Shown here: positions 1-64,000 of the stretch, piece by piece
Layout of the letters: each line of letters opens with the position of its first letter
Numbering within the stretch: position 1 is the first letter of the stretch
Assembly: GCF_024298765.1 (NCBI RefSeq)
Contig: NZ_CP101210.1
Source of the DNA: Escherichia coli
Lineage (GTDB): Bacteria; Pseudomonadota; Gammaproteobacteria; Enterobacterales; Enterobacteriaceae
DNA: 64,000 nucleotides
Reading direction: 5' to 3' (one strand)
Program-made: the position numbers and the translations under genes
The notes under the pieces: generated by a model
What the model saw: the letters and a program-made list of their open reading frames with translations, nothing else
Databases searched by the model: none
Told to the model about the DNA's origin: nothing

Positions 1-11354: not shown

Positions 11355-11475
11355 TAGCGCTCTCTCGCAATCCGGTAATCCATATCATTTTTGCATAGAC
11401 TCGACATAAATCGATATTTTTTATTCTTTTTATGATGTGGCGTAATCATAAAAAAGCACTTATCTGGAGTTTGTT

Positions 11476-12738
11476 ATGCCACATTCACTGTTCAGCACTG
11501 ATACCGATCTCACCGCCGAAAATCTGCTGCGTTTGCCCGCAGAATTTGGCTGCCCGGTGTGGGTCTACGATGCGCAAATTATTCGTCGGCAGATTGCAGC
11601 GCTGAAACAGTTTGATGTGGTGCGCTTTGCACAGAAAGCCTGTTCCAATATTCATATTTTGCGCTTAATGCGTGAGCAGGGCGTAAAAGTGGATTCCGTC
11701 TCGTTAGGCGAAATAGAGCGTGCACTGGCGGCGGGTTACAATCCGCAAACGCACCCCGATGATATTGTTTTTACGGCAGATGTTATCGATCAGGCGACGC
11801 TTGAACGAGTCAGTGAATTGCAAATTCCGGTGAATGCGGGTTCTGTTGATATGCTCGACCAACTGGGTCAGGTTTCGCCAGGGCATCGGGTATGGCTGCG
11901 TGTTAATCCGGGGTTTGGTCACGGGCATAGCCAAAAAACCAATACCGGTGGCGAAAACAGCAAGCACGGTATCTGGTACACCGATCTGCCCGCCGCACTG
12001 GACGTGATACAACGTCATCATCTACAGCTGGTCGGCATTCACATGCACATTGGTTCTGGCGTCGATTATGCCCATCTGGAACAGGTATGTGGTGCTATGG
12101 TGCGTCAGGTCCTCGAGTTCGGTCAGGATTTACAGGCTATTTCTGCGGGCGGTGGGCTTTCTATTCCTTATCAACAGGGTGAAGAGGCGGTTGATACCGA
12201 ACATTATTATGGTCTGTGGAATGCCGCGCGTGAGCAAATCGCCCGCCATTTGGGCCATCCTGTGAAACTGGAAATTGAACCGGGTCGCTTTCTGGTAGCG
12301 CAGGCTGGCGTATTAATTACTCAAGTGCGGAGCGTCAAACAAATGGGTAGCCGCCACTTTGTGCTGGTTGATGCCGGGTTCAACGATCTGATGCGCCCGG
12401 CAATGTACGGTAGTTACCACCATATCAGTGCCCTGGCAGCTGATGGTCGTTCTCTGGAACACGCACCAACGGTGGAAACCGTCGTCGCCGGGCCGTTATG
12501 TGAATCGGGCGATGTCTTTACCCAGCAGGAAGGGGGAAATGTCGAAACCCGCGCCTTGCCGGAAGTGAAGGCGGGTGATTATCTGGTACTGCATGATACG
12601 GGGGCATATGGCGCATCAATGTCATCCAACTACAACAGCCGTCCGCTGTTACCAGAAGTTCTGTTTGATAATGGTCAGGCGCGGTTGATTCGCCGTCGCC
12701 AGACCATTGAAGAATTACTGGCGCTGGAATTGCTTTAA
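11476..12738 (+). CDS. lysA: Diaminopimelate decarboxylase (PLP-dependent)
   Basis: 420-aa ORF recognised as LysA; divergent lysR partner. Confidence 0.9.
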   Translation: MPHSLFSTDTDLTAENLLRLPAEFGCPVWVYDAQIIRRQIAALKQFDVVRFAQKACSNIHILRLMREQGVKVDSVSLGEIERALAAGYNPQTHPDDIVFTADVIDQATLERVSELQIPVNAGSVDMLDQLGQVSPGHRVWLRVNPGFGHGHSQKTNTGGENSKHGIWYTDLPAALDVIQRHHLQLVGIHMHIGSGVDYAHLEQVCGAMVRQVLEFGQDLQAISAGGGLSIPYQQGEEAVDTEHYYGLWNAAREQIARHLGHPVKLEIEPGRFLVAQAGVLITQVRSVKQMGSRHFVLVDAGFNDLMRPAMYGSYHHISALAADGRSLEHAPTVETVVAGPLCESGDVFTQQEGGNVETRALPEVKAGDYLVLHDTGAYGASMSSNYNSRPLLPEVLFDNGQARLIRRRQTIEELLALELL

Positions 12739-12744
12739 CTGCGG

Positions 12745-13776
12745 TTAGTCGCTGGTTGCATGATGACTTGCCTCCAGCGACGGAGTTGACACTGAATGGC
12801 GACGTACCAGCGTCGGACTAAAGACATTAGTGATTTCCGGGAGAGGGCGATTATCCGCCAGCGCCAAAGCCAGTTCGGCAGCCTGCGTCGCCATCGTCAC
12901 GATTGGGTAACGCACGGTGGTCAGGCGCGGACGCACATAGCGTGACACCAGCACATCATCAAAGCCAATTAACGAAATCTCACCCGGTACATCAATACCA
13001 TTATCATTGAGCACGCCCATCGCGCCCGCCGCCATTGAATCGTTATAACAGGCTACCGCAGTGAAATTTCTGCCTCGTCCCAAAAGCTCGGTCATTGCCT
13101 GTTCGCCGCCGCTTTCGTCTGGTTCGCCAAATGTCACCAGCCGGTCATTGGCCGGAATACCACTTTCAGCAAGGGCATCGTAATACCCTTGCAGACGATC
13201 TTCGGCGTCAGAAATAGAGTGGTTAGAGCACAGATAACCAATGCGGGTATGACCTTGCTGAATTAAATGACGCGTTGCCAGCCAGGCACCGTAACGATCG
13301 TCCAGAGCAATACAACGGTTTTCAAAGCCAGGCAGGATACGGTTGATCAGCACCATACCGGGCATTTGTTTCATTAACGAGGCTAAATCGGCATCCGGGA
13401 TCATTTTGGCATGGACAACCAGCGCAGCACAGCGATGGCGGATCAGTTGCTCAATGGCCTGACGCTCTTTTTGTTCGTTGTGGTAACCGTTGCCAATCAA
13501 TAAAAAATTACCAGTGTGATAAGCCACCTGTTCGACCGCTTTCACCATTGCGCCGAAAAACGGATCGGAAACATCACCAACGACCAGACCGATCGTTTCA
13601 GTGGTCTGCTGCGCCAGCGCACGGGCGTTGGCGTTCGGGTGATAGCTAAGAGACTCCATTGCACTATGCACAGCAAGCCGGGAAGCTTCGCTGGCTTTGG
13701 GTGAATTATTAATGACGCGGGAAACGGTGGCGACTGAAACGCCTGCCAGTCGGGCTACATCCTTTATGGTCGCCAT
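12745..13776 (-). CDS. galR: Galactose operon repressor (LacI/GalR family)
   Basis: 343-aa ORF with N-terminal HTH MATIKDVARLAGVSVATVSRVIN and periplasmic-binding-protein-like core. Confidence 0.9.
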   Translation of the reverse strand: MATIKDVARLAGVSVATVSRVINNSPKASEASRLAVHSAMESLSYHPNANARALAQQTTETIGLVVGDVSDPFFGAMVKAVEQVAYHTGNFLLIGNGYHNEQKERQAIEQLIRHRCAALVVHAKMIPDADLASLMKQMPGMVLINRILPGFENRCIALDDRYGAWLATRHLIQQGHTRIGYLCSNHSISDAEDRLQGYYDALAESGIPANDRLVTFGEPDESGGEQAMTELLGRGRNFTAVACYNDSMAAGAMGVLNDNGIDVPGEISLIGFDDVLVSRYVRPRLTTVRYPIVTMATQAAELALALADNRPLPEITNVFSPTLVRRHSVSTPSLEASHHATSD

Positions 13777-13989
13777 GAAAATACCTTAGTGGGTAAACGC
13801 TTACATTCTTTCAGTGTTACGGAAAACGCCCGTTGGTTCAAGGGGCGGCGTGTTTTCATTGTGGGAATGTGAGCCAAACGCAAATAAGTAAGACAAAAAA
13901 AGAGATTGCAAACCTTTGGTTACACTTTGCGAAACGCTGTTGCGATTGACCGCTGGTGGCGTTTGGCTTCAGGTTGCTAAAGTGGTGAT

Positions 13990-14072
13990 CCCAGAGGTAT
14001 TGATAGGTGAAGTCAACTTCGGGTTGAGCACATGAATTACACCAGCCTGCGCAGATGCGCAGGTTTTTTTTT
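13990..14072 (+). ncRNA. omrB: OmpR-regulated small RNA OmrB
   Basis: Starts CCCAGAGGTATTGATAGGTGAAG, ends with CCTGCGCAGATGCGCAGG hairpin plus T-run; matches OmrB as I recall it; sits between galR and aas. Confidence 0.85.
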
Positions 14073-14186
14073 GCCGGTCATCAATCTGTAACAGTAACCG
14101 ACAATTTACACACCTCGTTGCATTTCCCTTCATTCCTTTGCGTTTTCTCGCTGGCGAAGAGTCGTTGTGCAGACCACAATCAAGAT

Positions 14187-14274
14187 CCCAGAGGTATTGA
14201 TTGGTGAGATTATTCGGTACGCTCTTCGTACCCTGTCTCTTGCACCAACCTGCGCGGATGCGCAGGTTTTTTTT
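14187..14274 (+). ncRNA. omrA: OmpR-regulated small RNA OmrA
   Basis: Starts CCCAGAGGTATTGATTGGTGAGATT, ends with CCTGCGCGGATGCGCAGG hairpin plus T8; same 5' seed and terminator as omrB. Confidence 0.85.
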
Positions 14275-14340
14275 CGCACCTAATTTACTGTCGCTCGCGT
14301 TCTTTATCTCGTGTAATCTCCCTCCATTCGCTTTTACTGA

Positions 14341-17707
<3,367 letters not shown>

Positions 17708-17713
17708 TATTTA

Positions 17714-17737
17714 ACGCCGGTTTTAACCGGCGTTAAT
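17714..17737. terminator. Bidirectional hairpin between convergent lplT and tas
   Basis: AACGCCGGTT-TT-AACCGGCGTT perfect inverted repeat between the two stop codons. Confidence 0.6.
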
Positions 17738-17738
17738 C

Positions 17739-18779
17739 TTATGGTGCCGGATAAGTATAAACCTGATGTACCGCTTCAATTTCAGCTAATACGTCTTCGC
17801 TTAACTCCAGATGCAAACTTTCGACGTTAGTTTTCAGCTGCTCCATCGTGGTTGCGCCCAGCAGAGTGCTGGCAACAAACGGTTGACGGCGTACAAAAGC
17901 GAGCGCCATCTGTGCAGGATCCAGGCCATGACGTCTGGCTATATCAACATACGCCGCGACGGCTTTTTGCGTTTGCTCACCGCTATAGCGGGTGAACCGA
18001 CTAAAGAGTGTATTACGTGCGCCAGCGGGTTTTGCACCGTTGAGATATTTCCCGGTCAGCGTGCCGAAACCCAGGCACGAATAGGCCAGCAGTTCGACCC
18101 CTTCATACTGGCTGACTTCTGCCAGACCTACTTCAAAACTGCGGTTTAACAGACTGTAAGGGTTCTGAATGGTGACAATACGCGGCAGATCGTGTTTGTC
18201 CGCCAGATGCAGGTAGCGCATTACGCCAAATGCAGTTTCGTTCGACACGCCGATATAACGAATTTTTCCCGCGCGTTGGTACTCTGTCAGTGCGTCCAGC
18301 GTATCCAGCAGCGAAACCGCAGGCGCAGAATCCGTCCAGCTATAACCGAGTTTGCCGAAGCAGTTGGTTGGGCGCTGCGGCCAGTGCACCTGATAGAGAT
18401 CGAGGTAATCAGTCTGCAGACGCTTGAGGCTGTCATGCAGCGCTTCACGGATATTCTTCCGATCCAGCGCCTGATCCGGGCGAATGCCTTTGTCATTATT
18501 GCGCGACGGTCCGCTCACTTTGGAGGCGATAATTAACTTTTCGCGGCTGCCATGTTTCGCCAGCCAGTTGCCGACGTAGGTTTCGGTTAGCCCTTGAGTT
18601 TCGGGGCGCGGAGGTACTGGGTACATTTCGGCAACGTCGATAAGGTTAATGCCCTGAGCGACGGCATAGTCGAGTTGTGCGTGGGCGTCGGCTTCGCTGT
18701 TCTGTTCACCAAACGTCATCGTGCCAAGCCCCAGCGTGCTGACTTCCAGCGAACTGTGGGGTATACGGTGATATTGCAT
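17739..18779 (-). CDS. tas: NADP(H)-dependent aldo-keto reductase
   Basis: 346-aa ORF with AKR-family features; synteny. Confidence 0.85.
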   Translation of the reverse strand: MQYHRIPHSSLEVSTLGLGTMTFGEQNSEADAHAQLDYAVAQGINLIDVAEMYPVPPRPETQGLTETYVGNWLAKHGSREKLIIASKVSGPSRNNDKGIRPDQALDRKNIREALHDSLKRLQTDYLDLYQVHWPQRPTNCFGKLGYSWTDSAPAVSLLDTLDALTEYQRAGKIRYIGVSNETAFGVMRYLHLADKHDLPRIVTIQNPYSLLNRSFEVGLAEVSQYEGVELLAYSCLGFGTLTGKYLNGAKPAGARNTLFSRFTRYSGEQTQKAVAAYVDIARRHGLDPAQMALAFVRRQPFVASTLLGATTMEQLKTNVESLHLELSEDVLAEIEAVHQVYTYPAP

Positions 18780-18886
18780 AGCCGTTTCCTTTTTATAATC
18801 ACGACATAAGGAATATAAAAATGGCAGAGGGAAGGGAAAAGGGAAAGAGAAAAATCTTAAGGCCAGCCGGATGCTGACCTTATTTG

Positions 18887-19105
18887 TTAACGTTCAATAA
18901 TTTGCGAAACATCATCACGGTTAATTTGCATCGCGTTACCTTGCTGATCGTGATAACTCACCAGCCCGGTATCATCATCAATTTCAGGTTTTCCATCGGT
19001 CAAAATCATACGGCCATCTTTGGTCGCCATGACGTAATCACTGGAACACCCGGAAACAGCAAACGCCAGTCCGACTGCAGAAATTATTACTGCCCATTTT
19101 TTCAT
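18887..19105 (-). CDS. ygdR: Small lipoprotein
   Basis: 72-aa ORF with signal peptide and lipobox (AVSGCSS). Confidence 0.8.
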
Positions 19106-19242
19106 CCGGTTATCCTCATTTGGCCCACCTATGATAATAGTCTGTTTATAAACCGACGTTATATATCTTGAAAGCAGGAAAATCTTAAACTGTGAGGGTA
19201 ACAGGAGTGAGTACGCCCTCCCGCAGGAGAGCGTACGGAGTA

Positions 19243-19956
19243 TCAGAGCGGATTCTTTTTGTTGCGAATCAGGTTGAGGCTTTCAACCGCAATAGAGAAG
19301 AACATCGCGAAGTAGATGTAACCTTTCGGTACGTGGATGTCGAAACTTTCCAGAATCAGGGTAAAGCCCACCAGAATCAGGAAAGAGAGCGCCAGCATTT
19401 TTACCGAAGGATGGCGCTCGACAAAATCACCAATCGAGCGCGCGGCGAACATCATCACGCCTACGGCAATCACCACGGCAGCCATCATAATAAACAGGTG
19501 ATCTGACAGACCCACAGCAGTAATCACCGAGTCGAGGCTGAAGATAATATCCAGCAGCATAATCTGCACGATAGCGCCGAGGAATGATGAAACGCGTGTT
19601 TTCAGCCCTTCTTCTTCACCTTCGATGGATTCGTGGATTTCCTTGCTGGCTTTCCAGATAAGGAACAAGCCACCCAGAAGCAGGATCAAATCACGGGCGG
19701 AAATTTCCTGACTGAATATTGTAAAAAGCGGATTTGTCAGGCGCGTAACCCAGGCGATTGATGCCAGCAGCGCCAGACGCATAACCATGGCTCCCGCCAA
19801 CCCCAGACGCCGCGCATGAGCACGTTGTGCTGTGGGGAGCTTTGCCACCACCAGAGAAAGAAAAATAATATTGTCGATCCCAAGAACGATCTCCAGCAGC
19901 GTCAGCGTACCGAGCGCAAGCCAGGCGTTAGGATCGGTTATCCATGCAAATAACAT
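19243..19956 (-). CDS. ygdQ: TerC-family integral membrane protein
   Basis: 237-aa hydrophobic ORF; synteny between ygdR and mutH. Confidence 0.8.
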
Positions 19957-20024
19957 CTAAAAAGCCCTGCCAAAAAAATGAAGCGGTAATTATATGCCCG
20001 GAAAGCGGCAGGTCAAAGCGATGG

Positions 20025-20714
20025 CTACTGGATCAGAAAATGACGGGCCAGTAGCGCACTGGTGAAATTCTTCTTCAAATAAAAGCCGCGCGGCAGCGTC
20101 AGAATCCGTTCGCCCCGGACACCAATGGCTTCGGTAAGCGCTTTCGCATTCGCTGCTTTCGGTCGTATCTGCAAATATTCCCCGTGACGAGCGGTGATCC
20201 GCTCAACCTGACCGAGAACAATCATATCCATTAATTCTTCCCAGTCTTCGCGCAGTTGCCGGTCTTCCTCTTCATTCGGGCTCCACAGTAACGGTGATCC
20301 TACGCGACGCTGCGCCAGCGGGATGCTGCGCTCGCCTTCAACCGGTATCCACAGTACGCGTTTGAGCTTGTGGCGTACGTGGCTGGTTTCCCAGGTCACC
20401 CCGCTATTACCCGTTAACGGGGCAACACAAACGAATGTTGTTTCCAGCGGACGACCAAGACTATCCACAGGGATAGTTTTAAGTTCCACGCCCAGGGCAG
20501 CAAAATCTTGCTCAGGTTTACTTCCTGCGCTGGCACCTAGCCAGATCTCCAGTAACACGCCAATCCAGCCCTTATCGCGTTTTAAATTCTCCGGCGTAAC
20601 CAGCCCGGCAAGTGCCGCCAGTTCTCCCAATGTATAACCAGAAAGTTGTTGTGCTTGCGCTAACAATTGTTCTTCAGTTTCGGGAGGAGAGAGCAGTGGG
20701 CGAGGTTGGGACAT
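20025..20714 (-). CDS. mutH: Methyl-directed mismatch repair endonuclease
   Basis: 229-aa ORF recognised as MutH. Confidence 0.9.
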
Positions 20715-21398
20715 GTCATGATACCTTGGTTAAAAAACAAACAGCAATTAAGTGCCGAATATTCGCAGTGTAACTTTTTCCACATGCGTTGTTCAATTCT
20801 CTGATTTATATTGCTTTTTAGGTTGCCGGTAATCGAGTTGCGCAACACTGCAACGGGTTTTCCAAATCTGGTCACTGAAAATAAACAGGATCTTACACCA
20901 TGTTATCCACAGAAAGCTGGGATAACTGTGAAAAACCTTCACTACTGTTTCCATTTACAGCCTTGACGTGCGACGAAACTCCAGTTTTTAGTGGTTCAGT
21001 GCTTAACTTAGTGGCACATTCTGTGGATAAATACGGCATTGGTTGATCTTTCGCCAACCCGTAAATGAGAGGTGTGACCTGGGTCACGAACTACTCTTTT
21101 TTATTACTCAAATTACATGTAATGCATTGACTGATAATGAATATTTTAAAATGTCTATATCGGGCTTATTCAGAATGCTCCGGGTTTTCCCGTAGTAATT
21201 CCGTAGTTCTTCACAACTCTATCCACAGAAAAGGTGAATAAAAACGGCTATCCACCCCTTCCTCTGTTTATAACTCTGCACATAACTGTGAGTTATTCAA
21301 TTGTTATTAGTGTGTAATGCCCTGCAGAGAGTGGTTTACCGTCTTCCTGGAGTATGAAACAATCATTCGTATATAAAGCTTTATTTTGAGGTAGTCCG

Positions 21399-21929
21399 GT
21401 GATTGATGACGATGGCTACCGCCCAAACGTAGGTATCGTGATTTGTAATCGCCAGGGGCAGGTAATGTGGGCCCGGCGATTTGGTCAGCACTCCTGGCAA
21501 TTTCCGCAAGGCGGAATCAACCCCGGAGAATCCGCAGAGCAGGCGATGTACCGTGAATTGTTTGAAGAAGTAGGATTAAGCCGCAAAGACGTTCGAATCC
21601 TTGCTTCAACGCGTAACTGGTTGCGCTACAAATTACCGAAACGTTTGGTGCGTTGGGACACGAAGCCGGTTTGTATCGGCCAAAAACAAAAATGGTTTCT
21701 CTTGCAGCTGGTGAGCGGCGATGCAGAAATCAATATGCAAACCAGCAGTACACCAGAGTTTGACGGCTGGCGATGGGTAAGTTACTGGTATCCAGTCAGA
21801 CAGGTGGTGTCATTTAAACGTGATGTCTACCGTAGGGTAATGAAAGAGTTCGCGAGTGTGGTGATGTCACTGCAGGAAAATACGCCAAAACCACAAAACG
21901 CATCTGCTTATCGACGTAAAAGAGGTTAA
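21399..21929 (+). CDS. rppH: RNA pyrophosphohydrolase (Nudix)
   Basis: 176-aa ORF starting [14 protein letters not shown] with Nudix box ([22 protein letters not shown]). Confidence 0.9.
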
Positions 21930-21941
21930 GTCACGCCAATT

Positions 21942-24188
21942 ATGCTCACTCGCCTGCGCGAAATAGTCGAAAAGGTAGCCAGCGCACCACGCCTGAATGA
22001 GGCGTTAAATATTCTGGTTACCGACATCTGTCTTGCGATGGATACCGAGGTCTGTTCGGTCTACCTGGCCGATCATGATCGACGTTGTTACTACCTGATG
22101 GCGACCCGGGGGCTGAAAAAACCACGTGGTCGCACTGTAACGCTCGCGTTTGATGAAGGGATCGTCGGCCTGGTTGGCAGGCTGGCGGAACCGATAAACC
22201 TTGCAGATGCGCAAAAGCACCCCAGCTTCAAATACATCCCCTCCGTAAAAGAAGAACGTTTCCGCGCGTTTTTAGGCGTACCAATTATTCAACGTCGCCA
22301 GTTGCTTGGTGTACTGGTGGTACAGCAACGAGAGTTGCGCCAGTATGACGAAAGTGAAGAATCCTTCCTGGTGACGCTTGCCACCCAGATGGCAGCGATT
22401 CTTTCTCAGTCGCAGTTGACTGCCTTGTTTGGGCAATATCGCCAGACGCGAATCCGTGCATTACCGGCAGCGCCTGGTGTAGCGATTGCCGAAGGCTGGC
22501 AGGATGCCACGTTACCTTTAATGGAACAGGTGTATCAGGCATCAACGTTGGATCCGGCTCTGGAACGCGAACGACTGACCGGGGCGCTGGAAGAAGCGGC
22601 AAACGAGTTTCGCCGCTACAGCAAACGCTTTGCCGCCGGTGCACAAAAAGAAACGGCGGCTATTTTCGATCTTTACTCACACCTGCTTTCGGATACCCGG
22701 CTGCGGCGCGAATTGTTTGCCGAGGTTGATAAAGGCTCGGTGGCAGAGTGGGCGGTAAAAACGGTCATTGAAAAATTTGCCGAACAGTTTGCCGCGCTAA
22801 GCGATAACTATCTCAAAGAGCGGGCTGGCGATTTACGTGCGCTGGGCCAGCGATTGCTGTTTCATCTTGATGACGCTAATCAAGGGCCGAACGCCTGGCC
22901 GGAACGTTTCATTCTGGTGGCAGATGAACTGTCAGCGACAACGCTTGCTGAGCTGCCCCAGGATCGCTTAGTCGGTGTTGTCGTGCGCGATGGCGCTGCC
23001 AACTCCCATGCTGCGATCATGGTACGTGCGCTGGGGATACCTACCGTGATGGGCGCGGATATTCAGCCTTCGGTACTGCATCGTCGGACGCTGATCGTCG
23101 ATGGTTATCGCGGTGAATTGCTGGTCGATCCGGAGCCGGTACTGCTGCAAGAATATCAGCGGCTAATTAGTGAAGAGATCGAGCTTAGCCGTCTGGCGGA
23201 AGATGACGTCAATTTACCCGCCCAGTTAAAAAGCGGCGAACGCATTAAAGTCATGCTCAATGCCGGTTTAAGCCCGGAACATGAAGAAAAACTGGGCAGC
23301 CGTATTGATGGCATAGGACTTTATCGCACTGAAATCCCATTCATGCTGCAAAGTGGTTTTCCGTCGGAAGAAGAACAGGTGGCGCAGTATCAGGGGATGC
23401 TGCAAATGTTTAATGATAAACCCGTCACCTTGCGTACGCTGGATGTCGGAGCAGATAAGCAGCTGCCTTACATGCCGATCAGCGAAGAGAATCCATGCCT
23501 GGGTTGGCGTGGGATTCGCATTACGCTCGATCAGCCGGAGATCTTCTTGATCCAGGTGCGGGCGATGCTGCGTGCTAATGCCGCTACGGGCAACCTGAAT
23601 ATTCTGTTGCCGATGGTCACCAGCCTCGATGAAGTTGACGAAGCACGCCGCCTGATTGAACGTGCCGGACGTGAAGTCGAGGAGATGATCGGTTACGAAA
23701 TTCCCAAACCACGTATCGGCATCATGCTGGAAGTGCCGTCAATGGTATTTATGCTGCCGCATCTGGCAAAGCGGGTCGATTTCATCTCTGTTGGCACCAA
23801 CGATCTGACGCAATACATCCTTGCCGTTGATCGCAACAATACCCGGGTTGCGAACATTTATGACAGTCTTCATCCTGCAATGTTACGAGCTCTGGCGATG
23901 ATCGCCCGGGAAGCGGAAATACATGGAATCGATCTCCGTTTGTGCGGTGAAATGGCGGGCGATCCGATGTGCGTGGCAATCCTCATTGGGCTTGGGTATC
24001 GCCATTTGTCTATGAACGGACGTTCTGTAGCGCGCGTAAAATACCTGCTGCGGCGCATTGATTTTGCCGAAGCAGAAAATCTTGCGCAGCGTAGTCTGGA
24101 AGCGCAACTGGCGACCGAAGTTCGCCATCAGGTTGCTGCCTTTATGGAGCGTCGCGGCATGGGCGGGCTGATTCGCGGGGGGTTATAG
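21942..24188 (+). CDS. ptsP: PEP-protein phosphotransferase of the nitrogen PTS (GAF + enzyme I domains)
   Basis: 748-aa ORF; N-terminal GAF-like region, enzyme I phospho-histidine region (GAANSHAAIMVRALGIP) and PEP-utilising C-terminus; 12 bp after rppH. Confidence 0.9.
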   Translation: MLTRLREIVEKVASAPRLNEALNILVTDICLAMDTEVCSVYLADHDRRCYYLMATRGLKKPRGRTVTLAFDEGIVGLVGRLAEPINLADAQKHPSFKYIPSVKEERFRAFLGVPIIQRRQLLGVLVVQQRELRQYDESEESFLVTLATQMAAILSQSQLTALFGQYRQTRIRALPAAPGVAIAEGWQDATLPLMEQVYQASTLDPALERERLTGALEEAANEFRRYSKRFAAGAQKETAAIFDLYSHLLSDTRLRRELFAEVDKGSVAEWAVKTVIEKFAEQFAALSDNYLKERAGDLRALGQRLLFHLDDANQGPNAWPERFILVADELSATTLAELPQDRLVGVVVRDGAANSHAAIMVRALGIPTVMGADIQPSVLHRRTLIVDGYRGELLVDPEPVLLQEYQRLISEEIELSRLAEDDVNLPAQLKSGERIKVMLNAGLSPEHEEKLGSRIDGIGLYRTEIPFMLQSGFPSEEEQVAQYQGMLQMFNDKPVTLRTLDVGADKQLPYMPISEENPCLGWRGIRITLDQPEIFLIQVRAMLRANAATGNLNILLPMVTSLDEVDEARRLIERAGREVEEMIGYEIPKPRIGIMLEVPSMVFMLPHLAKRVDFISVGTNDLTQYILAVDRNNTRVANIYDSLHPAMLRALAMIAREAEIHGIDLRLCGEMAGDPMCVAILIGLGYRHLSMNGRSVARVKYLLRRIDFAEAENLAQRSLEAQLATEVRHQVAAFMERRGMGGLIRGGL

Positions 24189-24338
24189 CGCGGATCATAT
24201 ACATATCTTTTAACGGTATCCGGCAACCAGCCAGGTCCCCTTGTGCTATTATTCGCACCTTTGGAGCGCCTGAAACCTGCGGCGCGCATTTCAATCGCTG
24301 TTCTCTTTCAGCGAAATAACAAGAACTTGTGGTGACAG

Positions 24339-25214
24339 ATGACCAGTAGCTATCTGCATTTTCCGGAGTTTGATCCGGTCATTTTCTCAATAGGACCCGT
24401 GGCGCTTCACTGGTACGGCCTGATGTATCTGGTGGGTTTCATTTTTGCAATGTGGCTGGCAACACGACGGGCGAATCGTCCGGGCAGTGGCTGGACCAAA
24501 AATGAAGTTGAAAACTTACTCTATGCGGGCTTCCTCGGCGTCTTCCTCGGTGGACGTATTGGTTATGTTCTGTTCTACAATTTCCCGCAGTTTATGGCCG
24601 ATCCGCTGTATCTTTTCCGTGTCTGGGACGGCGGCATGTCCTTCCACGGCGGCCTGATTGGCGTTATCGTGGTGATGATTATCTTCGCCCGCCGTACTAA
24701 ACGTTCCTTCTTCCAGGTCTCTGATTTTATTGCCCCACTCATTCCGTTTGGTCTTGGTGCCGGGCGTCTGGGCAACTTTATTAACGGTGAATTGTGGGGC
24801 CGCGTTGACCCGAACTTCCCGTTTGCCATGCTGTTCCCTGGCTCCCGTACAGAAGATATTTTGCTGCTGCAAACCAACCCGCAGTGGCAATCCATTTTCG
24901 ACACTTACGGTGTGCTGCCGCGCCACCCATCACAGCTTTACGAGCTGCTGCTGGAAGGTGTGGTGCTGTTTATTATCCTCAACCTGTATATTCGTAAACC
25001 GCGCCCAATGGGAGCTGTCTCAGGCTTGTTCCTGATTGGTTACGGCGCGTTTCGCATCATTGTTGAGTTTTTCCGCCAGCCCGACGCGCAGTTTACTGGT
25101 GCCTGGGTGCAGTACATCAGCATGGGGCAAATTCTTTCCATCCCGATGATTGTCGCGGGTGTGATCATGATGGTCTGGGCATATCGTCGCAGCCCACAGC
25201 AACACGTTTCCTGA
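24339..25214 (+). CDS. lgt: Prolipoprotein diacylglyceryl transferase
   Basis: 291-aa polytopic ORF with Lgt signature region; followed by thyA. Confidence 0.9.
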
Positions 25215-25220
25215 GGAACC

Positions 25221-26015
25221 ATGAAACAGTATTTAGAACTGATGCAAAAAGTGCTCGACGAAGGCACACAGAAAAACGACCGTACCGGAACCGGAACGCT
25301 TTCCATTTTTGGTCATCAGATGCGTTTTAACCTGCAGGATGGATTCCCGCTGGTGACAACTAAACGTTGCCACCTGCGTTCCATCATCCACGAACTGCTG
25401 TGGTTCCTGCAGGGCGACACTAACATTGCTTATCTACACGAAAACAATGTCACCATCTGGGACGAATGGGCCGATGAAAACGGCGACCTCGGGCCAGTGT
25501 ATGGTAAACAGTGGCGCGCCTGGCCAACGCCGGATGGTCGTCATATTGACCAGATCACTACGGTACTGAACCAGCTGAAAAACGACCCGGATTCCCGCCG
25601 CATTATTGTTTCAGCGTGGAACGTAGGCGAACTGGATAAAATGGCGCTGGCACCGTGCCATGCATTCTTCCAGTTCTATGTGGCAGACGGCAAACTCTCT
25701 TGTCAGCTTTATCAGCGCTCCTGTGACGTCTTCCTCGGCCTGCCGTTTAACATTGCCAGCTACGCGTTACTGGTGCATATGATGGCGCAGCAGTGCGATC
25801 TGGAAGTGGGTGATTTTGTCTGGACCGGTGGCGACACGCACCTGTACAGCAACCATATGGATCAAACTCATCTGCAATTAAGCCGCGAACCGCGTCCGCT
25901 GCCGAAGTTGATTATCAAACGTAAACCCGAATCCATCTTCGACTACCGTTTCGAAGACTTTGAGATTGAAGGATACGATCCACATCCGGGCATTAAAGCG
26001 CCGGTGGCTATCTAA
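25221..26015 (+). CDS. thyA: Thymidylate synthase
   Basis: 264-aa ORF with the active-site [13 protein letters not shown] motif (catalytic Cys). Confidence 0.95.
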
Positions 26016-26036
26016 TTACGAAACATCCTGCCAGAG

Positions 26037-26064
26037 CCGACGCCAGTGTGCGTCGGTTTTTTTT
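26037..26064 (+). terminator. Rho-independent terminator after thyA
   Basis: CCGACGC-loop-GCGTCGG hairpin followed by TTTTTTTT. Confidence 0.75.
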
Positions 26065-26199
26065 GCCCTCCGTTAAATTCTTCGAGACACCTTCCCGAAA
26101 TTTTGCAACGTCCTGCAACGGCGTAAATAGTCCGGAAGATGCGCCGAAGAAATAGAAACTGGCCCTCGTCTTTTTTTCTCCTCGCTCCATACTGCCGGC

Positions 26200-26670
26200 A
26201 TGAAAACACAACGTGGTTATACGCTGATTGAAACGCTGGTCGCGATGCTGATTTTGGTCATGCTAAGCGCAAGTGGGCTCTATGGCTGGCAATACTGGCA
26301 GCAGTCGCAACGGCTTTGGCAAACCGCCAGCCAGGCGCGGGACTATTTGCTCTATTTACGTGAAGATGCCAACTGGCATAACCGCGACCACAGTATCAGT
26401 CTTATCAGGGAGGGGACGTTATGGTGCCTTGTGAGTTCCGTTGCTGGGGCGAATACCTGTCATGGCAGTTCACCATTGGTCTTTGTGCCGCGCTGGCCAG
26501 AAGTCGAAATGAGCGACCTGACACCTTCGGTTGCTTTCTTTGGCCTGCGCAATACCGCATGGGCCGGGCATATTCGCTTCAAAAACTCAACGGGCGAGTG
26601 GTGGCTGGTGGTTTCGCCGTGGGGAAGACTCCGGCTTTGTCAGCAAGGAGAAACAGAAGGATGCCTGTAA
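26200..26670 (+). CDS. ppdA: Prepilin-type N-terminal cleavage/methylation domain protein
   Basis: 156-aa ORF; N-terminus [19 protein letters not shown] is a class III prepilin signal. Confidence 0.85.
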
Positions 26671-27224
26671 AAGAGCAAGGTTTTTCTCTGCTGGAAGTGT
26701 TGATTGCTATGGCGATCAGTAGCGTATTGTTGCTGGGGGCTGCACGCTTTCTGCCTGCGTTACAGCGTGAAAGTTTAACGAGCACCCGTAAGCTGGCGCT
26801 GGAAGATGAAATCTGGCTGCGGGTATTTACCGTCGCGAAGCATCTCCAGAGGGCGGGTTATTGTCATGGCAGCTGTACCGGCGAAGGGCTGGAAATTGTC
26901 GGACAGGGTGACTGTATCATTGTGCAGTGGGATGCGAACAGTAACGGTATCTGGGATCGCGAACCGGTAAAAGAGTCCGATCAGATTGGATTTCGTCTGA
27001 AGGAGCATGTGCTGGAAACGCTACGCGGTGCGACATCCTGTGAAGGTAAGGGCTGGGATAAAGTCACTAATCCGGATGCCATCATTATCGACACTTTTCA
27101 GGTCGTACGTCAGGATGTCAGCGGCTTCTCGCCGGTGTTGACGGTTAATATGCGTGCTGCCAGTAAGTCTGAACCGCAAACCGTGGTGGATGCCAGCTAT
27201 AGCGTGACAGGATTCAACCTGTGA
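26661..27224 (+). CDS. ppdB: Prepilin-type protein (track ORF starts upstream at 26421; real start is the ATG at 26661)
   Basis: 187-aa product [21 protein letters not shown]... with prepilin signal; ATG preceded by AGGAGAAACAGAAGG. Confidence 0.85.
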
Positions 27225-27628
27225 ACCGCGAAAAGGGTGTTTCGTCACTGGCTCTGGTCCTGATGCTGCTGGTTTTGGGTAGCTTGCTATTACAAGGAAT
27301 GAGTCAGCAGGATCGCAGTTTTGCCTCTCGCGTGAGCATGGAAAGTCAGTCATTGCGCCGCCAGGCCATCGTTCAGTCGACGCTGGAGTGGGGAAAAATG
27401 CACTCCTGGCAGACACAGCCCGCAGTTCAGTGCTTACTGTACGCTGCCACCGGTGCCCGGGTTTGTCTGCGTTTATTGGCAGATAATGAGGCCTTATTGA
27501 TTGCCGGTTATGAAGGCGTTTCGTTGTGGCGAACAGGCGAAGTCATCGATGGAAACATTGTTTTTTCGCCACGCGGCTGGAGCGATTTTTGTCCGCTGAA
27601 AGAGGGGGCGTTATGTCAGCTTCCTTGA
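27221..27628 (+). CDS. ygdB: Putative pseudopilin-like protein
   Basis: 135-aa ORF with an N-terminal hydrophobic segment; overlaps the ppdB stop. Confidence 0.8.
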
Positions 27629-27936
27629 AGAATCAACAAGGCTTTAGCCTCCCGGAGGTGATGTTGGCAATGGTGCTGATGGTGATGATTGTCACTGCGT
27701 TATCGGGTTTCCAGCGAACATTAATGAACAGTCTTGCCAGTAGAAACCAGTACCAACAGCTCTGGCGGCATGGCTGGCAGCAAACGCAACTGCGCGCGAA
27801 TTCGCCACCTGCCCACTGGCAGGTCAACCGAATGCAGACATCGCAGGCGGGATGTGTCAGCATCAGCGTTACGCTAGTTTCACCCGGGGGCAGAGAAGGC
27901 GAGATGACCCGCCTGCATTGCCCGAATCGTCAGTAG
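27613..27936 (+). CDS. ppdC: Prepilin-type protein (real start at 27613 rather than track start 27526)
   Basis: 107-aa product [24 protein letters not shown]...; prepilin signal. Confidence 0.8.
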
Positions 27937-27948
27937 TCAGGAGCCGCT

Positions 27949-30900
27949 ATGTTAAGGGTCTACCATTCCAATCGTCTGGACGTGCTGGAAGCGTTGATGG
28001 AGTTTATCGTCGAACGCGAACGGCTGGACGATCCTTTCGAACCAGAAATGATTCTGGTGCAAAGTACCGGTATGGCGCAGTGGCTGCAAATGACCCTGTC
28101 GCAAAAGTTTGGTATTGCGGCAAACATTGATTTTCCGCTGCCAGCGAGCTTTATCTGGGATATGTTCGTCCGGGTGTTACCGGAAATCCCCAAAGAGAGC
28201 GCCTTTAACAAACAGAGCATGAGCTGGAAACTGATGACTCTGCTGCCGCAACTGTTGGAGCGCGAAGACTTTACCCTGTTGCGGCATTATCTGACTGACG
28301 ATAGCGACAAGCGAAAACTGTTCCAGCTTTCTTCAAAAGCGGCGGACCTGTTTGACCAGTATCTGGTCTATCGTCCGGACTGGCTGGCACAGTGGGAAAC
28401 AGGACATTTGGTTGAAGGGCTGGGAGAAGCACAGGCCTGGCAAGCGCCGTTGTGGAAGGCTTTGGTGGAATATACCCATCAACTCGGGCAACCGCGCTGG
28501 CACCGCGCCAATCTCTATCAGCGCTTTATCGAAACGCTGGAGTCCGCGACGACCTGCCCGCCGGGGTTACCTTCGCGCGTCTTTATATGCGGTATTTCCG
28601 CGTTACCGCCTGTTTATCTCCAGGCGCTACAGGCGCTGGGTAAACATATTGAAATCCATCTCCTGTTTACCAACCCCTGCCGTTATTACTGGGGCGACAT
28701 TAAAGATCCAGCTTATCTGGCGAAACTACTGACTCGCCAGCGCCGACACAGTTTTGAAGATCGCGAATTACCGCTATTTCGCGACAGCGAAAATGCCGGG
28801 CAGCTCTTTAACAGCGATGGTGAACAGGATGTCGGCAACCCGCTGCTGGCTTCATGGGGCAAGCTTGGGCGCGACTACATTTATCTCCTTTCTGACCTGG
28901 AGAGCAGCCAGGAGCTGGACGCTTTTGTCGATGTGACGCCAGATAACCTGCTGCATAATATTCAGTCTGACATTCTGGAACTGGAAAACCGCGCCGTTGC
29001 TGGTGTGAACATCGAAGAGTTTTCCCGTAGCGATAACAAACGCCCGCTTGATCCACTGGATAGCAGTATCACCTTCCACGTTTGCCATAGCCCGCAGCGT
29101 GAAGTTGAAGTTTTACACGATCGCCTGCTGGCGATGCTGGAGGAAGACCCGACACTGACTCCGCGCGACATCATCGTGATGGTGGCTGATATCGACAGCT
29201 ACAGTCCGTTTATTCAGGCTGTGTTTGGTAGCGCACCTGCGGATCGTTACCTGCCTTACGCCATTTCCGACCGTCGGGCGCGGCAGTCGCATCCTGTACT
29301 TGAAGCGTTTATCAGCCTGTTATCGCTGCCAGACAGCCGCTTTGTGTCGGAAGACGTGCTGGCATTACTGGATGTGCCGGTGCTGGCAGCGCGGTTTGAC
29401 ATCACCGAAGAAGGGCTGCGTTATTTACGCCAGTGGGTCAACGAATCCGGCATTCGTTGGGGGATAGATGACGACAACGTTCGCGAGCTGGAACTCCCCG
29501 CCACCGGACAACACACCTGGCGATTTGGCCTGACGCGTATGTTGCTGGGCTACGCGATGGAGAGCGCGCAGGGCGAGTGGCAATCGGTTCTACCTTATGA
29601 TGAATCGAGCGGCTTAATTGCAGAACTGGTGGGGCATCTGGCTTCACTGCTAATGCAGCTAAACATCTGGCGTCGCGGGCTGGCCCAGGAGCGTCCGCTG
29701 GAAGAGTGGTTGCCGGTTTGTCGCGATATGCTCAACGCCTTCTTCCTGCCGGATACGGAAACCGAAGCGGCGATGACGCTGATCGAACAACAATGGCAGG
29801 CGATTATCGCCGAAGGTTTAGGTGCGCAGTATGGCGACGCGGTGCCGCTGTCACTATTGCGTGATGAACTGGCACAGCGCCTGGATCAGGAACGTATCAG
29901 CCAGCGTTTTCTCGCCGGACCGGTTAACATTTGTACTCTGATGCCAATGCGTTCCATCCCATTCAAAGTGGTTTGCCTGCTGGGAATGAACGACGGCGTT
30001 TATCCACGCCAGCTTGCGCCATTGGGCTTTGACCTGATGAGCCAGAAACCGAAGCGTGGCGACCGTAGCCGTCGCGATGACGACCGCTATCTGTTCCTGG
30101 AAGCGTTAATTTCCGCGCAGCAAAAACTCTATATCAGCTATATCGGGCGTTCTATTCAGGATAACAGTGAACGTTTCCCGTCGGTACTGGTGCAGGAACT
30201 GATCGACTACATCGGGCAAAGCCATTATCTACCGGGCGATGAAGCGCTCAACTGTGATGAAAGCGAGGCAAGGGTAAAAGCGCATCTTACTTGCCTCCAT
30301 ACCCGGATGCCGTTTGATCCGCAAAACTACCAGCCAGGCGAACGACAAAGCTATGCTCGTGAATGGCTACCTGCGGCCAGCCAGGCTGGTAAAGCACATT
30401 CTGAATTTGTTCAGCCGCTGCCGTTTACCTTACCGGAAACCGTGCCGCTGGAAACGCTACAACGATTCTGGGCACATCCGGTACGGGCGTTCTTCCAGAT
30501 GCGTTTGCAGGTGAACTTCCGTACTGAAGACAGCGAAATCCCCGACACCGAGCCATTTATTCTGGAAGGGCTTAGCCGTTATCAAATCAATCAGCAGTTA
30601 TTGAATGCACTGGTTGAGCAGGATGATGCCGAACGCTTGTTCCGCCGCTTCCGGGCGGCGGGGGATTTACCGTATGGCGCTTTTGGTGAAATTTTCTGGG
30701 AAACACAGTGCCAGGAGATGCAGCAGCTTGCCGACAGAGTCATTGCCTGTCGCCAGCTGGGGCAGAGTATGGAAATTGATCTCGCCTGCAACGGTGTGCA
30801 GATAACTGGCTGGTTGCCGCAGGTGCAGCCGGATGGCCTGTTGCGCTGGCGTCCCTCTTTATTAAGTGTGGCGCAGGGAATGCAACTTTGGCTGGAACAC

Positions 30901-31317
30901 CTTGTCTACTGTGCCAGCGGTGGTAATGGTGAAAGTCGCCTTTTTCTACGCAAAGACGGCGAGTGGCGTTTTCCGCCGCTTGCAGCCGAACAGGCTTTGC
31001 ATTACCTCTCACAACTGATTGAGGGGTATCGTGAAGGAATGTCCGCGCCATTGCTGGTGTTACCTGAAAGTGGCGGCGCGTGGCTAAAAACCTGTTATGA
31101 CGCGCAAAACGATGCCATGCTGGATGACGATTCCACGTTACAAAAAGCCCGTACGAAATTCCTTCAGGCTTACGAAGGCAACATGATGGTGCGTGGCGAA
31201 GGTGATGATATCTGGTATCAACGGCTCTGGCGGCAATTAACACCAGAGACAATGGAGGCTATCGTTGAACAGTCGCAACGTTTCCTGTTACCGCTGTTTC
31301 GCTTTAATCAGTCATGA
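27949..31317 (+). CDS. recC: Exodeoxyribonuclease V gamma subunit
   Basis: 1122-aa ORF recognised as RecC; synteny ppdC-recC-ptrA-recB-recD. Confidence 0.95.
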   Translation: MLRVYHSNRLDVLEALMEFIVERERLDDPFEPEMILVQSTGMAQWLQMTLSQKFGIAANIDFPLPASFIWDMFVRVLPEIPKESAFNKQSMSWKLMTLLPQLLEREDFTLLRHYLTDDSDKRKLFQLSSKAADLFDQYLVYRPDWLAQWETGHLVEGLGEAQAWQAPLWKALVEYTHQLGQPRWHRANLYQRFIETLESATTCPPGLPSRVFICGISALPPVYLQALQALGKHIEIHLLFTNPCRYYWGDIKDPAYLAKLLTRQRRHSFEDRELPLFRDSENAGQLFNSDGEQDVGNPLLASWGKLGRDYIYLLSDLESSQELDAFVDVTPDNLLHNIQSDILELENRAVAGVNIEEFSRSDNKRPLDPLDSSITFHVCHSPQREVEVLHDRLLAMLEEDPTLTPRDIIVMVADIDSYSPFIQAVFGSAPADRYLPYAISDRRARQSHPVLEAFISLLSLPDSRFVSEDVLALLDVPVLAARFDITEEGLRYLRQWVNESGIRWGIDDDNVRELELPATGQHTWRFGLTRMLLGYAMESAQGEWQSVLPYDESSGLIAELVGHLASLLMQLNIWRRGLAQERPLEEWLPVCRDMLNAFFLPDTETEAAMTLIEQQWQAIIAEGLGAQYGDAVPLSLLRDELAQRLDQERISQRFLAGPVNICTLMPMRSIPFKVVCLLGMNDGVYPRQLAPLGFDLMSQKPKRGDRSRRDDDRYLFLEALISAQQKLYISYIGRSIQDNSERFPSVLVQELIDYIGQSHYLPGDEALNCDESEARVKAHLTCLHTRMPFDPQNYQPGERQSYAREWLPAASQAGKAHSEFVQPLPFTLPETVPLETLQRFWAHPVRAFFQMRLQVNFRTEDSEIPDTEPFILEGLSRYQINQQLLNALVEQDDAERLFRRFRAAGDLPYGAFGEIFWETQCQEMQQLADRVIACRQLGQSMEIDLACNGVQITGWLPQVQPDGLLRWRPSLLSVAQGMQLWLEHLVYCASGGNGESRLFLRKDGEWRFPPLAAEQALHYLSQLIEGYREGMSAPLLVLPESGGAWLKTCYDAQNDAMLDDDSTLQKARTKFLQAYEGNMMVRGEGDDIWYQRLWRQLTPETMEAIVEQSQRFLLPLFRFNQS

Positions 31318-31492
31318 GTGCTGTATAAAAATTGCGCAATATATCTGCTTGCTTTATGATGCGCACCAGTCACGGACTGATGGATATATAGACATAGGCT
31401 GACTCGTTCAGCACAAGATTAAATTCTGGCAGATGATTTGCGTTAACCTGTTGAATCTGGCCAGAAAATAAAGTTGATTATGAGGTCCGTGA

Positions 31493-34381
31493 ATGCCCCG
31501 CAGCACCTGGTTCAAAGCATTATTGTTGTTTGTTGCCCTTTGGGCACCCTTAAGTCAGGCAGAAACGGGATGGCAGCCGATTCAGGAAACCATCCGTAAA
31601 AGTGATAAAGATAACCGCCAGTATCAGGCTATACGTCTGGATAACGGTATGGTGGTCTTGCTGGTTTCTGATCCGCAGGCGGTTAAATCGCTCTCGGCGC
31701 TGGTAGTGCCCGTTGGGTCGCTGGAAGATCCCGAGGCGTACCAGGGGCTGGCACATTACCTTGAACATATGAGTCTGATGGGGTCGAAAAAGTACCCGCA
31801 GGCTGACAGTCTGGCCGAATATCTCAAAATGCACGGCGGCAGTCACAATGCCAGCACGGCACCGTATCGCACGGCTTTCTATCTGGAAGTTGAGAACGAC
31901 GCCTTGCCCGGTGCGGTAGACCGCCTGGCGGACGCTATTGCAGAACCCTTGCTCGACAAGAAATACGCCGAACGTGAACGTAATGCAGTGAATGCCGAAT
32001 TAACCATGGCGCGTACGCGTGACGGGATGCGCATGGCACAGGTCAGCGCAGAAACCATTAACCCGGCACACCCCGGTTCAAAGTTTTCTGGTGGTAACCT
32101 CGAAACTTTAAGCGACAAACCCGGAAATCCGGTGCAGCAGGCGCTGAAAGATTTTCACGAGAAATATTACTCTGCCAATCTGATGAAGGCGGTTATTTAC
32201 AGCAATAAACCGCTGCCGGAGTTGGCAAAAATGGCGGCGGACACCTTTGGTCGCGTGCCGAACAAAGAGAGCAAAAAACCGGAAATCACCGTGCCGGTAG
32301 TCACCGACGCGCAAAAAGGTATTATCATTCATTACGTCCCGGCGCTGCCGCGTAAAGTTCTGCGCGTTGAGTTTCGCATCGATAACAATTCAGCGAAGTT
32401 CCGTAGTAAAACGGATGAATTGATTACCTATCTGATCGGTAATCGCAGCCCAGGTACACTTTCTGACTGGCTGCAAAAGCAGGGATTAGTTGAGGGCATT
32501 AGCGCCAATTCCGATCCTATCGTCAACGGCAACAGCGGCGTATTAGCGATCTCTGCGTCTTTAACCGATAAAGGTCTGGCGAATCGCGATCAGGTTGTGG
32601 CGGCCATTTTTAGCTACCTCAATCTGTTACGCGAAAAAGGGATTGATAAACAATACTTCGATGAACTGGCGAATGTGCTGGATATCGACTTTCGTTATCC
32701 GTCAATCACCCGTGATATGGATTACGTCGAATGGCTGGCAGATACCATGATTCGCGTTCCTGTTGAGCATACGCTGGATGCAGTCAATATTGCCGATCGG
32801 TACGACGCTAAAGCAGTAAAAGAACGCCTGGCGATGATGACGCCGCAGAATGCGCGTATCTGGTATATCAGCCCGAAAGAGCCGCACAACAAAACGGCTT
32901 ACTTTGTCGATGCGCCGTATCAGGTCGATAAAATTAGCGCACAAACTTTCGCTGACTGGCAGAAAAAAGCCGCCGACATTGCGCTCTCTTTGCCAGAGCT
33001 TAACCCCTATATTCCTGACGATTTCTCGCTGATTAAGTCAGAGAAGAAATATGACCATCCAGAGCTTATTGTTGATGAGTCGAATCTGCGTGTGGTCTAT
33101 GCGCCAAGCCGTTATTTTTCCAGCGAACCCAAAGCTGATGTCAGCCTGATTTTGCGTAATCCGAAAGCCATGGACAGCGCCCGCAATCAGGTGATGTTTG
33201 CGCTCAATGATTATCTTGCCGGGCTAGCGCTTGATCAGTTAAGCAACCAGGCGTCGGTTGGTGGCATTAGTTTTTCCACCAACGCTAACAACGGCCTTAT
33301 GGTTAATGCTAATGGTTACACCCAGCGTCTGCCGCAGCTGTTCCAGGCATTGCTCGAGGGGTACTTTAGCTATACCGCTACGGAAGATCAGCTTGAGCAG
33401 GCGAAGTCCTGGTATAACCAGATGATGGATTCCGCAGAAAAGGGCAAAGCGTTCGAGCAGGCGATTATGCCCGCGCAGATGCTCTCGCAAGTGCCGTACT
33501 TCTCGCGAGATGAACGGCGCAAAATTTTGCCTTCAATCACTTTGAAAGAGGTGCTGGCCTATCGCGACGCCTTAAAATCAGGGGCTCGACCAGAGTTTAT
33601 GGTTATTGGCAACATGACCGAAGCCCAGGCAACAACGCTGGCACGCGATGTGCAAAAACAGTTGGGCGCTGATGGTTCGGAGTGGTGCCGTAACAAAGAT
33701 GTCGTGGTCGATAAAAAACAATCTGTCATCTTTGAAAAAGCCGGTAACAGCACCGACTCCGCACTGGCAGCGGTATTTGTACCGACTGGCTACGATGAAT
33801 ACACCAGCTCAGCCTATAGCTCTCTGTTGGGGCAGATCGTACAGCCGTGGTTCTACAATCAGTTGCGTACCGAAGAACAGTTGGGCTATGCCGTGTTTGC
33901 GTTTCCAATGAGCGTGGGGCGTCAGTGGGGCATGGGCTTCCTTTTGCAAAGCAATGATAAACAGCCTTCATTCTTGTGGGAGCGTTACAAGGCGTTTTTC
34001 CCAACCGCAGAGGCAAAATTGCGGGCGATGAAGCCAGAGGAGTTTGCGCAAATCCAGCAGGCGGTAATAACCCAGATGCTGCAGGCACCGCAAACGCTCG
34101 GCGAAGAAGCATCGAAGTTAAGTAAAGATTTCGATCGCGGCAATATGCGCTTCGATTCGCGTGATAAAATCGTGGCCCAGATAAAACTGCTGACGCCGCA
34201 AAAACTTGCTGATTTCTTCCATCAGGCGGTGGTCGAGCCGCAAGGCATGGCTATTCTGTCGCAGATTTCCGGCAGCCAGAACGGGAAAGCCGAATATGTG
34301 CATCCTGAAGGCTGGAAAGTGTGGGAGAACGTCAGCGCGTTGCAGCAAACAATGCCCCTGATGAGTGAAAAGAATGAGTGA
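31493..34381 (+). CDS. ptrA: Protease III / pitrilysin (M16 zinc metallopeptidase)
   Basis: 962-aa ORF with signal peptide and inverted zinc motif HYLEHM (HxxEH). Confidence 0.95.
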   Translation: MPRSTWFKALLLFVALWAPLSQAETGWQPIQETIRKSDKDNRQYQAIRLDNGMVVLLVSDPQAVKSLSALVVPVGSLEDPEAYQGLAHYLEHMSLMGSKKYPQADSLAEYLKMHGGSHNASTAPYRTAFYLEVENDALPGAVDRLADAIAEPLLDKKYAERERNAVNAELTMARTRDGMRMAQVSAETINPAHPGSKFSGGNLETLSDKPGNPVQQALKDFHEKYYSANLMKAVIYSNKPLPELAKMAADTFGRVPNKESKKPEITVPVVTDAQKGIIIHYVPALPRKVLRVEFRIDNNSAKFRSKTDELITYLIGNRSPGTLSDWLQKQGLVEGISANSDPIVNGNSGVLAISASLTDKGLANRDQVVAAIFSYLNLLREKGIDKQYFDELANVLDIDFRYPSITRDMDYVEWLADTMIRVPVEHTLDAVNIADRYDAKAVKERLAMMTPQNARIWYISPKEPHNKTAYFVDAPYQVDKISAQTFADWQKKAADIALSLPELNPYIPDDFSLIKSEKKYDHPELIVDESNLRVVYAPSRYFSSEPKADVSLILRNPKAMDSARNQVMFALNDYLAGLALDQLSNQASVGGISFSTNANNGLMVNANGYTQRLPQLFQALLEGYFSYTATEDQLEQAKSWYNQMMDSAEKGKAFEQAIMPAQMLSQVPYFSRDERRKILPSITLKEVLAYRDALKSGARPEFMVIGNMTEAQATTLARDVQKQLGADGSEWCRNKDVVVDKKQSVIFEKAGNSTDSALAAVFVPTGYDEYTSSAYSSLLGQIVQPWFYNQLRTEEQLGYAVFAFPMSVGRQWGMGFLLQSNDKQPSFLWERYKAFFPTAEAKLRAMKPEEFAQIQQAVITQMLQAPQTLGEEASKLSKDFDRGNMRFDSRDKIVAQIKLLTPQKLADFFHQAVVEPQGMAILSQISGSQNGKAEYVHPEGWKVWENVSALQQTMPLMSEKNE

Positions 34382-37300
34382 TGTCGCCGAGACACTAGAT
34401 CCTTTGCGCTTGCCCTTACAGGGCGAGCGCCTGATTGAAGCCTCTGCCGGCACAGGCAAAACCTTTACGATTGCGGCGCTCTATTTGCGCCTGTTACTTG
34501 GACTAGGCGGTTCTGCCGCCTTTCCCCGCCCGCTGACCGTTGAAGAACTGCTGGTGGTCACCTTTACCGAGGCTGCCACGGCAGAATTGCGCGGTCGTAT
34601 CCGTAGCAATATCCACGAGTTGCGCATCGCCTGTCTGCGTGAAACCACCGACAATCCACTGTACGAACGCCTGCTGGAAGAGATCGACGATAAAGCGCAA
34701 GCCGCGCAGTGGTTGTTGTTAGCCGAACGGCAGATGGATGAAGCGGCAGTCTTTACTATTCACGGTTTTTGCCAGCGCATGCTCAACCTGAATGCCTTTG
34801 AATCCGGCATGCTGTTTGAGCAGCAGCTGATTGAAGATGAGTCTCTGCTACGTTACCAGGCCTGCGCCGATTTCTGGCGTCGCCACTGCTACCCGCTGCC
34901 GCGTGAAATTGCCCAGGTCGTCTTTGAAACCTGGAAAGGGCCGCAGGCGTTACTGCGCGATATTAATCGTTATCTGCAAGGCGAAGCGCCGGTTATCAAA
35001 GCGCCGCCGCCCGATGATGAAACGCTGGCTTCCCGCCACGCGCAAATTGTGGCGCGTATTGATACGGTAAAACAGCAGTGGCGCGACGCGGTGGGTGAAC
35101 TGGATGCGCTGATCGAATCTTCTGGTATTGATCGACGCAAGTTTAACCGTAGCAATCAGGCTAAATGGATCGACAAGATCAGCGCCTGGGCAGAAGAAGA
35201 GACCAACAGTTATCAGTTGCCAGAGTCGCTGGAAAAATTCTCTCAGCGTTTCTTAGAAGATCGCACGAAAGCCGGGGGGGAAACCCCGCGACATCCACTG
35301 TTTGAGGCGATCGATCAACTGCTTGCAGAACCATTGTCGATCCGCGATCTGGTGATCACTCGCGCATTAGCTGAGATCCGCGAAACAGTAGCGCGTGAAA
35401 AACGCCGCCGTGGCGAATTGGGTTTTGATGACATGTTAAGTCGGCTCGATTCCGCGCTGCGTAGTGAAAGCGGCGAGGTATTGGCAGCGGCGATCCGTAC
35501 GCGATTCCCGGTGGCAATGATCGATGAATTTCAGGATACCGACCCCCAGCAGTACCGAATTTTTCGCCGTATCTGGCACCATCAGCCGGAAACCGCATTG
35601 TTGCTGATTGGCGACCCGAAACAGGCTATTTATGCATTCCGGGGTGCGGATATCTTCACTTATATGAAGGCGCGTAGCGAAGTTCATGCTCACTACACCT
35701 TAGATACCAACTGGCGTTCCGCACCGGGAATGGTGAACAGCGTTAACAAACTTTTCAGCCAGACTGATGACGCGTTCATGTTTCGTGAAATACCGTTTAT
35801 TCCTGTGAAATCTGCCGGCAAAAATCAGGCGTTACGTTTTGTGTTTAAAGGTGAAACGCAGCCTGCGATGAAAATGTGGCTGATGGAAGGCGAAAGCTGC
35901 GGCGTTGGCGACTATCAAAGTACCATGGCGCAGGTATGTGCTGCGCAAATCCGCGACTGGCTACAAGCCGGACAGCGGGGCGAAGCGTTGCTGATGAACG
36001 GCGACGACGCGCGTCCGGTGCGTGCTTCGGACATCAGTGTGCTGGTGCGCAGCCGCCAGGAGGCCGCCCAGGTGCGCGATGCCTTAACGCTGCTGGAAAT
36101 CCCTTCCGTTTACCTTTCGAACCGCGACAGTGTTTTTGAAACTCTGGAAGCGCAGGAGATGCTTTGGCTGTTGCAGGCGGTGATGACTCCCGAACGTGAG
36201 AACACCCTGCGCAGTGCGCTGGCAACGTCAATGATGGGGCTGAATGCGCTGGATATTGAAACGCTGAATAATGACGAACATGCGTGGGATGCGGTCGTCG
36301 AAGAGTTCGATGGTTATCGGCAAATCTGGCGCAAACGTGGCGTTATGCCGATGCTGCGGGCGCTGATGTCGGCGCGTAACATTGCAGAAAACTTGCTGGC
36401 AACAGCAGGCGGTGAGCGGCGTCTTACCGATATCTTGCATATCAGCGAATTGCTACAAGAAGCCGGAACGCAGCTGGAAAGTGAACATGCGCTGGTACGC
36501 TGGTTATCGCAACATATCCTCGAGCCAGACAGTAATGCCTCCAGCCAACAAATGCGCCTCGAAAGTGATAAACATCTGGTGCAGATTGTCACGATCCATA
36601 AATCAAAAGGGCTGGAATATCCGCTGGTCTGGTTGCCATTTATTACCAATTTCCGCGTCCAGGATCAGGCGTTCTATCACGATCGCCACTCGTTTGAGGC
36701 AGTTTTGGATCTTAACGCTGCGCCAGAAAGCGTCGATCTCGCGGAGGCCGAACGTCTGGCGGAAGATCTGCGTTTGCTTTACGTGGCGCTGACGCGTTCG
36801 GTTTGGCATTGCAGTCTCGGCGTTGCACCGCTGGTGCGCCGTCGTGGCGATAAAAAAGGTGACACCGACGTCCACCAAAGTGCGCTCGGGCGTTTGCTGC
36901 AAAAAGGGGAACCGCAAGATGCGGCAGGGCTTCGCACCTGTATTGAAGCGTTATGCGATGATGATATTGCCTGGCAAACGGCACAAACTGGTGATAACCA
37001 GCCCTGGCAGGTTAATGATGCTATAACTGCAGAACTGAATGCGAGGACGCTACAACGATTGCCCGGCGATAACTGGCGTGTCACCAGCTACTCCGGTTTG
37101 CAGCAGCGTGGTCACGGTATCGCTCAGGATCTGATGCCACGGCTGGATGTTGATGCCGCAGGCGTGGTCAGCGTCGTTGACGAACCGACGTTAACACCGC
37201 ATCAGTTCCCGCGCGGTGCGTCACCGGGGACATTCTTGCACAGTTTGTTTGAAGACCTCGATTTTACCCAGCCGGTTGACCCGAACTGGGTACAGGAAAA

Positions 37301-37916
37301 ACTGGAACTCGGCGGCTTTGAATCGCAGTGGGAACCGGTGTTGACCGAGTGGATCACGGCTGTCCTCCAGGCACCTCTCAATGAAACGGGTGTTAGCCTG
37401 AGTCAGCTTTCCGACCGCGATAAACAGGTGGAGATGGAGTTTTACCTGCCGATTAGCGAACCGCTCATCGCCAGCCAGCTTGATGCACTAATTCGCCAGT
37501 TTGACTCGCTATCCGCTGGCTGCCCGCCGCTGGAGTTCATGCAGGTACGCGGCATGTTAAAAGGCTTTATTGACCTGGTGTTCCGCCACGAAGGGCGTTA
37601 TTACCTGCTCGACTATAAATCCAACTGGTTGGGTGAAGACAGTTCTGCTTACACCCAACAGGCTATGGCAGCGGCAATGCAGGCACACCGCTATGATCTG
37701 CAATATCAGCTTTATACCCTGGCGCTGCACCGTTATCTGCGCCATCGCATTGCTGATTACGACTATGAGCGCCACTTTGGCGGCGTTATTTATCTGTTCC
37801 TGCGTGGTGTTGATAAAGAACATCCGCAACAAGGGATCTACGCGACCCGACCCAACGCCGGGTTGATTGACCTGATGGATGAGATGTTTGCCGGTATCAC
37901 CCTGGAGGAGGCGTAA
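34374..37916 (+). CDS. recB: Exodeoxyribonuclease V beta subunit (helicase-nuclease)
   Basis: 1180-aa product starting [30 protein letters not shown] (Walker A); overlaps the ptrA stop. Confidence 0.95.
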
Positions 37917-39742
37917 TGAAATTGCAAAAGCAATTACTGGAAGCTGTGGAGCACAAACAGTTACGCCCGCTGGATGTGCAATTTGCCCTGACCGTGGCGG
38001 GAGATGAACATCCTGCCGTCACCCTCGCGGCAGCCCTGTTAAGCCACGACGCCGGGGAAGGGCATGTCTGTTTACCGCTCTCACGACTGGAAAATAACGA
38101 GGCGTCACATCCGCTGTTAGCAACCTGCGTCAGCGAAATCGGTGAGTTACAAAATTGGGAAGAATGCTTGCTGGCTTCACAAGCGGTCAGCCGGGGAGAT
38201 GAACCAACGCCGATGATCCTCTGTGGTGATCGTCTTTATTTGAATCGCATGTGGTGTAACGAGCGCACAGTGGCACGCTTTTTCAACGAAGTGAATCATG
38301 CCATTGAGGTTGATGAAGCTCTACTGGCGCAAACCCTGGACAAACTTTTTCCAGTAAGCGATGAAATTAACTGGCAAAAAGTTGCGGCGGCAGTGGCGCT
38401 GACGCGGCGGATTTCGGTGATTTCCGGCGGTCCTGGCACCGGTAAAACGACCACCGTAGCGAAGTTGCTGGCAGCCTTAATTCAAATGGCCGACGGAGAA
38501 CGCTGCCGTATCCGTCTGGCTGCACCAACGGGTAAAGCTGCCGCGCGCTTAACCGAATCTCTCGGCAAGGCTTTGCGACAATTACCGCTGACCGATGAAC
38601 AAAAGAAACGCATTCCGGAAGATGCCAGCACTTTGCACCGATTGCTGGGTGCGCAGCCGGGTAGCCAGCGTTTACGTCATCATGCCGGTAACCCGCTGCA
38701 TCTTGATGTGCTGGTGGTAGATGAAGCGTCAATGATCGATCTGCCTATGATGTCGAGACTGATCGACGCCTTGCCCGATCATGCGCGAGTGATCTTTCTC
38801 GGCGATCGTGATCAACTGGCCTCGGTTGAGGCTGGGGCTGTGCTGGGCGATATCTGCGCTTATGCCAACGCGGGCTTTACCGCCGAGCGTGCCGGGCAGT
38901 TGAGCCGCCTGACGGGAAGCCACGTTCCAGCAGGAACTGGCACAGAAGCGGCATCTTTGCGCGACAGCCTCTGCCTGCTGCAAAAAAGCTATCGTTTCGG
39001 CAGCGATTCTGGCATTGGTCAGTTAGCTGCGGCGATTAACCGTGGTGATAAAACGGTAGTGAAAACCGTTTTTCAGCAGGATTTTACTGATATCGAAAAA
39101 CGACTTTTACAGAGCGGCGAAGATTATATTGCGATGCTTGAGGAAGCTCTTGCGGGTTACGGACGTTATCTGGATCTGTTGCAAGCGCGTGCCGAGCCGG
39201 ATTTAATCATTCAGGCGTTCAATGAGTACCAGCTTTTGTGCGCCCTGCGGGAAGGGCCGTTTGGCGTGGCTGGACTGAATGAGCGAATTGAGCAGTTTAT
39301 GCAACAGAAGCGCAAAATTCATCGTCATCCGCACTCTCGTTGGTACGAAGGCCGACCGGTGATGATTGCCCGTAATGACAGCGCGCTTGGGTTGTTTAAT
39401 GGCGATATTGGTATTGCGCTGGATCGCGGGCAGGGGACGCGCGTCTGGTTTGCGATGCCGGACGGCAATATTAAGTCTGTGCAACCGAGTCGCCTGCCAG
39501 AGCACGAAACGACGTGGGCGATGACGGTACATAAATCGCAGGGATCGGAGTTCGACCATGCGGCGTTGATTTTACCGAGTCAACGCACGCCGGTAGTAAC
39601 GCGAGAGCTGGTTTACACCGCAGTGACCCGCGCGCGTCGCCGTCTGTCGCTGTATGCCGATGAGCGCATATTAAGTGCGGCAATCGCCACTCGTACTGAG
39701 CGGCGCAGTGGTCTGGCGGCGTTGTTTAGTTCGCGGGAATAA
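37916..39742 (+). CDS. recD: Exodeoxyribonuclease V alpha subunit
   Basis: 608-aa ORF with Walker A (GGPGTGKTT); start overlaps the recB stop. Confidence 0.95.
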
Positions 39743-39746
39743 ACGT

Positions 39747-40012
<266 letters not shown>

Positions 40013-41542
40013 ACGCTGGTAGTTGTACAACTGCTTTTTGCTCTCGGGTAGTAAATCAATATCCACCGGGGTAAATCCACGTTCCTGGAACCAGTGAATA
40101 CTGCGCGTGGTCAGCACAAACAATTTGCTTAAGCCGCTCTGCTTCGCCTGAGCGGCAATGCGTTCCAGCAGAACCTCGCCCCGTGATGAACTGCGGTAAT
40201 CCGGGTGAACTGCCACACAGGCCATTTCCCCAATCTTCTCTTCCGGGAACGGATAGAGCGCGGCGCAGGCAATAGTCGTGTTATCGCGCTGAATAATGGT
40301 GAATTTGTCGATTTCCATCTCCAGCTGCTCGCGAGAACGGCGTACCAGAATACCTTGCTGCTCCAGCGGGCGAATCAACTCCAGAATACCGCCAATATCG
40401 TTGATTGTTGCGCGACGAATCTGCTCGGCGCTTTCCATCACAATCTGCGTACCGATACCGTCGCGTGAGAACAACTCTTGCAATAGCGCGCCATCTTCCT
40501 GATAACTGATTAAATGACAGCGACGCACGCCGCTGCGGCAGGCTTTCACTGCGCCACGCAAAAAGCGCACCGTACCGGAGTTGTAATCACCTTTCTCTTC
40601 CTGGGCTTCTACCCGTGCTTGCGCTTCGTTAGGGAAAAGTTCGGAGACAATATCACCGTCGTCATTAGTGACGCCCTGGGAAGAGCAAAAACCAATCATC
40701 TTTTCAGCTTTCAGTTTGATGGCCAGTTGAGTGGCAATCTCTTCCGAGGTCAGATTAAAGCTCTCGCCAGTGACTGAAACAGCGACCGGCCCCATTAGCA
40801 CTATTGCACCGCTGTCCAGTTGACGATGGATCGCGTCTTCATCAATCCGCCGGATACGCCCGCTATGGCAGTAATCCACGCCGTCATCGACGCCCAGCGG
40901 CTGGGCGATAATAAAATTGCCACTGACGACGTTGATATGCGCGCCCTGTAGCGGCGTGTTATTGAGACTCATCGACAGGCGAGCAGTAATATCCAGTTGC
41001 AATGTTCCCGCAGCCTGCTTCACCAGTTCCAGTGTTTTGGCGTCGGTCACACGTATATTCTTGTGATACAGCGGTTCGTGGTGATGCGCAGCCAGATTTG
41101 CGTCGATCTGCGGACGTGCGCCATAGACCACCACCAGACGGATGCCGAGGCTGTGCAACAACCCGATATCATTAACGATACTGGAGAAATTCTCATGCTC
41201 AATGGCTTCACCGCCGAGCATGATGACAAATGTTTTTCCCCGGTGGGTATTGATATAGGGAACCGAATGGCGGAATCCCTCGACCAGCTCGGTTTTACGT
41301 TCCTTTACCACGGTACACCTCTTTGCATGATTATTCGAAATTATTGTATTTTTATTCTGTTTTTTCGCAGGGTGCAAGTGTAAATTTTATGCGGGAGAGA
41401 GTTTTTTATCAGTAATACCGTGAATATAAAAAGAATGTTTACCGTTTTATAGATGACAGATTATGCGTCTTTCGCTAAAGTTTCCGGTCAAATTGGTCGT
41501 TTACTTGTTACACAGCTTAGATTTCTTTTGCTCGGGAGAGGC

Positions 41543-42796
41543 ATGTCAGGATCCAACACTGCAATCAGCCGTCGTCGTTTACTGCAAGGCGCGGGTGCCA
41601 TGTGGCTATTGAGCGTAAGTCAGGTCAGCCTGGCTGCGGTCAGCCAGGTCGTGGCGGTGCGCGTCTGGCCTGCGTCCAGCTACACCCGCGTGACGGTAGA
41701 ATCAAATCGTCAGCTGAAATATAAGCAGTTCGCGTTGAGTAACCCGGAACGCGTGGTGGTGGATATCGAAGATGTAAACCTGAACTCGGTACTCAAGGGG
41801 ATGGCGGCACAAATTCGTGCAGACGACCCGTTCATCAAGTCGGCGCGCGTCGGGCAATTTGACCCGCAAACCGTACGCATGGTTTTTGAATTAAAGCAAA
41901 ACGTAAAACCGCAGCTGTTTGCCCTTGCGCCGGTCGCCGGGTTTAAAGAGCGTCTGGTGATGGACCTCTATCCGGCCAATGCACAGGATATGCAGGACCC
42001 GCTGCTGGCGCTGCTGGAGGATTACAACAAAGGCGACCTCGAAAAGCAGGTGCCGCCAGCGCAAAGTGGTCCACAACCAGGTAAAGCAGGGCGCGATCGT
42101 CCGATTGTCATTATGCTTGACCCTGGCCACGGTGGCGAAGACTCCGGTGCGGTGGGGAAATACAAAACGCGCGAAAAAGACGTGGTATTGCAAATAGCTC
42201 GCCGTCTGCGCTCTCTGATCGAGAAAGAGGGCAATATGAAGGTGTACATGACGCGCAATGAAGACATCTTCATTCCGTTGCAAGTGCGCGTAGCAAAAGC
42301 CCAGAAACAGCGTGCCGACCTGTTTGTCTCTATCCATGCCGACGCCTTTACCAGTCGTCAGCCGAGCGGTTCCTCTGTGTTTGCGCTCTCAACCAAAGGT
42401 GCAACCAGTACTGCGGCAAAATATCTGGCACAAACCCAGAACGCCTCGGACTTGATTGGTGGCGTGAGCAAAAGCGGTGACCGCTATGTCGACCACACCA
42501 TGTTCGATATGGTGCAGTCGCTGACCATTGCCGACAGCCTGAAGTTTGGTAAAGCGGTGCTGAATAAGCTCGGTAAAATCAACAAGCTGCATAAAAATCA
42601 GGTTGAACAAGCCGGGTTTGCCGTGCTGAAAGCGCCTGATATACCCTCCATTTTGGTCGAAACGGCGTTTATCAGTAACGTTGAGGAAGAACGTAAACTG
42701 AAAACGGCAACCTTCCAGCAGGAAGTTGCGGAATCAATCCTCGCAGGGATAAAGGCGTATTTTGCCGATGGGGCGACGCTGGCGAGAAGGGGATAA
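41543..42796 (+). CDS. amiC: N-acetylmuramoyl-L-alanine amidase, Tat-exported (start at internal ATG 41543)
   Basis: 417-aa product [20 protein letters not shown]... with twin-arginine signal, AMIN and Amidase_3 regions. Confidence 0.9.
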
Positions 42797-42969
42797 TGTT
42801 TTTATTTATTCAATGAATTTATATTTCGTTGAATAGATAATATTTACCTGAATATTAGACGTTGGTTTTGTGACTGATGTCGAATATTTGAATGTCGGCT
42901 TGAAAAATAAGCCGACCATCTCTTTAATTAAGCACAATTCCGTGTAATGTATATGCATTAGTTAATCAT

Positions 42970-43042
42970 CTTGTAACTGTTAAATCAGGCAAGGCAATGT
43001 TTGAAGTAGTTATTACTTCTGACGTGCCTTGCCTTTTTTTTT
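42970..43042 (+). promoter_or_regulatory. RAT-like element overlapping a leader terminator (BglG/LicT-type antitermination attenuator)
   Basis: CTGTTAAATCAGGCAAGGCAATG resembles the RAT motif; GGCAAGGCA (42988-42996) pairs with TGCCTTGCC (43025-43033), followed by nine T residues (43034-43042). Confidence 0.6.
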
Positions 43043-43053
43043 GGAGCTATGGA

Positions 43054-43878
43054 ATGATCATCGAAAAAGTCATGAACAATAATTGTGTACAGGCATCGAT
43101 GAATGGACAGGAGGTTATCATTTCTGGGCCTGGCGTCGGTTACAACAAAAAATATGGAATGTCGGTCCCTGAGCATCCGGCTAACCGGATTTTTTATGTC
43201 AGAAATGAACAAAAAAATAAACTCTACAAATTGATTGAGCATGTGGATATCGAGTATGTTTTTGTTGCCGAAAAAATAGTGCAATATGCGGAGAACAATC
43301 TCGAAAAAAATCTCAATCCATCGCTACTATTGATTCTTGCTGATCATATTTCGAATGCAATATCCCGAGTCGCTTCAGGCATACAAATTAATAATGTTTT
43401 CCTTGATGAAATCAAAGCGTTGTACAAAGCAGAGTATGCGATAAGTCGCGATGCATTAACTATCATTAATGAGCAATTCAGCGTTCAACTTCCTGATGAT
43501 GAGATTGGTTTTATAGCATTGCATATCTTAAATAATTATGAAAATTCAGTTGATTATGAATCAGTACGGATTATTGAGTTGTCGCAAATAATCACGGGGC
43601 TTATTGAAGTTGTTTATAACAGAAAGGTGGACAGAAGTTCATTTAATTATTCCAGGTTCATGATACACCTTAAATATTTTTCAAGTCGCGTATTATGCAA
43701 TGAAAAAATAAAACAGAAAGATATTGGTGATCTCTATGAACAGTTTCTTGAGAAAGACATTCTGTTACAGCGCGCAATTCATGAAATTGAAAGGTATTTG
43801 TACGCCACTTTTAAATATGAATTGATTTTGGAAGAAAAACTATATCTCTCTATTCGCACCAAAGTATTAATGGACTAA
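43054..43878 (+). CDS. BglG/LicT/SacY-family transcriptional antiterminator (CAT RNA-binding domain plus PRD domains); real start is the internal ATG at 43054
   Basis: MIIEKVMNNNCVQASMNGQEVIISGPGVGYNKK matches the CAT domain N-terminus; GGAG 7 nt upstream of the ATG; the track's upstream start lies inside the terminator hairpin. Confidence 0.8.
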   Translation: MIIEKVMNNNCVQASMNGQEVIISGPGVGYNKKYGMSVPEHPANRIFYVRNEQKNKLYKLIEHVDIEYVFVAEKIVQYAENNLEKNLNPSLLLILADHISNAISRVASGIQINNVFLDEIKALYKAEYAISRDALTIINEQFSVQLPDDEIGFIALHILNNYENSVDYESVRIIELSQIITGLIEVVYNRKVDRSSFNYSRFMIHLKYFSSRVLCNEKIKQKDIGDLYEQFLEKDILLQRAIHEIERYLYATFKYELILEEKLYLSIRTKVLMD

Positions 43879-43909
43879 TTATATATAACATTTATATGAG
43901 ATAACCCGC

Positions 43910-45490
43910 ATGAAACAAAAGAAAGCCTGGAGTTTTTTTCAGAGCCTGGGAAAGGCATTTATGTATCCCATCGCTCTGCTAAGTGTATGTGGCATGATGT
44001 TAGGGCTAGGAAGTGGTTTAGCCAGCGATGATATGGCAAAATTAATTCCACTACTGGCTATTCCCGTAATTAAAACCATTCTTGATTTTATTGTTAGCCT
44101 TGGTTTGTTTGCCTTTGTCAATTTACCTGTATTGTTTGCGATAGCTATACCTCTGGGGTTATTAAAAGAGAAAGAGGATAAAGCCTATGGCGCTTTTTCT
44201 GGCTTAATTGGTTTCATGGCGATGCATCTGGGAACGAACTTTTATCTTAAACAACATGACTTATTGGTCGCTGCTGATCAAATGTCGACACATGGGCAAA
44301 CCATTATTCTGGGAATCCAGTCCTACAATACCAGTGTGTTGGGTGGGATTATAGCAGGATTATTAGTCGCCAGTATGTATAAAAAGATCGTTAACTTACG
44401 TATTCCTGAATCATTAGGATTTTATAGTGGTCCACGCCTGGTGCCTATTATTACACTGATTGTGATGAGTGGATTTGGTCTGATCATCCCTTTTATCTGG
44501 CCGCCATTTTTCAATCTTTTCATGCTCATTGGCCACTGGATTTCAACTTCCGGTCCTGTTGGCTATTTTTTCTATGCAGTCGCCGAACGCGTGACGATAC
44601 CTTTTGGTTTAAATCACCTGGTGACGTCAGTTTTCCGCTTTACCCCCATCGGCGGATCGGCAGTGATCGGCGGCGAAGAGTATTATGGCACCCTGAACAT
44701 GTTTATGGCGTACGTCAAAGAGAATGCGGTCATTCCGCTGGATTTGGCGGGGAAAATGGAACAGGGCAAACTGATGATTCAGTATGGTCTGGCTGGTGCC
44801 GCGCTGGCGATGTATCGCACTGCTCATGCTCAAAACAGAAAAGCTATCAAAGCATTGCTTATTTCCGGGGTGCTTACAGTCATTATTGGCGGCGTCAGCG
44901 AACCGATTGAGTTTCTGTTCTTATTTGTCAGTCCACTGCTATTTGTCTTCCATGCTTTTATGAATGGCTTCGCCAACATGGTCTTGCCATATATGGGCGT
45001 GAAGATGGGATTTACTGGCGATCTGATTCAATTTATTAGCTTTGGCGTATTGCGTGGCACAAGAACAGGTTGGCCAATAGCGATGTGTGTCGAAGTGGCC
45101 TATTTCTTTATTTATTACTTTGTGTTCCGTTGGACTATTCTCAAATTTAACCTGATGACGGTAGGCCGTGAAGAGTCCAGTCCTGTCACGCTGAACGCTC
45201 ATGAGGATACGGCTATAGCGGATATCCCAACGCTTGATAAATCAGAGCTGCAAGCAGCGGAGCAGATGGTTAAGGCACTTGGTGGTAAAGAGAATATTAA
45301 ATCCCTGGATAATTGCGTAACTCGTTTACGTTTAACAATCGCAGATATGGGATTGATTGACGAGGCAGCAATAAAAAGAGCTGGCGGAATTGCGGTTGTT
45401 AAACTTGATCAAAATACCCTACAAGTCATTATCGGTACTAAAGTCATCGCCTTGCGTCGGGATATGGATAACTACATGGGGATATGCTGA
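43910..45490 (+). CDS. PTS EIICB component of the glucose/maltose/N-acetylglucosamine family
   Basis: 526-aa ORF, polytopic EIIC body followed by an EIIB domain carrying the phospho-cysteine motif (NCVTRLRL). Confidence 0.85.
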   Translation: MKQKKAWSFFQSLGKAFMYPIALLSVCGMMLGLGSGLASDDMAKLIPLLAIPVIKTILDFIVSLGLFAFVNLPVLFAIAIPLGLLKEKEDKAYGAFSGLIGFMAMHLGTNFYLKQHDLLVAADQMSTHGQTIILGIQSYNTSVLGGIIAGLLVASMYKKIVNLRIPESLGFYSGPRLVPIITLIVMSGFGLIIPFIWPPFFNLFMLIGHWISTSGPVGYFFYAVAERVTIPFGLNHLVTSVFRFTPIGGSAVIGGEEYYGTLNMFMAYVKENAVIPLDLAGKMEQGKLMIQYGLAGAALAMYRTAHAQNRKAIKALLISGVLTVIIGGVSEPIEFLFLFVSPLLFVFHAFMNGFANMVLPYMGVKMGFTGDLIQFISFGVLRGTRTGWPIAMCVEVAYFFIYYFVFRWTILKFNLMTVGREESSPVTLNAHEDTAIADIPTLDKSELQAAEQMVKALGGKENIKSLDNCVTRLRLTIADMGLIDEAAIKRAGGIAVVKLDQNTLQVIIGTKVIALRRDMDNYMGIC

Positions 45491-46665
45491 TGGATGTTTT
45501 TAATACTCCTATTTCCCGCAAAGGAACATATTGTACCCAATGGGACTTTTGCGAGGACAGATTTGGTGTAAAAGATGTATTACCATTCTCTATTTCAGAT
45601 ATGGATCTTCCGATACCGGAAGCTATCATCAGGGCATTAAGAAAACGTCTGGAACACCCGATTTTAGGGTACAGCCGTTGGCAGCATGATGACTATCTGA
45701 ATGCGATAGTCAATTGGTATCATCAACAATATAAAACTGAAATCAAACCAGAATGGATAACCTATAGCCCAAGCGTGATGTACTCCATTGCTAAAGCAAT
45801 AGAGTTATTGACATCGCATGGTGATAATATTCTCGTTTTTACACCTGTCTATAATGCATTTTTTGATATAATTAAACATAGTGAGAGAAATATTCTGACA
45901 GCCTCTTTGATTATAAAAAATGAGGGGGGCTACGCTATCAATTGGCAAGATTTTGATCTTAAGATTCAAAGCGCAAAGATGGTGTTATTATGTAATCCTC
46001 ATAACCCGACAGGAACCGTCTGGTCGGAAGAAGATCTGCATAAAATCGCTGCAAGCTGTGCAAGACATAATGTCTGGTTATGTTCAGATGAAATTCACAG
46101 TGATTTTGTTTTTAATCGTAGCTTTACATCTGCGCTTAAAATAAAAAAAGAAAAAGTAGTGGTGTTTAATTCGATATCGAAGACATTTAATGTTCCTGCG
46201 CTAACAGGATCGTATATGATTTCAACTGACGATAATTTTAATCATAAGTTCAGAACGATATCAAGATATCGCGATTTTGTAAACTCCCCATCCGTACTGA
46301 ATATAATTGCAACTATTATTGCCTATAACGAATGTGAGGGATGGTTAAAGTCATTAAAGGCACATATTGCCTCTAACATTCAATTCACCCAGCAGTATCT
46401 GAACGAAAATACTCCAGAATTGATCGTAAGGCCAGCTGATGGTTGCTATTTTTCGTGGATAGATTGCTCTGCTATTGGTTATTCCTTTGATGAATTCTAC
46501 AGTCGATTAATTCATGAAGGCAAAGTGGGCATTATGGCGGGGAATGTCTATGGAACGGAGGGGGAGGGCTACCTTCGTCTGAACCTGGCCTGCGGTCGAG
46601 AAAAATTATATATGGGGCTTACGCGTCTTGCGAGTGTAATTAAAAATATTAATCAAGGAAAATAA
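45484..46665 (+). CDS. PLP-dependent C-S lyase / aminotransferase of the MalY/PatB type
   Basis: 393-aa ORF with class-I aminotransferase PLP-lysine motif (FNSISKTFN); overlaps the PTS gene stop by 7 nt. Confidence 0.75.
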   Translation: MLMDVFNTPISRKGTYCTQWDFCEDRFGVKDVLPFSISDMDLPIPEAIIRALRKRLEHPILGYSRWQHDDYLNAIVNWYHQQYKTEIKPEWITYSPSVMYSIAKAIELLTSHGDNILVFTPVYNAFFDIIKHSERNILTASLIIKNEGGYAINWQDFDLKIQSAKMVLLCNPHNPTGTVWSEEDLHKIAASCARHNVWLCSDEIHSDFVFNRSFTSALKIKKEKVVVFNSISKTFNVPALTGSYMISTDDNFNHKFRTISRYRDFVNSPSVLNIIATIIAYNECEGWLKSLKAHIASNIQFTQQYLNENTPELIVRPADGCYFSWIDCSAIGYSFDEFYSRLIHEGKVGIMAGNVYGTEGEGYLRLNLACGREKLYMGLTRLASVIKNINQGK

Positions 46666-46667
46666 AA

Positions 46668-47264
46668 ATGAACAGTACGGATCTTATCCATCTCATTAAA
46701 CATTTTATGCGTAACGAACATAAAGCAGTTGAAGAAGTTATTGATTCCCCCCTTTCGGAGGTCGCAAATTTAATTAAAGTATTACAGTCTTGTCAGGGGA
46801 AAGTTGTTTTTATTGGTGTCGGTAAGTCCGGTATTATTGCCCGAAAACTCGCCGCAACATTTGCCAGCACTGGAACTCCCTCGTTTTTTGTTCACGGTAC
46901 TGAAGCCGTACACGGCGATCTTGGGATGGTGGCGAAAGATGATGTTGTTATTCTTATTTCAAACAGTGGTGAGACGACAGAAATCCTGGCAACACTACCT
47001 AGTCTGAAAAAAATGGGTAATTATTTGATCTCCTTTACCCGCAGTCATCGCTCATCGCTTGCGATAAGTTGTGATTTATCCGTTGAAATTCCCGTAAAAA
47101 GTGAGGCGGATAATTTAGGTTTAGCGCCGTCATGCTCATCAACAGTCGTTCTGGTTGTTGGTGATGCGGTGGCGCTTGCGCTCTCCGAATTGAAAAAGTT
47201 TACTCGTGCTGATTTCGGCTTATATCATCCAGGAGGTGCGCTCGGTATTAAAGCAAACTCATAA
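46668..47264 (+). CDS. SIS-domain sugar-phosphate isomerase (KdsD/GutQ-like SIS module without CBS domains)
   Basis: 198-aa ORF; GVGKSGIIARKLAATFASTGTPSFFVHGTEAVHGDLGMV and YHPGGALG resemble arabinose-5-phosphate isomerase SIS motifs. Confidence 0.7.
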   Translation: MNSTDLIHLIKHFMRNEHKAVEEVIDSPLSEVANLIKVLQSCQGKVVFIGVGKSGIIARKLAATFASTGTPSFFVHGTEAVHGDLGMVAKDDVVILISNSGETTEILATLPSLKKMGNYLISFTRSHRSSLAISCDLSVEIPVKSEADNLGLAPSCSSTVVLVVGDAVALALSELKKFTRADFGLYHPGGALGIKANS

Positions 47265-47325
47265 TTTTAGAATATAAAACAGTAACCGGTCACGCCATCT
47301 TTTGGGGTGGCGTTCATTGATGTGA

Positions 47326-48282
47326 GTGTCAGCTATGAAAAACGTTCTGGTCACCGTTCCCAGCTTTTCAGCGCGTTGTGTTTCTGCCAGCAAGCTGCTA
47401 AGAGAAAATCATTTTAACCTTATTATCAAGAATAATGTGGAGCATCTGGTTAAATCAGAATCCACAGTATTACGAGAATCTATTTGCGCAGTCATTGCCG
47501 GAAAAGATTGTTATCAAGCGGATACGTTATCGCGACTACCAGGAGTGAAAATAATATCGAGATTCGGGACAGGGATTGATAATATTGATCTTCATACGGC
47601 TCGACAATCAGGTATTGTGGTCAATAATGCTGTTGGGATTAATTCAAATGCAGTCGCGGAATTTATCATCGGTCTTATTTTTGCGAGCATGAGAAATATC
47701 CCCGGTAGCTATCATGCAATGCAAAATGGTTATTGGGGCGAGTCGCATGGCTGCGAGTTACAAGGTAAACGTATTGGCCTGCTTGGCTACGGCAATATTG
47801 GCAAAACACTGGCGAAAAGGTTATCTGGTTTTGATGTTGAGCTTTTAGCTTTTGACAAACAACCCGATTTCCAGGCCGCAGGCAAAGATGGAGTTCAGTT
47901 CGTATCAATTGAAGATATCTTTATGCAGTCTCATGTCATCATCGTTCTTTTGCCATTTTCTCCGGAGCTGGAGAACTTCATTAGTCATAAATATTTGTCG
48001 ATGATGCGCAATGGTGCTCTTATCATCAACGCCGCAAGGGGAAAGTTGCTGGATGAGGGTGCTTTACTTCAGGTAATTGAAGAACGAAATGTTTTTGCAG
48101 CGCTGGATGTGTTTAGCTCTGAACCGCTAGCGCAATTTAGCCCATTGCTACATGCCAGGAATATCATTACAACGCCGCATATTGCGGCCGCCACCGTTGA
48201 GTCATACCAGCAAACCGGGATATACGTTGCCAGGTCGATAATAGATTTCTTTGCAGGAAGGGAGATAAAAAACGTGCTGTGA
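47326..48282 (+). CDS. NAD-dependent D-isomer-specific 2-hydroxyacid dehydrogenase
   Basis: 318-aa ORF; dinucleotide fold GLLGYGNIGKTLAKRL, catalytic region (INAARG ... TPHIAAAT). Confidence 0.8.
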   Translation: MSAMKNVLVTVPSFSARCVSASKLLRENHFNLIIKNNVEHLVKSESTVLRESICAVIAGKDCYQADTLSRLPGVKIISRFGTGIDNIDLHTARQSGIVVNNAVGINSNAVAEFIIGLIFASMRNIPGSYHAMQNGYWGESHGCELQGKRIGLLGYGNIGKTLAKRLSGFDVELLAFDKQPDFQAAGKDGVQFVSIEDIFMQSHVIIVLLPFSPELENFISHKYLSMMRNGALIINAARGKLLDEGALLQVIEERNVFAALDVFSSEPLAQFSPLLHARNIITTPHIAAATVESYQQTGIYVARSIIDFFAGREIKNVL

Positions 48283-48313
48283 GTTCAGCTAAGGAAGATT
48301 TCAGGTACAAAAA

Positions 48314-48342
48314 AACCGCAATTTGTGAAACACATTGCGGTT
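48314..48342. terminator. Hairpin between convergent dehydrogenase gene and T6SS genes, possibly bidirectional
   Basis: AACCGCAAT-loop-ATTGCGGTT inverted repeat, A-run on the 5' side and short T-run on the 3' side. Confidence 0.5.
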
Positions 48343-48580
48343 TATCAGCATCATAGGTGTTGGTTGCGGGGGCCACAGTCAAGAGGTTAATCCAACCTTT
48401 TGAAACTTAAGACATTCACTGTTCCCGAACCCAAGCTATCTACCGAAATATACACTCATTATCTGATGTGAATCAACGAGTAGATCGAATGGCCTGTTCC
48501 TCTCTTTTTTGTACACAGAGACTCCTTTTAAAAAATGGCAAGGGCACATATCCCTTATTGGTACATAAATCCCCCGATGT

Positions 48581-49957
48581 TTACTGACTTTGTTCCACCT
48601 TCGTATCCAGTAAAATGACATAGCGATTCAACAACTGATTTAACCGGGTATCAATTTGCGTCAACAGCGTTGGCGAAACCTCTCCGGTCTGTTTTTGCTC
48701 TTCCAGTTGCCGAAGCAGTTCTTCCAGCGGCGGCTCCTTTAACGACTGCCGGATGCCGTACACCGCCGTTTTCAGTTCCGAACCGGTCAGATATCTCCCC
48801 TTACGTTCATCCAGTGCATCCAGCTGCGCCGACAGGCGCTGTAGCTGACTCTGCGCCTGAGCATAGCCATTCAGTGCCTCAGCAGACAGGGCGCTCAGCT
48901 CCCGCTGTTTGCGCCACTGCGCGTTCAGCGCCCTGACCTGAGGATTATCCGGCCACAGGGCATCAAGCTGGCGTAGCTGGCGATATCCCTGCTCCAGTGG
49001 CCAGCGGGCAGGCAATTTGTTTAACTGCTCCAGTTGCATCTGACTTGCCGCAATTGTTCTGTCCTGAGCCAGCAGCGCCTTATCCTTTACATCCAGCTTT
49101 GCCAGTTCGCCGCTCTCCAGCGACTGCGGCAACGGCATGACAGACAGTTGTATTCGCTGGATTAGCGCGTCCGGCTGATTAAGCTGCGACCAGCCCCATA
49201 ATCCTGTTCCGCCGAGACCGGCCATCACAACCATTCCGGCCATAAATATCGGCCATGTCCACTGCCGGGAGATTTCAGGGGATGGCACGGGTGGACTGGC
49301 ATCCTTATCGTTTTGCTGAACGGATCTGGTTGCAAAAACCGGCTGTGGACTTTCCTCTGACTTTTTCGGTTGATTCATTTCCCGGCGGGGTAATTCAGGG
49401 GGAGTGATAATGGTTTCCGCTCCCTGAGGCGCCAGCCGTTCCAGACGCAGAGCCGCATTGCGAAACTGCCCGGACAATACGTCCAGCTTCGTCATATGCC
49501 ACAGTTCACACTGTTGCAGCGTGGTTTCGATGGCGGAAAGATGCTGTACACAACGGTAGATCTGCGGCAGATCCTGATACTGAATATCCAGCGTTCTCAG
49601 TGCCTGCTGCATTTTTTCTGTGACCCAGTTGAGCAGTGATATTCTGGAATGTACCTGTACCGGCCAGAAGTCAGCCCAGCGCTGGAGCAGTATATCCAGT
49701 GAACCGAGTCCGTCTGCCATCCCTGCCAGCCCCTGCCGTCTGGTTATCGCCAGTACGTAACAGACCAGCGTCTGTAGTTCCACGCCATTTTGCCGGAACA
49801 GCGCGAGGCTGAGTTTTTCCACCTGACGCCAGTCCACATCCGGTCGGGCCGGGTGAGTCAGTTTACTCATTTCAGCCTGCAGTTCACCGGATTCCTTATA
49901 AGTACAAGGATCGCCGCCCATGACGAACTGGCTGATAAAATTCGCGTTACTTGCCAT
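48581..49957 (-). CDS. T6SS-associated ImpA_N-domain protein with central transmembrane segment (VasL/TagA-like)
   Basis: 458-aa ORF; N-terminal region similar in pattern to the ImpA_N domain of the tssA product; hydrophobic segment (WPIFMAGMVVMAGLGGTGLWGW); last gene of the T6SS block. Confidence 0.55.
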   Translation of the reverse strand: MASNANFISQFVMGGDPCTYKESGELQAEMSKLTHPARPDVDWRQVEKLSLALFRQNGVELQTLVCYVLAITRRQGLAGMADGLGSLDILLQRWADFWPVQVHSRISLLNWVTEKMQQALRTLDIQYQDLPQIYRCVQHLSAIETTLQQCELWHMTKLDVLSGQFRNAALRLERLAPQGAETIITPPELPRREMNQPKKSEESPQPVFATRSVQQNDKDASPPVPSPEISRQWTWPIFMAGMVVMAGLGGTGLWGWSQLNQPDALIQRIQLSVMPLPQSLESGELAKLDVKDKALLAQDRTIAASQMQLEQLNKLPARWPLEQGYRQLRQLDALWPDNPQVRALNAQWRKQRELSALSAEALNGYAQAQSQLQRLSAQLDALDERKGRYLTGSELKTAVYGIRQSLKEPPLEELLRQLEEQKQTGEVSPTLLTQIDTRLNQLLNRYVILLDTKVEQSQ

Positions 49958-50385
49958 CAGTACGCCCGCTCCTGCTGTTTGAGATGACGCAGAACAATTC
50001 GTCCTTCCGGAGAAAATACGCCATCAAAGCGTATCCAGCCGGTATCGGGAAGCTGCGCGTGGATCAGGTAATTAAGATGCCCCGGACGGGGCTGGGGGAG
50101 TAATTCCACCTGTATCTGACTCAGGCGTGGTTCATAACGCAGCAGTGTTTCTTCAATCTGACGCATCAGGCCATGAATACCCGCAGCCATCCCCTGATGG
50201 ATCAGACTGAGATCCGGCAGACCGTAATCCGGCAAATGCGCCAGCGTGCCTGCCCGGCAGTTGATAATGCGTTGCATATTGTCCATCACGGAAAGGATAA
50301 GCTGATCCCGCTCGCTGACCTGTTCCAGCGGTAACTCGCCGCTGAAACTGAACGTCAGCATTTCATATAAGGAAGGTGTCGACAT
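49957..50385 (-). CDS. tssE: T6SS baseplate subunit TssE (gp25-like)
   Basis: 142-aa ORF, size and sequence pattern of gp25/TssE; sits between the tssJ and VasL-like genes. Confidence 0.7.
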   Translation of the reverse strand: MSTPSLYEMLTFSFSGELPLEQVSERDQLILSVMDNMQRIINCRAGTLAHLPDYGLPDLSLIHQGMAAGIHGLMRQIEETLLRYEPRLSQIQVELLPQPRPGHLNYLIHAQLPDTGWIRFDGVFSPEGRIVLRHLKQQERAY

Positions 50386-50388
50386 CGG

Positions 50389-50925
50389 TTATTTATCCTT
50401 GAGAGGCAGCAGTCGCAGGTCGCTTCTCATCAGTTCAATCGAGCGCGGCTTGTCGGCCTCCAGTTCGTCCCTTTTGATCACCAGACGCCAGCTGTCGCTT
50501 TTTTCATCAGGGTGATAAAACTGCCCAATAATGGCGACAAACTGCGTCTCTTTATCCAGCGGCACATTCAGGGATGCCGTGCCTTCCGGTTTTACCCAGA
50601 CGGTGTGTTTTGCCAGTACGTCCTTCTCCAGCGTCTTCTCTTCCTGCATAAACAGGGTGTCGTAATCCGCCTTGTCAAAATCTTCGCGGGTTTTCAGTTG
50701 CCAGACATGCACCATCGTGGAAAGCGGCGTATCTTCCGCATCCGTATTCAGGGCGCTGCGGGAGAAGAAATCGAGATGCAGTATTTTGATTTGTTTGTAG
50801 AAAACGGCTGAGGCCACGCTTTTCGATTCATCCACCACTTTCTGAATCAGCCCGCAGCCACTCAGAACAACCGTCAGCATCGCCATACAGAGCAACGCCG
50901 GACGTTTAAAACGAATAGGAAACAT
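50389..50925 (-). CDS. tssJ: T6SS outer-membrane lipoprotein TssJ
   Basis: 178-aa ORF with signal peptide and lipobox (VVLSGCG); position after tssG. Confidence 0.7.
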   Translation of the reverse strand: MFPIRFKRPALLCMAMLTVVLSGCGLIQKVVDESKSVASAVFYKQIKILHLDFFSRSALNTDAEDTPLSTMVHVWQLKTREDFDKADYDTLFMQEEKTLEKDVLAKHTVWVKPEGTASLNVPLDKETQFVAIIGQFYHPDEKSDSWRLVIKRDELEADKPRSIELMRSDLRLLPLKDK

Positions 50926-51994
50926 GAGTCATACTCTCCCTGTTACGAATGGAAAAAGCGGGTATTAATCCCTGATAACGCCCCAGACTGACCGTCACTG
51001 TTCCGGTCGCGGGCGCGGCAAAGGAGGCGCGAAGGATGCCGGTACGGCTAATCTGTACACGCTGTTTTCCCAGCCGGGCAGCAGGCAACAGGCTGACGGG
51101 CAGCGTCAGTTGCAGACGGGCCTGACAGCGCCAGCCCAGATAAACGCGCAGCAGCACCAGCAAATCGCTGTGCAGTTGCCCGCCGGGCAGCCAGCCACGC
51201 GCTTCTGCGGCATCTTCGGTATACAGTTTCAGCAGCAACTGGCTGTTGACGTCGGTACCGGTACGCCCCAGCAGCGTTCGCGTTTTCAGGCTGATGCGTG
51301 AATTTTTTGACAGACCCGCAGGGGCCGGGAGAATTACAGGCTGCGGATCATGAGGCACCACCGTCGCTTTCGTCAGCGGGGCAAGCAGTCCCACCAGTGC
51401 CGTAACGCCTTCCGCCGTGCGCGTCGGCAGGCGCATCACGCTGAGCAGGGCCAGAAAACGGGATACCGGCGTGGCGATATGGTTCTCGCTGCCGGGAATA
51501 CCCAGCCCGATGAGTCCCAGCAGACAACGGGAAATGTCATCCACGGCACCTGCTTCAAACGACGCCGGGTAGTTATATTTGCGCCAGATGCGGTAATACT
51601 GGGTGATAAAGCGGTGGTTAAAAATATCGAGAAACGCCATCACTGCGTCATGTCCGTCATGACGCTGGGTAATGTAGTCCAGATAGGCGGTTGGCAGCGG
51701 CGAATCCACGCCGTACAGGCCGAGAAAGGTGGTGCGCACCGTGGGCGGCGCGTCGGGATTGCCCACGTCACGTTCAACGTTCTTTAACTCGCTGACCGGA
51801 AAGCCCATTCCGGGATGGGGACGAAAGCGCACCGCATCGGCGGCGGGGCTGTCGGTACTGCCCAGCGGCGCGTTCTGCTGGCTCTGTTCCAGCAACTGGC
51901 AAAAACGGTAAAAATTGATCCGCGCAATATCCGGGGCCAGCCGGTCGGTCAGCCCGGTACGCGCTGGCTGTGATGCTCTGTCCATTGCAGGCAC
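50906..51994 (-). CDS. tssG: T6SS baseplate subunit TssG
   Basis: 362-aa ORF immediately downstream of and overlapping tssF; TssG-like N-terminal region (INFYRFCQLLEQ). Confidence 0.7.
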   Translation of the reverse strand: MPAMDRASQPARTGLTDRLAPDIARINFYRFCQLLEQSQQNAPLGSTDSPAADAVRFRPHPGMGFPVSELKNVERDVGNPDAPPTVRTTFLGLYGVDSPLPTAYLDYITQRHDGHDAVMAFLDIFNHRFITQYYRIWRKYNYPASFEAGAVDDISRCLLGLIGLGIPGSENHIATPVSRFLALLSVMRLPTRTAEGVTALVGLLAPLTKATVVPHDPQPVILPAPAGLSKNSRISLKTRTLLGRTGTDVNSQLLLKLYTEDAAEARGWLPGGQLHSDLLVLLRVYLGWRCQARLQLTLPVSLLPAARLGKQRVQISRTGILRASFAAPATGTVTVSLGRYQGLIPAFSIRNRESMTHVSYSF

Positions 51995-53709
51995 TTTCCT
52001 GTGGGTTGCAGAATTAAGGTCAGTTGAGTGAATAAGTGGATATCGGCATACAGTGCGAAAAAGCGGTGCAGCAGTTCACCAAACAGCGTGATATCACCTT
52101 CTCCGGCAAAGCCGTTACTGTCCAGCGTCACCTGAATATCCACGCCACGCAGCAGAAAGCCTCTTTCAAAACGCTGTATCAGGCTGTGCTGAACGTCGAC
52201 AATCGCCTCCAGACGACGGCGGTTCATCTCACTTTCGGTCCAGTCGTACAGTGCCAGCGTGCCGCGCAGAATTTCGGCGTTATCCATCATCGATAAAAAG
52301 TTAGAACCAAGGTGACTGAGCACCCGCCAGTGGAAGCGGTCACGCGCAGGGGGATAGCAGGGCTGCGTCGGAGCGCACAGGTTGCGCACCCGCAGGACGT
52401 TCTGTGAGGCATGAACTGGCGTATCGAGCAGCGTGCTCTGTAAAGCCTTACGGGGAAGCTGCCCGTTAGTACCGGTCAGGCTTAAAGAGAGCGTTTCATC
52501 CTCCAGCATCCGGTCAGTATCAAACGCATCGCCGCCCAGAATCAGCCAGGTGTCATGCAGGCCGGAAGGGCCGCGCTTTACCCGCGTGTGGTAATAGCGT
52601 TCCGGCGCATCGTGGCGCAGCATCCCGCCCCGGTGACGAAAGCTGGAGAAGGGGACATACGCCTGACTGCCGGTATGGCGCGAAGAAATAATGTTGTCGA
52701 CGGAATAAATCTCGGTATGCCCGTCCTGAATGCGCATCGGGCGCAGCAGAAATTCGTTTTCCAGTGGCGAAAGGTGTAACGGATCGGCTTCGAGCGGGAA
52801 CAGGTTGATGACCGGCACGCAGTGCAGACGGATATTATCGCTGTCAAACGGCAGGTCGTGAGGCCAGTTCTCGTTCAGCACCACGTCAATCTCAAAGCCG
52901 GTTATCCCCTCCGGCCATGCAACCTGCTCCAGCCCGTTCAGCGCCACGAACATAAACTTCTCGCGGAAGGTGAAATACTCCAGCAGCAACTGGTAACCGC
53001 TGAAGGCTGACTCACCTTTTGGCCAGAGCCTGTCATCATCCTCAAAGCCCATCGGGGAAAAGTGTGCGCCAAGCATCCGGCGATCCTGCCCCGGCAGACG
53101 CAGCCAGAACTGCTGCGTGCCAAGCGTTAAAGCCCGGTGCAACGCACAGGCTACCGGGCTGTCGGCATTGAGATAGAGCAGCAGGCGGGATAAATCGATC
53201 TGCGACCAGTCACCAACCAGCGGGCCGCACGCAAAGCGCAGACGGATAACCGAGCGTCCGTCCGGTTCATATTGCAATGACACGTCCGGCAACGCCAGCG
53301 GATGCAGCGTGATATCACGCGTGGCACTGTAGACGCAGCGGGTTCTGCGCTCGCCAACAGGGCGCGACAATACCTGAAAATCGCTCAGCGTTTCGCTCTG
53401 CTTCATCTGCCGGTGATCTGTCGACAGTTCAACCACGGAAAGTGACGGGATGGTTCGCAGGTAGTGGGGCCACAGCAGGCTGACCAGCCCTTCAGTCAGT
53501 TCCGGCAGATCGTCGTCCAGCTTTTCGCGCAGGCGGCCCATTAAAAAAGCGAAGCCTTCGAACAGGCGCTCCACATAGGGATCGCGTGCGCCGGGTTTAT
53601 CAAGATTGAGCATCGCGGCGCGGTCGGGGTAAGCCTGCGCAAATTCTTTCCCCGCTTCACGCAGGTAGCGCATTTCGGCTTCGTAGTAGCGTTGGGTTAG
53701 ATCGTCCAT
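51949..53709 (-). CDS. tssF: T6SS baseplate subunit TssF (start placed at internal MDDLTQ Met; track start is 53748)
   Basis: About 586 aa; N-terminus MDDLTQRYYEAEMRYLREAGKEFAQAYPDRAAML is TssF-like; GGAAG upstream of this ATG. Confidence 0.75.
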   Translation of the reverse strand: MDDLTQRYYEAEMRYLREAGKEFAQAYPDRAAMLNLDKPGARDPYVERLFEGFAFLMGRLREKLDDDLPELTEGLVSLLWPHYLRTIPSLSVVELSTDHRQMKQSETLSDFQVLSRPVGERRTRCVYSATRDITLHPLALPDVSLQYEPDGRSVIRLRFACGPLVGDWSQIDLSRLLLYLNADSPVACALHRALTLGTQQFWLRLPGQDRRMLGAHFSPMGFEDDDRLWPKGESAFSGYQLLLEYFTFREKFMFVALNGLEQVAWPEGITGFEIDVVLNENWPHDLPFDSDNIRLHCVPVINLFPLEADPLHLSPLENEFLLRPMRIQDGHTEIYSVDNIISSRHTGSQAYVPFSSFRHRGGMLRHDAPERYYHTRVKRGPSGLHDTWLILGGDAFDTDRMLEDETLSLSLTGTNGQLPRKALQSTLLDTPVHASQNVLRVRNLCAPTQPCYPPARDRFHWRVLSHLGSNFLSMMDNAEILRGTLALYDWTESEMNRRRLEAIVDVQHSLIQRFERGFLLRGVDIQVTLDSNGFAGEGDITLFGELLHRFFALYADIHLFTQLTLILQPTGKCLQWTEHHSQRVPG

Positions 53710-53918
53710 CGGAGGGATTATCTTCCTTTCATTGAAAGTGAATATCATGCAGGTGTAGAAGTAACATCATAGTTAAATTTATTCTATGTGAATATATTAT
53801 GGATAGTTGCTGACTTATTGATTTTAATAATGATGTATTCTTGTCTTTTCTGAACCAAATTAAATTTACCTTACATAATAGGCAATAATTAATAATTGTG
53901 AACGAATAACTTAAAACA

Positions 53919-54344
53919 TCACGGGCAAATTTCCTGACTGTCGATTATATATCTTATAACTCCGTATTTTCTGTCGTCTTTTGTTGAAATATCTCGTGAT
54001 AATCTAATTAAGTCATTCTTCCCAAATTTTTTTTCGCGCCCTGACAATGAAATGGTGAATGGATAATCCAATTCACCGCGGCTATCTTTATATATCATGA
54101 ATGCCCCCTCATATTTAAAACCATAATCAATATCTGCCGTGGGAAAATATACTAATACATCACTATCACCAACTGGCAAGTGTATATTATGCTGATAAAT
54201 CAGCGTAGAACCGGAAACATATCCCTGAATAAAGACATCGATATCTGAGGAGCATCTATTCTCAATCCTGACTATATTGGAATACTCTTTTTGTGAAGTA
54301 CACCCACTCAAAAAAAACAATAAAAAAACAATTATTCTAATCAT
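53919..54344 (-). CDS. Small lipoprotein, candidate cognate immunity protein for the upstream PAAR toxin
   Basis: 141-aa ORF with lipobox (FFLSGCTS); overlaps the toxin stop by 8 nt; AT-rich. Confidence 0.6.
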   Translation of the reverse strand: MIRIIVFLLFFLSGCTSQKEYSNIVRIENRCSSDIDVFIQGYVSGSTLIYQHNIHLPVGDSDVLVYFPTADIDYGFKYEGAFMIYKDSRGELDYPFTISLSGREKKFGKNDLIRLSRDISTKDDRKYGVIRYIIDSQEICP

Positions 54345-55749
54345 TAAAACTCACCCTGCTCAACCAGATCAATGCCTGAACATCTTCATCTGCCGCGACC
54401 AATCTCTTATATCTATCAGGTGCATAGCTATCTGCATATTTCATTATATCAATCTCTCCTGAAGATGGCATTGGAGTATTAGGGATGGTACTTTGACCCC
54501 GCGTGGATGTCCCCTTATGTGTCCATGATTCAGAACCATATTTATCCATAACTTTATGTCCCATCTCATGAGCACTATCCCATTTATATCTTTCATTACT
54601 ATATAGAAGAGCCTTTATTTCATCCTTGCTGTTATTATAATAGCCACCATAGTTATGGTATATTTTTTCAAACCCCAAAAGACTTACCGACGACTGCATA
54701 TCTGGATCTAACGATGATATCAAATCAAAAGTTCGCATAGATGGAGTAATATTTATCTCAGCCTTTACATTTACTTTAAAAACCCCAATCGCTGTAACGA
54801 TATTACCACCAATTCCCCCGCCGCGACTTCCATTTCGTGACCAGTAAAACTCCACGCCATTTTTAGTAAGACTAACTAAATCGCTATAAGGTATTGGCGA
54901 TAACTCAGGGTTACTGCCTTTTGTACCGCTATCCTTAACAGATAATCTCCATGTTATATCGACCACTTTATTATTTCTGTCAACTTTTACATCAACCCAC
55001 TCTTCTTCTTTCGCAGCATTTTTCAATGGATAATCAACTTTTATCATCATATCACCACATAAAGCAATCAGTCTTACGAGTAGTGATTTGCTTTTTATCT
55101 TAGTTGTATCCAGTATGCCTTGATTACTGTAACCATCCCATTGCCAGGCATGCTCTCCCTTATCACAATATTTACCGGTCTGCCGTTCACTATAAATCAC
55201 TTCATTACCATCAAGCACTTCCAGAGAAAGCGCTTCAGCCTCATCGCCTTTATTTGTGATAGTAAAATCTATTTTTTCTGTATTCTTCGTACTACCACCG
55301 CTTATCATTTCTTTATAATCAGGTATATTCAGTGGCGTCAGTATCTTATTACCTGATAATTTAATTCTGTAATCCAGTTTTACATCATCAGAGGATGAAT
55401 CAGAACCAGAAGTCAGATCCTTTTTCGCCGACTGCGCATGTTGTTCCGCTTCACTTCCCCCGTCATCCACCTCATAGGTATCATCCATCATCGACGCAAT
55501 AAACCGCGCCTTACACGGGCAACTGCTCTGGCTATCCAGCGTCCCCGCCATCAGCCTGCCGTGAATATCTGTTTCAGGAACGCCGCCCACAATAATAAAC
55601 ATTCCCGGATATCTGCCGCAGGTGACCCGGTCCATATCCCGTGCCTGCGGGATACCCATGATCGTATGGTCGTCCGCGCCTTCAATAATTTTGCCGCCGC
55701 AGGTAGTCTTATCGCCCCTGACCAGGAAGTAGCCTGTTCCCATTGCCAT
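54337..55749 (-). CDS. PAAR-like domain T6SS effector with C-terminal HExxH (zincin-type metallopeptidase-like) domain
   Basis: 470-aa ORF; N-terminal PAAR-like region (GTGYFLVRGDKTTCGGKII ... CPCKARFIAS); C-terminal AHEMGHKVMD motif; start ATG overlaps the tssA stop (TGATG). Confidence 0.65.
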   Translation of the reverse strand: MAMGTGYFLVRGDKTTCGGKIIEGADDHTIMGIPQARDMDRVTCGRYPGMFIIVGGVPETDIHGRLMAGTLDSQSSCPCKARFIASMMDDTYEVDDGGSEAEQHAQSAKKDLTSGSDSSSDDVKLDYRIKLSGNKILTPLNIPDYKEMISGGSTKNTEKIDFTITNKGDEAEALSLEVLDGNEVIYSERQTGKYCDKGEHAWQWDGYSNQGILDTTKIKSKSLLVRLIALCGDMMIKVDYPLKNAAKEEEWVDVKVDRNNKVVDITWRLSVKDSGTKGSNPELSPIPYSDLVSLTKNGVEFYWSRNGSRGGGIGGNIVTAIGVFKVNVKAEINITPSMRTFDLISSLDPDMQSSVSLLGFEKIYHNYGGYYNNSKDEIKALLYSNERYKWDSAHEMGHKVMDKYGSESWTHKGTSTRGQSTIPNTPMPSSGEIDIMKYADSYAPDRYKRLVAADEDVQALIWLSRVSFND

Positions 55750-57359
55750 CAGTCCTTATGTTGCGTATCACACAATACCGCTGCCCGCACCGGATTGATT
55801 GCCACCAGTGTACCCAGCAGGGCATCCATTTTTCGGTTCAGCAGGGCTTTATCCGCATAGCGGTGCGCCCGCAGACGCAGCAGTTTCAGCTGTCGGGCTT
55901 TTACTTCAAACAGCAGTTCTGGCTCCCACTGCGTCAGCGTTATTCCCTGTGCGGCTGTATCCAGTTCTTCCAGCAGCAGGAGCGCCATCTCGTTTTTACC
56001 GTACTGTTCCGCCACCCGCGCCATCAGCAGTCGCAATAGCAGGCGCTGTCGTGCCGTGGTGATGCCCGGACGGGTCTGTATCCAGCCCAGCGCCGCTTCC
56101 ACGCCCTGACTGTCTGCTATCTCCAGCGCTTCCGGCTCCAGCGCCAGTACGTCGTTTGTGGCGTCGTCTGTCGGTACAGCGGCTTTCCCCGCAAGCCATG
56201 CGCCGTCTTCCCGCATCATGACCTGCTGCGCTATCCAGTTGCGCGTCACCTCGTCGGCGAACGGCGTGCCGTCGTTCCATGCCAGATTTTCCAGCCCCGG
56301 CAGGCGCTCCAGCAGCAGCGCCAGGTCCTGACGGATAACCGCTGTCCATCTGTCCCACGGTGCGCCCGCCTTGGCCAGCGCCTGATGCAGATACCACTGG
56401 ATATCCAGCCAGAAATGGCTGACGCCGGAGCTGAACATCAGGTCGGCCTGCTCCAGCAGTTCCGTCCAGTTCTGCTGAGCATACAGCCGCTTAAGCTGGT
56501 TGCGTGATTCTGTGCGCGGCGGGGCCAGCCGGGTTTTTCCGTCCACATCCGGCGGCAGTTCATGCACCGTGTCCCAGCGCAGGGTTTTCATCAGCCGGTG
56601 TGCTGAAAGCCAGCCCTGCGGCTGTTCGTTCAGATAACGGGCCAGCACTTTCGCCTGGTCGAGCAGGTCGCGCCCGGAAGTGATGGTCTGTACCTGTGGC
56701 GCATCCACCGGGGAAGACGGTGCCGGAACGCCGCTGCTGTTCTGCGGCACCACCGCGTTCATCCCACCCGACTGCGCCAGACGTGATTCCAGCGCGTTAA
56801 TCAGCGGCATCAGGGAGGGGGAATGCTGGTCTTCGGGCCATGCAGTGAAGGAAACCGTCAGTTGATTAAGAGCGGCAACAATGTTCGCAAAATCCTCTTT
56901 TGCCACTTCCGGGTAGCGGGCAAGGCTGTCGAGCATCTTTTCCCCTGCCAGCCACTCCAGCGCCATTTTTCGGCTTGCCGGGCGCGAGGGCAGCAGTTGC
57001 GCACCGAAGCGTTCCACCAGTCCGGCTAACAGCGCCAGCCCCTCAGCCAGTCCGCGTTCGCCATCGCGGTGCAGTCGCGCCCAGATATAGTAAGTGGCGA
57101 TGCGCACGTCTTTTGCCTGCGTCAGCAGCAGGGATTCGGCAAGCTGGCAGATAAGGTCCGTATCCGCGCCGGAAAGTTTGTTCATCTCGTCGCGGATACG
57201 CAGGAAATCGTCGTGGTAGCCGGGGTCTTCCCCGACCGGCGTATCTGCCGTCACCGGCAGCAGCCATGTCTGCCACAGCGCCGCCTGTGTTCGCGCCGAG
57301 TCCAGTGCGTCCCGGTCGGCAAAACAGCTACGGGTCAGCTTTTGCAACAGTTCACTCAT
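55749..57359 (-). CDS. tssA: T6SS protein TssA (ImpA family); start placed at MSELLQKL just after the tssM stop
   Basis: About 536-aa ORF with ImpA_N-type N-terminal region (PVGEDPGYHDDFLRIRDEMNKL); follows tssM. Confidence 0.7.
   Translation of the reverse strand: MSELLQKLTRSCFADRDALDSARTQAALWQTWLLPVTADTPVGEDPGYHDDFLRIRDEMNKLSGADTDLICQLAESLLLTQAKDVRIATYYIWARLHRDGERGLAEGLALLAGLVERFGAQLLPSRPASRKMALEWLAGEKMLDSLARYPEVAKEDFANIVAALNQLTVSFTAWPEDQHSPSLMPLINALESRLAQSGGMNAVVPQNSSGVPAPSSPVDAPQVQTITSGRDLLDQAKVLARYLNEQPQGWLSAHRLMKTLRWDTVHELPPDVDGKTRLAPPRTESRNQLKRLYAQQNWTELLEQADLMFSSGVSHFWLDIQWYLHQALAKAGAPWDRWTAVIRQDLALLLERLPGLENLAWNDGTPFADEVTRNWIAQQVMMREDGAWLAGKAAVPTDDATNDVLALEPEALEIADSQGVEAALGWIQTRPGITTARQRLLLRLLMARVAEQYGKNEMALLLLEELDTAAQGITLTQWEPELLFEVKARQLKLLRLRAHRYADKALLNRKMDALLGTLVAINPVRAAVLCDTQHKD

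Positions 57360-64000: not shown

Follow-up and report, generated by a model that had tools for sequence, protein, structure and literature searches.

Two small RNA genes lie in the galR-aas intergenic region of the window, i.e. of the whole 64-kb stretch of Escherichia coli DNA analysed here. They are arranged head-to-tail on the + strand: omrB at 13990-14071 (82 nt, according to the K-12 annotation) and omrA at 14187-14274 (88 nt), with starts 197 nt apart. The former adjoins galR and the latter aas, in tandem and co-oriented as in the K-12 locus. The galR gene (12745-13776, - strand) is the divergent upstream neighbour, and aas (14362-16521, + strand) is the co-oriented downstream one. Both assignments are based on NCBIfam equivalogs, NF008002 for the GalR ORF (735 bits, cutoff 557) and NF005959 for the Aas ORF (1530 bits, cutoff 886); ORFs for LysA and LplT are located beyond the two genes.

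A covariance-model scan of the entire window with Rfam returned three matches at the gathering threshold, two to the OmrA-B family (RF00079, curated gathering score 40 bits) and one to a tRNA. Both OmrA-B matches are untruncated and cover model positions 1-87 of 87, scoring 86.1 bits (E 2.3e-15) for OmrB and 96.6 bits (E 6.4e-18) for OmrA. The family was formerly named RygA/RygB, SraE.

Comparison with the K-12 locus

In the curated record of K-12 MG1655, omrA (b4444, 88 nt) adjoins aas and omrB (b4445, 82 nt) adjoins galR, both being co-oriented with aas. The 585-nt intergenic region of the window was aligned to the reverse complement of the corresponding K-12 region. This revealed that omrB is identical to b4445 at 82/82 bases and omrA to b4444 at 88/88, with four differences altogether over the whole region. 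Two of them are substitutions, at 13846 and 13860, corresponding to -144 and -130 of omrB. The terminator tail of OmrB consists of nine T (to 14072), as against eight in K-12, and position 14166 (-21 of omrA) is a T in the window and a C in K-12. All four lie outside the seed, the stems, the -10 elements and the conserved upstream blocks; the transcribed sequences, their order and orientation, the flanking genes and the -10 elements are alike in the two loci.

An earlier note on this DNA had described the interval as an intact tandem OmrB/OmrA pair, OmrB first and OmrA second, located between galR and aas. The description is borne out in each part: by the two full-length Rfam matches and the base-for-base K-12 identity, by the order found in the K-12 annotation and in the alignment (aas-omrA-omrB-galR, as in the window), and by the equivalog assignments of the flanking ORFs. 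The Rfam scan and the K-12 comparison had been proposed there as checks, with a missing Rfam match or a missing terminator as evidence to the contrary; both copies have the match and the terminator.

Sequence and structure of the two RNAs

The 15-mer CCCAGAGGTATTGAT occurs exactly at only two sites of the window, 13990 and 14187, both on the + strand. When up to two mismatches are allowed, three matches are detected, for a mean of 0.07 in shuffled sequences and with none of 100 shuffles reaching three. The additional near-match (44143-44157, - strand, two mismatches) was discarded as due to chance, being devoid of an Rfam match and falling where a PTS gene is annotated in the near-identical E. 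coli strain 104.

Similarity between the copies runs on to 21 nt, of which 20 are identical, the sole mismatch being at position 16 (A vs T). The target-pairing regions common to both copies, as defined by this alignment and by published data (PMC2588501), correspond to 13990-14010 in OmrB and to 14187-14207 in OmrA, on the + strand in both cases. The 5' end typical of the family, CCCAGAGGUAUUGAU, is found without changes in either copy. Minimum free energy (MFE) folding leaves 15 nt unpaired at the 5' end of OmrA; the OmrB fold has nt 1-6 free, with partial pairing over nt 7-15. Compared with shuffled sequences, the two RNAs have folding z-scores of -2.9 and -2.7.

The central regions of the two copies are unrelated and account for a 6-nt difference in length (82 vs 88 nt), and the last ~38 nt are nearly identical in the pairwise alignment. 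Hence the earlier claims of a common 5' seed, which is exact in both copies, and of differing central regions, which are unlike both in sequence and in length, proved correct.

A terminator scan detected two G+C-rich hairpins, at 14044-14065 and 14247-14268, each followed by a run of T. Together with the MFE folds and with the covariation reported below, these define two intrinsic terminators on the + strand, one for OmrB at 14044-14072, with a 9-pair hairpin and a 9-T tail, and one for OmrA at 14247-14274, with a hairpin and an 8-T tail. The 7-bp core, CCTGCGC/GCGCAGG, is identical in both copies; the loops (AGAT in OmrB vs GGAT in OmrA) and the base 5' of the core (G vs A) are not. The terminator hairpin had been described as the same in both RNAs: each copy does have one and the core is shared, but with the differences at the loop and next to the core the two are near-identical only. 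The T-tailed terminator of OmrB is likely to provide the Hfq-binding 3' end.

Homologues in other Enterobacterales

Species-representative genomes were scanned with the bare 15-mer, a search which also yields many chance matches in archaea, Bacteroidota, cyanobacteria and other groups. Among the matches listed, only the 32 loci from Enterobacterales were used, a sample of species which is partial and biased towards carriers of the exact seed. In these 32 loci Rfam confirmed 48 OmrA-B genes, corresponding to all seed matches not cut by a locus end, and found no OmrA-B gene beyond the seed matches.

In an alignment of 50 sequences, little or no variation is seen in the GGTG...CACC outer stem, the U tail and the greater part of the terminator, and the centre is variable. 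Invariance at positions 1-15 is there by construction, having been fixed by the search pattern; positions 17-20, which are outside the pattern, are also invariant in the 50 aligned homologues. Covariation was counted for the outer stem and the terminator over 46 distinct homologue rows, OmrA-type and OmrB-type centres being aligned unreliably by MAFFT. Across the 46 homologues 100% of the cells are paired, with no broken cell. Compensatory double changes were observed in three of the eight terminator pairs (U-A to C-G, G-C to A-U and C-G to U-A), for a total of 19 cells. Slid controls, in which the partners were moved by 1-3 columns, gave 0 compensatory pairs and 18-57% pairing. The GGTG/CACC outer stem is invariant in all 46 sequences and hence neutral with respect to covariation.

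The arrangement galR - omr(s) - aas, evaluated by tblastn with GalR and Aas from the window, is found in E. albertii, Citrobacter, Enterobacter, Lelliottia, Shimwellia, Siccibacter, Edwardsiella, Serratia, Kosakonia and others. Most syntenic loci contain two Omr copies, ~190-275 nt apart, and some contain one; in Lelliottia, Shimwellia, Siccibacter and Enterobacter sp. BIGb0383, galR and aas flank a single copy. Single-copy Omr RNAs have also been described under the names of 'OmrAB' in Erwinia amylovora and OmrA in Yersinia enterocolitica, according to citations in PMC12692685 and PMC10342277. The single-copy RNAs share with the pair of the window the 5' seed, the GGTG...CACC outer stem and the type of terminator and, where this is visible, adjoin aas and/or galR. 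Unlike it, they come from a single gene; a duplicated and diverged pair such as that of the window is typical of Escherichia, Citrobacter and Enterobacter.

Larger spacings were observed in a few loci. In Pantoea stewartii (locus L030, 2747-4879) and in a Pantoea metagenome-assembled genome (L059, 647-2770) the Omr copies are separated by about 2 kb rather than about 200 nt, and therefore something is inserted between them; in P. stewartii, the distance from galR to the first copy also amounts to about 2.5 kb. In Enterobacter sp. BIGb0383 (L027, 5962-8766) the single Omr gene is ~2.8 kb from aas, a distance which is below 100 nt in the window and in most loci.

Promoter regions

The promoter/regulatory regions, taken as -114 to -1, correspond to 13876-13989 for omrB and to 14073-14186 for omrA, both on the + strand. 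The omrB region is identical to that of K-12, and the omrA region is one base apart (-21). The -10 elements, whose placement relies on their distance from the 5' ends known in K-12 and on conservation across species, are TAAAGT (13978-13983, -12T) for omrB and CACAAT (14175-14180, -12C) for omrA. Conserved blocks are found upstream: GTTACACTTTGCG...CTGTTGCGATTG at about 13919-13948 for omrB, CGTTGCATTT and CATTCCTTTGCGTTTTC for omrA.

Lining up the upstream 75 nt of the homologues from the different loci revealed two promoter types. Copies proximal to galR almost always feature a TAnAGT-like -10 element with -12T, behind the GTTACACTTTGCG...CTGTTGCGATTG block; this block and the TAnAGT-type -10 are kept in most of the 18 two-copy loci, from several genera. 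Copies proximal to aas feature, in most Enterobacteriaceae, CACAAT with -12C behind CGTTGCAYTT...CATTCCTTTGCGTTTTC. A generic sigma-70 consensus scan of 13700-14450 reported no + strand promoter upstream of either RNA; this blank was not counted against the promoters, because both are activator-dependent with a poor -35, and although consistent with such dependence it does not count as positive evidence either.

These data agree with the literature, where omrA and omrB are individual transcription units, with promoters carrying different conserved motifs (PMC13425233). The -12C renders omrA sigma-S-dependent, whereas omrB has the canonical -12T of sigma-70 promoters (PMC12692685). K-12 fragments from -114 to +50 of both promoters are activated in vitro by OmpR-P, and activation by OmpR is lost when PomrA is shortened to -60 (PMC5175337). 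RstB-RstA in multicopy activates omrB specifically (PMC13425233). The earlier statement that each copy has a promoter region of its own in front of it is thus supported both by this published work (PMC13425233; PMC5175337 for the -114 to +50 fragments) and by the conservation of the two promoter types across genera. The regions responding to OmpR-P in K-12 recur in the window, unchanged for omrB and with one different spacer base (-21) for omrA; activation by EnvZ-OmpR would be the prediction for the strain it comes from.

In single-copy species, the omrB promoter is described as always being the retained one (PMC13425233). The single Omr gene of Siccibacter colletis (L080, 4050-4445) has instead an omrA-type promoter, with a CACAAT -10 and CGTTGCACTT...CATTCCTTTGC upstream, and an omrB-type promoter block is not visible in its galR-aas region. 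Judging from these sequences, S. colletis looks like an exception to the rule.

Variation and annotation within E. coli

Of 5426 complete E. coli genomes, 5423 have the galR-aas intergenic region, 5163 of them with at least 99% identity. For the OmrB body, 5332 of 5413 genomes show an exact match, and for the OmrA body 4916 of 5416 do. The segment including the 9-T tail of OmrB, found exact in 3095 of 5412 genomes, represents the majority allele, while the 8-T form of K-12 does not. A 60-nt segment of the omrA promoter containing -21T is less frequent, being exact in 286 of 5406 genomes (about 5%). Since this base sits in the spacer between -35 and -10, and the sigma selectivity of the promoter hinges on single bases, an effect is conceivable; it appears nevertheless improbable that -21T alters the level of OmrA or the sigma-S/sigma-70 selectivity in this lineage.

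Among the RefSeq E. coli matches to the intergenic region, one belongs to a plasmid record; a few genomes have the region in two places. In E. coli strain 300709 (NZ_CP025903.1; L123, 4348-5897), an IS3-family element is located between omrB and omrA, ~63 nt upstream of the omrA start, equivalent to ~14124 in the window. By analogy with K-12, where truncation of PomrA to -60 abolishes activation (PMC5175337), this insertion probably uncouples omrA from OmpR.

The earlier note had remarked that no protein-coding annotation explains the interval, which is the case both in K-12 and in a strain whose intergenic region is 100% identical. In the 25 E. coli RefSeq (PGAP) records listed, no feature of any kind was found over omrA/omrB, in contrast to the curated K-12 record, where both RNAs are annotated. 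Because of this, annotation-based views leave 13777-14361 empty, and scans relying on PGAP annotation will go on flagging the omrA/omrB interval as unexplained. The 585-nt gap is not empty DNA, and houses two of the best-characterised small RNAs of enterobacteria.

Interpretation

Conservation of the interval might in principle reflect coding constraint on one or more small proteins, as several ORFs overlap the two genes: 13969-14133 (- strand, 54 aa), 14055-14207 (+ strand, 50 aa), 14130-14279 (- strand, 49 aa) and 14201-14437 (+ strand, 78 aa). None of them, however, has a significant match to a Pfam family, the best having an E value of 0.043 and 13.8 bits against a cutoff of 27. In 12 related loci the longest ORF over either copy can be as short as 23 aa or as long as 184 aa, with neither length nor strand conserved, and the central-region indels between homologues are not multiples of three. 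The conserved 3' part varies by compensatory base pairs, the signature of an RNA structure, and the curated K-12 annotation has no CDS in the omrB/omrA interval. Given the Pfam result, the lack of ORF conservation and the RNA-structure signature, coding constraint was rejected as highly improbable.

It is equally hard to sustain that only one copy is functional, the other being a decaying duplicate, or pseudo-sRNA. Enterobacterales with a single copy do exist, so that one can suffice, but in the window both copies correspond base for base to their K-12 counterparts, whose separate expression and individual targets have been published (PMC13425233, PMC11162775, PMC12692685). Both bodies are nearly invariant in more than 5400 E. 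coli genomes, and each copy has an intact seed, an intact terminator and an intact promoter of a type conserved in its lineage; a decaying member of the pair is accordingly given a minimal probability.

We conclude that 13990-14274 contains the omrB and omrA genes of E. coli, two paralogous genes for Hfq-dependent small RNAs, each with its own promoter and intrinsic terminator. The probability of this reading is estimated at about 0.98, and no evidence contradicting the OmrB/OmrA identity of the interval was found. The pair is already known; these are textbook small RNAs, and there is nothing unusual about them in the window.

In K-12, both RNAs bind Hfq, and their common, single-stranded 5' end pairs with target mRNAs near the translation start, leading to a block of translation and to RNase E-dependent decay. 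Published experiments place this pairing, for which nt 2-10 of the 5' end are critical, close to the translation initiation region in the cirA and ompT mRNAs and in the 5' UTR in that of ompR; both Hfq and RNase E are needed for repression (PMC2588501). Mutation of the seed abolished control of all tested targets (PMC2588501, PMC5175337). The known targets include cirA, ompT, fecA, fepA, ompR-envZ, csgD, flhDC, flgM and dgcM, of which csgD, flhDC, flgM, dgcM and fepA come from further studies (PMC12692685, PMC7549644, PMC6443205, PMC11162775). Repression of ompR-envZ closes a negative feedback loop, as described (PMC2588501, PMC5175337). The divergent centre directs each copy to targets of its own, e.g. 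OmrA to btuB, which is reported to be repressed mainly by OmrA via its central region (PMC12692685, PMC7549644, PMC6443205, PMC11162775).

Identity with the K-12 RNAs makes it reasonable to expect that both are expressed, and act in the same way, in the strain carrying the window. Dependence on Hfq and RNase E is likewise predicted for this strain, the prerequisite recognizable in the sequence being a terminator with a tail of 8-9 U. Through OmrA and OmrB, the composition of the outer membrane, iron uptake, biofilm and motility are tied to signalling by EnvZ-OmpR and sigma-S.

Other features of the window

The tRNA gene glyU (tRNA-Gly CCC) is located at 2909-2982, 316 nt from yqeG (3299-4528), and is preceded by actS and by the start of xdhA. 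K-12 has, between glyU and yqeG, a remnant of the ETT2 type III secretion system of about 12 kb (yqeH to ygeQ, including an IS2), which is missing altogether from the window. E. coli strain 104 (NZ_CP029164.1, L124) is 99.99% identical to the window over 2960-64000 and unrelated to it over 1-2959. The breakpoint falls within the glyU gene, and the 1-2959 side contains, in strain 104, a frameshifted Rha-family regulator and hypothetical genes. This suggests that a phage-like island, absent from the window, is integrated at glyU in strain 104.

Two gene clusters can be located in the distal part of the window from the annotation of strain 104. The first, at ~43054-48282, consists of a PRD-regulator, a PTS EIIC, a MalY-PatB, a KpsF-GutQ and a phosphoglycerate dehydrogenase gene. 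The second, at ~48581-64000, is a type VI secretion cluster downstream of amiC, whose members include a VasL-domain protein, TssE, TssJ, TssG, TssF, PAAR, TssA, an ImcF-related protein and VgrG.

Follow-up and report, generated by a model that had tools for sequence, protein, structure and literature searches.

What occupies the long gap between the housekeeping genes mutH and rppH in Escherichia coli, and is it more than spacing? In the window analyzed here (64,000 nt of NZ_CP101210.1, read on one strand, to which all coordinates refer), the gap runs from 20715 to 21398, i.e., exactly 684 bp between the mutH ATG and the rppH GTG, so that the extent given in an earlier note made from the sequence (about 685 bp, from mutH to rppH) proved to be exact. 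The flanking genes and all mapped features are listed in Table 1. The interval was matched at an identity of at least 95% in 5,424 of 5,426 complete E. coli genomes and was found at 100% identity in one E. coli strain. A plasmid record was 1 of the 5,430 matching places of this chromosomal interval. The right half of the gap had been singled out as AT rich and indeed has a G+C content of 38%, but the contrast was overstated, as the other half is at 40% and the window as a whole is at 51%. The gap had also been said to lack a convincing open reading frame (ORF), with a 64-codon frame as the sole candidate. That frame is present (20893 to 21087, minus strand), and frame and codon-position tests upheld the absence of a convincing gene; however, the frame is not the only candidate, as the gap also holds a 48-codon plus-strand ORF annotated as ygdT and ORFs of 50 to 53 codons. 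What distinguishes the interval is its content of DnaA boxes. Four of the window's six perfect boxes (TTWTNCACA) fall within the 684 bp (Poisson P, ~9e-9), as do 10 of its 112 boxes with at most one mismatch (P, ~3e-7). This density is unmatched in any other 684-bp stretch of the window; the interval is a nonrandom feature and not a chance gap. A second DnaA-box-rich stretch, at 45.4 to 46.1 kb, contains one-mismatch boxes only, lies in AT-rich coding sequence, and was rejected as a composition effect.

The mutH-rppH interval is almost certainly the DARS2 locus (DnaA-reactivating sequence 2), flanked by short promoter/leader regions of mutH and rppH. DARS2 is already known and well characterized, and its presence explains the long gap: what chiefly fills the interval acts as DNA, in the control of chromosome replication rather than of gene expression. 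DARS2 was reportedly first defined in E. coli K-12 by Fujimitsu in 2009. Published descriptions place DARS2 upstream of mutH or between mutH and rppH (ygdP/nudH) (PMC11317965, PMC5835720, PMC4585315). To locate its parts, ~30 published DARS2 primers and oligonucleotides were mapped onto the window, and most matched it exactly (PMC4245941, Table S1; PMC4585315); published drawings show DARS2 in the orientation opposite to that of the window, and the MG1655 coordinate (NC_000913.3) equals 2990376 minus the window coordinate. The mapping delimited the 455-bp element, the minimal element, the core, the 21-mer, boxes IV to VI, IBS1-2, and Fis sites FBS1, FBS2-3, FBS4-5, and FBS6. Both the deltaCore primers (MutH-14/15) and the deltaDARS2 arms of PMC4585315 delete exactly the core, the boxes I and II of which stand head-to-head; labels I, II, and III were assigned by us from box orientation. 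IBS1-2, bracketed by the subIBS1-2 primers Ksh-16/19, is situated between the core and the Fis sites, and each of its two sites has one mismatch to TAAnnnnTTGATW in a consensus scan. Matches to the IHF and Fis consensuses coincide with the published positions. Box V lies inside the FBS2-5 cluster, the oligonucleotides for which span 21006 to 21063. Thus, the interval contains the three-box core that defines the DARS family (boxes I and II head-to-head, with box III beside box II in the same orientation), along with the features specific to DARS2: the location between mutH and rppH, correspondence to the 455-bp and minimal fragments, IBS1-2, and the FBS2-3 21-mer beside box V. The 455-bp element leaves ~230 bp of the interval uncovered (20715 to 20809 and 21265 to 21398), part of which is strongly conserved.

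Table 1 Features of the mutH-rppH interval and its boundaries (window coordinates)
Feature	Coordinates	Strand	Sequence	Details
mutH	20025-20714	-		Left boundary; 229-aa ORF; ATG at 20714; RefSeq DNA mismatch repair endonuclease MutH
rppH	21399-21929	+		Right boundary; 176-aa ORF; GTG at 21399; RefSeq RNA pyrophosphohydrolase
Full-length DARS2	20810-21264			455 bp; experimentally defined in K-12; published primers
FBS6 (Fis site)	20840-20854			Dispensable; bracketed by primers Ksh-9/10
Box VI cluster	20891-20925		TCTTACACC-atg-TTATCCACA-gaaag-CTGGGATAA	Third box inverted (TTATCCCAG)
ygdT (b4610)	20900-21046	+		48-codon ORF; RefSeq-annotated in every E. coli record inspected
DnaA box VI	20903-20911		TTATCCACA	Perfect; replaced by primers Ksh-34/35
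Conserved block	20943-20969		TACTGtTTCcATTTACAGCCTTGACGT	Mean identity 0.90, 46 Enterobacterales
DnaA box V	21022-21030	-	TTATCCACA	Perfect; replaced by primers Ksh-32/33
21-mer with Fis sites FBS2-3	21031-21051			Gap between primers MutH-24 and MutH-25; GATC at 21045-21048
Minimal DARS2 ("deltaRight")	21032-21264			Primers MutH-11 and MutH-4
CRP palindrome	21070-21090		aggTGTGAcctgggTCACGaa	Within minimal DARS2, between FBS2-3 and IBS1-2; overlaps FBS1
FBS1	21074-21105 (oligo FIS-1L); 21082-21096 (Fis consensus)			Overlaps CRP palindrome
IBS1-2 (IHF sites)	21120-21148			Two sites, 3 bp apart
IBS1-2, first site	21120-21132	+	TAATGCATTGACT	
IBS1-2, second site	21136-21148	-	TAAAATATTCATT	
DnaA box IV	21166-21174	+	TTATTCAGA	1 mismatch; bracketed by primers Ksh-30/31
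DARS2 core	21207-21241		TTCTTCACA-act-CTATCCACA-gaaaa-GGTGAATAA	1 mismatch per box
Core box III	21207-21215	+	TTCTTCACA	Box scan
Core box II	21219-21227	+	CTATCCACA	Box scan
Core box I	21233-21241	-	TTATTCACC	Box scan
Conserved blocks	21265-21297		CTGTTTATAACT and CTGTGAGTTAT	Identity 0.93 and 0.89; rppH side, just outside DARS2
Probable rppH promoter and leader	21331-21398	+		-35 TTTACC 21335-21340; 17-bp spacer; extended -10 TGaAACAAT 21355-21363; GAGG Shine-Dalgarno

Compared with the K-12 element (Kasho 2014, PMC4245941; Miyoshi 2021, PMC8682772; Kasho 2025, PMC11724364), the present element has the same position and the same 455-bp length, with every mapped site in the same order and at the same spacing, and it differs by strain-level polymorphisms only. 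There are four substitutions in the 455 bp (20939, 21091, 21102, and 21109). The first falls in a spacer and in codon 14 of ygdT, and the other three fall in or beside FBS1, which is dispensable. Boxes I to VI, IBS1-2, and FBS2-5 are free of substitutions, so that IBS1-2, the FBS2-3 21-mer, and box V are each identical to their K-12 counterparts. We do not expect these polymorphisms to cause a functional difference, and near-identity to the K-12 allele implies that the present allele is likely to be active.

The mechanism of DARS2 and its occupancy in vivo have been described for K-12 (PMC4245941, PMC8682772, PMC11724364, PMC11317965). Two activities, an ADP release from ADP-DnaA that depends on IHF and Fis and an in vivo stimulation of initiation, were demonstrated with the K-12 allele only (PMC4245941, PMC8682772, PMC11724364), and sequence identity suggests that the same mechanism would operate in the present strain. 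ADP-DnaA would bind the three core boxes, with the opposed boxes I and II setting two DnaA molecules head-to-head. IHF at IBS1-2, assisted by negative supercoiling, would bend the DNA sharply, and the bend would carry Fis, bound ~170 bp away at FBS2-3, onto the core-bound DnaA. ADP would then be released, and free DnaA would leave and rebind ATP, thereby raising the level of ATP-DnaA before oriC next initiates. Once abundant, ATP-DnaA would oligomerize from box V across FBS2-5 and evict Fis, switching DARS2 off in a negative feedback. Published genetics assign these roles to the parts listed in Table 1: the minimal "deltaRight" element suffices on a plasmid, the FBS2-3 21-mer is essential (PMC4245941), boxes IV to VI are dispensable in the plasmid assay (Kasho 2014, PMC4245941), and box V acts in the ATP-DnaA/Fis negative feedback (PMC8682772). 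Deletion of DARS2 leads to a higher initiation mass and asynchrony (PMC4585315, PMC5835720). DnaA chromatin immunoprecipitation sequencing (ChIP-seq) in K-12 revealed three strong DARS2 peaks, at 2969124, 2969306, and 2969501 (PMC11317965), which convert to roughly 21250, 21070, and 20875 in the window.

The ATP/ADP state in which DnaA is found is set by three noncoding chromosomal loci, DARS2, datA, and DARS1; DARS2 therefore helps decide the timing of chromosome replication in E. coli. DARS1, in the bioD-uvrB intergenic region, shares the order box III, 3 bp, box II, 5 bp, and inverted box I, its core in MG1655 reading TAATACACA-tgg-TTATCCACA-ggaat-AGTGGATAA. According to the literature, DARS1 spans ~100 bp, has no need for IHF or Fis, and is not cell cycle regulated (PMC5010248, PMC11724364); in contrast, the present element additionally has regulatory regions (IBS and FBS) as well as further DnaA boxes. 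Like DARS2, datA is a noncoding chromosomal cluster of DnaA boxes with an IHF site and modulates the nucleotide state of DnaA (PMC8682772, PMC11724364). However, datA inactivates DnaA by ATP hydrolysis, with ATP-DnaA oligomers arranged head-to-tail, whereas DARS2 reactivates it by ADP release via head-to-head boxes. The interval also resembles oriC in its clustered high- and low-affinity DnaA boxes and its IHF, Fis, and GATC sites, and oriC includes a double box whose end reads TTATCCACAg (PMC11317965, Table 1). Unlike oriC, the interval has no AT-rich 13-mer unwinding element and is not a replication origin, and it carries the head-to-head pair typical of DARS.

The comparison across relatives that the earlier note had proposed as a check came out in favor of a functional element. 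With RppH as an unbiased anchor, we retrieved 80 loci spanning Enterobacterales, Vibrionales, and Alteromonadales; the divergent neighbor of rppH was mutH in most of them. The gap measured 672 to 712 bp in 46 Enterobacterales loci and ~600 bp in most of the Vibrionaceae sampled, and the core lay 188 to 206 bp upstream of rppH in both Enterobacterales and Vibrionaceae. The 46 Enterobacterales loci and the window were aligned with MAFFT, and mean identity was calculated for each element. It was 0.60 for the whole gap, 0.91 for the core, 1.00 for box V, 0.87 for the box VI cluster, and 0.71 for the FBS2-3 21-mer, in which the CGATCTTTC motif is highly conserved. The dispensable FBS6 (0.35) and box IV (0.46) were poorly conserved. 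Conservation in the gap tracks the protein-binding sites. In Brenneria, Dickeya, and Pectobacterium, a fixed-spacing scan of four loci found a box VI-type triplet and no canonical core at about -190; in the alignment, box II of these loci is altered to ATGTCCACA.

Two conserved regions had no counterpart among the elements named above. The block at 20943 to 20969 holds a CTGT-N8-ACAG palindrome (20945 to 20960) and a -35-like hexamer, TTGACG, of which TTGAC is invariant. A LexA/SOS box was considered for the palindrome and set aside, since roughly half of the genomes have G as the fourth base. The other region comprises the two blocks immediately beyond the rppH-proximal end of DARS2, of which CTGTTTATAACT is a one-mismatch DnaA box on the minus strand.

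RefSeq annotates no DARS2 feature here and places ygdT inside DARS2 instead. The functional content of the gap might be the 48-aa protein YgdT, with conservation reflecting selection on that protein. RefSeq carries the annotation in essentially all E. coli genomes, a weak AGGA stands 9 nt upstream of the ATG, and a protein homology search showed that similar ORFs are called in other genera, with the N-terminal 26 residues conserved. However, only 18 of 47 Enterobacterales genomes retain the ATG; in-frame stops occur at codons 9 to 11 in Enterobacter, Pseudescherichia, Superficieibacter, and others; and the ORF length and C terminus vary freely. Conservation by codon position was 0.70/0.67/0.74, with the third position conserved best, compared to 0.95/0.99/0.59 for rppH and 0.66/0.73/0.38 for mutH. 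Moreover, the "conserved residues" coincide with DNA sites: LSTE and WDN correspond to the box VI cluster, SVDK to box V, and RSF to the GATC of FBS2-3. After these frame and codon-position tests, the ORFs called in other genera no longer counted in favor of a gene. Neither the 48-aa ORF nor the 64-aa antisense ORF had a family match in Pfam or NCBIfam. Searches of the accessible literature yielded no functional study of ygdT, and most biological mentions were misprints for YdgT (the Hha paralogue) or gene lists. We consider it highly improbable that selection on YgdT accounts for the locus. Most likely, ygdT is not a conserved protein gene, and we conclude that constraint acting on the DNA accounts for its conservation; it is probably a misannotation inside DARS2, with lineage-specific expression in E. 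coli a possibility. DARS2, by comparison, explains the length, the AT richness, and the conservation of what looks like a "housekeeping" intergenic gap. The locus is annotated with the doubtful ygdT only and with no DARS2 feature, and sequence-only scans will therefore keep flagging it.

The gap might instead encode a regulatory small RNA or form a long, structured 5' untranslated region (UTR) of rppH-ptsP, which is what the earlier note had raised in suggesting a regulatory RNA or an extended promoter/UTR. The gap is long, AT rich, and conserved in blocks; its right end does carry a short leader and promoter of rppH; and RNA polymerase binding in the gap has been observed by genomic SELEX, which located RpoD promoters in both directions (PMC3946193). 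The call of an rppH promoter at 21331 to 21398 is a probable one that we base on conservation. TTTACC-17-TGaAACAAT lies 36 to 64 bp upstream of the rppH GTG, in a region with a conservation of 0.84. A simple consensus promoter scan called no promoter in the gap, being too strict for this TTTACC-17-TGaAACAAT arrangement. The stretch from 21331 to 21365 is nearly invariant and reads GTGGTTTACCG-N10-AGTrTGAAACAATCA. A different promoter in the rppH direction, TTGACG-18-TTTAGT, has been proposed inside ygdT (PMC3946193); in the Enterobacterales alignment, its -35 is invariant and its -10 is not conserved.

The remaining evidence speaks against an RNA. An Rfam scan, which the earlier note had named as a check, returned nothing near any gathering score across 19900 to 22100: with E values of up to 10 allowed, there was no family match, and the hits had E values of at least 0.5 and belonged to eukaryotic or viral families. 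RNAalifold, applied to four conserved blocks on both strands in 47 genomes, gave at most -5 kcal/mol (shuffled alignments gave ~0 kcal/mol), and the helices consisted of the invariant inverted DnaA boxes only, with no covariation. The terminator scan found one terminator-like hairpin, which is at the level expected by chance. The conserved blocks take the form of oriented 9-mers and of palindromes with variable spacers, a signature of protein-binding DNA. In addition, transcriptome sequencing (RNA-seq) signal is very low at DARS2, and induced transcription through DARS2 abolishes its function (PMC5010248). We consider it exceedingly improbable that the gap encodes a regulatory small RNA or forms a long, structured 5' UTR. 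What survives of the earlier interpretation is that the interval is essentially noncoding and regulatory and, as the SELEX data indicate, holds the promoter regions of mutH and rppH; the regulatory RNA or extended UTR found no support in Rfam, in RNAalifold, or in the published transcription data (PMC5010248).

Alternatively, the DnaA, CRP, Fis, and IHF sites might chiefly serve a complex divergent promoter controlling mutH and rppH-ptsP, with DnaA reactivation being secondary. One paper locates DARS2 "in the mutH promoter" (PMC5835720), DnaA doubles as a transcription regulator (PMC11317965), a high-affinity CRP site is present, and the conserved DnaA-like boxes at 21265 to 21297 stand just upstream of the putative rppH promoter. 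However, the core, IBS1-2, and FBS2-3 are backed by direct biochemical and genetic evidence for DnaA nucleotide exchange (PMC4245941, PMC8682772, PMC11724364), and either start codon is 190 to 370 bp away from the core and the CRP site, a long distance for classical activation. We regard a primarily promoter-directed role as unlikely, while noting that a promoter role and a DnaA-reactivating role are not mutually exclusive.

Taking the locus as DARS2, its conservation goes well past the experimentally required minimal element, and the box VI triplet, the block at 20943 to 20969, and the CRP site are modest leads on DARS2 regulation for specialists in replication control. Box VI is the middle member of a triplet with a 9-3-9-5-9 head-to-head layout, which is the layout of the DARS1 and DARS2 cores; the triplet is located in the "dispensable right half" of DARS2. 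Only two such clusters, the triplet and the core, occur in the 64-kb window, and none occurred in 20 shuffles. The distance from the start of the triplet to the start of the core is 316 bp (range, 314 to 316 bp) in most Enterobacterales sampled, and 316 bp corresponds to ~30 helical turns. The strongest of the three K-12 DnaA ChIP-seq peaks at DARS2 maps to the box VI cluster (PMC11317965). We found no description of the triplet as a core-like module in the searchable DARS2 literature.

The CRP palindrome contains TGTGAcctgggTCACG (21073 to 21088), which matches 9 of the 10 half-site bases of TGTGA-N6-TCACA; against the background of the window, matches of at least 9/10 occurred in 2 of 365 tiles of 175 bp. 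A match of at least 8/10, with a variable spacer between the half-sites, was present at the same offset from box V in 20 of 21 Enterobacteriaceae loci. In K-12, Footprint-seq and an in vitro Kd of 2.7 nM identified this as a novel high-affinity site, assigned to "rppH / mutH" (preprint PMC12871828, Table 1). Our search of the accessible literature found no paper linking CRP to DARS2, which does not prove that the idea is unpublished. We tentatively propose, as a possibility that we would not favor at even odds, that DARS2 is a larger, length-locked bipartite device in which the triplet (through looping or DnaA hand-over) and cyclic AMP (cAMP)-CRP (through bending or through competition with Fis at FBS1) may tune reactivation to nutrient status.

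The gap has two GATC (Dam) sites, one at 20889 to 20892 beside box VI (GGATCTTACACC) and one at 21045 to 21048 in FBS2-3 (CGATCTTTC), and both are in the most conserved motifs; their placement may point to a link with methylation or SeqA. Finally, in the locus fetched from E. coli NZ_CP084026.1, a laboratory conjugant, an IS4-like ISVsa5 element (~3420 to 4900) is inserted within IBS1-2, at the equivalent of about window position 21135. The insertion splits the DARS2 core from the Fis sites and constitutes a natural disruption of DARS2.

Follow-up and report, generated by a model that had tools for sequence, protein, structure and literature searches.

A putative RAT/terminator attenuator in the leader of the pafR-pafP operon of Escherichia coli

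Introduction

The DNA studied here is a stretch of 64,000 nucleotides of E. coli (assembly GCF_024298765.1, contig NZ_CP101210.1), referred to below as the window. Within it, a RAT-like sequence and a hairpin followed by a run of T residues are crowded into the short region in front of an antiterminator gene. This arrangement raises the question of whether the two elements constitute a switch by which the gene regulates read-through into itself and the genes behind it, and, as one possible start codon lies inside the hairpin, where the gene begins. We find that the region 42969-43042 is best explained as an attenuator in the leader of pafR-pafP, very probably acting by autoregulated antitermination. 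As such, the element is a canonical bgl/lic-type RAT/terminator attenuator of an already named regulator and presents no new mechanism.

The genes behind the leader are those of the paf cluster

The earlier note on this DNA, made from its letters, had placed an antiterminator gene and a PTS operon downstream of the hairpin, and both were found. A gene with CAT, PRD1 and PRD2 domains is followed, after a gap of 32 nt without a second terminator, by a gene for an EIICB permease (Table 1). In RefSeq their products are named 'PRD domain-containing protein' and 'PTS transporter subunit EIIC'. Translated, the second gene shows the EIIB motif NCVTRLRL; its product, PafP, would by analogy need a separate EIIA, for example Crr. 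The bgl/sac/lic-type sugar switch suggested by the earlier note thus holds for the layout of the locus; the permease, on the other hand, is of the MalX/glucose family and not of the beta-glucoside type. The terminator scan of the + strand from 43878 to 48282 revealed no other convincing terminator.

Table 1. Features of the paf leader and operon (positions within the window).
Feature	Position	Strand	Basis
Candidate -10 element TAATGT of the paf promoter	42945-42950	+	inferred; TAnnGT invariant in 10 orthologous leaders
RAT hairpin, U CUUG UAA CUG UUAAAU CAG G CAAG G	42969-42994	+	pattern scan, folding, orthologous leaders
Terminator hairpin: 10-bp GC-rich base, 4-bp middle helix, 6-bp inner helix, 5-nt loop	42987-43034	+	folding, covariation
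In-frame upstream ATG, longest-ORF start, inside the hairpin, probably unused	42997-42999	+	not conserved; not used by PGAP
U9 tract of the intrinsic terminator	43034-43042	+	read from the sequence; 7-10 T in the examined E. coli alleles and other genera
Shine-Dalgarno sequence GGAG	43043-43046	+	7 nt before ATG 43054; invariant in all leaders
pafR, BglG/SacY/LicT-family antiterminator (CAT, PRD1, PRD2), 274 aa	43054-43878	+	profile, PDB and Pfam matches
pafP, PTS EIICB permease, MalX/glucose family, no EIIA domain	43910-45490	+	TIGR02004 PTS-IIBC-malX, 536.8 bits, below cut-off
MalY/PatB-family C-S lyase gene, overlapping the pafP stop codon	45490-46665	+	TIGR04350, 367.6 bits (cut-off 340)
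SIS-domain sugar-phosphate isomerase gene, KpsF/GutQ-like N-terminal half	46668-47264	+	profile matches, annotation
D-2-hydroxyacid/phosphoglycerate dehydrogenase-like gene, last of the cluster	47335-48282	+	profile matches, annotation
Hairpin ACCGCAAU/AUUGCGGU between the operon end and the convergent T6SS gene	48315-48341	.	U7 tail on the - strand, UUUAU on the + strand

The whole 5.5-kb cluster occurs in 1688 of 5426 complete E. coli genomes (about a third), adjoining argA-amiC and the T6SS cluster. Its G+C content is 40.7%, that of the leader 31.5% and that of the window 50.8%. The same order of genes (amiC, PRD protein, PTS, MalY, SIS, dehydrogenase, T6SS) is found in strain CFT073, whose PRD protein is 98% identical to the one encoded in the window and whose leader matches exactly across RAT and terminator. 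The location of pafR in the metV island is given in PMC8882828, which cites Baum et al. 2014, and PMC9981650 cites the same paper for PafR and pafP; genes c3405-c3410 of PAI-CFT073-metV make up a maltose/glucose PTS set (PMC2831201). From the match to the CFT073 locus and the published position of PafR in the metV island it follows that the gene after the attenuator is pafR. The gene pair is thus already published as pafR/pafP, and the PafR/PafP system of uropathogenic CFT073 (Baum et al. 2014, Infect Immun 82:4241) is encoded by the same locus as that of the window. According to Baum et al. 2014, cited in PMC8882828, uropathogenic E. coli requires both genes to be fully virulent in mice.

PafR belongs to the BglG/SacY/LicT family

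PafR aligns end to end with the models of LicT, GlcT and BglG and with PDB chains 1TLV, 6TWR, 1H99, 3RIO and 1L1C, the structural matches being to LicT (CAT domain and PRDs) and GlcT, and Pfam domains PF03123 and PF00874 are recorded for the representative of its cluster, which is 93% identical. The scores against the NCBIfam models all remain below the respective cut-offs: 227.7 bits for LicT (cut-off 300), 178.6 for GlcT (320) and 104.5 for BglG (322). Judged by its sequence, PafR is therefore a member of the family and not an ortholog of any named LicT, GlcT or BglG. LicT is its best family match, and its nearest non-orthologs are clostridial LicT proteins with 33-37% identity. The residues of the CAT signature, K5, N8-N10, G25 and G27, are conserved, and so are His98, His157 and His205, with H100, H159, H207 and H269 of LicT as the reference. 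The fourth PRD histidine (H269 in LicT) is replaced by Arg throughout the PafR clade and by Asn in BglG. Since PafR falls below the LicT, GlcT and BglG cut-offs and is devoid of the fourth histidine, its control may not copy that of LicT.

The leader carries a RAT and an intrinsic terminator that exclude each other

RATs are characterized by a core sequence, UUGUUACUG-loop-CAGGCAA, that sits in an imperfect palindrome some 29 nt long, and by a fold in which a 3-bp stem at the top is followed by an asymmetric internal loop, a middle stem and, at the base, a G-C clamp. The leader holds a core of the form UUGUAACUG-N6-CAGGCAAG within 42969-42994; with UUAAAU as the loop, it corresponds at 42971-42993 to the core sequence of a RAT. 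The pattern TTGTNACTG-N4-9-CAGGCA matched only once in the 64-kb window, at 42971-42991, with 0.01 matches expected by chance. Compared with known RATs, the element is identical to bgl RAT1 at 16 and to bgl RAT2 at 14 of the 23 non-loop positions (both read from K-12), and to Firmicute RATs at 17-19 of them. Since none of the Rfam models matched in a scan of 42000-49000 at E values up to 10, Rfam could not classify the element.

The alternative stem-loop can indeed form: the segment 42970-42993 alone is predicted to fold at -6.3 kcal/mol into a hairpin with a CUG/CAG upper stem, an AA internal loop and a lower stem of 5-6 bp. Its base consists of C-G plus U-G/U-A, the GG/CC clamp of the bgl and Firmicute RATs being absent, thus recognition of this RAT could differ.

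The 9-bp stem and the nine Ts described in the earlier note can be read directly from the sequence, with the 5' arm GGCAAGGCA at 42988-42996 and the 3' arm TGCCTTGCC at 43025-43033, immediately before the T tract. Six pairs of this 9-bp core are G-C, and a hairpin of this kind with a U9 tract behind it is an intrinsic (Rho-independent) terminator. The complete hairpin is longer than was first described, as the pair A42987-U43034 extends the base and an inner helix GAAGUA/UACUUC is added, giving a 20-bp interrupted hairpin overall. On its own it folds at -27.4 to -27.9 kcal/mol. The 106-nt region folds at -33.7 kcal/mol (z = -4.0), and none of 200 shuffled sequences was as stable. Among the 27 T-runs of at least 7 nt on both strands of the whole window, this one is preceded by the most stable hairpin. 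An automated terminator scan did not report the site because it allowed loops of 3-8 nt only; the region was folded directly instead.

The overlap of the two elements, also proposed earlier, was confirmed, the RAT sharing 6-8 nt with the 5' arm of the terminator hairpin. Because nucleotides 42987/8-42994 are common to both, the RAT and the terminator exclude each other, and of the two the terminator is by far the more stable (-27.9 vs. -6.3 kcal/mol for the isolated hairpins). In the putative leader, 42957-43042, the minimum-energy fold is the terminator, while enforcing the RAT gives a less stable fold of -15.8 kcal/mol with a residual hairpin at 42997-43025 and 8 unpaired nt before the U tract. 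The default state is thus predicted to be 'terminate'. With the RAT enforced no stem adjoins the U tract, so that a factor stabilizing the RAT would remove the terminator. RNA transcribed only as far as 43020 is predicted to fold into the RAT. Such logic is that of the classical bgl/sac/lic mechanism, summarized in PMC12591593.

The RAT and the terminator are conserved with pafR

We compared seven E. coli leader sequences (91-100% identity) and added those of E. whittamii, two Citrobacter species, Atlantibacter hermannii and three metagenome contigs, whose PafR proteins are 77-93% identical to that of the window. The RAT is invariant in nine of ten orthologous leaders and differs by one nucleotide in Atlantibacter, while its flanks diverge by 8-25% and the sequence farther upstream varies freely. 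Being invariant, the RAT provides no covariation in support of its own fold. The terminator is retained in all ten leaders, at -24.7 to -28.0 kcal/mol and with 7-10 U residues. In the alignment, 92% of the cells of the terminator are paired, as compared with 31-54% when the partners are slid. Three of its pairs have changed on both sides, among them G42994:C43027, which has become A:U in four sequences, and in Atlantibacter the inner stem is rebuilt as one continuous helix. A further locus, L014 (protein P0021, 56% identity), was considered as an intermediate homolog and discarded, as it proved to be a noisy assembly of the E. coli locus.

One could argue that the attenuator is real but is operated by another antiterminator, e.g., BglG, or is a fossil, the targets of PafR lying elsewhere. 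The identity of its core to bgl RAT1 at 16 of 23 positions makes cross-talk conceivable. In the 2014 work of Baum and co-workers, PafR reportedly can antiterminate, no direct RNA targets or inducing signal were reportedly assigned to it, and the paf promoter was reportedly silent in vitro. A search of UPEC genomes for RATs was reported by Gordon and co-workers in 2015. Operation by another antiterminator is nevertheless disfavored because the RAT and pafR have been inherited together, across four genera and with the RAT under strong purifying selection. In 5426 complete E. coli genomes no second near-identical paf-type RAT was found; the search returned a single site in each island-bearing genome and none in the others. 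Moreover, cis-linked cognate pairs are the rule in the BglG/SacY/LicT family (PMC9981650, PMC12591593). We therefore regard the attenuator as belonging to PafR, and its operation by some other regulator as a long shot.

It may also be asked whether the hairpin and the U9 tract simply terminate transcription of amiC or insulate the border of the island, the RAT-like sequence being there by coincidence. The hairpin is located 190-240 nt downstream of the amiC stop codon on the same strand, and it would stop read-through from amiC regardless of any other role; a nearer hairpin, at 42894-42916, is followed by a poor run of T residues. However, in Citrobacter, Atlantibacter and the metagenome contigs the RAT/terminator stands before the antiterminator gene just the same, although the gene upstream encodes an LTXXQ protein or a CN-hydrolase and is not amiC. 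In an island-less E. coli strain, homology ends at approximately 42912. As the upstream gene differs and homology is lost at that point, the element belongs to the paf module or island and not to amiC. A chance RAT is further contradicted by the 0.01 matches expected and by the invariance of the motif between diverging flanks, which makes coincidence very improbable.

The same comparisons narrow down the position of the promoter. Homology with the leaders of other genera starts near 42917, and that with the island-less strain stops near 42912, therefore some 50 nt are left in which a promoter could sit. A consensus scan upstream of the RAT detected no strong sigma-70 promoter there. The candidate -10 element (Table 1) may be accompanied by a weak -35 sequence, TTTAAT, at 42923-42928 (three of six consensus positions), and transcription likely starts near A42957, within the invariant CAT at 42956-42958.

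pafR starts at ATG 43054

The ATG at 43054-43056, which opens the sequence MIIEKV, follows the T-run after 11 nt; the distance of 12 bp given for it in the earlier note is the same within counting convention. The longest reading frame begins at the ATG at 42997, directly 3' of the 5' arm of the terminator, and this start had been assumed to be unused. Our results agree with that assumption. Since the codon at 42997 is ACG or AGG in five of the ten orthologous leaders, 43054 is the real start, and it is the one used by RefSeq/PGAP. GGAG and ATG 43054 are invariant across the compared leaders. The resulting N-terminus, MIIEKVMNNN, aligns with MKIAKVINNN of LicT, and the start also aligns with the N-terminus of BglG. 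The 274-aa form is annotated on at least 1000 contigs vs. 77 for the 293-aa form.

That the gene might nonetheless begin at 42997, the hairpin being a coding or translational element, is scarcely credible: this ATG is in frame, the 293-aa form is annotated in some GenBank records and the minimum-energy fold of the window pairs 42965-42969 with the start codon at 43054, but that long-range pairing is not kept in other orthologs, no Shine-Dalgarno sequence precedes 42997 as it does 43054, and the extra 19 residues match nothing. A translational lock, in which 42965-42975 forms a helix with the start-codon region 43048-43058, as in the minimum-energy fold of the window, was also rejected; the helix is absent from the minimum-energy folds of most orthologs, and C42967 changes without compensation.

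Proposed operation of the switch

Taking the attenuator as the leader element of pafR-pafP, we propose the following sequence of events, in which the binding of PafR to the RAT, the control by PafP and the nature of the inducer are modeled on related systems. Transcription would start near 42957 from a weak, island-borne promoter, and the nascent RNA would first form the RAT hairpin. Unaided, this hairpin would be displaced by the far more stable terminator, and RNA polymerase would then halt in the U9 tract, 11 nt upstream of the pafR start codon. By analogy to BglG and LicT, PafR would be active when PafP is busy with its sugar and PRD1 is no longer phosphorylated. A CAT-domain dimer of active PafR would then bind the RAT and withhold nucleotides 42987-42994, so that the base of the terminator could not form and the polymerase would go on to transcribe pafR, pafP and the three metabolic genes. 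The layout points to autoregulation: because pafR sits behind its own terminator, the circuit would be one of positive feedback, presumably primed by leaky read-through.

If such an attenuator is at work, it explains why reporters that contain the leader would look silent. One may go further and suppose that the leader RAT is the direct target of PafR, and in E. coli the only near-identical one, that the reported silence in vitro stems largely from the terminator of -28 kcal/mol and not from a dead promoter, and that the reported effects of PafR on virulence and biofilm genes are indirect, through MalX/MalY-like metabolism. We offer this extension tentatively, as a possibility that we consider rather unlikely to hold in full. 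Were it true, a reporter with the terminator deleted would make the sugar that induces the system in vivo screenable. Independently of that, the conserved RAT/terminator provides a concrete cis-target for tests of PafR, and the start codon is settled, while mis-annotations as a 293-aa protein persist in databases. In practical terms, a sensory system linked to virulence gains a defined cis-target and a corrected start codon.

Comparison with known RAT systems

A close parallel within the species is the bgl operon of E. coli, where a RAT likewise overlaps an intrinsic terminator ahead of the antiterminator gene and the regulator is thus placed behind its own terminator. Both RATs have the core UUGU(U/A)ACUG-N6-CAGGCAA in common, and BglG, like PafR, has three of the PRD histidines and is devoid of the fourth. 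The two systems differ in that the gap between bglG and bglF holds another RAT/terminator, whereas that between pafR and pafP holds none, and in the base of the RAT, where bgl has GG/CC and paf has C-G plus U-G. Furthermore, BglF is a beta-glucoside EIIBCA, in contrast to PafP, an EIICB of the MalX/glucose family without EIIA.

A metagenome scan for the paf RAT core yielded 20 contigs, some of which are paf loci. The remaining contigs are low in G+C and carry GGAUUGUUACUGUUAAAUCAGGCAAGACC with the same apical loop and an overlapping terminator. In these loci (contigs L020-L037), which we take to be clostridial licT-bglP loci of the kind known from LicT of B. subtilis, the core and the loop UUAAAU are identical to those of paf. 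In the two contigs whose reading frames were checked, L032 and L033, the RAT separates an ORF of antiterminator size from the long ORF that comes next; in L032 these are licT (329.6 bits, cut-off 300), whose product is 32% identical to PafR, and a beta-glucoside EIIABC gene. There the RAT comes after licT and controls only the permease, while the paf RAT precedes the antiterminator gene itself; the permease is a beta-glucoside EIIABC, and LicT possesses all four PRD histidines.

In its architecture the paf leader also resembles that of nagY-nagE of Enterococcus faecalis, an autoregulated and virulence-linked antiterminator-PTS operon with a single RAT overlapping a terminator in its 5' UTR (PMC9981650). 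The nagY-nagE RAT bears little resemblance to the bgl/sac consensus (PMC9981650), unlike the paf RAT, which comes close to that consensus; the nagY-nagE operon encodes an N-acetylglucosamine EIICBA as its permease, and NagY has a second target, hylA.

Start codon of the antiterminator gene

In public records, a 293-aa long form of the antiterminator (42997-43878), labelled 'antitermination protein', is found on 77 contigs, while the 274-aa form of PafR is found on at least 1000 contigs. The 293-aa annotation is a persistent start-codon mis-annotation. The start region also holds a mini-ORF, AUG-GAA-UGA, whose stop codon overlaps the pafR start codon; in other species it reads AUG-AAA-UGA, the AUG being invariant. 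As this AUG lies only 2 nt 3' of the GGAG, the mini-ORF is probably not translated.

Boundaries and gene content of the paf cluster

The features discussed in this part are collected in the table below. At the upstream end, homology with the island-less strain HS-02 ends at approximately 42912 and homology with other genera begins at approximately 42917, and the junction of core genome and island is spanned by a hairpin; where the island is present, this hairpin may act to terminate amiC transcription. A candidate CRP-like half-palindrome was noted within the core genome next to this junction, about 80 nt 5' of the paf start site, which we place tentatively near A42957. At the downstream end lies a second hairpin; it is followed by T7 if read on the - strand but by no more than TTTAT if read on the + strand.

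Coordinates of features in and around the paf cluster and elsewhere in the window
Feature	Position	Remark
Candidate CRP-like half-palindrome, TGTGA-N6-TCGAA	42869-42884	core-genome side of junction
Hairpin GTCGGCTT-GAAAAAT-AAGCCGAC	42894-42917	spans core genome/island junction
Mini-ORF	43049-43057	
Hairpin ACCGCAAT/ATTGCGGT	48315-48341	between convergent ends of paf cluster and T6SS VasL gene
Two terminators (+)	14064; 14267	CCUGCGC(A/G)GAUGCGCAGG, then 8-9 T
tRNA-Gly(CCC) gene	2909-2982	sole tRNA gene within window

The gene set at 43910-48282 is unusual, as it combines a MalX-like EIICB, a MalY/PatB C-S lyase, a CBS-less SIS domain and a PGDH-like dehydrogenase, and an antiterminator is in charge of the cluster instead of a MalI-type repressor. 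Elsewhere in the window, two strong and near-identical terminators stand about 200 nt apart; the metV tRNA, from which the island takes its name, lies outside the window.

Variation and possible origin of the cluster

In some strains the paf cluster is split by insertion of the IS4-like element ISVsa5, and one copy of the cluster is plasmid-borne; the genome matches concerned are H1 and H2 (strains VTB97379v and APEC O2-211). A RAT core and apical loop the same as those of paf, overlapping a terminator, were found in Firmicute-like metagenome contigs (L020-L037). In one of them, L032 (1847-4690), licT and a beta-glucoside EIIABC gene flank the RAT, and a 6-phospho-beta-glucosidase gene is located upstream. 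The paf cluster is also low in G+C, and these features taken together give a hint of an origin outside Enterobacteriaceae.

PRD histidines of PafR

Residue 268 of PafR, which is encoded at 43054-43878, stands at the fourth PRD histidine position and is Arg in all PafR orthologs; the three remaining PRD histidines are kept. HPr-dependent control of PafR may accordingly differ from that of LicT. The equivalent position, H269 in LicT, is occupied by Asn in E. coli BglG, whereas PafR orthologs carry Arg there.

What the first reader, a model, noticed from the sequence alone, without database searches (positions are those of the whole stretch)
43054..48282. Accessory five-gene operon: antiterminator, PTS EIICB, MalY-like C-S lyase, SIS isomerase, D-2-hydroxyacid dehydrogenase
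Immediately after core gene amiC, in AT-richer DNA, sits a tightly packed plus-strand cluster. The PTS EIICB plus PLP C-S lyase pairing mirrors malX-malY. The added SIS-only isomerase (KdsD/GutQ-like without CBS domains) and a 2-hydroxyacid dehydrogenase suggest uptake and catabolism of an unusual phospho-sugar or amino-sugar conjugate. The substrate cannot be read from the sequence.
Basis: partly seen in the sequence, partly recalled or inferred. Interest (0 to 1): 0.7.

Follow-up and report, generated by a model that had tools for sequence, protein, structure and literature searches.

The report
Known ExPEC "malX" sugar-uptake operon
This five-gene sugar-uptake operon is real and intact, but it is the long-known "malX" marker locus of extraintestinal pathogenic E. 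coli; only the sugar it handles is still unknown.

Summary
Five tightly packed + strand genes sit in low-GC DNA right after amiC: a BglG/LicT-type antiterminator, a glucose-family PTS EIICB, a PatB/MalY C-S lyase, an SIS-only KpsF-like isomerase and a D-2-hydroxyacid dehydrogenase.

The locus is not new. CFT073 carries the same five genes at the same site (c3405-c3410 of PAI-metV). The classical ExPEC "PAI marker malX" PCR primers match that copy exactly. The isomerase is about 97% identical to PDB 5UQI/5VHU and is the ortholog of c3406, a published arabinose-5-phosphate isomerase.

About 31% of complete E. coli genomes carry the operon. It exists as at least three alleles that differ by 6-9% in DNA. 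All five genes are under strong purifying selection (dN/dS 0.03-0.12).

What this work adds:
- A RAT element overlaps an intrinsic terminator in the leader.
- A four-gene core (antiterminator, EIICB, lyase, SIS) is shared with Clostridioides difficile CD3031-CD3027 and other Firmicutes. The dehydrogenase is an E. coli/Citrobacter add-on.
- The operon is a separate module from the adjacent T6SS island. A 14-nt tRNA-Met remnant marks the boundary.

I found no paper that names the substrate. Verdict: already known, moderate-to-low interest.

The parts
42970..42994 (+). RAT (ribonucleic antiterminator) element in the operon leader, CUUGUAACUGUUAAAUCAGGCAAGG
   Evidence: It matches the RAT motif found in front of every homologous operon examined. 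In an 8-sequence alignment the six core pairs are 100% paired, and one pair shows a compensatory G-C to A-U change in two sequences. Its 3' half overlaps the terminator's 5' arm by 7 nt.
42987..43042 (+). Leader intrinsic terminator: arms AGGCAAGGCA (42987-42996) and TGCCTTGCCT (43025-43034), then a run of nine T (43034-43042). It lies just before the GGAG Shine-Dalgarno site and the ATG at 43054.
   Evidence: RNA fold gives -30.1 kcal/mol, z = -3.3, and 0 of 200 shuffles fold as well. The element is conserved, with arm changes, in Citrobacter and an Enterobacter-like genome.
43054..43878 (+). BglG/LicT-family transcription antiterminator, 274 aa
   Evidence: Pfam CAT_RBD 54 bits and PRD 92 bits. 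It aligns to LicT PRD1+PRD2 (PDB 1TLV, residues 57-269) and to the GlcT and BglG N-terminal structures. It scores below every NCBIfam equivalog cut-off (LicT 228 vs 300).
43910..45490 (+). PTS glucose-family EIICB permease, 526 aa, no EIIA domain. This is the 'malX' of ExPEC typing.
   Evidence: Pfam PTS_EIIC 250 bits and EIIB 54 bits. The best NCBIfam hit is MalX-type TIGR02004 at 536.8, below its cut-off of 632.2. The EIIB motif NCVTRLR and the EIIC motif GVSEPIEF can be read directly in the sequence. The RPAi primer sites lie at 43755-43776 and 44655-44676.
45490..46665 (+). PatB/MalY-family PLP-dependent beta C-S lyase, 391 aa, translationally coupled to the EIICB gene
   Evidence: TIGR04350 scores 367.6 against a cut-off of 340. 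The best PDB matches are C. difficile 4DGT and E. coli MalY 1D2F, both at about E 2e-85. The SxSK PLP-lysine (K231) is invariant in alignment A1.
46668..47264 (+). SIS-only KpsF/GutQ-like sugar-phosphate isomerase, 198 aa; ortholog of CFT073 c3406
   Evidence: PDB 5UQI/5VHU aligns full length at E 9e-121. tblastn gives 97% identity to the CFT073 copy. The protein matches only positions 36-201 of the 328-position KdsD model, so it has no CBS domains.
47335..48282 (+). D-isomer-specific 2-hydroxyacid dehydrogenase, 315 aa (the ORF is open from GTG 47326), annotated 'phosphoglycerate dehydrogenase'
   Evidence: Pfam 2-Hacid_dh_C 159 bits and 2-Hacid_dh 72 bits. The PGDH model TIGR01327 scores 210, far below its cut-off of 454. 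The best PDB matches are short PGDHs. GxGxxG, AARG, SSEP and TPHIAA motifs can be read in the sequence. The gene is present only in the E. coli and Citrobacter versions.
48315..48345 (+). Terminator hairpin at the operon end (ACCGCAAT...ATTGCGGT), flanked by an A-run upstream and TTTAT downstream
   Evidence: Read directly from the sequence; conserved in strain 40EC, where it is followed at once by tRNA-Met genes.
48361..48374 (.). 14-nt copy of the 3' end of tRNA-Met (TGGTTGCGGGGGCC), marking the boundary between the operon module and the T6SS island
   Evidence: It is a 14/14 match to the first 14 nt of the tRNA-Met gene next to the operon in strain 40EC. Operon-only strains align up to 48374 and T6SS-only strains align from 48360.

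Best explanation
This is a horizontally acquired, substrate-inducible PTS catabolic operon. It is the locus known as c3405-c3410 of PAI-metV in CFT073 and as the 'malX' PAI marker of ExPEC.

Regulation (shown by sequence). Transcription starts in the amiC-proximal leader and normally stops at the intrinsic terminator at 42987-43042. When the sugar is present, the EIICB no longer phosphorylates PRD1 of the antiterminator. The antiterminator's CAT domain then binds the RAT at 42970-94, which blocks formation of the terminator's 5' arm and allows read-through. The antiterminator gene lies downstream of this terminator, so the system autoinduces.

Uptake (inferred from domains). The EIICB imports and phosphorylates a glucoside-class carbohydrate. 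It has no EIIA domain, so it should take phosphate from the host's Crr (EIIA-Glc). Firmicute versions carry their own EIIA-Glc gene.

Enzymes (inferred). The translationally coupled PLP beta-lyase removes a beta-substituted alanyl moiety as pyruvate plus ammonia. The SIS isomerase converts the released aldose phosphate into a ketose phosphate that enters the pentose-phosphate pathway or glycolysis. Published in vitro activity of the ortholog c3406 is arabinose-5-P to ribulose-5-P. The dehydrogenase is a late add-on in E. coli and Citrobacter and probably handles a 2-oxo/2-hydroxy-acid product.

My estimates: inducible PTS catabolic operon under RAT antitermination, about 0.85. The lyase acts on the imported sugar conjugate rather than only as a regulator, about 0.35. 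No specific substrate can be named. The overall confidence of 0.6 refers to the operon-level model as a whole.
For: Domains and family scores are. The RAT and terminator rest on the fold, the motif in all seven homologous loci and the pair counts with one compensatory change. The antiterminator aligns to LicT PRD1/PRD2 with three of the four regulatory histidines. The order antiterminator, EIICB, lyase, SIS is conserved in Citrobacter, an Enterobacter-like genome, C. difficile, Terrisporobacter and two other Firmicutes. An EIIA-Glc gene is present only in C. difficile (adjacent to SIS), Terrisporobacter (adjacent to SIS) and L090 (upstream, opposite strand). The EIICB and lyase genes overlap at stop/start. 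EIICB-lyase pairs recur in at least 18 further genera. PTS-linked lyases share about 20 residues that unlinked PatB-like enzymes lack. The SIS protein is about 97% identical to PDB 5UQI and to CFT073 c3406; c3406 was published as an arabinose-5-P isomerase (title; details from my memory of the abstract). All five genes show dN/dS of 0.03-0.12 across alleles with dS of 0.16-0.48. The genes are annotated intact in nearly all sampled carriers.
Against: No inducing or growth substrate is known, and I found no paper naming one. From my memory of Mosberg et al. 2011, a c3406 deletion did not reproduce the attenuation of the c3405-10 deletion. Deleting all of PAI-metV had no effect in a zebrafish model. 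K-12 MalY is best known as a regulator that sequesters MalT (PMC10427625). C. difficile MalY is described as a cysteine desulfhydrase in vitro. So the lyase need not touch the sugar at all. No promoter could be called: the consensus scan found no more sites than shuffled sequence. Dependence on Crr is inferred only.
Confidence: 0.6

Rival explanations
1. The operon takes up a plain sugar (glucose- or maltose-like), and the lyase is a moonlighting 'trigger' regulator like K-12 MalY. It would damp another regulon while the permease is active and would not process the imported molecule.
For: MalY sequesters MalT (PMC10427625, listed). The lyase belongs to the same PTS-linked subfamily as MalY. 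The EIICB's best family match is MalX, the maltose/glucose type.
Against: This does not explain why an SIS isomerase always follows the lyase in the antiterminator-type operons. Firmicutes that carry the core are not known to have MalT (from my own knowledge). All PLP catalytic residues are invariant and the lyase gene has dN/dS of 0.12, which points to a retained enzymatic role.
Confidence: 0.2
2. The module is mainly a sulfur-amino-acid or cysteine-degrading device that makes pyruvate, ammonia and H2S. The PTS part would serve only as a sensor or as the carbon-status input.
For: The C. difficile ortholog MalY (CD3029) is reported to be a cysteine desulfhydrase in vitro, an essential gene and the most strongly induced gene in biofilm. 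The PatB family are cystathionine and cysteine-conjugate lyases.
Against: The EIICB is the most constrained gene in the operon (dN/dS 0.03) and has intact EIIB and EIIC catalytic motifs. RAT antitermination is the hallmark of sugar induction. The SIS and dehydrogenase genes have no role in this picture.
Confidence: 0.1
3. The locus supplies arabinose-5-phosphate for KDO, LPS or capsule synthesis, or for signalling as proposed for GutQ. It would be biosynthetic or regulatory rather than catabolic.
For: The c3406 ortholog has arabinose-5-P isomerase activity (title). A review places it in LPS precursor supply. gutQ likewise sits inside a PTS operon (from my own knowledge).
Against: E. coli already has kdsD and gutQ. 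From my memory of Mosberg 2011, a c3406 deletion was not attenuated. Gram-positive C. difficile and Terrisporobacter, which make no KDO, keep the same SIS gene in the same operon.
Confidence: 0.05
4. The operon is a decaying hitch-hiker of the T6SS island with no function of its own.
For: It lies next to a T6SS island in low-GC DNA. A few strains carry IS insertions in it.
Against: dN/dS is 0.03-0.12 for all five genes despite dS up to 0.48. About 1686 of 5426 genomes hold it at full length. It occurs without the T6SS and the T6SS occurs without it.
Confidence: 0.01

Closest known systems
CFT073 c3405-c3410 (PAI-CFT073-metV), the ExPEC 'PAI marker malX' locus
   Same: It has the same five genes in the same order at the same amiC-proximal site. 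Protein identities are 93-98%. The RPAi primers of Johnson and Stell 2000 (sequences given in PMC12058657) match the CFT073 copy exactly, giving a 922-bp product that spans the antiterminator/EIICB junction.
   Different: The window carries a different allele, 93.9% identical in DNA. Its forward primer site has 2 mismatches and its reverse site has 4.
E. coli K-12 malI-malX-malY
   Same: A glucose-family EIICB gene is followed directly by a MalY-subfamily PLP C-S lyase gene. The two lyases share subfamily-specific residues.
   Different: Identity is only about 41% for MalX and 36% for MalY. malXY has no BglG-type antiterminator and no SIS gene within 6 kb; from my own knowledge it is controlled by the LacI-type repressor MalI and has no dehydrogenase gene. 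The EIICB scores below the MalX model cut-off.
Clostridioides difficile CD3031-CD3027 (antiterminator, malX, malY, phosphosugar isomerase, EIIA-Glc)
   Same: It has the same four-gene core in the same order, with identities of 36%, 68%, 49% and 52%. It is also controlled by RAT and terminator elements.
   Different: It carries its own EIIA-Glc gene and has no dehydrogenase. Its RAT-terminator unit lies between the antiterminator and EIICB genes and is repeated four times in tandem.
bglGFB (E. coli), licT and glcT-ptsG (B. subtilis) antitermination systems
   Same: All use a CAT+PRD1+PRD2 antiterminator, a RAT that overlaps an intrinsic terminator, and a cognate PTS permease.
   Different: The antiterminator scores below all equivalog cut-offs. 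The second PRD2 histidine (LicT H269) is Arg in E. coli and Citrobacter. The downstream enzymes are a lyase and an isomerase rather than a phospho-glycosidase.
KdsD / GutQ / KpsF arabinose-5-phosphate isomerases
   Same: The SIS catalytic domain is homologous (KdsD model 197 bits; PDB 2XHZ at E 1e-40). The ortholog c3406 is published as having the same activity.
   Different: There are no tandem CBS domains. The protein falls below the KpsF/GutQ subfamily cut-off (191.8 vs 203.7) and far below the KdsD and GutQ equivalog cut-offs.

Membership tests
BglG/LicT/SacY transcription antiterminators | N-terminal CAT RNA-binding domain | tested here: met
   PF03123 scores 54.2 bits against a cut-off of 25, over residues 1-55. 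The protein aligns to the LicT CAT structure 1L1C and to the GlcT and BglG N-terminal structures.
BglG/LicT/SacY transcription antiterminators | Two PRD domains carrying the four regulatory histidines | tested here: inconclusive
   The protein aligns across LicT PRD1+PRD2 (1TLV, residues 57-269). Equivalents of H100, H159 and H207 are present. The H269 equivalent is Arg in E. coli and Citrobacter but His in the five other homologs. Pfam reports only one PRD stretch.
BglG/LicT/SacY transcription antiterminators | A RAT RNA target that overlaps an intrinsic terminator upstream of the regulated genes | tested here: met
   RAT at 42970-94 and terminator at 42987-43042. RNA binding itself was not tested.
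PTS glucose-family EIICB; MalX equivalog | EIIC and EIIB domains with the catalytic Cys motif | tested here: met
   PF02378 250 bits and PF00367 54 bits. NCVTRLR and GVSEPIEF can be read in the sequence.
PTS glucose-family EIICB; MalX equivalog | Score above the curated MalX model cut-off, which would imply the same substrate as K-12 MalX | tested here: not met
   TIGR02004 scores 536.8 against 632.2, and PRK10110 scores 526 against 665. Identity to MalX is 41%. The name 'malX' is therefore a misnomer for substrate purposes.
PatB/MalY C-S lyases | Score above the curated family cut-off, plus the PLP-lysine and fold-type-I motifs | tested here: met
   TIGR04350 scores 367.6 against 340. K231 in SxSK, N172, D200 and R363 are invariant in A1. 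C-S lyase activity of this protein has not been tested.
KpsF/GutQ/KdsD arabinose-5-phosphate isomerases | An SIS domain followed by tandem CBS domains, scoring above the family cut-off | tested here: not met
   Only the SIS half matches (KdsD model positions 36-201 of 328). TIGR00393 scores 191.8 against 203.7.
KpsF/GutQ/KdsD arabinose-5-phosphate isomerases | Catalyses the interconversion of arabinose-5-P and ribulose-5-P | not testable with these tools
   This is published for the 97%-identical ortholog c3406 (Mosberg et al. 2011; title seen; paper not held). The structure is PDB 5UQI/5VHU.
D-3-phosphoglycerate dehydrogenase (SerA) | Score above the PGDH equivalog cut-off | tested here: not met
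   TIGR01327 scores 210 against 454, and PRK11790 scores 150 against 404. It is a member of the broader D-2-hydroxyacid dehydrogenase family only.
ExPEC 'PAI marker malX' (RPAi amplicon) | Both RPAi primer sites are present about 0.9 kb apart | tested here: inconclusive
   The locus is the same. CFT073 has exact sites 922 bp apart. The window allele has 2 and 4 mismatches, so the PCR outcome for this strain is uncertain.

The most novel reading that the evidence does not exclude
The conserved trio of EIICB, MalY-subfamily beta-lyase and SIS isomerase may define an undescribed PTS pathway for a glycosylated beta-substituted amino acid, such as an S- or O-glycosyl cysteine or serine released from glycopeptides or host glycoproteins. 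In this pathway a PLP beta-elimination, rather than a phospho-glycosidase, would free the sugar phosphate, and the isomerase would then feed it into central metabolism. The trio occurs in ExPEC, Citrobacter, C. difficile and other gut Firmicutes. If true, this would also explain the unexplained malX-malY pairing in K-12 and the fitness role of the ExPEC marker.
Probability: 0.15. Interest if true: 0.7.

Novelty: already known. Interest (0 to 1): 0.3.

Why it matters
The "malX" PAI marker is one of the most widely typed ExPEC virulence-associated genes, yet nobody knows what it does. It is sometimes read as the K-12 maltose gene (for example PMC3520894), although the two proteins are only about 41% identical.

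Three results from this work make that old question easier to test:
- The locus is a self-contained, RAT-controlled module that is separate from the T6SS.
- It is under strong purifying selection in about a third of complete E. coli genomes. The carriers include the probiotic Nissle 1917.
- It shares a four-gene core with the C. difficile malY operon, which is reported to be essential and strongly induced in biofilm.

A leader-reporter screen could find the inducer. The allele divergence also means that PCR-based "malX" surveys probably report mainly the CFT073-type allele.

Tried and rejected
- The three key papers are not held: Lloyd et al. 2009, Mosberg et al. 2011 and Dubois et al. 2016. 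What I say about their content beyond titles comes from memory and is marked as such.
- Locus-tag searches (c3405-c3409) returned mostly unrelated hits. PDB-code and MalY/MalX searches found no paper that names a substrate.
- The supplement of the C. difficile glucose/CcpA transcriptome paper shows only a predicted cre site at CD3031. The tabulated CD3031 ratios were not examined, and the other operon genes are not listed there.
- Rfam has no family matching the leader.
- The consensus promoter scan found no more sites than shuffled sequence. I therefore call no promoter.
It added only one more five-gene locus (Citrobacter sp. FP75), although it did reveal the malXY-type pairs.
- I considered and rejected filing the dehydrogenase as SerA, the EIICB as MalX, and the SIS protein as a canonical KdsD or GutQ. 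All score below the curated cut-offs.
- I considered several specific substrates: Amadori products, glucosaminate-type amino-sugar acids, KDO-like acids, and S- or O-glycosyl amino acids. None can be supported from sequence alone.

Full report
**1. Observation**

The window holds five + strand ORFs at 43054-43878, 43910-45490, 45490-46665, 46668-47264 and 47335-48282. These coordinates match the RefSeq gene models for identical DNA in other strains. The genes are tightly packed: the EIICB stop and the lyase start share a base, a 2-nt gap precedes the SIS gene, and a 70-nt gap precedes the dehydrogenase. GC content falls to 33-45% between about 42750 and 48500, against 52-58% on either side.

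- The first gene encodes CAT_RBD plus PRD domains.
- The second encodes PTS EIIC plus EIIB. Its best match is the MalX-type model, but it scores below the cut-off (536.8 vs 632.2).
- The third encodes a PatB-family C-S lyase that passes its cut-off (367.6 vs 340).
- The fourth encodes an SIS domain alone, which matches only the N-terminal half of the KdsD, GutQ and KpsF models.
- The fifth encodes a D-2-hydroxyacid dehydrogenase that scores far below the phosphoglycerate dehydrogenase cut-off (210 vs 454).

**2. The locus is already known**

CFT073 carries the same five genes between amiC and the T6SS VasL gene, with 93-98% protein identity to the window. Bryant et al. list this stretch as 'c3405-c3410, PTS system, maltose/glucose specific' inside PAI-CFT073-metV. 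The adjacent T6SS is described as the cluster within PAI-metV.

The SIS protein matches PDB 5UQI/5VHU ('phosphosugar isomerase', 198 aa) over its full length at E 9e-121. [quoted passage not shown] 2011). I saw that title, but the paper itself is not held.

From memory, Lloyd et al. 2009 found that deleting c3405-10 attenuated CFT073 in mouse UTI. Also from memory, Mosberg et al. found that deleting c3406 alone did not.

The two RPAi primers used worldwide to score the ExPEC 'pathogenicity island marker malX' are given in PMC12058657. Both match the CFT073 copy exactly, one in the antiterminator gene and one in the EIICB gene, 922 bp apart. The finding is therefore the 'malX' marker locus.

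A 2026 genome paper on APEC strain BEN2908 still lists the five genes only by similarity: 32% to SerA, 52% to KdsD, 36% to MalY, 41% to MalX and 30% to BglG. None of my searches found a paper that names a substrate.

**3. Distribution and selection**

The operon occurs in about 1688 of 5426 complete E. coli genomes, at full length in about 1686. Carriers include Nissle 1917 and ATCC 25922. Sampled carriers are annotated with five intact genes; a few have IS insertions.

There are at least three alleles. The window allele is 93.9% identical in DNA to the CFT073 allele and 90.9% identical to a third allele in strain 40EC. The flanking AmiC protein is identical in all three strains. Across the marker amplicon, 968 genomes are at least 99% identical to CFT073, 359 fall in the 95-99% band and 361 in the 90-95% band.

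In the window allele, the forward primer site has 2 mismatches and the reverse site has 4. Pairwise dN/dS is 0.03-0.12 for all five genes, with dS of 0.16-0.48. All five genes are therefore maintained by selection and the alleles are old.

**4. The operon is separate from the T6SS**

Strain 40EC has amiC, the operon, three tRNA-Met genes and mltA, with no T6SS. Strain 503440 has amiC followed by T6SS remnants, with no operon. The window carries a 14-nt copy of the tRNA-Met 3' end at 48361-48374. This is exactly where alignments to operon-only and T6SS-only strains switch. A conserved hairpin terminator at 48315-48345 closes the operon. The operon module spans about 42797-48360, and it lies outside the tRNA-integrated T6SS island.

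**5. Regulation**

The leader contains CUUGUAACUGUUAAAUCAGGCAAGG at 42970-42994. Its 3' half overlaps the 5' arm of a long hairpin (42987-43034) that is followed by nine T. That hairpin folds at -30.1 kcal/mol, with z = -3.3 and no shuffle folding as well.

The same RAT-like motif, with a following terminator, sits in front of every homologous operon I examined. In an eight-sequence alignment the six core RAT pairs are 100% paired. One pair changes from G-C to A-U in two sequences. This is modest support, because most of the pairs never vary.

The antiterminator aligns to LicT PRD1 and PRD2 and keeps three of the four regulatory histidines. The equivalent of LicT H269 is Arg in E. coli and Citrobacter only. 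This is the standard BglG/LicT logic, and because the antiterminator gene lies behind the terminator, the system autoinduces. Rfam has no matching family. No promoter could be called.

**6. Conserved core**

Relatives of the lyase at 45-69% identity lie in the same gene order (antiterminator, EIICB, lyase, SIS) in several taxa:
- Citrobacter has all five genes, at a different chromosomal site.
- An Enterobacter-like genome has four genes.
- C. difficile CD3031-CD3027 has four genes plus EIIA-Glc.
- Terrisporobacter has four genes plus EIIA-Glc.
- Two further Firmicute contigs have four genes.

The dehydrogenase therefore appears to be a later addition in E. coli and Citrobacter. In C. difficile the operon is reported to be among the most strongly induced in biofilm. 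Its malY is reported to be essential and to act as a cysteine desulfhydrase in vitro.

A looser EIICB-lyase pair of the malXY type has no antiterminator and no SIS gene. It occurs in many Enterobacterales, Vibrionaceae, Aeromonas, Brachyspira, Bacilli and a Streptomyces. Lyases linked to a PTS gene share about 20 residues that unlinked PatB-like enzymes lack. Examples are Gln for the usual Lys in the KWD motif, R63, W64, Y98, P236, M349 and K372. They form a distinct subfamily that has co-evolved with the permease.

**7. Mechanism**

The best-supported reading is an inducible PTS catabolic operon. EIICB imports and phosphorylates a glucoside-class compound, taking phosphate from Crr because it has no EIIA domain of its own. 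The coupled beta-lyase and the isomerase then turn that compound into central metabolites.

The regulatory steps are shown by sequence. The enzymatic steps are inferred. The only biochemical anchor is the published arabinose-5-P isomerase activity of c3406.

The main rivals are these:
- The lyase is a MalY-like regulator.
- The module mainly degrades cysteine.
- The module supplies arabinose-5-P for KDO. Its conservation in KDO-free Gram-positive bacteria makes this unlikely.

The possibility that the operon is decaying DNA is refuted by the selection data.

**8. Verdict**

The locus itself is already known. What remains open is the substrate, and with it the reason that PTS permeases and MalY-type lyases travel together. 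Interest is moderate to low.

Noticed in passing
L005 6997-7430 (C. difficile, between CD3031 and CD3030): The gap between the antiterminator and EIICB genes holds four tandem copies, each about 104 nt, of a canonical RAT plus terminator hairpin plus T-run. This is an unusual serial antitermination arrangement. Terrisporobacter and the L090 and L091 contigs have one unit upstream of the antiterminator gene and a RAT-like motif in the gap; in L091 that second motif has no evident terminator.
   Followed up: partly
window 43755-43776 and 44655-44676: In this allele the sites of the standard RPAi 'malX' marker primers carry 2 and 4 mismatches. They are exact in CFT073. PCR surveys may under-count carriers of the non-CFT073 alleles, which make up roughly 40% of carriers.
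   Followed up: partly
window 48361-48374: A 14-nt remnant of the tRNA-Met 3' end marks the edge of the T6SS island. Operon-only, T6SS-only and operon-plus-T6SS configurations all exist at the amiC-metZWV site. 'PAI-metV' is therefore two independent modules.
   Followed up: yes
window 43054-43878, residue 268 of the antiterminator: The fourth regulatory histidine of PRD2 (LicT H269) is Arg in the E. coli and Citrobacter proteins and His in the five other homologs. This may mean altered HPr-dependent control.
   Followed up: partly
P0076-P0083; L092 7693-8901: In the third allele the lyase is 402 aa and overlaps the SIS start by 32 nt. A few E. coli and Shigella records annotate a 550-592 aa lyase-SIS fusion protein. 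These are probably frameshifts or sequencing errors.
   Followed up: no
window 42869-42884; L007 leader: A CRP-like site, TGTGACTGATGTCGAA, matches 8 of 10 consensus positions and lies upstream of the RAT. The Enterobacter-like homolog has a perfect TGTGATTCATTTCACA in its leader. A hairpin at 42894-42916 lies between this site and the RAT.
   Followed up: no
L089 (Granulicatella) 3138-9277: A 48%-identical lyase sits next to a different PTS (EIIA_2 plus a PTS_IIB+EIIC permease), an Mga-domain regulator with an EIIA_2 domain, and an M20/M28 peptidase. This is another PTS-lyase link, here with a peptidase, and it hints at glyco-amino-acid or glyco-peptide substrates.
   Followed up: no
L088 (Terrisporobacter) 9488-12815: Split transketolase genes and a PGM/PMM-family gene follow the EIIA gene of the homologous operon, after a gap of about 200 nt. 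This may link the operon to pentose-phosphate metabolism.
   Followed up: no
Literature: PMC3520894: The ExPEC/AIEC virulence marker 'malX' is interpreted there as the K-12 maltodextrin gene. The marker gene is only about 41% identical to K-12 MalX and scores below the MalX model cut-off.
   Followed up: partly
H1-H3 and H53 (E. coli genomes): ISVsa5, ISCro1 and IS2 insertions interrupt the operon in a few strains, and one copy of the operon is on a plasmid.
   Followed up: no

Follow-up and report, generated by a model that had tools for sequence, protein, structure and literature searches.

The region between positions 48581 and 57359 of the E. coli DNA analysed here (64,000 nucleotides, called the window below) very probably forms the distal half of a cluster of the E. 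coli T6SS-1 type, and encodes two anciently duplicated ImpA_N proteins with different jobs, a TssA that would cap the sheath and a TagA that would stop and hold it. Both ORFs lie where they had been placed: the terminal ORF of the block has its stop at 48581, and RefSeq starts tssA at 57359. The two genes lie on one strand of one cluster with 5.8 kb between them. The preliminary description had proposed that both of their products carry ImpA_N-like N-termini, and that a canonical TssA is accompanied by a TagA/VasL-type paralogue; our analysis bears out both proposals, as detailed below.

All of the genes considered here are on the minus strand. The start of tssA (55749..57359; 536 aa from the RefSeq start) overlaps the stop of tssM (inner-membrane complex, 57352..60678) by 8 nt, and a low-GC cargo slot (53919..55743), which is outside the TssA/TagA pair although it is situated between the two genes, contains a PAAR protein gene (54337-55743, with a ~370-aa C-terminal extension bearing an HExxH motif) and a 141-aa lipoprotein-like ORF (53919-54344). 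Beyond it are the baseplate genes tssF (51949..53709) and tssG (50906..51985), the outer-membrane lipoprotein gene tssJ (50389..50925), the gp25-like baseplate gene tssE (49957..50385) and, as the terminal gene of the block, the tagA-type gene (48581..49957), whose 458-aa product is RefSeq WP_000157821.1, "VasL domain-containing protein". The ATG of the tagA-type gene and the stop codon of tssE have one base in common (TGATG). A weak hairpin and T-run are found 24 nt downstream of the tagA-type gene (48557-48539), and terminator-like sites are not enriched there (3, versus 2.0 +/- 1.5 expected in shuffles); the hairpin was given no weight here.

The tssA product is, judged from its domains and closest relatives, a canonical long, class A TssA (TsaC). 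Pfam finds ImpA_N (PF06812) at aa 43-147 of the 545-aa ORF (window 56946-57260) with 69.0 bits (E 4.9e-19), above the curated cut-off of 26.9 bits for this family, and a VasJ C-terminal region (PF16989, window 55896-56681) with 262 bits. The protein scores 472 bits against the TIGR03362 equivalog, for which the cut-off is 230, and it matches the PDB entries 6RJU (E 8e-175), 4YO3 and 4YO5. These three structures are of the EAEC 042 TssA (EC042_4540), which has the same ImpA_N plus VasJ content, also passes TIGR03362, and is 55% identical to our protein in a full-length alignment of 522 aa. The tssA/tssM overlap is present here as in sci-1 (PMC6450956). The two TssAs differ in being allelic variants at different chromosomal loci (the argA/amiC...tRNA-Met/mltA region here, and the sci-1-bearing island in 042), and the cargo genes next to them are not the same.

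The terminal ORF has the predicted architecture of TagA/VasL (class B, TsmA) proteins, namely ImpA_N, a hydrophobic segment and a VasL domain. Its ImpA_N match (aa 24-112, 49622..49888) scores 42.1 bits (E 1.1e-10) in Pfam, and a profile search that found no such domain would have spoken against the original proposal; instead, Pfam, direct alignment, a family profile and the fold of the AF2 model all find it. The N-termini of TssA and the TagA-type protein align directly (26.5% identity over 132 aa, E 9e-9), and a profile built from 34 TagA-type homologues matches the ImpA_N regions of EAEC TssA 6RJU (E 5e-8) and B. cenocepacia TssA 6HS5 (E 8e-6). The entire N-terminal helical domain spans aa ~11-175 (window 49433-49927; pLDDT mostly 82-93 for aa 11-170), and in Foldseek the best PDB match to this part of the AF2 model is again 6HS5 (probability 1.00, E 4e-3); the other PDB matches, all with E>0.1, were to helical repeats of a generic TPR-like kind and were set aside. 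A PDB search with the single TagA-type sequence gave only a chance-level match (E 0.5). ImpA_N domains cluster by class and not by genome, with 39% identity (116 bits) between the TagAs, 55% (179 bits) between the TssAs, and 26-32% (33-44 bits) across the two classes.

A disordered Pro/Ser/Glu-rich linker (aa 176-232, 49262..49432; 20% Pro) follows, which is poorly conserved (variable, gapped alignment columns) and has pLDDT <50. Next is the hydrophobic segment (aa ~233-257, 49187..49261; WTWPIFMAGMVVMAGLGGTGLWGWS), which is Gly-rich, bracketed by Trp residues and devoid of charged residues over an uncharged stretch of ~21-25 residues. Its Kyte-Doolittle 19-residue maximum is merely 1.51 because the segment is so Gly-rich, just under the usual threshold of 1.6, and the soluble TssA reaches 1.46 at its C-terminus; hydropathy alone is thus uninformative as a transmembrane test for this allele, and we therefore relied on positional conservation across the 34 homologues. 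The segment is the hydrophobicity maximum in 30 of them and reaches at least 1.6 in 25, so that the central hydrophobic segment noted in the preliminary description is real, if marginal in hydropathy, and is probably a membrane-association or transmembrane helix. One natural allele has a Lys in mid-segment.

The VasL domain (PF12486; aa 306-448, 48614..49042) is matched with 134 bits (E 5e-39) over 144 of the 147 profile positions and is all-helical. There is no solved structure for this domain, since the family profile matches the PDB in ImpA_N regions only. The C-terminus had been described as rich in coiled coil, which holds only in part: the last 160 aa are indeed all-helical and L/Q/E-rich, but the AF2 model has eight helices of 13-29 residues here (pLDDT block means 71-89 over aa 301-450), the region is a VasL domain, and a crude heptad score from a non-validated scan peaks only at aa ~350-385. 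The protein has no VasJ C-terminal domain and falls below both TssA equivalog cut-offs (TIGR03362 and TIGR03363).

The closest characterized relative that we considered, the EAEC 042 TagA (EC042_4550, 455 aa), aligns end to end with the 458-aa protein (33% identity over 443 aa, E 3e-66). It has the same order of ImpA_N, linker, hydrophobic segment (aa ~235-255) and VasL domain, and its gene, too, occupies the tssE-distal end of a cluster of the sci-1 type that also encodes a long TssA. Identity is 39% in the N-terminal domain and 33% in the C-terminal region, and none is detectable in the linker and hydrophobic segment; nevertheless the segments occupy nearly the same place (aa 237-255 here and 235-253 in EAEC TagA), the one described here being Gly-rich and less hydrophobic (1.51 versus 1.99). 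The tagA-type gene adjoins tssE here, whereas in 042 four unrelated genes separate tssE and tagA. The V. cholerae system also has, in one cluster, a class A TssA (VCA0119) and a class B, membrane-localised ImpA_N protein, VasL/TagA (VCA0121) (PMC6745524, PMC7545191), and it is the source of the Pfam name VasL. By published figures the V. cholerae TagA is much more distant from our protein than is the EAEC TagA: TagA_VC and TagA_EC are 19.3% identical (PMC6745524), and Bernal et al. give "TagAV" a C-terminal type of its own (PMC7896307). Short TssAs (class C, for example P. aeruginosa TssA1, with TagB/TagJ partners) share the N-terminal ImpA_N, but neither window protein reaches the cut-off of 160.85 for their equivalog TIGR03363 (51.8 and 25.2 bits). 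In short-TssA systems (groups 3-5) the sheath is stabilised from the baseplate, without TagA (PMC7896307).

A long TssA together with TagA typifies T6SS groups 1 and 2, which are "slow" and anchored at the distal end, and because published work ties the pair to these groups it helps to classify the system, as had been suggested. The pairing is not an infallible marker, since in P. aeruginosa the H2-T6SS has a long TssA but no TagA (PMC7896307). Gene order here is that of EAEC sci-1 (tssB-C-K-L, an OmpA-family TagL-like gene, hcp, clpV, vgrG ... tssM-A ... tssF-G-J-E, then tagA), and the components shared with sci-1 are 44-67% identical except TagA, which is the most diverged (33%). Assignment of the cluster to a sci-1-like E. 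coli T6SS-1 of phylogenetic group 2 is supported by its synteny with sci-1 and its resemblance to it, sci-1 itself being an E. coli T6SS-1 that the literature puts in group 2/C (PMC7896307, PMC6730261). This reading of the TssA/TagA pair is well supported, and such a pair is already known and ordinary.

Searches with the TagA-type protein gave 640 homologues at E<=1e-5. PF12486 and PF06812 occur together in nearly all of the 120 homologues listed, including every near-full-length one, and the hosts among the matches listed include Escherichia, Salmonella, Photorhabdus, Yersinia, Citrobacter, Cronobacter, Serratia and others; the alignment of 34 sequences has 41 invariant columns. Of 5426 complete E. 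coli genomes, 1142 have 80% or more of the entire 9.2-kb block, and many E. coli chromosomes match the block with 100% identity. Within the tagA-type gene dN/dS is 0.3-0.6 in the linker and 0.02-0.16 in the VasL domain (0.02-0.04 against the three most divergent alleles).

By analogy with its homologues, the cytosolic ImpA_N domain of this TagA would be tethered through the flexible Pro-rich linker to the hydrophobic helix, which would keep the protein at the inner membrane, with the helical VasL domain next; as the membrane-associated partner of the TssA cap, TagA would stop and hold the extended sheath, and the outcome would be a "slow" T6SS of long residence. Binding of TagA to TssA, association with the inner membrane and the stop-and-hold of the sheath are known for the EAEC and V. 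cholerae TagAs only (PMC6745524, PMC6450956, PMC7545191); the mechanistic accounts (PMC6745524, PMC6450956, PMC7545191, PMC7896307, PMC10433429) all cite Santin et al. 2018. At the sheath's distal end TssM is another known membrane partner of TssA (PMC6450956, PMC7545191). Counterpoints to this reading are that the EAEC homologue is only 33% identical, that the hydropathy of the segment is marginal here and one natural allele has a Lys in it, and that EAEC keeps some, though reduced, T6SS activity when tagA is deleted, the effect of the deletion on killing by V. cholerae being negligible (PMC6730261, PMC6745524).

Other readings of the terminal ORF differ greatly in plausibility. It is highly improbable that it has no specific role here, whether as a TssA paralogue that is redundant or in decay, or as a further cap protein for another T6SS. 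TagA is admittedly accessory and not core, and RefSeq splits the EAEC 042 tagA into three pseudogene fragments, but the 042 ORF is actually intact (455 aa), and so is the ORF in the window and in the four divergent E. coli alleles for which translations were made. At least 1316 of the 5426 complete genomes (about a quarter) have 80% or more of the gene, its overall dN/dS of 0.09-0.25 indicates purifying selection, its overlap with tssE is of the translational-coupling type, and its architecture is conserved across Enterobacterales. Lack of VasJ and failure at both TssA equivalog cut-offs argue against this reading too. In view of the intact ORFs and the low dN/dS, we rejected a pseudogene-like remnant of the kind that RefSeq makes of the 042 copy. 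It is possible, though we would not expect it, that the main function of TagA is negative regulation or termination: it would compete with TssA for the sheath end and restrict how long and how numerous sheaths become, instead of clamping the sheath. TagA and TssA have the sheath/baseplate-binding ImpA_N domain in common, and overproduction of the V. cholerae TagA blocks sheath assembly, for which the authors propose competition with TssA (PMC6745524). In EAEC, the closer relative, sheaths without TagA slide, become over-long and contract prematurely, and TagA recruits TssA to the envelope (PMC6450956, PMC7896307), which points to a holding role too; the two roles are compatible with each other, and sequence does not discriminate between them.

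A further alternative concerns topology: that this TagA is a bitopic inner-membrane protein, N-in/C-out, which would make it a distal anchor that crosses the membrane and not a clamp bound peripherally on the cytosolic side. ImpA_N would then be cytosolic and VasL periplasmic. The ~21 uncharged residues with Trp at both ends speak for such an arrangement, as does the AF2 model, in which aa 236-259 form a single unbroken helix. In addition, the flanks of the segment resemble those of a transmembrane helix oriented N-in/C-out: 15-residue flanks average 2.6 K/R on the N-side against 1.2 on the C-side (N-side richer in 26 of the 34 homologues), the positive-inside pattern that is classical for single-pass helices. 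Some papers do speak of a "transmembrane region/domain" (PMC6745524, PMC8508121), but elsewhere TagA is called "membrane-associated", "peripherally associated" or "tightly associated", and not a proven bitopic anchor (PMC7545191, PMC6450956, PMC8508121). The hydropathy of this allele is, moreover, marginal. The abstract of Santin et al. 2018 is said to describe the EAEC TagA as a cytosolic protein that is tightly membrane-associated, which also tells against a bitopic anchor. We consider a bitopic TagA unlikely here, and it is distinctly unlikely that the uncharged span, Trp ends and K/R excess mark TagA-family proteins in general as true N-in/C-out single-pass membrane proteins.

The significance of these findings is slight beyond annotation, although they do touch upon TagA's topology in the membrane and upon where its VasL domain lies and what it does. 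TagA can serve as the name for RefSeq's "VasL domain-containing protein" in this E. coli T6SS-1 variant, which is very common, and placement of the system among the long-TssA/TagA "slow-firing" T6SSs (groups 1-2) predicts that it would have long sheath residence, with several assembled sheaths per cell.

The window DNA is E. coli chromosome, and positions 48300-57500 (9.2 kb) are found at 100% identity in many complete genomes, whose isolates are of avian, porcine, human and environmental origin; of 5426 complete E. coli genomes, 1142 carry at least 80% of this region. NZ_CP019273 is an annotated identical copy, and there the block makes up the distal half of a type VI secretion (T6SS) cluster that is inserted between argA/amiC/sugar-utilisation genes on one side and three tRNA-Met genes, then mltA, on the other. 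Its genes (all on the minus strand) run tssB, tssC, tssK, tssL, an OmpA-family gene, hcp, tssH, vgrG, amidase, small ORFs, a 404-aa hypothetical, tssM, tssA, PAAR protein, small lipoprotein, tssF, tssG, tssJ, tssE and "VasL domain-containing protein". The span for which a TssA and a TagA/VasL-type paralogue, both with ImpA_N domains, had been described has as its exact limits the stop of this last gene (48581) and the tssA start given by RefSeq (57359). Clusters otherwise identical to the window's are inactivated in some strains: tssG is disrupted by ISEc12 (IS21 family) in APEC E12049 (locus L003, 3107-6772), and tssH is frameshifted in strain 13P477T (locus L001, 37393-40018). APEC E956 and strain 64.1 may be affected as well, since they too match in two pieces and have an IS21-family istA.

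Both proteins carry ImpA_N (Pfam PF06812, curated cut-off 26.9): TssA (55749-57359, minus strand) scores 69.0 bits (E 4.9e-19) and the last ORF (48581-49957, minus strand, 458 aa) scores 42.1 bits (E 1.1e-10). Their N-termini align directly at 26.5% over 132 residues (E 9e-9), a family profile of 34 last-ORF homologues matches the ImpA_N regions of the solved EAEC TssA (6RJU, E 5e-8) and B. cenocepacia TssA (6HS5, E 8e-6), and the last ORF's AlphaFold2 (AF2) model has a single meaningful fold match in the PDB, again 6HS5 (probability 1.00). The preliminary description had staked its claim on a profile search of the second protein; that search detects the domain, therefore the observation is real, with scores far above chance level. 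Counted from its RefSeq start, TssA has 536 aa; its C-terminal region is VasJ (262 bits), and it passes the NCBIfam TssA equivalog TIGR03362 (472 bits vs 230) but fails the short-TssA model TIGR03363 (52 bits vs 161), so by its domain content it belongs to the long, class A TssA proteins, whereas the last ORF is below both cut-offs. The tssM and tssA genes overlap in the window, likewise in sci-1, the T6SS-1 cluster of EAEC 042.

The last ORF has a helical N-terminal domain (aa ~11-175; confidently modelled, pLDDT mostly 82-93 across aa 11-170), a poorly conserved Pro-rich linker that is disordered in the AF2 model (aa 176-232), a Gly-rich segment free of charged residues that has Trp at each end and is modelled as one helix (aa 233-257, WTWPIFMAGMVVMAGLGGTGLWGWS; 49187-49261, minus strand), and an all-helical C-terminal region (aa 306-448; Pfam VasL, 134 bits). 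The central hydrophobic segment described earlier thus holds up: hydrophobicity peaks at this segment in 30 of 34 aligned homologues, and 25 of the 34 exceed 1.6, with this allele marginal (Kyte-Doolittle 19-residue maximum 1.51). The "coiled-coil-rich" C-terminus is only loosely borne out; the AF2 model has eight helices there of 13-29 residues each, and the heptad score (a crude scan) peaks near aa 350-385 only; we would call this region a helical VasL domain. Trp233 is Arg in the other four alleles examined, and strain UTAK-2 (locus L004) has a Lys in mid-segment (MVVKACLGG).

The hydrophobic region of TagA has been termed "transmembrane" (PMC6745524 introduction, PMC8508121), and the protein has been described as "peripherally" or "tightly" membrane-associated (PMC7545191, PMC6450956). 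In the 34 homologues the segment comprises ~21 uncharged residues with Trp at each end, and the 15 flanking residues contain on average 2.6 K/R on the N-side vs 1.2 on the C-side (N-side excess in 26 of 34 sequences). An uncharged segment with a K/R-richer N-side flank is what classically marks a single-pass helix of N-in/C-out orientation, and the VasL domain would then lie in the periplasm; we consider this topology improbable for TagA because Santin et al. in 2018 reportedly described EAEC TagA as cytosolic. An altogether different reading, that the last ORF is a relic or pseudogene, is very unlikely given its conservation, low dN/dS and overlap with tssE. A database search returned 640 homologues (E<=1e-5), and among the 120 matches listed nearly all, including every near-full-length one, have PF12486+PF06812, the exceptions being short fragments and chimeric predictions; the family, with listed members in Escherichia, Salmonella, Photorhabdus, Yersinia, Citrobacter, Cronobacter, Serratia, Pectobacterium and others, is large and uniform. 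There are 41 invariant columns in the 34-sequence alignment, and 1316 of 5426 complete E. coli genomes (AIEC LF82 among them) have at least 80% of the ORF. In comparisons with four divergent alleles from E. coli, the overall dN/dS is 0.09-0.25; by region it is 0.05-0.21 in the N-terminal domain, 0.3-0.6 in the linker and 0.02-0.16 in the VasL part (0.02-0.04 vs the three most divergent). The start codon overlaps the tssE stop codon by one base, a sign that the two genes may be translationally coupled.

The window cluster has the same gene order as EAEC 042 sci-1, and their core proteins are 44-67% identical. The TssA proteins are 55% identical over their full length; residues 14-449 of the last ORF align with the characterised EAEC TagA (EC042_4550) at 33% identity (E 3e-66) with the hydrophobic segment in the same position, and TagA is the fastest-diverging component common to the two clusters. 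EC042_4550 is an intact 455-aa ORF, and therefore the three pseudogene fragments (ImpA_N / "POTRA" / VasL) into which RefSeq splits it (locus L002, 44071-45438, NC_017626) are an annotation artefact. In pairwise comparison of the window and EAEC 042, the ImpA_N domains cluster by class rather than by genome (TagA-TagA 39%, 116 bits; TssA-TssA 55%, 179 bits; cross-class 26-32%, 33-44 bits), and so the TssA/TagA duplication is, judging from these domains, older than the split of the two T6SS-1 variants.

Positions 53919-55749 (minus strand) form a 42% GC patch among core-gene windows of mostly 54-62% GC, and encode a PAAR protein of 470 aa, followed by a 141-aa lipoprotein-like ORF. The PAAR protein's C-terminal extension (~370 aa) has an HExxH motif (SAHEMGHKV) and zero matches in Pfam, NCBIfam and PDB; the pair is probably a PAAR-fused metallopeptidase-like effector and its immunity protein. 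In EAEC 042 this slot is occupied by an unrelated 230-aa hypothetical. The stretch 62001-64000 (minus strand, GC 38%) probably encodes a VgrG-associated peptidoglycan amidase effector and immunity gene: the VgrG C-terminal part (DUF2345, 166 bits) is followed by an Amidase_2 protein (62515-63168, minus strand; 217 aa, 37 bits) and a 94-aa ORF (62055-62339, minus strand). Directly upstream of tssM is the 404-aa ORF (60735-61949, minus strand), which has hydrophobic N-terminal stretches and for which no family match was found; EAEC 042 has a 382-aa hypothetical there, with no BLAST similarity between the two at E 1e-3, so it looks as if the slot is conserved and its occupants are non-homologous or extremely diverged. 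TssM (57352-60873, minus strand) is under the TIGR03348 cut-off (259 bits vs 388), and consequently RefSeq names it merely "ImcF-related family protein"; the match is limited to model positions 433-1167, so its N-terminal ~400 residues (membrane and cytoplasmic part) are divergent.

By analogy with its homologues, TagA would be membrane-associated and bind TssA, would halt polymerisation once the sheath meets the opposite membrane, and would then keep the sheath extended. Without TagA, sheaths go on growing, slide, bend, detach or break, and killing falls (PMC6745524, PMC6450956, PMC7545191, PMC6730261); at the distal end TssA has a second membrane partner, TssM (PMC6450956). Bernal et al. showed that phylogenetic groups 1 and 2 are dominated by long TssA with TagA whereas groups 3-5 have short TssA with TagB or TagJ, a division that correlates with slow vs fast firing (PMC7896307; summary PMC10433429), and E. 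coli T6SS-1 is assigned to group 2/C (PMC7896307, PMC6730261). The proposal that such a pair typifies particular T6SS subtypes and helps to classify the system is thus correct and established knowledge; the TssA and TagA pair is confirmed here, its interpretation is supported, and it is already known and widely distributed.

Follow-up and report, generated by a model that had tools for sequence, protein, structure and literature searches.

Low-GC spacer ahead of tssF in the metV-island T6SS of Escherichia coli: probable non-coding end of an exchanged effector-immunity cassette

Variable effector-immunity regions have been described in enterobacterial T6SS clusters, for example VR1-3 of Salmonella SPI-6 and the vgrG-tle-tli-PAAR region of E. 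coli T6SS-1 (PMC6730261, PMC11669294). In these regions, as at the locus described here, a low-GC module of toxin and immunity genes lies between core genes. The modules are likewise exchanged between strains, their breakpoints fall at conserved flanks, and extra or orphan immunity genes accompany them (PMC6730261, PMC11669294). The described regions sit downstream of vgrG, whereas the slot studied here is located between tssA and tssF. A description of the non-coding tail of such a module was not found in the T6SS literature examined. The kind of region is already well known, and this slot with its tail is an undescribed instance of it.

Two other systems were compared. The promoter P4532 of the EAEC sci1 cluster likewise lies inside the same cluster type, beside effector-immunity genes, and could feed the downstream core genes. 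P4532 (Brunet, Bernard and Cascales 2020, J Bacteriol 202:e00075-20, as cited in PMC13262931) is reported to drive basal tli1 expression, and its position beside vgrG/tle1-tli1 is deduced from that statement and from the gene order. P4532 is described as having an overlapping Fur box, GATC and -10 element (PMC13262931), in contrast to the present spacer, which has no GATC and no Fur box above chance. Because GATC is absent, the spacer lacks the Fur-Dam architecture reported for the two known sci1 promoters (PMC13262931). The other system is the set of operons in pathogenic E. coli that are silenced by H-NS-StpA and counter-silenced by RfaH (PMC9765446). The T6SS of strain CFT073 belongs here: it is bound by H-NS-StpA and loaded with RfaH at the ops element of the tssH leader, and the window-type strain has the same ops. 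However, CFT073 has neither the cassette nor the spacer of the window type. In operons of this kind, AT-rich foreign inserts are expected obstacles.

The window is the whole 64-kb stretch of E. coli DNA that was analysed. The 2.8 kb around the gap are 100% identical to E. coli strain E5 and 99.9% identical to APEC O2-211. The cluster is the metV-island T6SS. Its layout recurs in CFT073, where it adjoins three tRNA-Met genes and where amiC and argA follow as they do in the window. According to the map of open reading frames, all genes of the T6SS string around the gap are on the minus strand. Downstream of the spacer the string continues with tssF, tssG, tssJ, tssE and a VasL-domain gene, and ends at 48581. 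The coordinates are collected in Table 1.

Table 1. Features of the tssA-tssF region in the window (identity: nucleotide identity between the window and the Salmonella type)
Feature	Position	Strand	Size and composition	Identity	Basis or remark
tssM	57352-60873	-			
tssA	55749-57386	-		0.80	Forms the upstream edge of the variable slot; cargo-less clusters are homologous only as far as its stop codon
PAAR-domain toxin gene	54337-55749	-	470 aa; core-like GC in the N-terminal PAAR part, low GC in the C-terminal part	0.78	
Lipoprotein gene (immA)	53919-54344	-	141 aa; GC 0.343	0.75	Lipobox LSGC; presumed immunity protein
Whole low-GC tract (toxin C-terminal domain, immunity gene and spacer), exchangeable cassette	53710-55400	-	1691 bp; GC 0.354		Homology breakpoints against other cargo types
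Full non-coding spacer, immunity-gene stop to tssF start	53710-53918	-	209 bp; GC 0.268	0.77-0.79	Open reading frame map, tssF start, composition
Cassette-lineage-specific AT-rich tail	53748-53922	-	175 bp		Homology to the L002 type stops at 53923 and restarts at 53747
Imperfect AT-only palindrome CAATAATTAATAATTG	53883-53898	.			Disrupted by an indel in Salmonella; matches no assigned regulator motif
Best sigma-70-like match, TTCACA-16-TATTAT, towards tssF	53875-53902 (53902 to 53875)	-			Chance level; position not conserved
tssF leader / translation-initiation region	53710-53747	-	about 38 nt		Common to the window, Salmonella, L002 and NC101 cargo types
tssF	51949-53709	-	586 aa from ATG 53709	0.85	First gene downstream of the spacer

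A sequence-only reading of the window had placed an AT-rich gap of 170 bp at 53749-53918, inside an otherwise tightly coupled operon. The gap exists, but its left edge and its length had to be revised. The start of tssF at 53709 is the RefSeq/PGAP placement in the 99.9%-identical APEC O2-211 record, and position 1 of the Pfam TssF profile aligns with residue 1 of the protein starting there. The gap therefore covers 53710-53918. The former left edge arose from an upstream in-frame ATG at 53748, which is also the tssF start in the mechanical list of open reading frames. This ATG was rejected as the start codon since no Shine-Dalgarno sequence precedes it, both PGAP and Pfam favour 53709, and the frame and the ATG itself are lost in clusters of the L002 type described below. 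The AT-richness was borne out, with a GC content of 0.247 at 53749-53918 and a similarly low value over the full gap (Table 1). Across the 64-kb window, just 0.2% of 170-bp segments reach so low a GC, and 53749-53918 is the AT-richest 170 bp in its half of the window. The tight coupling also holds from tssM to vasL, where all other junctions overlap or are separated by 3 nt at most, against 209 nt ahead of tssF.

The low GC is not confined to the gap. It persists through the immunity gene and on into the toxin gene, whose C-terminal two-thirds it covers, to about 55400, whereas the GC of the core genes is 0.565 for tssF-vasL and 0.609 for tssM-tssA. A second low-GC stretch, with a minimum of 0.235, is found at window 61950-63400 downstream of vgrG and includes an amidase-like effector region. 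This further cargo region of the T6SS cluster is probably the counterpart of the EAEC location of P4532.

The spacer is composed of two parts, the AT-rich tail of about 170 nt that belongs to the cassette lineage and the tssF leader of about 38 nt. A Shine-Dalgarno-like AAGGAAG runs from 53728 to 53722, 12 nt ahead of the tssF ATG. The last 38 nt or so, which recur in several cargo types, are best seen as a tssF leader with its ribosome-binding site.

Orthologous clusters without cargo were the comparison that the earlier reading had proposed. In SCU-101, CFT073 and Nissle 1917, the tssA stop codon and the tssF ATG are joined by 33 bp, which are unrelated to the spacer sequence. The window is homologous to these clusters up to the tssA stop codon and again from one base before the tssF ATG. 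The earlier reading would have been contradicted by the same spacer in clusters without cargo; such clusters have no spacer at all. The short junction and the position of the two breaks thus indicate that the spacer is present or absent together with the cargo. A tssF of this type was found in 1285 of 5426 complete E. coli genomes, and 94 of those 1285 have the cargo-less tssA-tssF junction. The 209-bp spacer is present in 79 genomes, in one copy each and at least 99% identical. An exact 22-mer scan of species-representative genomes returned no matches; the E. coli and Salmonella representatives are probably without this cluster. A close relative of the cluster, with a TssF 92% identical, was seen in two further loci (L015 and L016, 541-5761). 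There tssM is followed by a 124-bp gap of 53% GC and then by tssF, with neither tssA nor cargo at that place, and no VasL gene follows tssE.

The slot holds other cassettes as well. The 175-bp tail was found only in window-type E. coli (79 genomes) and in the orthologous Salmonella cassette, where it is about 72-76% identical. In the commonest allele, the L002 type, the toxin and immunity genes are about 83% identical to those of the window, and the tail is replaced by a different segment of 525 bp. This segment contains an open reading frame for a 133-aa lipoprotein that is not annotated, at a position equivalent to window 53748-53922. In NC101 as in the commonest E. coli alleles, the 472-559 bp that form a 'gap' ahead of tssF in RefSeq hold an intact, unannotated lipoprotein frame, MIRLIFSFLLCTLCAGC...ICP, on the minus strand of the loci L002 (3789-4190), L005 (4789-5190) and L003 (about 3789-4182). 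The frame probably encodes an immunity protein, as an orphan second copy where the cassette is of the L002 type; behind the PAAR toxin of NC101 it is the only candidate for one. Two further cargo types have in common a 369-bp AT-rich tail unrelated to the spacer, and a metagenomic lineage has an unrelated tail of 162 bp and 32% GC. Smith-Waterman and tblastx comparisons of the 175-bp tail with the sequences of the other cassettes detected no similarity. A non-coding AT-rich stretch of 78-369 bp precedes tssF in all cargo-bearing lineages examined. In the sci1 cluster of EAEC 042, a hypothetical gene of 230 aa is packed into the tssA-tssF slot with no spacer (L022 20238-20930), which indicates that the slot is variable in the sci1 lineage too.

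The two genes ahead of the spacer were also inspected. The C-terminal 370 residues of the toxin (about 100-470; window 54337-55449) have no sequence match in Pfam, NCBIfam or PDB and contain an HEMGH (HExxH) motif. The 141-aa lipoprotein belongs to no Pfam or NCBIfam family. The motif, together with the lipoprotein as immunity partner, suggests that the PAAR protein may be an uncharacterised metallopeptidase toxin acting in the periplasm. In APEC O2-211, one extra T in the T8 run at window 54026-54033 (plus strand; A8 in the immunity gene) shifts the frame of the immunity gene, so that it is annotated with 110 aa against 141 aa. Either a sequencing error or slipped-strand variation of the immunity gene could account for the frameshift. 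Another side observation is a sigma-70-like site with an extended -10 (ATGCCA-17-TATAAT, with TG ahead) on the minus strand at window 54443-54471, in the 3' end of the toxin gene. The immunity gene starts about 100 nt downstream of it, and the site is a candidate for an internal promoter of that gene. The Salmonella and L002 alleles have a weaker -10, and conservation is uninformative in this region because it is coding.

The immunity protein family is narrow, with 8 clusters from E. coli and Salmonella only. Its Salmonella enterica member is 69% identical and lies in an orthologous T6SS cluster with the gene order tssM, tssA, a 477-aa PAAR gene, a 142-aa immunity gene, a 206-bp gap and tssF. 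The spacer is old: the Salmonella gap aligns with that of the window over its entire length and was co-inherited with the toxin-immunity pair. A more distant homologue of the immunity gene (L013) is followed by DNA that is unrelated to the spacer and does not adjoin tssF. The identities of spacer and genes between the two lineages are given in Table 1, and the 65 nt closest to tssF, 53710-53774 including the leader, are 86% identical. The distal part, 53775-53918, is 0.72 identical, compared with 0.52 at four-fold degenerate sites of the two cassette genes and 0.61 at those of all seven genes. The difference is significant by Fisher's test (p 2e-4 for the cassette genes and 8e-3 for the seven genes) in a comparison of two lineages, the window type and the Salmonella type. 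Substitutions accumulate more slowly in non-coding DNA that is AT-rich and close to mutational equilibrium, and free placement of gaps flatters non-coding alignments, but after an equal-rates correction (our own arithmetic) neutral DNA of this composition would be expected at 0.55-0.64, which is below 0.72. Recent recombination was considered as a cause and rejected, since sliding-window identity revealed no tract. The spacer identity above that of four-fold sites indicates that some sequence constraint exists, and the alignment is consistent with modest purifying selection on the spacer.

The course of transcription across the slot can be judged from CFT073. A perfect ops element lies 60 nt upstream of tssH in that strain (Hustmyer et al., PMC9765446). 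In CFT073 hns stpA cells, RfaH ChIP peaks were reported at 3229483-3242734, 3243682-3245954 and 3246923-3249516 (PMC9765446 supplement). On the CFT073 map, these peaks cover tssH-tssM, then tssA/tssF including their junction at 3244130-3244164, and tssJ-vasL. In this cargo-less strain, in cells devoid of H-NS and StpA, the peaks represent one transcription unit from the tssH leader through the slot to vasL. H-NS-StpA was found bound within and upstream of the CFT073 T6SS locus (PMC9765446). The perfect ops, GGCGGTAGCGTG, was located in the hcp-tssH spacer of both APEC O2-211 (L014 15300-15311) and CFT073 (L008 14486-14497), outside the window. It is thus present in the tssH leader of cargo-bearing and cargo-less clusters alike and matches the published RfaH target of CFT073. 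By analogy, a dedicated tssF promoter would not be required, because the cargo-less clusters have no room for one.

The earlier reading had offered an internal promoter, an H-NS nucleation site or the scar of cargo insertion as explanations of the gap. An internal sigma-70 promoter borne by the cassette could drive tssF-tssG-tssJ-tssE-vasL independently and offset the polarity of the insertion. The site listed in Table 1 has 10 of 12 consensus matches and points towards tssF, the spacer is conserved above silent sites, a non-coding AT-rich stretch precedes tssF in every lineage with cargo, and in the related EAEC sci1 cluster an internal promoter, P4532, has been documented beside the effector-immunity genes (Brunet et al. 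2020, cited in PMC13262931). However, consensus and weight-matrix scans gave only this one site, at chance level: its score of 11.2 is within the range of composition-matched shuffles (mean 9.9, sd 1.7, 95th percentile 12.9), and the region 53000-55000 has fewer promoter-like sites than expected (3 against 5.2). In Salmonella the -35 and the spacing of its counterpart are altered, the -10 TATTAT has become TATTAA, and the best site is elsewhere. The cargo-less clusters, with 33 bp only, have no tssF promoter, and RfaH occupancy crosses the tssA-tssF junction in CFT073. Promoter prediction thus did not bear out the suggestion, and an independent promoter in the spacer is unlikely. Other elements of control were searched for in the spacer with the same outcome. 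The best Fur box match was 12/19, which is chance level, as were the matches to CRP, sigma-54 and Fis-like motifs. There is no GATC within 53710-53918; the nearest one, within codons 3-4 of tssF, lacks conservation in Salmonella. The spacer may instead act as a functional H-NS/StpA nucleation site, from which a filament over the cassette silences or attenuates the baseplate genes until it is overcome by RfaH-modified polymerase. The composition fits this proposal, with a GC of 0.247 (0.2 percentile) within a 1.7-kb tract at 35% GC, and a constraint that keeps the AT-richness would fit as well. Moreover, H-NS-StpA binds the orthologous T6SS locus of CFT073, which RfaH targets as well (PMC9765446), and the window-type strain APEC O2-211 has the ops element. 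On the other hand, a specific motif did not stand out from chance: the best match in the spacer to the reported H-NS high-affinity motif was 8/10, which 56% of shuffles equalled, and there are only three A/T runs of at least 4 bases. H-NS coverage of AT-rich foreign DNA is also generic and does not imply a dedicated site. Such a site is a tentative possibility, and it is compatible with, rather than exclusive of, the spacer being a cassette tail. The above-neutral conservation is the only hint in favour of either an internal promoter or a functional H-NS site.

The spacer could also be a decayed former gene, such as a second orphan immunity gene of the kind seen in other alleles, or it could encode an RNA. 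The equivalent space of the L002- and NC101-type clusters holds the intact 133-aa frame, and the window spacer itself has a stop-free frame of 62 codons, a length reached by 3.5% of shuffles. This frame is open in the window only; all frames are broken in the Salmonella type, where the 62-codon frame has several stops and the indels are not multiples of three, which also speaks against a small protein gene. Smith-Waterman comparison with the L002-type segment gave z-scores of 0.3 and 0.95, no target exceeded 2.1, and tblastx E values were above 0.4. Conservation above neutral is moreover unlike a pseudogene, and decay of a gene is a very improbable origin. A dispersed repeat or a remnant of a mobile element was looked for as well; the spacer is single-copy in each of the 79 genomes, had no plasmid or phage match, and contained only short AT-rich repeat matches and the one imperfect palindrome of Table 1. 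Regulation of tssF at the RNA level, by a small RNA or by a structured leader that acts for instance as attenuator or thermosensor, might be proposed from a predicted short hairpin, UCACUUUC-AAU-GAAAGGA, which can pair with the Shine-Dalgarno sequence in the 86%-conserved leader. However, the pair closing the loop is broken in 3 of 4 Salmonella loci, and the fold of the spacer is weaker than that of shuffles (z-score +1.0). An Rfam scan of 53300-54500 gave no match in the spacer and a sole chance-level match inside the immunity gene, and no intrinsic terminator was detected on the coding (minus) strand across 53000-55000. A structured RNA is accordingly hardly credible.

The spacer probably consists of the tssF leader and of the non-coding DNA at the 3' end of an effector-immunity cassette, a horizontally exchanged module of low GC that comprises the PAAR toxin and the lipoprotein and is inserted between tssA and tssF. 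Of the options first raised, the scar of cargo insertion came closest. The DNA is indeed borne by the cargo, but 'scar' is not the appropriate word, since the spacer is conserved above silent sites and carries the leader and ribosome-binding site of tssF. With the spacer as a cassette tail, polymerase starting upstream, including at the RfaH-dependent tssH leader, would read through it. RfaH-loaded polymerase would be expected to resist Rho and H-NS over the AT-rich untranslated 209 nt, and tssF would then be translated from its own Shine-Dalgarno sequence. We infer the read-through and the translation of tssF for this allele from the CFT073 data and the shared ops element. The AT-richness would be a legacy of foreign origin, with H-NS likely to cover the whole 1.7-kb cassette including the spacer, and not the mark of a dedicated control element. 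Against a passive tail stands the observation that the distal spacer is more conserved than four-fold sites, which places constraint on mostly 'passive' DNA. The non-coding AT-rich stretch before tssF in all cargo-bearing lineages examined could mean that something is needed there. The tail of about 170 nt might be a cis-regulatory module, conserved and carried along by the cassette, either a conditional internal promoter or an H-NS/Rho checkpoint passed only by RfaH-modified polymerase, although we regard this as improbable.

Between tssA and tssF, the metV-island T6SS of E. coli has a slot for cargo, which is occupied in about 93% of the clusters. The gap ahead of tssF belongs to the cargo and not to the core operon, which is mainly a matter of annotation hygiene and context; in the common alleles, what corresponds to the 'gap' conceals a probable immunity gene that is not annotated. 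A regulatory role of the spacer, if true, would be of moderate interest for T6SS specialists. If the tail were a cis-regulatory module, gain of the toxin cassette would rewire the timing of tssF-G-J-E relative to the upstream membrane-complex genes. If the extra conservation reflects regulation, exchange of the cassette would alter the expression of the baseplate genes besides the toxin repertoire.

Follow-up and report, generated by a model that had tools for sequence, protein, structure and literature searches.

A PAAR protein encoded within the T6SS-1 core operon of Escherichia coli is probably a zinc endopeptidase effector that acts in the periplasm and has a lipoprotein immunity partner

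What is the role of a PAAR protein with an HExxH-bearing C-terminus, and of the small lipoprotein whose gene overlaps its own, in the middle of a T6SS core operon? We addressed this question in E. coli (assembly GCF_024298765.1, contig NZ_CP101210.1) in a window of 64,000 nucleotides, that is, the whole stretch of DNA that was analysed. On the basis of the gene layout, a PAAR HMM match, the predicted fold, motif invariance, delivery-domain fusions, lipoprotein linkage and modular exchange, we consider it probable that this protein is a specialised ("evolved") PAAR effector of T6SS-1, namely a zinc endopeptidase that acts in the periplasm, and that the lipoprotein is its immunity protein.

The T6SS-1 operon of E. 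coli lies on the minus strand of the window in the order tssM-tssA-X-Y-tssF-tssG-tssJ-tssE, where X is the PAAR protein and Y the lipoprotein. The neighbours TssM, TssA, TssF, TssG, TssJ and TssE were confirmed by NCBIfam, and the PAAR protein is encoded together with the core genes, between tssA and tssF of a full T6SS-1 cluster. The stop codon of the upstream neighbour tssA (55749..57386, minus strand; TIGR03362, E 2.3e-141) and the initial ATG of the PAAR gene are both contained in TGATG, with a 1-nt overlap at position 55749. From this ATG, the effector ORF (54337..55749, minus strand) encodes 470 aa, comprising the PAAR module, a linker, an Ig-like domain and the metallopeptidase domain; a second ATG, 6 nt downstream (55743), is the start in RefSeq and in most homologues and yields 468 aa. 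Whichever ATG is used, the gene is tightly coupled to tssA. At its other end, the ORF overlaps by 8 nt (ATGATTAG) the ORF of the 141-aa lipoprotein (53919..54344, minus strand), the probable cognate immunity protein. An AT-rich spacer of 170 nt, defined by composition (53749..53918, minus strand), closes the cassette and precedes the start of tssF (51949..53748, minus strand; TIGR03359, E 3.4e-173). The sizes of both ORFs, the coupling to tssA through the shared TGATG and the 8-nt overlap had been proposed in an earlier sequence-only reading, and the coordinates and the junction sequences agreed with it on each count. Scans of the cassette for promoter and terminator signals gave no more than shuffled sequence.

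The PAAR spike-tip module spans approximately residues 1-95 (55465..55749, minus strand). Residues 12-68 matched the Pfam PAAR_motif (PF05488, E 9.5e-9), and C17, H28, C44, C77 and C79 were invariant in an alignment of nine PAAR-CT proteins; a single-sequence search of the PDB with residues 3-100 gave no match. A modular alignment revealed that near-identical PAAR modules carry other toxins at the same E. coli locus, and the C-termini fused to this PAAR in E. coli and its relatives include Ntox44, S-type pyocin/colicin E3 and DUF2235 (Tle1-like) domains, among others. The HMM match and this near-identity confirmed the PAAR-like N-terminus suggested previously. The module is followed by a low-complexity linker rich in acidic and Ser residues (approximately residues 96-123; 55381..55464, minus strand), delimited by alignment and composition. 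Judging from the aligned sequences, the linker is the recombination junction, where the C-termini diverge and the GC content drops. Over the opening ~300-350 nt of the gene, the part encoding the PAAR module, the GC content is ~55% and resembles that of the flanking core operon; between about 55400 and about 53750 it is only 32-39%, versus ~60% in the flanks. Overall, the GC content drops from ~60% to 36%, and the drop sets in within the PAAR gene. The AT-rich block therefore excludes the PAAR-coding part; it starts after the PAAR module and comprises the linker, the toxin, the lipoprotein and the 170-nt spacer. The earlier statement that both genes are more AT-rich than tssA and tssF thus holds for the toxin part and the lipoprotein, but not for the PAAR-coding start.

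In the C-terminal region, we found an Ig-like beta-sandwich domain (approximately residues 124-246; 55012..55380, minus strand) between the linker and the peptidase, a domain absent from the sequence-only reading, and a catalytic domain of predicted zincin/metzincin-like fold (approximately residues 247-470; 54340..55011, minus strand). High-confidence structure models placed the HExxH motif on a long helix of a C-terminal domain with the fold of a zincin catalytic domain, which supports the proposal that AHEMGHKVMD (residues 393-402) is a zincin-type signature. The predicted zinc-binding and catalytic motif is HEMGH (H394, E395, H398; 54556..54570, minus strand). Among 27 diverse relatives, H394, E395 and G397 were invariant and H398 nearly so, and all of them were invariant in two further alignments. 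The invariant or near-invariant motifs of the family are AHExGH, S..HK..S, Q, GE.D.M.Y and D..W. They include the invariant HK pair H411-K412 (54514..54519, minus strand), a candidate for the third zinc ligand, and the segment GEIDIMKY (54436..54459, minus strand; E432, D434, M436 and Y438 invariant), which may be a Met-turn or an alternative ligand segment. Homologues of the protein reach E values down to 1e-271 and HExxH is conserved across the family; therefore, the toxin ORF does not represent a chance reading frame.

The window allele lacks five residues that almost all relatives have in the loop joining the HExxH helix to HKG, a deletion that could alter or weaken its activity. In addition, one relative has HEIGY in place of HExGH, and an IS insertion interrupts the toxin gene in some strains. 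These features would fit a domain that is dead or decaying in the window allele and is kept as a passenger or as a remnant maintained by immunity. This is quite improbable, given that every invariant residue of the family is intact in this allele, the ORF is full length, the immunity gene is intact and the identical sequence is kept in at least 75 complete genomes. It is more improbable still that the zincin scaffold performs a non-peptidase reaction, as in the nuclease YbeY, or that the toxin acts in the cytoplasm: YbeY lacks the catalytic Glu of HExxH, which is invariant in the toxin family, and the proteins linked to the toxins are lipoproteins that are exported and share a conserved Cys pair, suggesting that neutralisation takes place outside the cytoplasm.

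The C-terminal domain could not be placed in a named toxin family from the sequence alone, and this remained so in the database searches. Its 350 C-terminal residues gave no match in Pfam, and 22 catalytic domains of the family gave only sub-threshold matches to M10 and M78 (E>=0.027); Tox-MPTase2-5, Peptidase_M91/HopH1, ATLF, eCIS_core, M10, M12 and M23 were among the Pfam families with no significant match. For the toxin, NCBIfam, PADLOC and PHROGs yielded nothing significant, and neither did single-sequence and profile searches of PDB sequences, where CapP aligned at chance level through the HExxH helix alone (E 2.2). The domain showed no sequence or fold similarity to the C-terminal domain of VgrG2b (PDB 6H56). 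Other candidates were set aside: the SPI-20 metallopeptidase SARI_02727 is a 189-aa, VgrG2b-like protein of a different family, the Enterobacter VgrG2 gluzincin is also different from the window toxin, and the PAAR of EAEC studied by cryo-EM occupies another position in its cluster, downstream of tli1. In the parts of the Salmonella catalogue covered here, all five rows labelled "Metallopeptidase" concern cargo that is not fused, and the Salmonella homologues could not be mapped to any STox entry. Full-text literature searches, accession numbers included, found no published characterisation of the family.

The toxin family comprises 567 clusters at 50% identity (E<=1e-3) and extends over Proteobacteria, Bacteroidota and an actinomycete. 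Among 30 long relatives, the fused delivery and targeting domains were DUF4280 (six), PAAR (three), Hcp (two) and, once each, eCIS_core, PG_binding_1 and OmpA, so that the peptidoglycan-binding fusions, as isolated cases, say little about the substrate. The association with a small downstream gene was also frequent, since a small ORF was present at the toxin stop in 54 of the 63 evaluable loci, 37 of them with a PROSITE-type lipobox; the P. fluorescens homologue, located between tssE and tssF, is followed by a lipoprotein gene overlapping by 8 nt and by a paralogue. The effector/immunity-type layout recognised in the window thus recurs in distant taxa. A few relatives (Limnobaculum, Budvicia) have neither PAAR nor a downstream ORF, so the classical effector-immunity pairing does not hold for every member of the family. 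Among 5426 complete E. coli genomes, 1289 matched the surrounding tssA-tssF region and 987 (~18%) carried a cassette of this toxin family, including ST131 and avian-pathogenic strains.

The central position of the gene in the core operon, flanked by tssA and tssF, and the peptidoglycan-binding domains on some relatives would also suit an accessory of the machine, in which a spike-borne peptidase opens the cell wall for the T6SS (compare TagX, MltE) and the lipoprotein is a regulator or inhibitor in the producer. At least one ST131 genomic study counts the PAAR protein as structural only (PMC10711316). We consider this unlikely. Some relatives form orphan pairs of toxin and lipoprotein that are remote from any T6SS genes, and the C-terminal block is dispensable and can be exchanged, with nuclease, lipase or unrelated C-termini on the same PAAR in other strains and an AT-rich composition that marks it as foreign cargo.

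The 141-aa partner starts with MIRIIVFLLFFLSGC, and its signal peptide (nt 54300-54344) contains the lipobox LSGC, with Cys15, which matches the PROSITE PS51257-type pattern [LVI][ASTVI][GAS]C; its earlier description as a lipoprotein was therefore correct. Under the Lol rule of E. coli, the Thr at position +2 suggests sorting to the outer membrane. A conserved Cys pair is found in ENRC, near the N-terminus, and in ICP, at the C-terminus. NCBIfam, PADLOC and PHROGs gave no useful match for this protein, and a word-indexed homologue search recovered relatives in E. coli and Salmonella only. A wider family surfaced when the ORFs downstream of toxin relatives were gathered and searched without their signal peptides: phmmer with the mature E. 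coli lipoprotein showed homology to the proteobacterial downstream ORFs (5e-10 and 2e-5), jackhmmer recovered all 17 of these ORFs, and conservation of the lipoprotein family extends from E. coli to Pseudomonas and Azoarcus. A pairwise match to a Pseudomonas lipoprotein (E 8e-9) includes the signal peptide and is hence weak alone. Between the ST131 and window alleles, the toxins are 85% identical and the lipoproteins just 65%; this faster divergence of the lipoprotein is as expected for an effector-immunity pair that diversifies together.

The conservation of the lipoprotein also bears on the nature of the target. Host-directed metzincins (ADAMs, fragilysin/BFT, CpaA and EcxA) are among the best structural matches of the model, and the exact window protein is present in avian-pathogenic and septicaemic E. 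coli, as might occur if the protease cleaved eukaryotic host proteins, in the manner of fragilysin or ADAM-like sheddases, and contributed to APEC/ExPEC virulence, the lipoprotein having some other role. This is improbable, because an exported lipoprotein, tightly linked to the toxin, has been conserved together with it in enterobacteria, Pseudomonas, Azoarcus and Bacteroidota, many of which are free-living; such linkage is the signature of self-protection against an antibacterial toxin acting in the periplasm. Additionally, antibacterial toxins, namely pyocin/colicin-type nucleases and Tle1-like lipases, occupy the same slot elsewhere.

From these results, we propose that the protein works as an antibacterial effector. 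Its PAAR module would cap the VgrG spike, and upon firing of the T6SS the attached passenger (linker, Ig-like sandwich and zinc endopeptidase) would enter the periplasm of an adjacent Gram-negative bacterium. The peptidase would use HExxH, probably with H411 as the third ligand and, below the metal, the GEIDxMKY segment, to cut a peptide bond in an envelope component, either a peptidoglycan peptide or a periplasmic or outer-membrane protein, and this cleavage would kill or arrest the target cell. The lipoprotein, exported and lipid-anchored facing the periplasm, would bind and block the peptidase, protecting the producer and its kin. The linker-toxin-immunity block would behave as an AT-rich, horizontally exchanged cassette that recombines right after the PAAR module. 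As a more tentative extension of this model, the family may represent a metzincin-like clade that has so far escaped recognition, in which the third ligand is non-canonical (HExxH...HK), a Met-x-Tyr turn is present and the substrate would be a specific, conserved envelope protein and not peptidoglycan; candidates are an outer-membrane lipoprotein or an OmpA/Lpp-type tether.

The logic of this system is not new, since specialised PAAR effectors with immunity partners and T6SS zincin toxins (VgrG2b, Rhs-MPTase4) are already known. What is new is the toxin family, for which we found neither a model in Pfam or NCBIfam, nor a solved relative, nor a characterising paper. It is large and widespread, its members are attached to delivery modules of the PAAR, DUF4280, Hcp and eCIS types, and the PAAR toxin-lipoprotein pair would be a common weapon of E. 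coli. With a high-confidence model and a clear motif, the domain is ready for bench work. Its substrate, once defined, would account for a large share of the killing by E. coli T6SS-1 and could expose a new vulnerable target in the envelope. If that substrate were an envelope protein, this would be the first protease effector of a T6SS for which a periplasmic protein target is defined, and the main PAAR-borne weapon of E. coli T6SS-1, ST131 included.

Compared by predicted fold with metzincins (adamalysins/ADAMs, ulilysin, mirolysin, archaemetzincin, MMPs and astacins), the window toxin shares the mixed beta-sheet and helix N-terminal part and the long HExxH helix. In place of the extended metzincin motif HExxHxxGxxH/D it has HEMGHKVMDKYGSESWTHKG, and the family consensus is HExGHxxLxxYG(x3-9)SWxHKG. 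Downstream, the invariant Met-x-Tyr recalls the Met-turn and the Tyr of astacins and serralysins, and the invariant M436 in GEIDxMKY is, by sequence alone, a Met-turn candidate. Among polymorphic toxins, the E. coli Rhs proteins with Tox-MPTase4 or Peptidase_M91 are likewise zincin-type, delivered by the T6SS and followed by an immunity gene, but the window toxin is fused directly to a short PAAR, without Rhs repeats. Unlike the Tox-MPTase1-5 and Tox-HopH1 (M91) families (Zhang et al. 2012, PMC3482391), its family is far more extensive, with members in Bacteroidota and an actinomycete. Tox-MPTase1, which was not found in Pfam, has been described with RHS repeats and T2SS, T7SS or TcdB delivery, not with T6SS-PAAR (PMC3482391). 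The effectors in which Ntox44, S-type pyocin/colicin E3 or DUF2235 follows the PAAR share with it a near-identical PAAR and linker junction, the same tssA-tssF slot and the same cassette logic; they are nucleases or lipases, whereas the window toxin is a predicted periplasmic peptidase with lipoprotein immunity. As a predicted periplasmic peptidase, it resembles the C-terminal metallopeptidase of P. aeruginosa VgrG2b, whose immunity protein is PA0261 (Wood et al. 2019, PMC6899460), and the toxin of the related SARI_02727/SARI_02726 pair of Salmonella arizonae (PMC12992299). In these systems, a T6SS spike component or cargo bears a zinc-metallopeptidase toxin of the HExxH type; the toxin works in the periplasm, where an exported immunity protein encoded next to it neutralises it, as we predict for the pair described here.

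The sequenced stretch is part of an E. coli chromosome, and many complete E. coli genomes match the 2.8 kb around the gene of the 470-aa PAAR-toxin at 100% identity. The T6SS region adjoins recBCD-argA-amiC and, on the minus strand, comprises tssM (57352-60873), tssA (55749-57386), the PAAR-toxin ORF (54337-55749), a 141-aa lipoprotein ORF (53919-54344) and tssF (51949-53748), followed by tssG, tssJ and tssE in that order. All core T6SS genes reached the NCBIfam cut-offs except tssM, whose match lay below the curated threshold. Both junctions of the toxin gene are as the sequence-only reading described them: the stop codon of tssA shares TGATG with the first ATG of the PAAR-toxin, and the toxin and lipoprotein ORFs overlap by 8 nt (ATGATTAG). 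A second ATG, 6 nt downstream, is the start in RefSeq and in most homologues (468 aa), and the tight coupling to tssA is kept with either codon. RefSeq names the two products 'PAAR domain-containing protein' (WP_001318018.1) and 'hypothetical protein' (WP_000619309.1), and the protein collection lists them under source names that are no more informative. A second likely effector region (60735-61949 and 62515-63168, minus strand) lies just downstream of a vgrG fragment (63201-63992); it holds a 217-aa ORF named by RefSeq as a 'peptidoglycan recognition protein family protein' (amidase-like) and then a 404-aa hypothetical protein, neither with an NCBIfam match, and its GC content is lower, about 50%, around 61200-62000.

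The PAAR-like N-terminus proposed from sequence was recovered by Pfam as PAAR_motif (residues 12-68, E 9.5e-9). When the PAAR-toxin was aligned with eight other enterobacterial PAAR proteins, residues 1-95 were nearly identical, with C17, H28, C44, C77 and C79 invariant, and the C-termini past the acidic linker were unrelated (Ntox44, S-type pyocin/colicin E3, DUF2235 (Tle1-like) and others); therefore the PAAR module is the constant part and the residues after ~100 are cargo. This boundary matches the GC breakpoint. Against about 60% GC for tssA and tssF, the sequence between them has 32-39%, and the fall starts at ~55400, within the toxin gene and past the PAAR module. Thus, the earlier claim that both genes are AT-rich relative to their flanks holds for the block from ~55400 on, and fails for the PAAR-module part. 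The block also takes in the 170-nt spacer before tssF, and promoter- or terminator-like sites are no commoner in it than in shuffled sequence. In a 476-aa E. coli relative (P0004), the PAAR, linker and Ig-like parts are essentially identical to those of the PAAR-toxin and the catalytic domain (54340-55011) is 44% identical; this intragenic mosaicism indicates a second recombination point between the Ig-like and peptidase domains.

Beyond the PAAR module, Pfam gave a weak FlgD_ig match (residues 169-211), and the last 260 residues had no match. AlphaFold2 on residues 124-470, with a 23-sequence alignment, returned a confident model (pLDDT 92.1, pTM 0.91) with a beta-sandwich (model residues 1-123) and, after it, an alpha/beta domain carrying HExxH on a long helix. 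The predicted fold is zincin-like, with metzincins nearest by modest but clearly consistent scores, and together with the conservation of HExxH in the family it supports the zincin-type C-terminus first suggested from the motif. Among 27 diverse members, A393, H394, E395, G397, S408, H411, K412, S415, Q419, E432, D434, M436, Y438, D456 and W462 are invariant, as are several Trp, Gly and Arg residues of the sheet; H398 is nearly so (one member reads HEIGY) and is invariant in trimmed alignments. The canonical metzincin motif HExxHxxGxxH/D is absent from the family, the next invariant His lying 13-18 residues past HExxH, and GExDxMxY could be a candidate Met-turn or else supply an acidic ligand. 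Searches did not place this domain in a named family either: Pfam had no significant match to 22 catalytic domains (best Peptidase_M10, E 0.027), and neither NCBIfam, PADLOC and PHROGs nor the sequences of the PDB gave a match. The allele studied here lacks about 5 residues at positions 405-408 (GSES; ~54520-54535; consensus xSSPDY), in the loop that joins the HExxH helix to the invariant HKG; these residues are present in nearly all relatives, the ST131 allele included.

A word-indexed search found 217 family proteins at E<=1e-3, and an exhaustive profile search found 567 clusters at 50% identity, of which 245 reached E<=1e-30. Pfam scanning of 30 long relatives revealed DUF4280 (PAAR-like) in six, PAAR in three, Hcp (TssD) in two and the eCIS core in one; PG_binding_1 and OmpA-like domains occurred in a single member each. 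A P. fluorescens homologue is a PAAR fusion located between tssE and tssF. Such fusions are typical of a polymorphic toxin domain that serves contractile injection systems, and those with peptidoglycan-binding domains hint weakly at action at the cell wall. Relatives of about 367-370 aa in Budviciaceae (L006 5001-6104, Limnobaculum parvum; L020; L025, Budvicia aquatica; protein P0042, with HEIGY where others read HExGH) have neither PAAR or other delivery domain nor a small downstream ORF and lie amid housekeeping genes; these copies may have been orphaned, may be decaying, or may serve another role. On Bacteroidota metagenome contigs (L004/L005, 6001-7478), a 374-aa relative with no recognisable delivery domain and a 118-aa lipoprotein adjoin an IS1595 transposase, far from T6SS genes; this orphan pair is very common, since the protein is indexed in 393 blocks of the contig collection. 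In the Gram-positive actinomycete Yinghuangia soli (L050), a 1646-aa protein (2053-6993) joins an N-terminal HHH_3 (ComEA-like) domain to the C-terminal Ig-like and peptidase module with all motifs intact, and is followed by a 383-aa lipoprotein (7150-8301) with repeats that are beta-propeller-like by eye.

The 141-aa protein begins with a signal peptide with lipobox (MIRIIVFLLFFLSGC; Thr at +2), has a Cys within ENRC near its N-terminus and ends in ICP. Direct database searches found its relatives in E. coli and Salmonella only. Genomic context was examined in species-representative genomes at 61 loci that code for a relative of the toxin (including Pseudomonas, Stutzerimonas, Limnobaculum, Budvicia, Kangiella, Azoarcus, Lamprocystis, Acinetobacter, Psychrobacter, Limnohabitans, many Flavobacteriia and Sphingobacteriia, and one actinomycete); 63 loci were evaluable once the window itself and the Pseudomonas and Bacteroidota metagenome loci had been included. 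An ORF of 80-260 aa starting -60 to +120 nt from the toxin stop was present in 54 of the 63, and two of these ORFs (L055, L060) are really 3' parts of frameshifted toxin genes. These ORFs are mostly of 107-150 aa, typically overlapping by 4 or 8 nt; 37 of the 54 carry a PROSITE-type lipobox and many others near-lipoboxes or SPase I signal peptides. Without its signal peptide, the E. coli lipoprotein matched the downstream ORF of Enterobacteriaceae RIT691 (5e-10) and those of two Pseudomonas species (2e-5, 1e-4), and an iterated search recovered all 17 proteobacterial partners, which share an N-terminal NxC and, in nearly all, a C-terminal CP motif; Bacteroidota partners form a different lipoprotein family. 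The effector/immunity layout read from the single locus recurs in distantly related taxa. In P. fluorescens (L002 6403-7190), the PAAR-toxin is followed by two tandem paralogous partners, a third unrelated 125-aa membrane-like ORF and then tssF, a run that looks like an immunity array. The ST131 allele and ours share 85% identity in the toxin, whose first 240 residues hardly differ, and only 65% in the lipoprotein. The tight linkage, the export signals, the arrays of paralogues and the faster pace at which the small protein diverges are all in keeping with an effector that acts in the periplasm and a lipoprotein that is its cognate immunity protein.

We consider it probable that the pair is a PAAR-borne, periplasm-acting zinc peptidase effector with lipoprotein immunity. 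What computation shows is the PAAR module, the exchangeable AT-rich cargo, the predicted Ig-like and zincin-like fold, the invariant HExxH, the injection-system fusions and the conserved adjacent lipoprotein. PAAR would cap VgrG and carry the passenger into a neighbour's periplasm, where the passenger would bind zinc and cut some envelope component at a peptide bond; the lipoprotein would block the toxin domain within the producer's periplasm. Candidate substrates include peptidoglycan peptides as well as envelope proteins; the metzincin-like predicted fold favours protein or peptide substrates, and the C-terminal position that the domain takes in the 1646-aa actinomycete protein points to a target accessible from outside the cytoplasm. 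Four rival readings, a protease directed at the host, an accessory of the machine that aids the spike across the wall, a decayed domain, and a non-peptidase or cytoplasmic activity, are all disfavoured, mainly because an exported partner is conserved, the domain is interchangeable with known antibacterial toxins and its invariant residues are intact. The gene pair first noted is confirmed as an observation, and its interpretation as an uncharacterised T6SS metallopeptidase toxin with lipoprotein partner is supported by sequence, predicted fold and conserved linkage.

The 2.8-kb region including the tssA and tssF ends has matches in 1289 of 5426 complete E. coli genomes, and the toxin-immunity cassette itself in 987 at megablast sensitivity (159 at at least 95% identity). 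In strain E5 (NZ_CP104521.1 3574641-3578641), the IS5-like ISKpn26 splits the toxin gene, annotated as two PAAR CDS, so that in this strain at least the gene has been inactivated naturally. Strain 104 carries an identical cassette, and its tssH (clpV; L068 28295-30920) is annotated as frameshifted; hence, its T6SS-1 may be non-functional, though the effector-immunity pair is intact.

No characterisation of the family was found by full-text searching of the literature; it may be an unannotated cluster in a large catalogue, e.g. Geller et al. 2024 (PMC11148199), or be described beyond the literature searched. A study of the ST131 T6SS grouped the PAAR protein with structural genes and sought effectors only downstream of vgrG (PMC10711316). 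Several known metallopeptidases were rejected as the same family: S. arizonae SPI-20 SARI_02727 is a 189-aa VgrG2b-like protein (PMC12992299), the Enterobacter VgrG2 gluzincin belongs to another family (PMC10763514), and, among the rows examined in a catalogue of Salmonella effectors, all five labelled 'Metallopeptidase' are non-fused cargo and the tables hold none of six Salmonella-homologue accession numbers (PMC12994826). Zhang et al. 2012 catalogued Tox-MPTase1-5, HopH1, ALF and PVC metallopeptidases, and those with Pfam models do not match the toxin domain (PMC3482391). The family is notable for its size and its prevalence in E. coli, and its cassette is common and ready for experiment. 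At the family level the toxin is new and unnamed; the kind of system is already known. Polymorphic toxin domains not seen before turn up routinely, and the effector/immunity logic is textbook.
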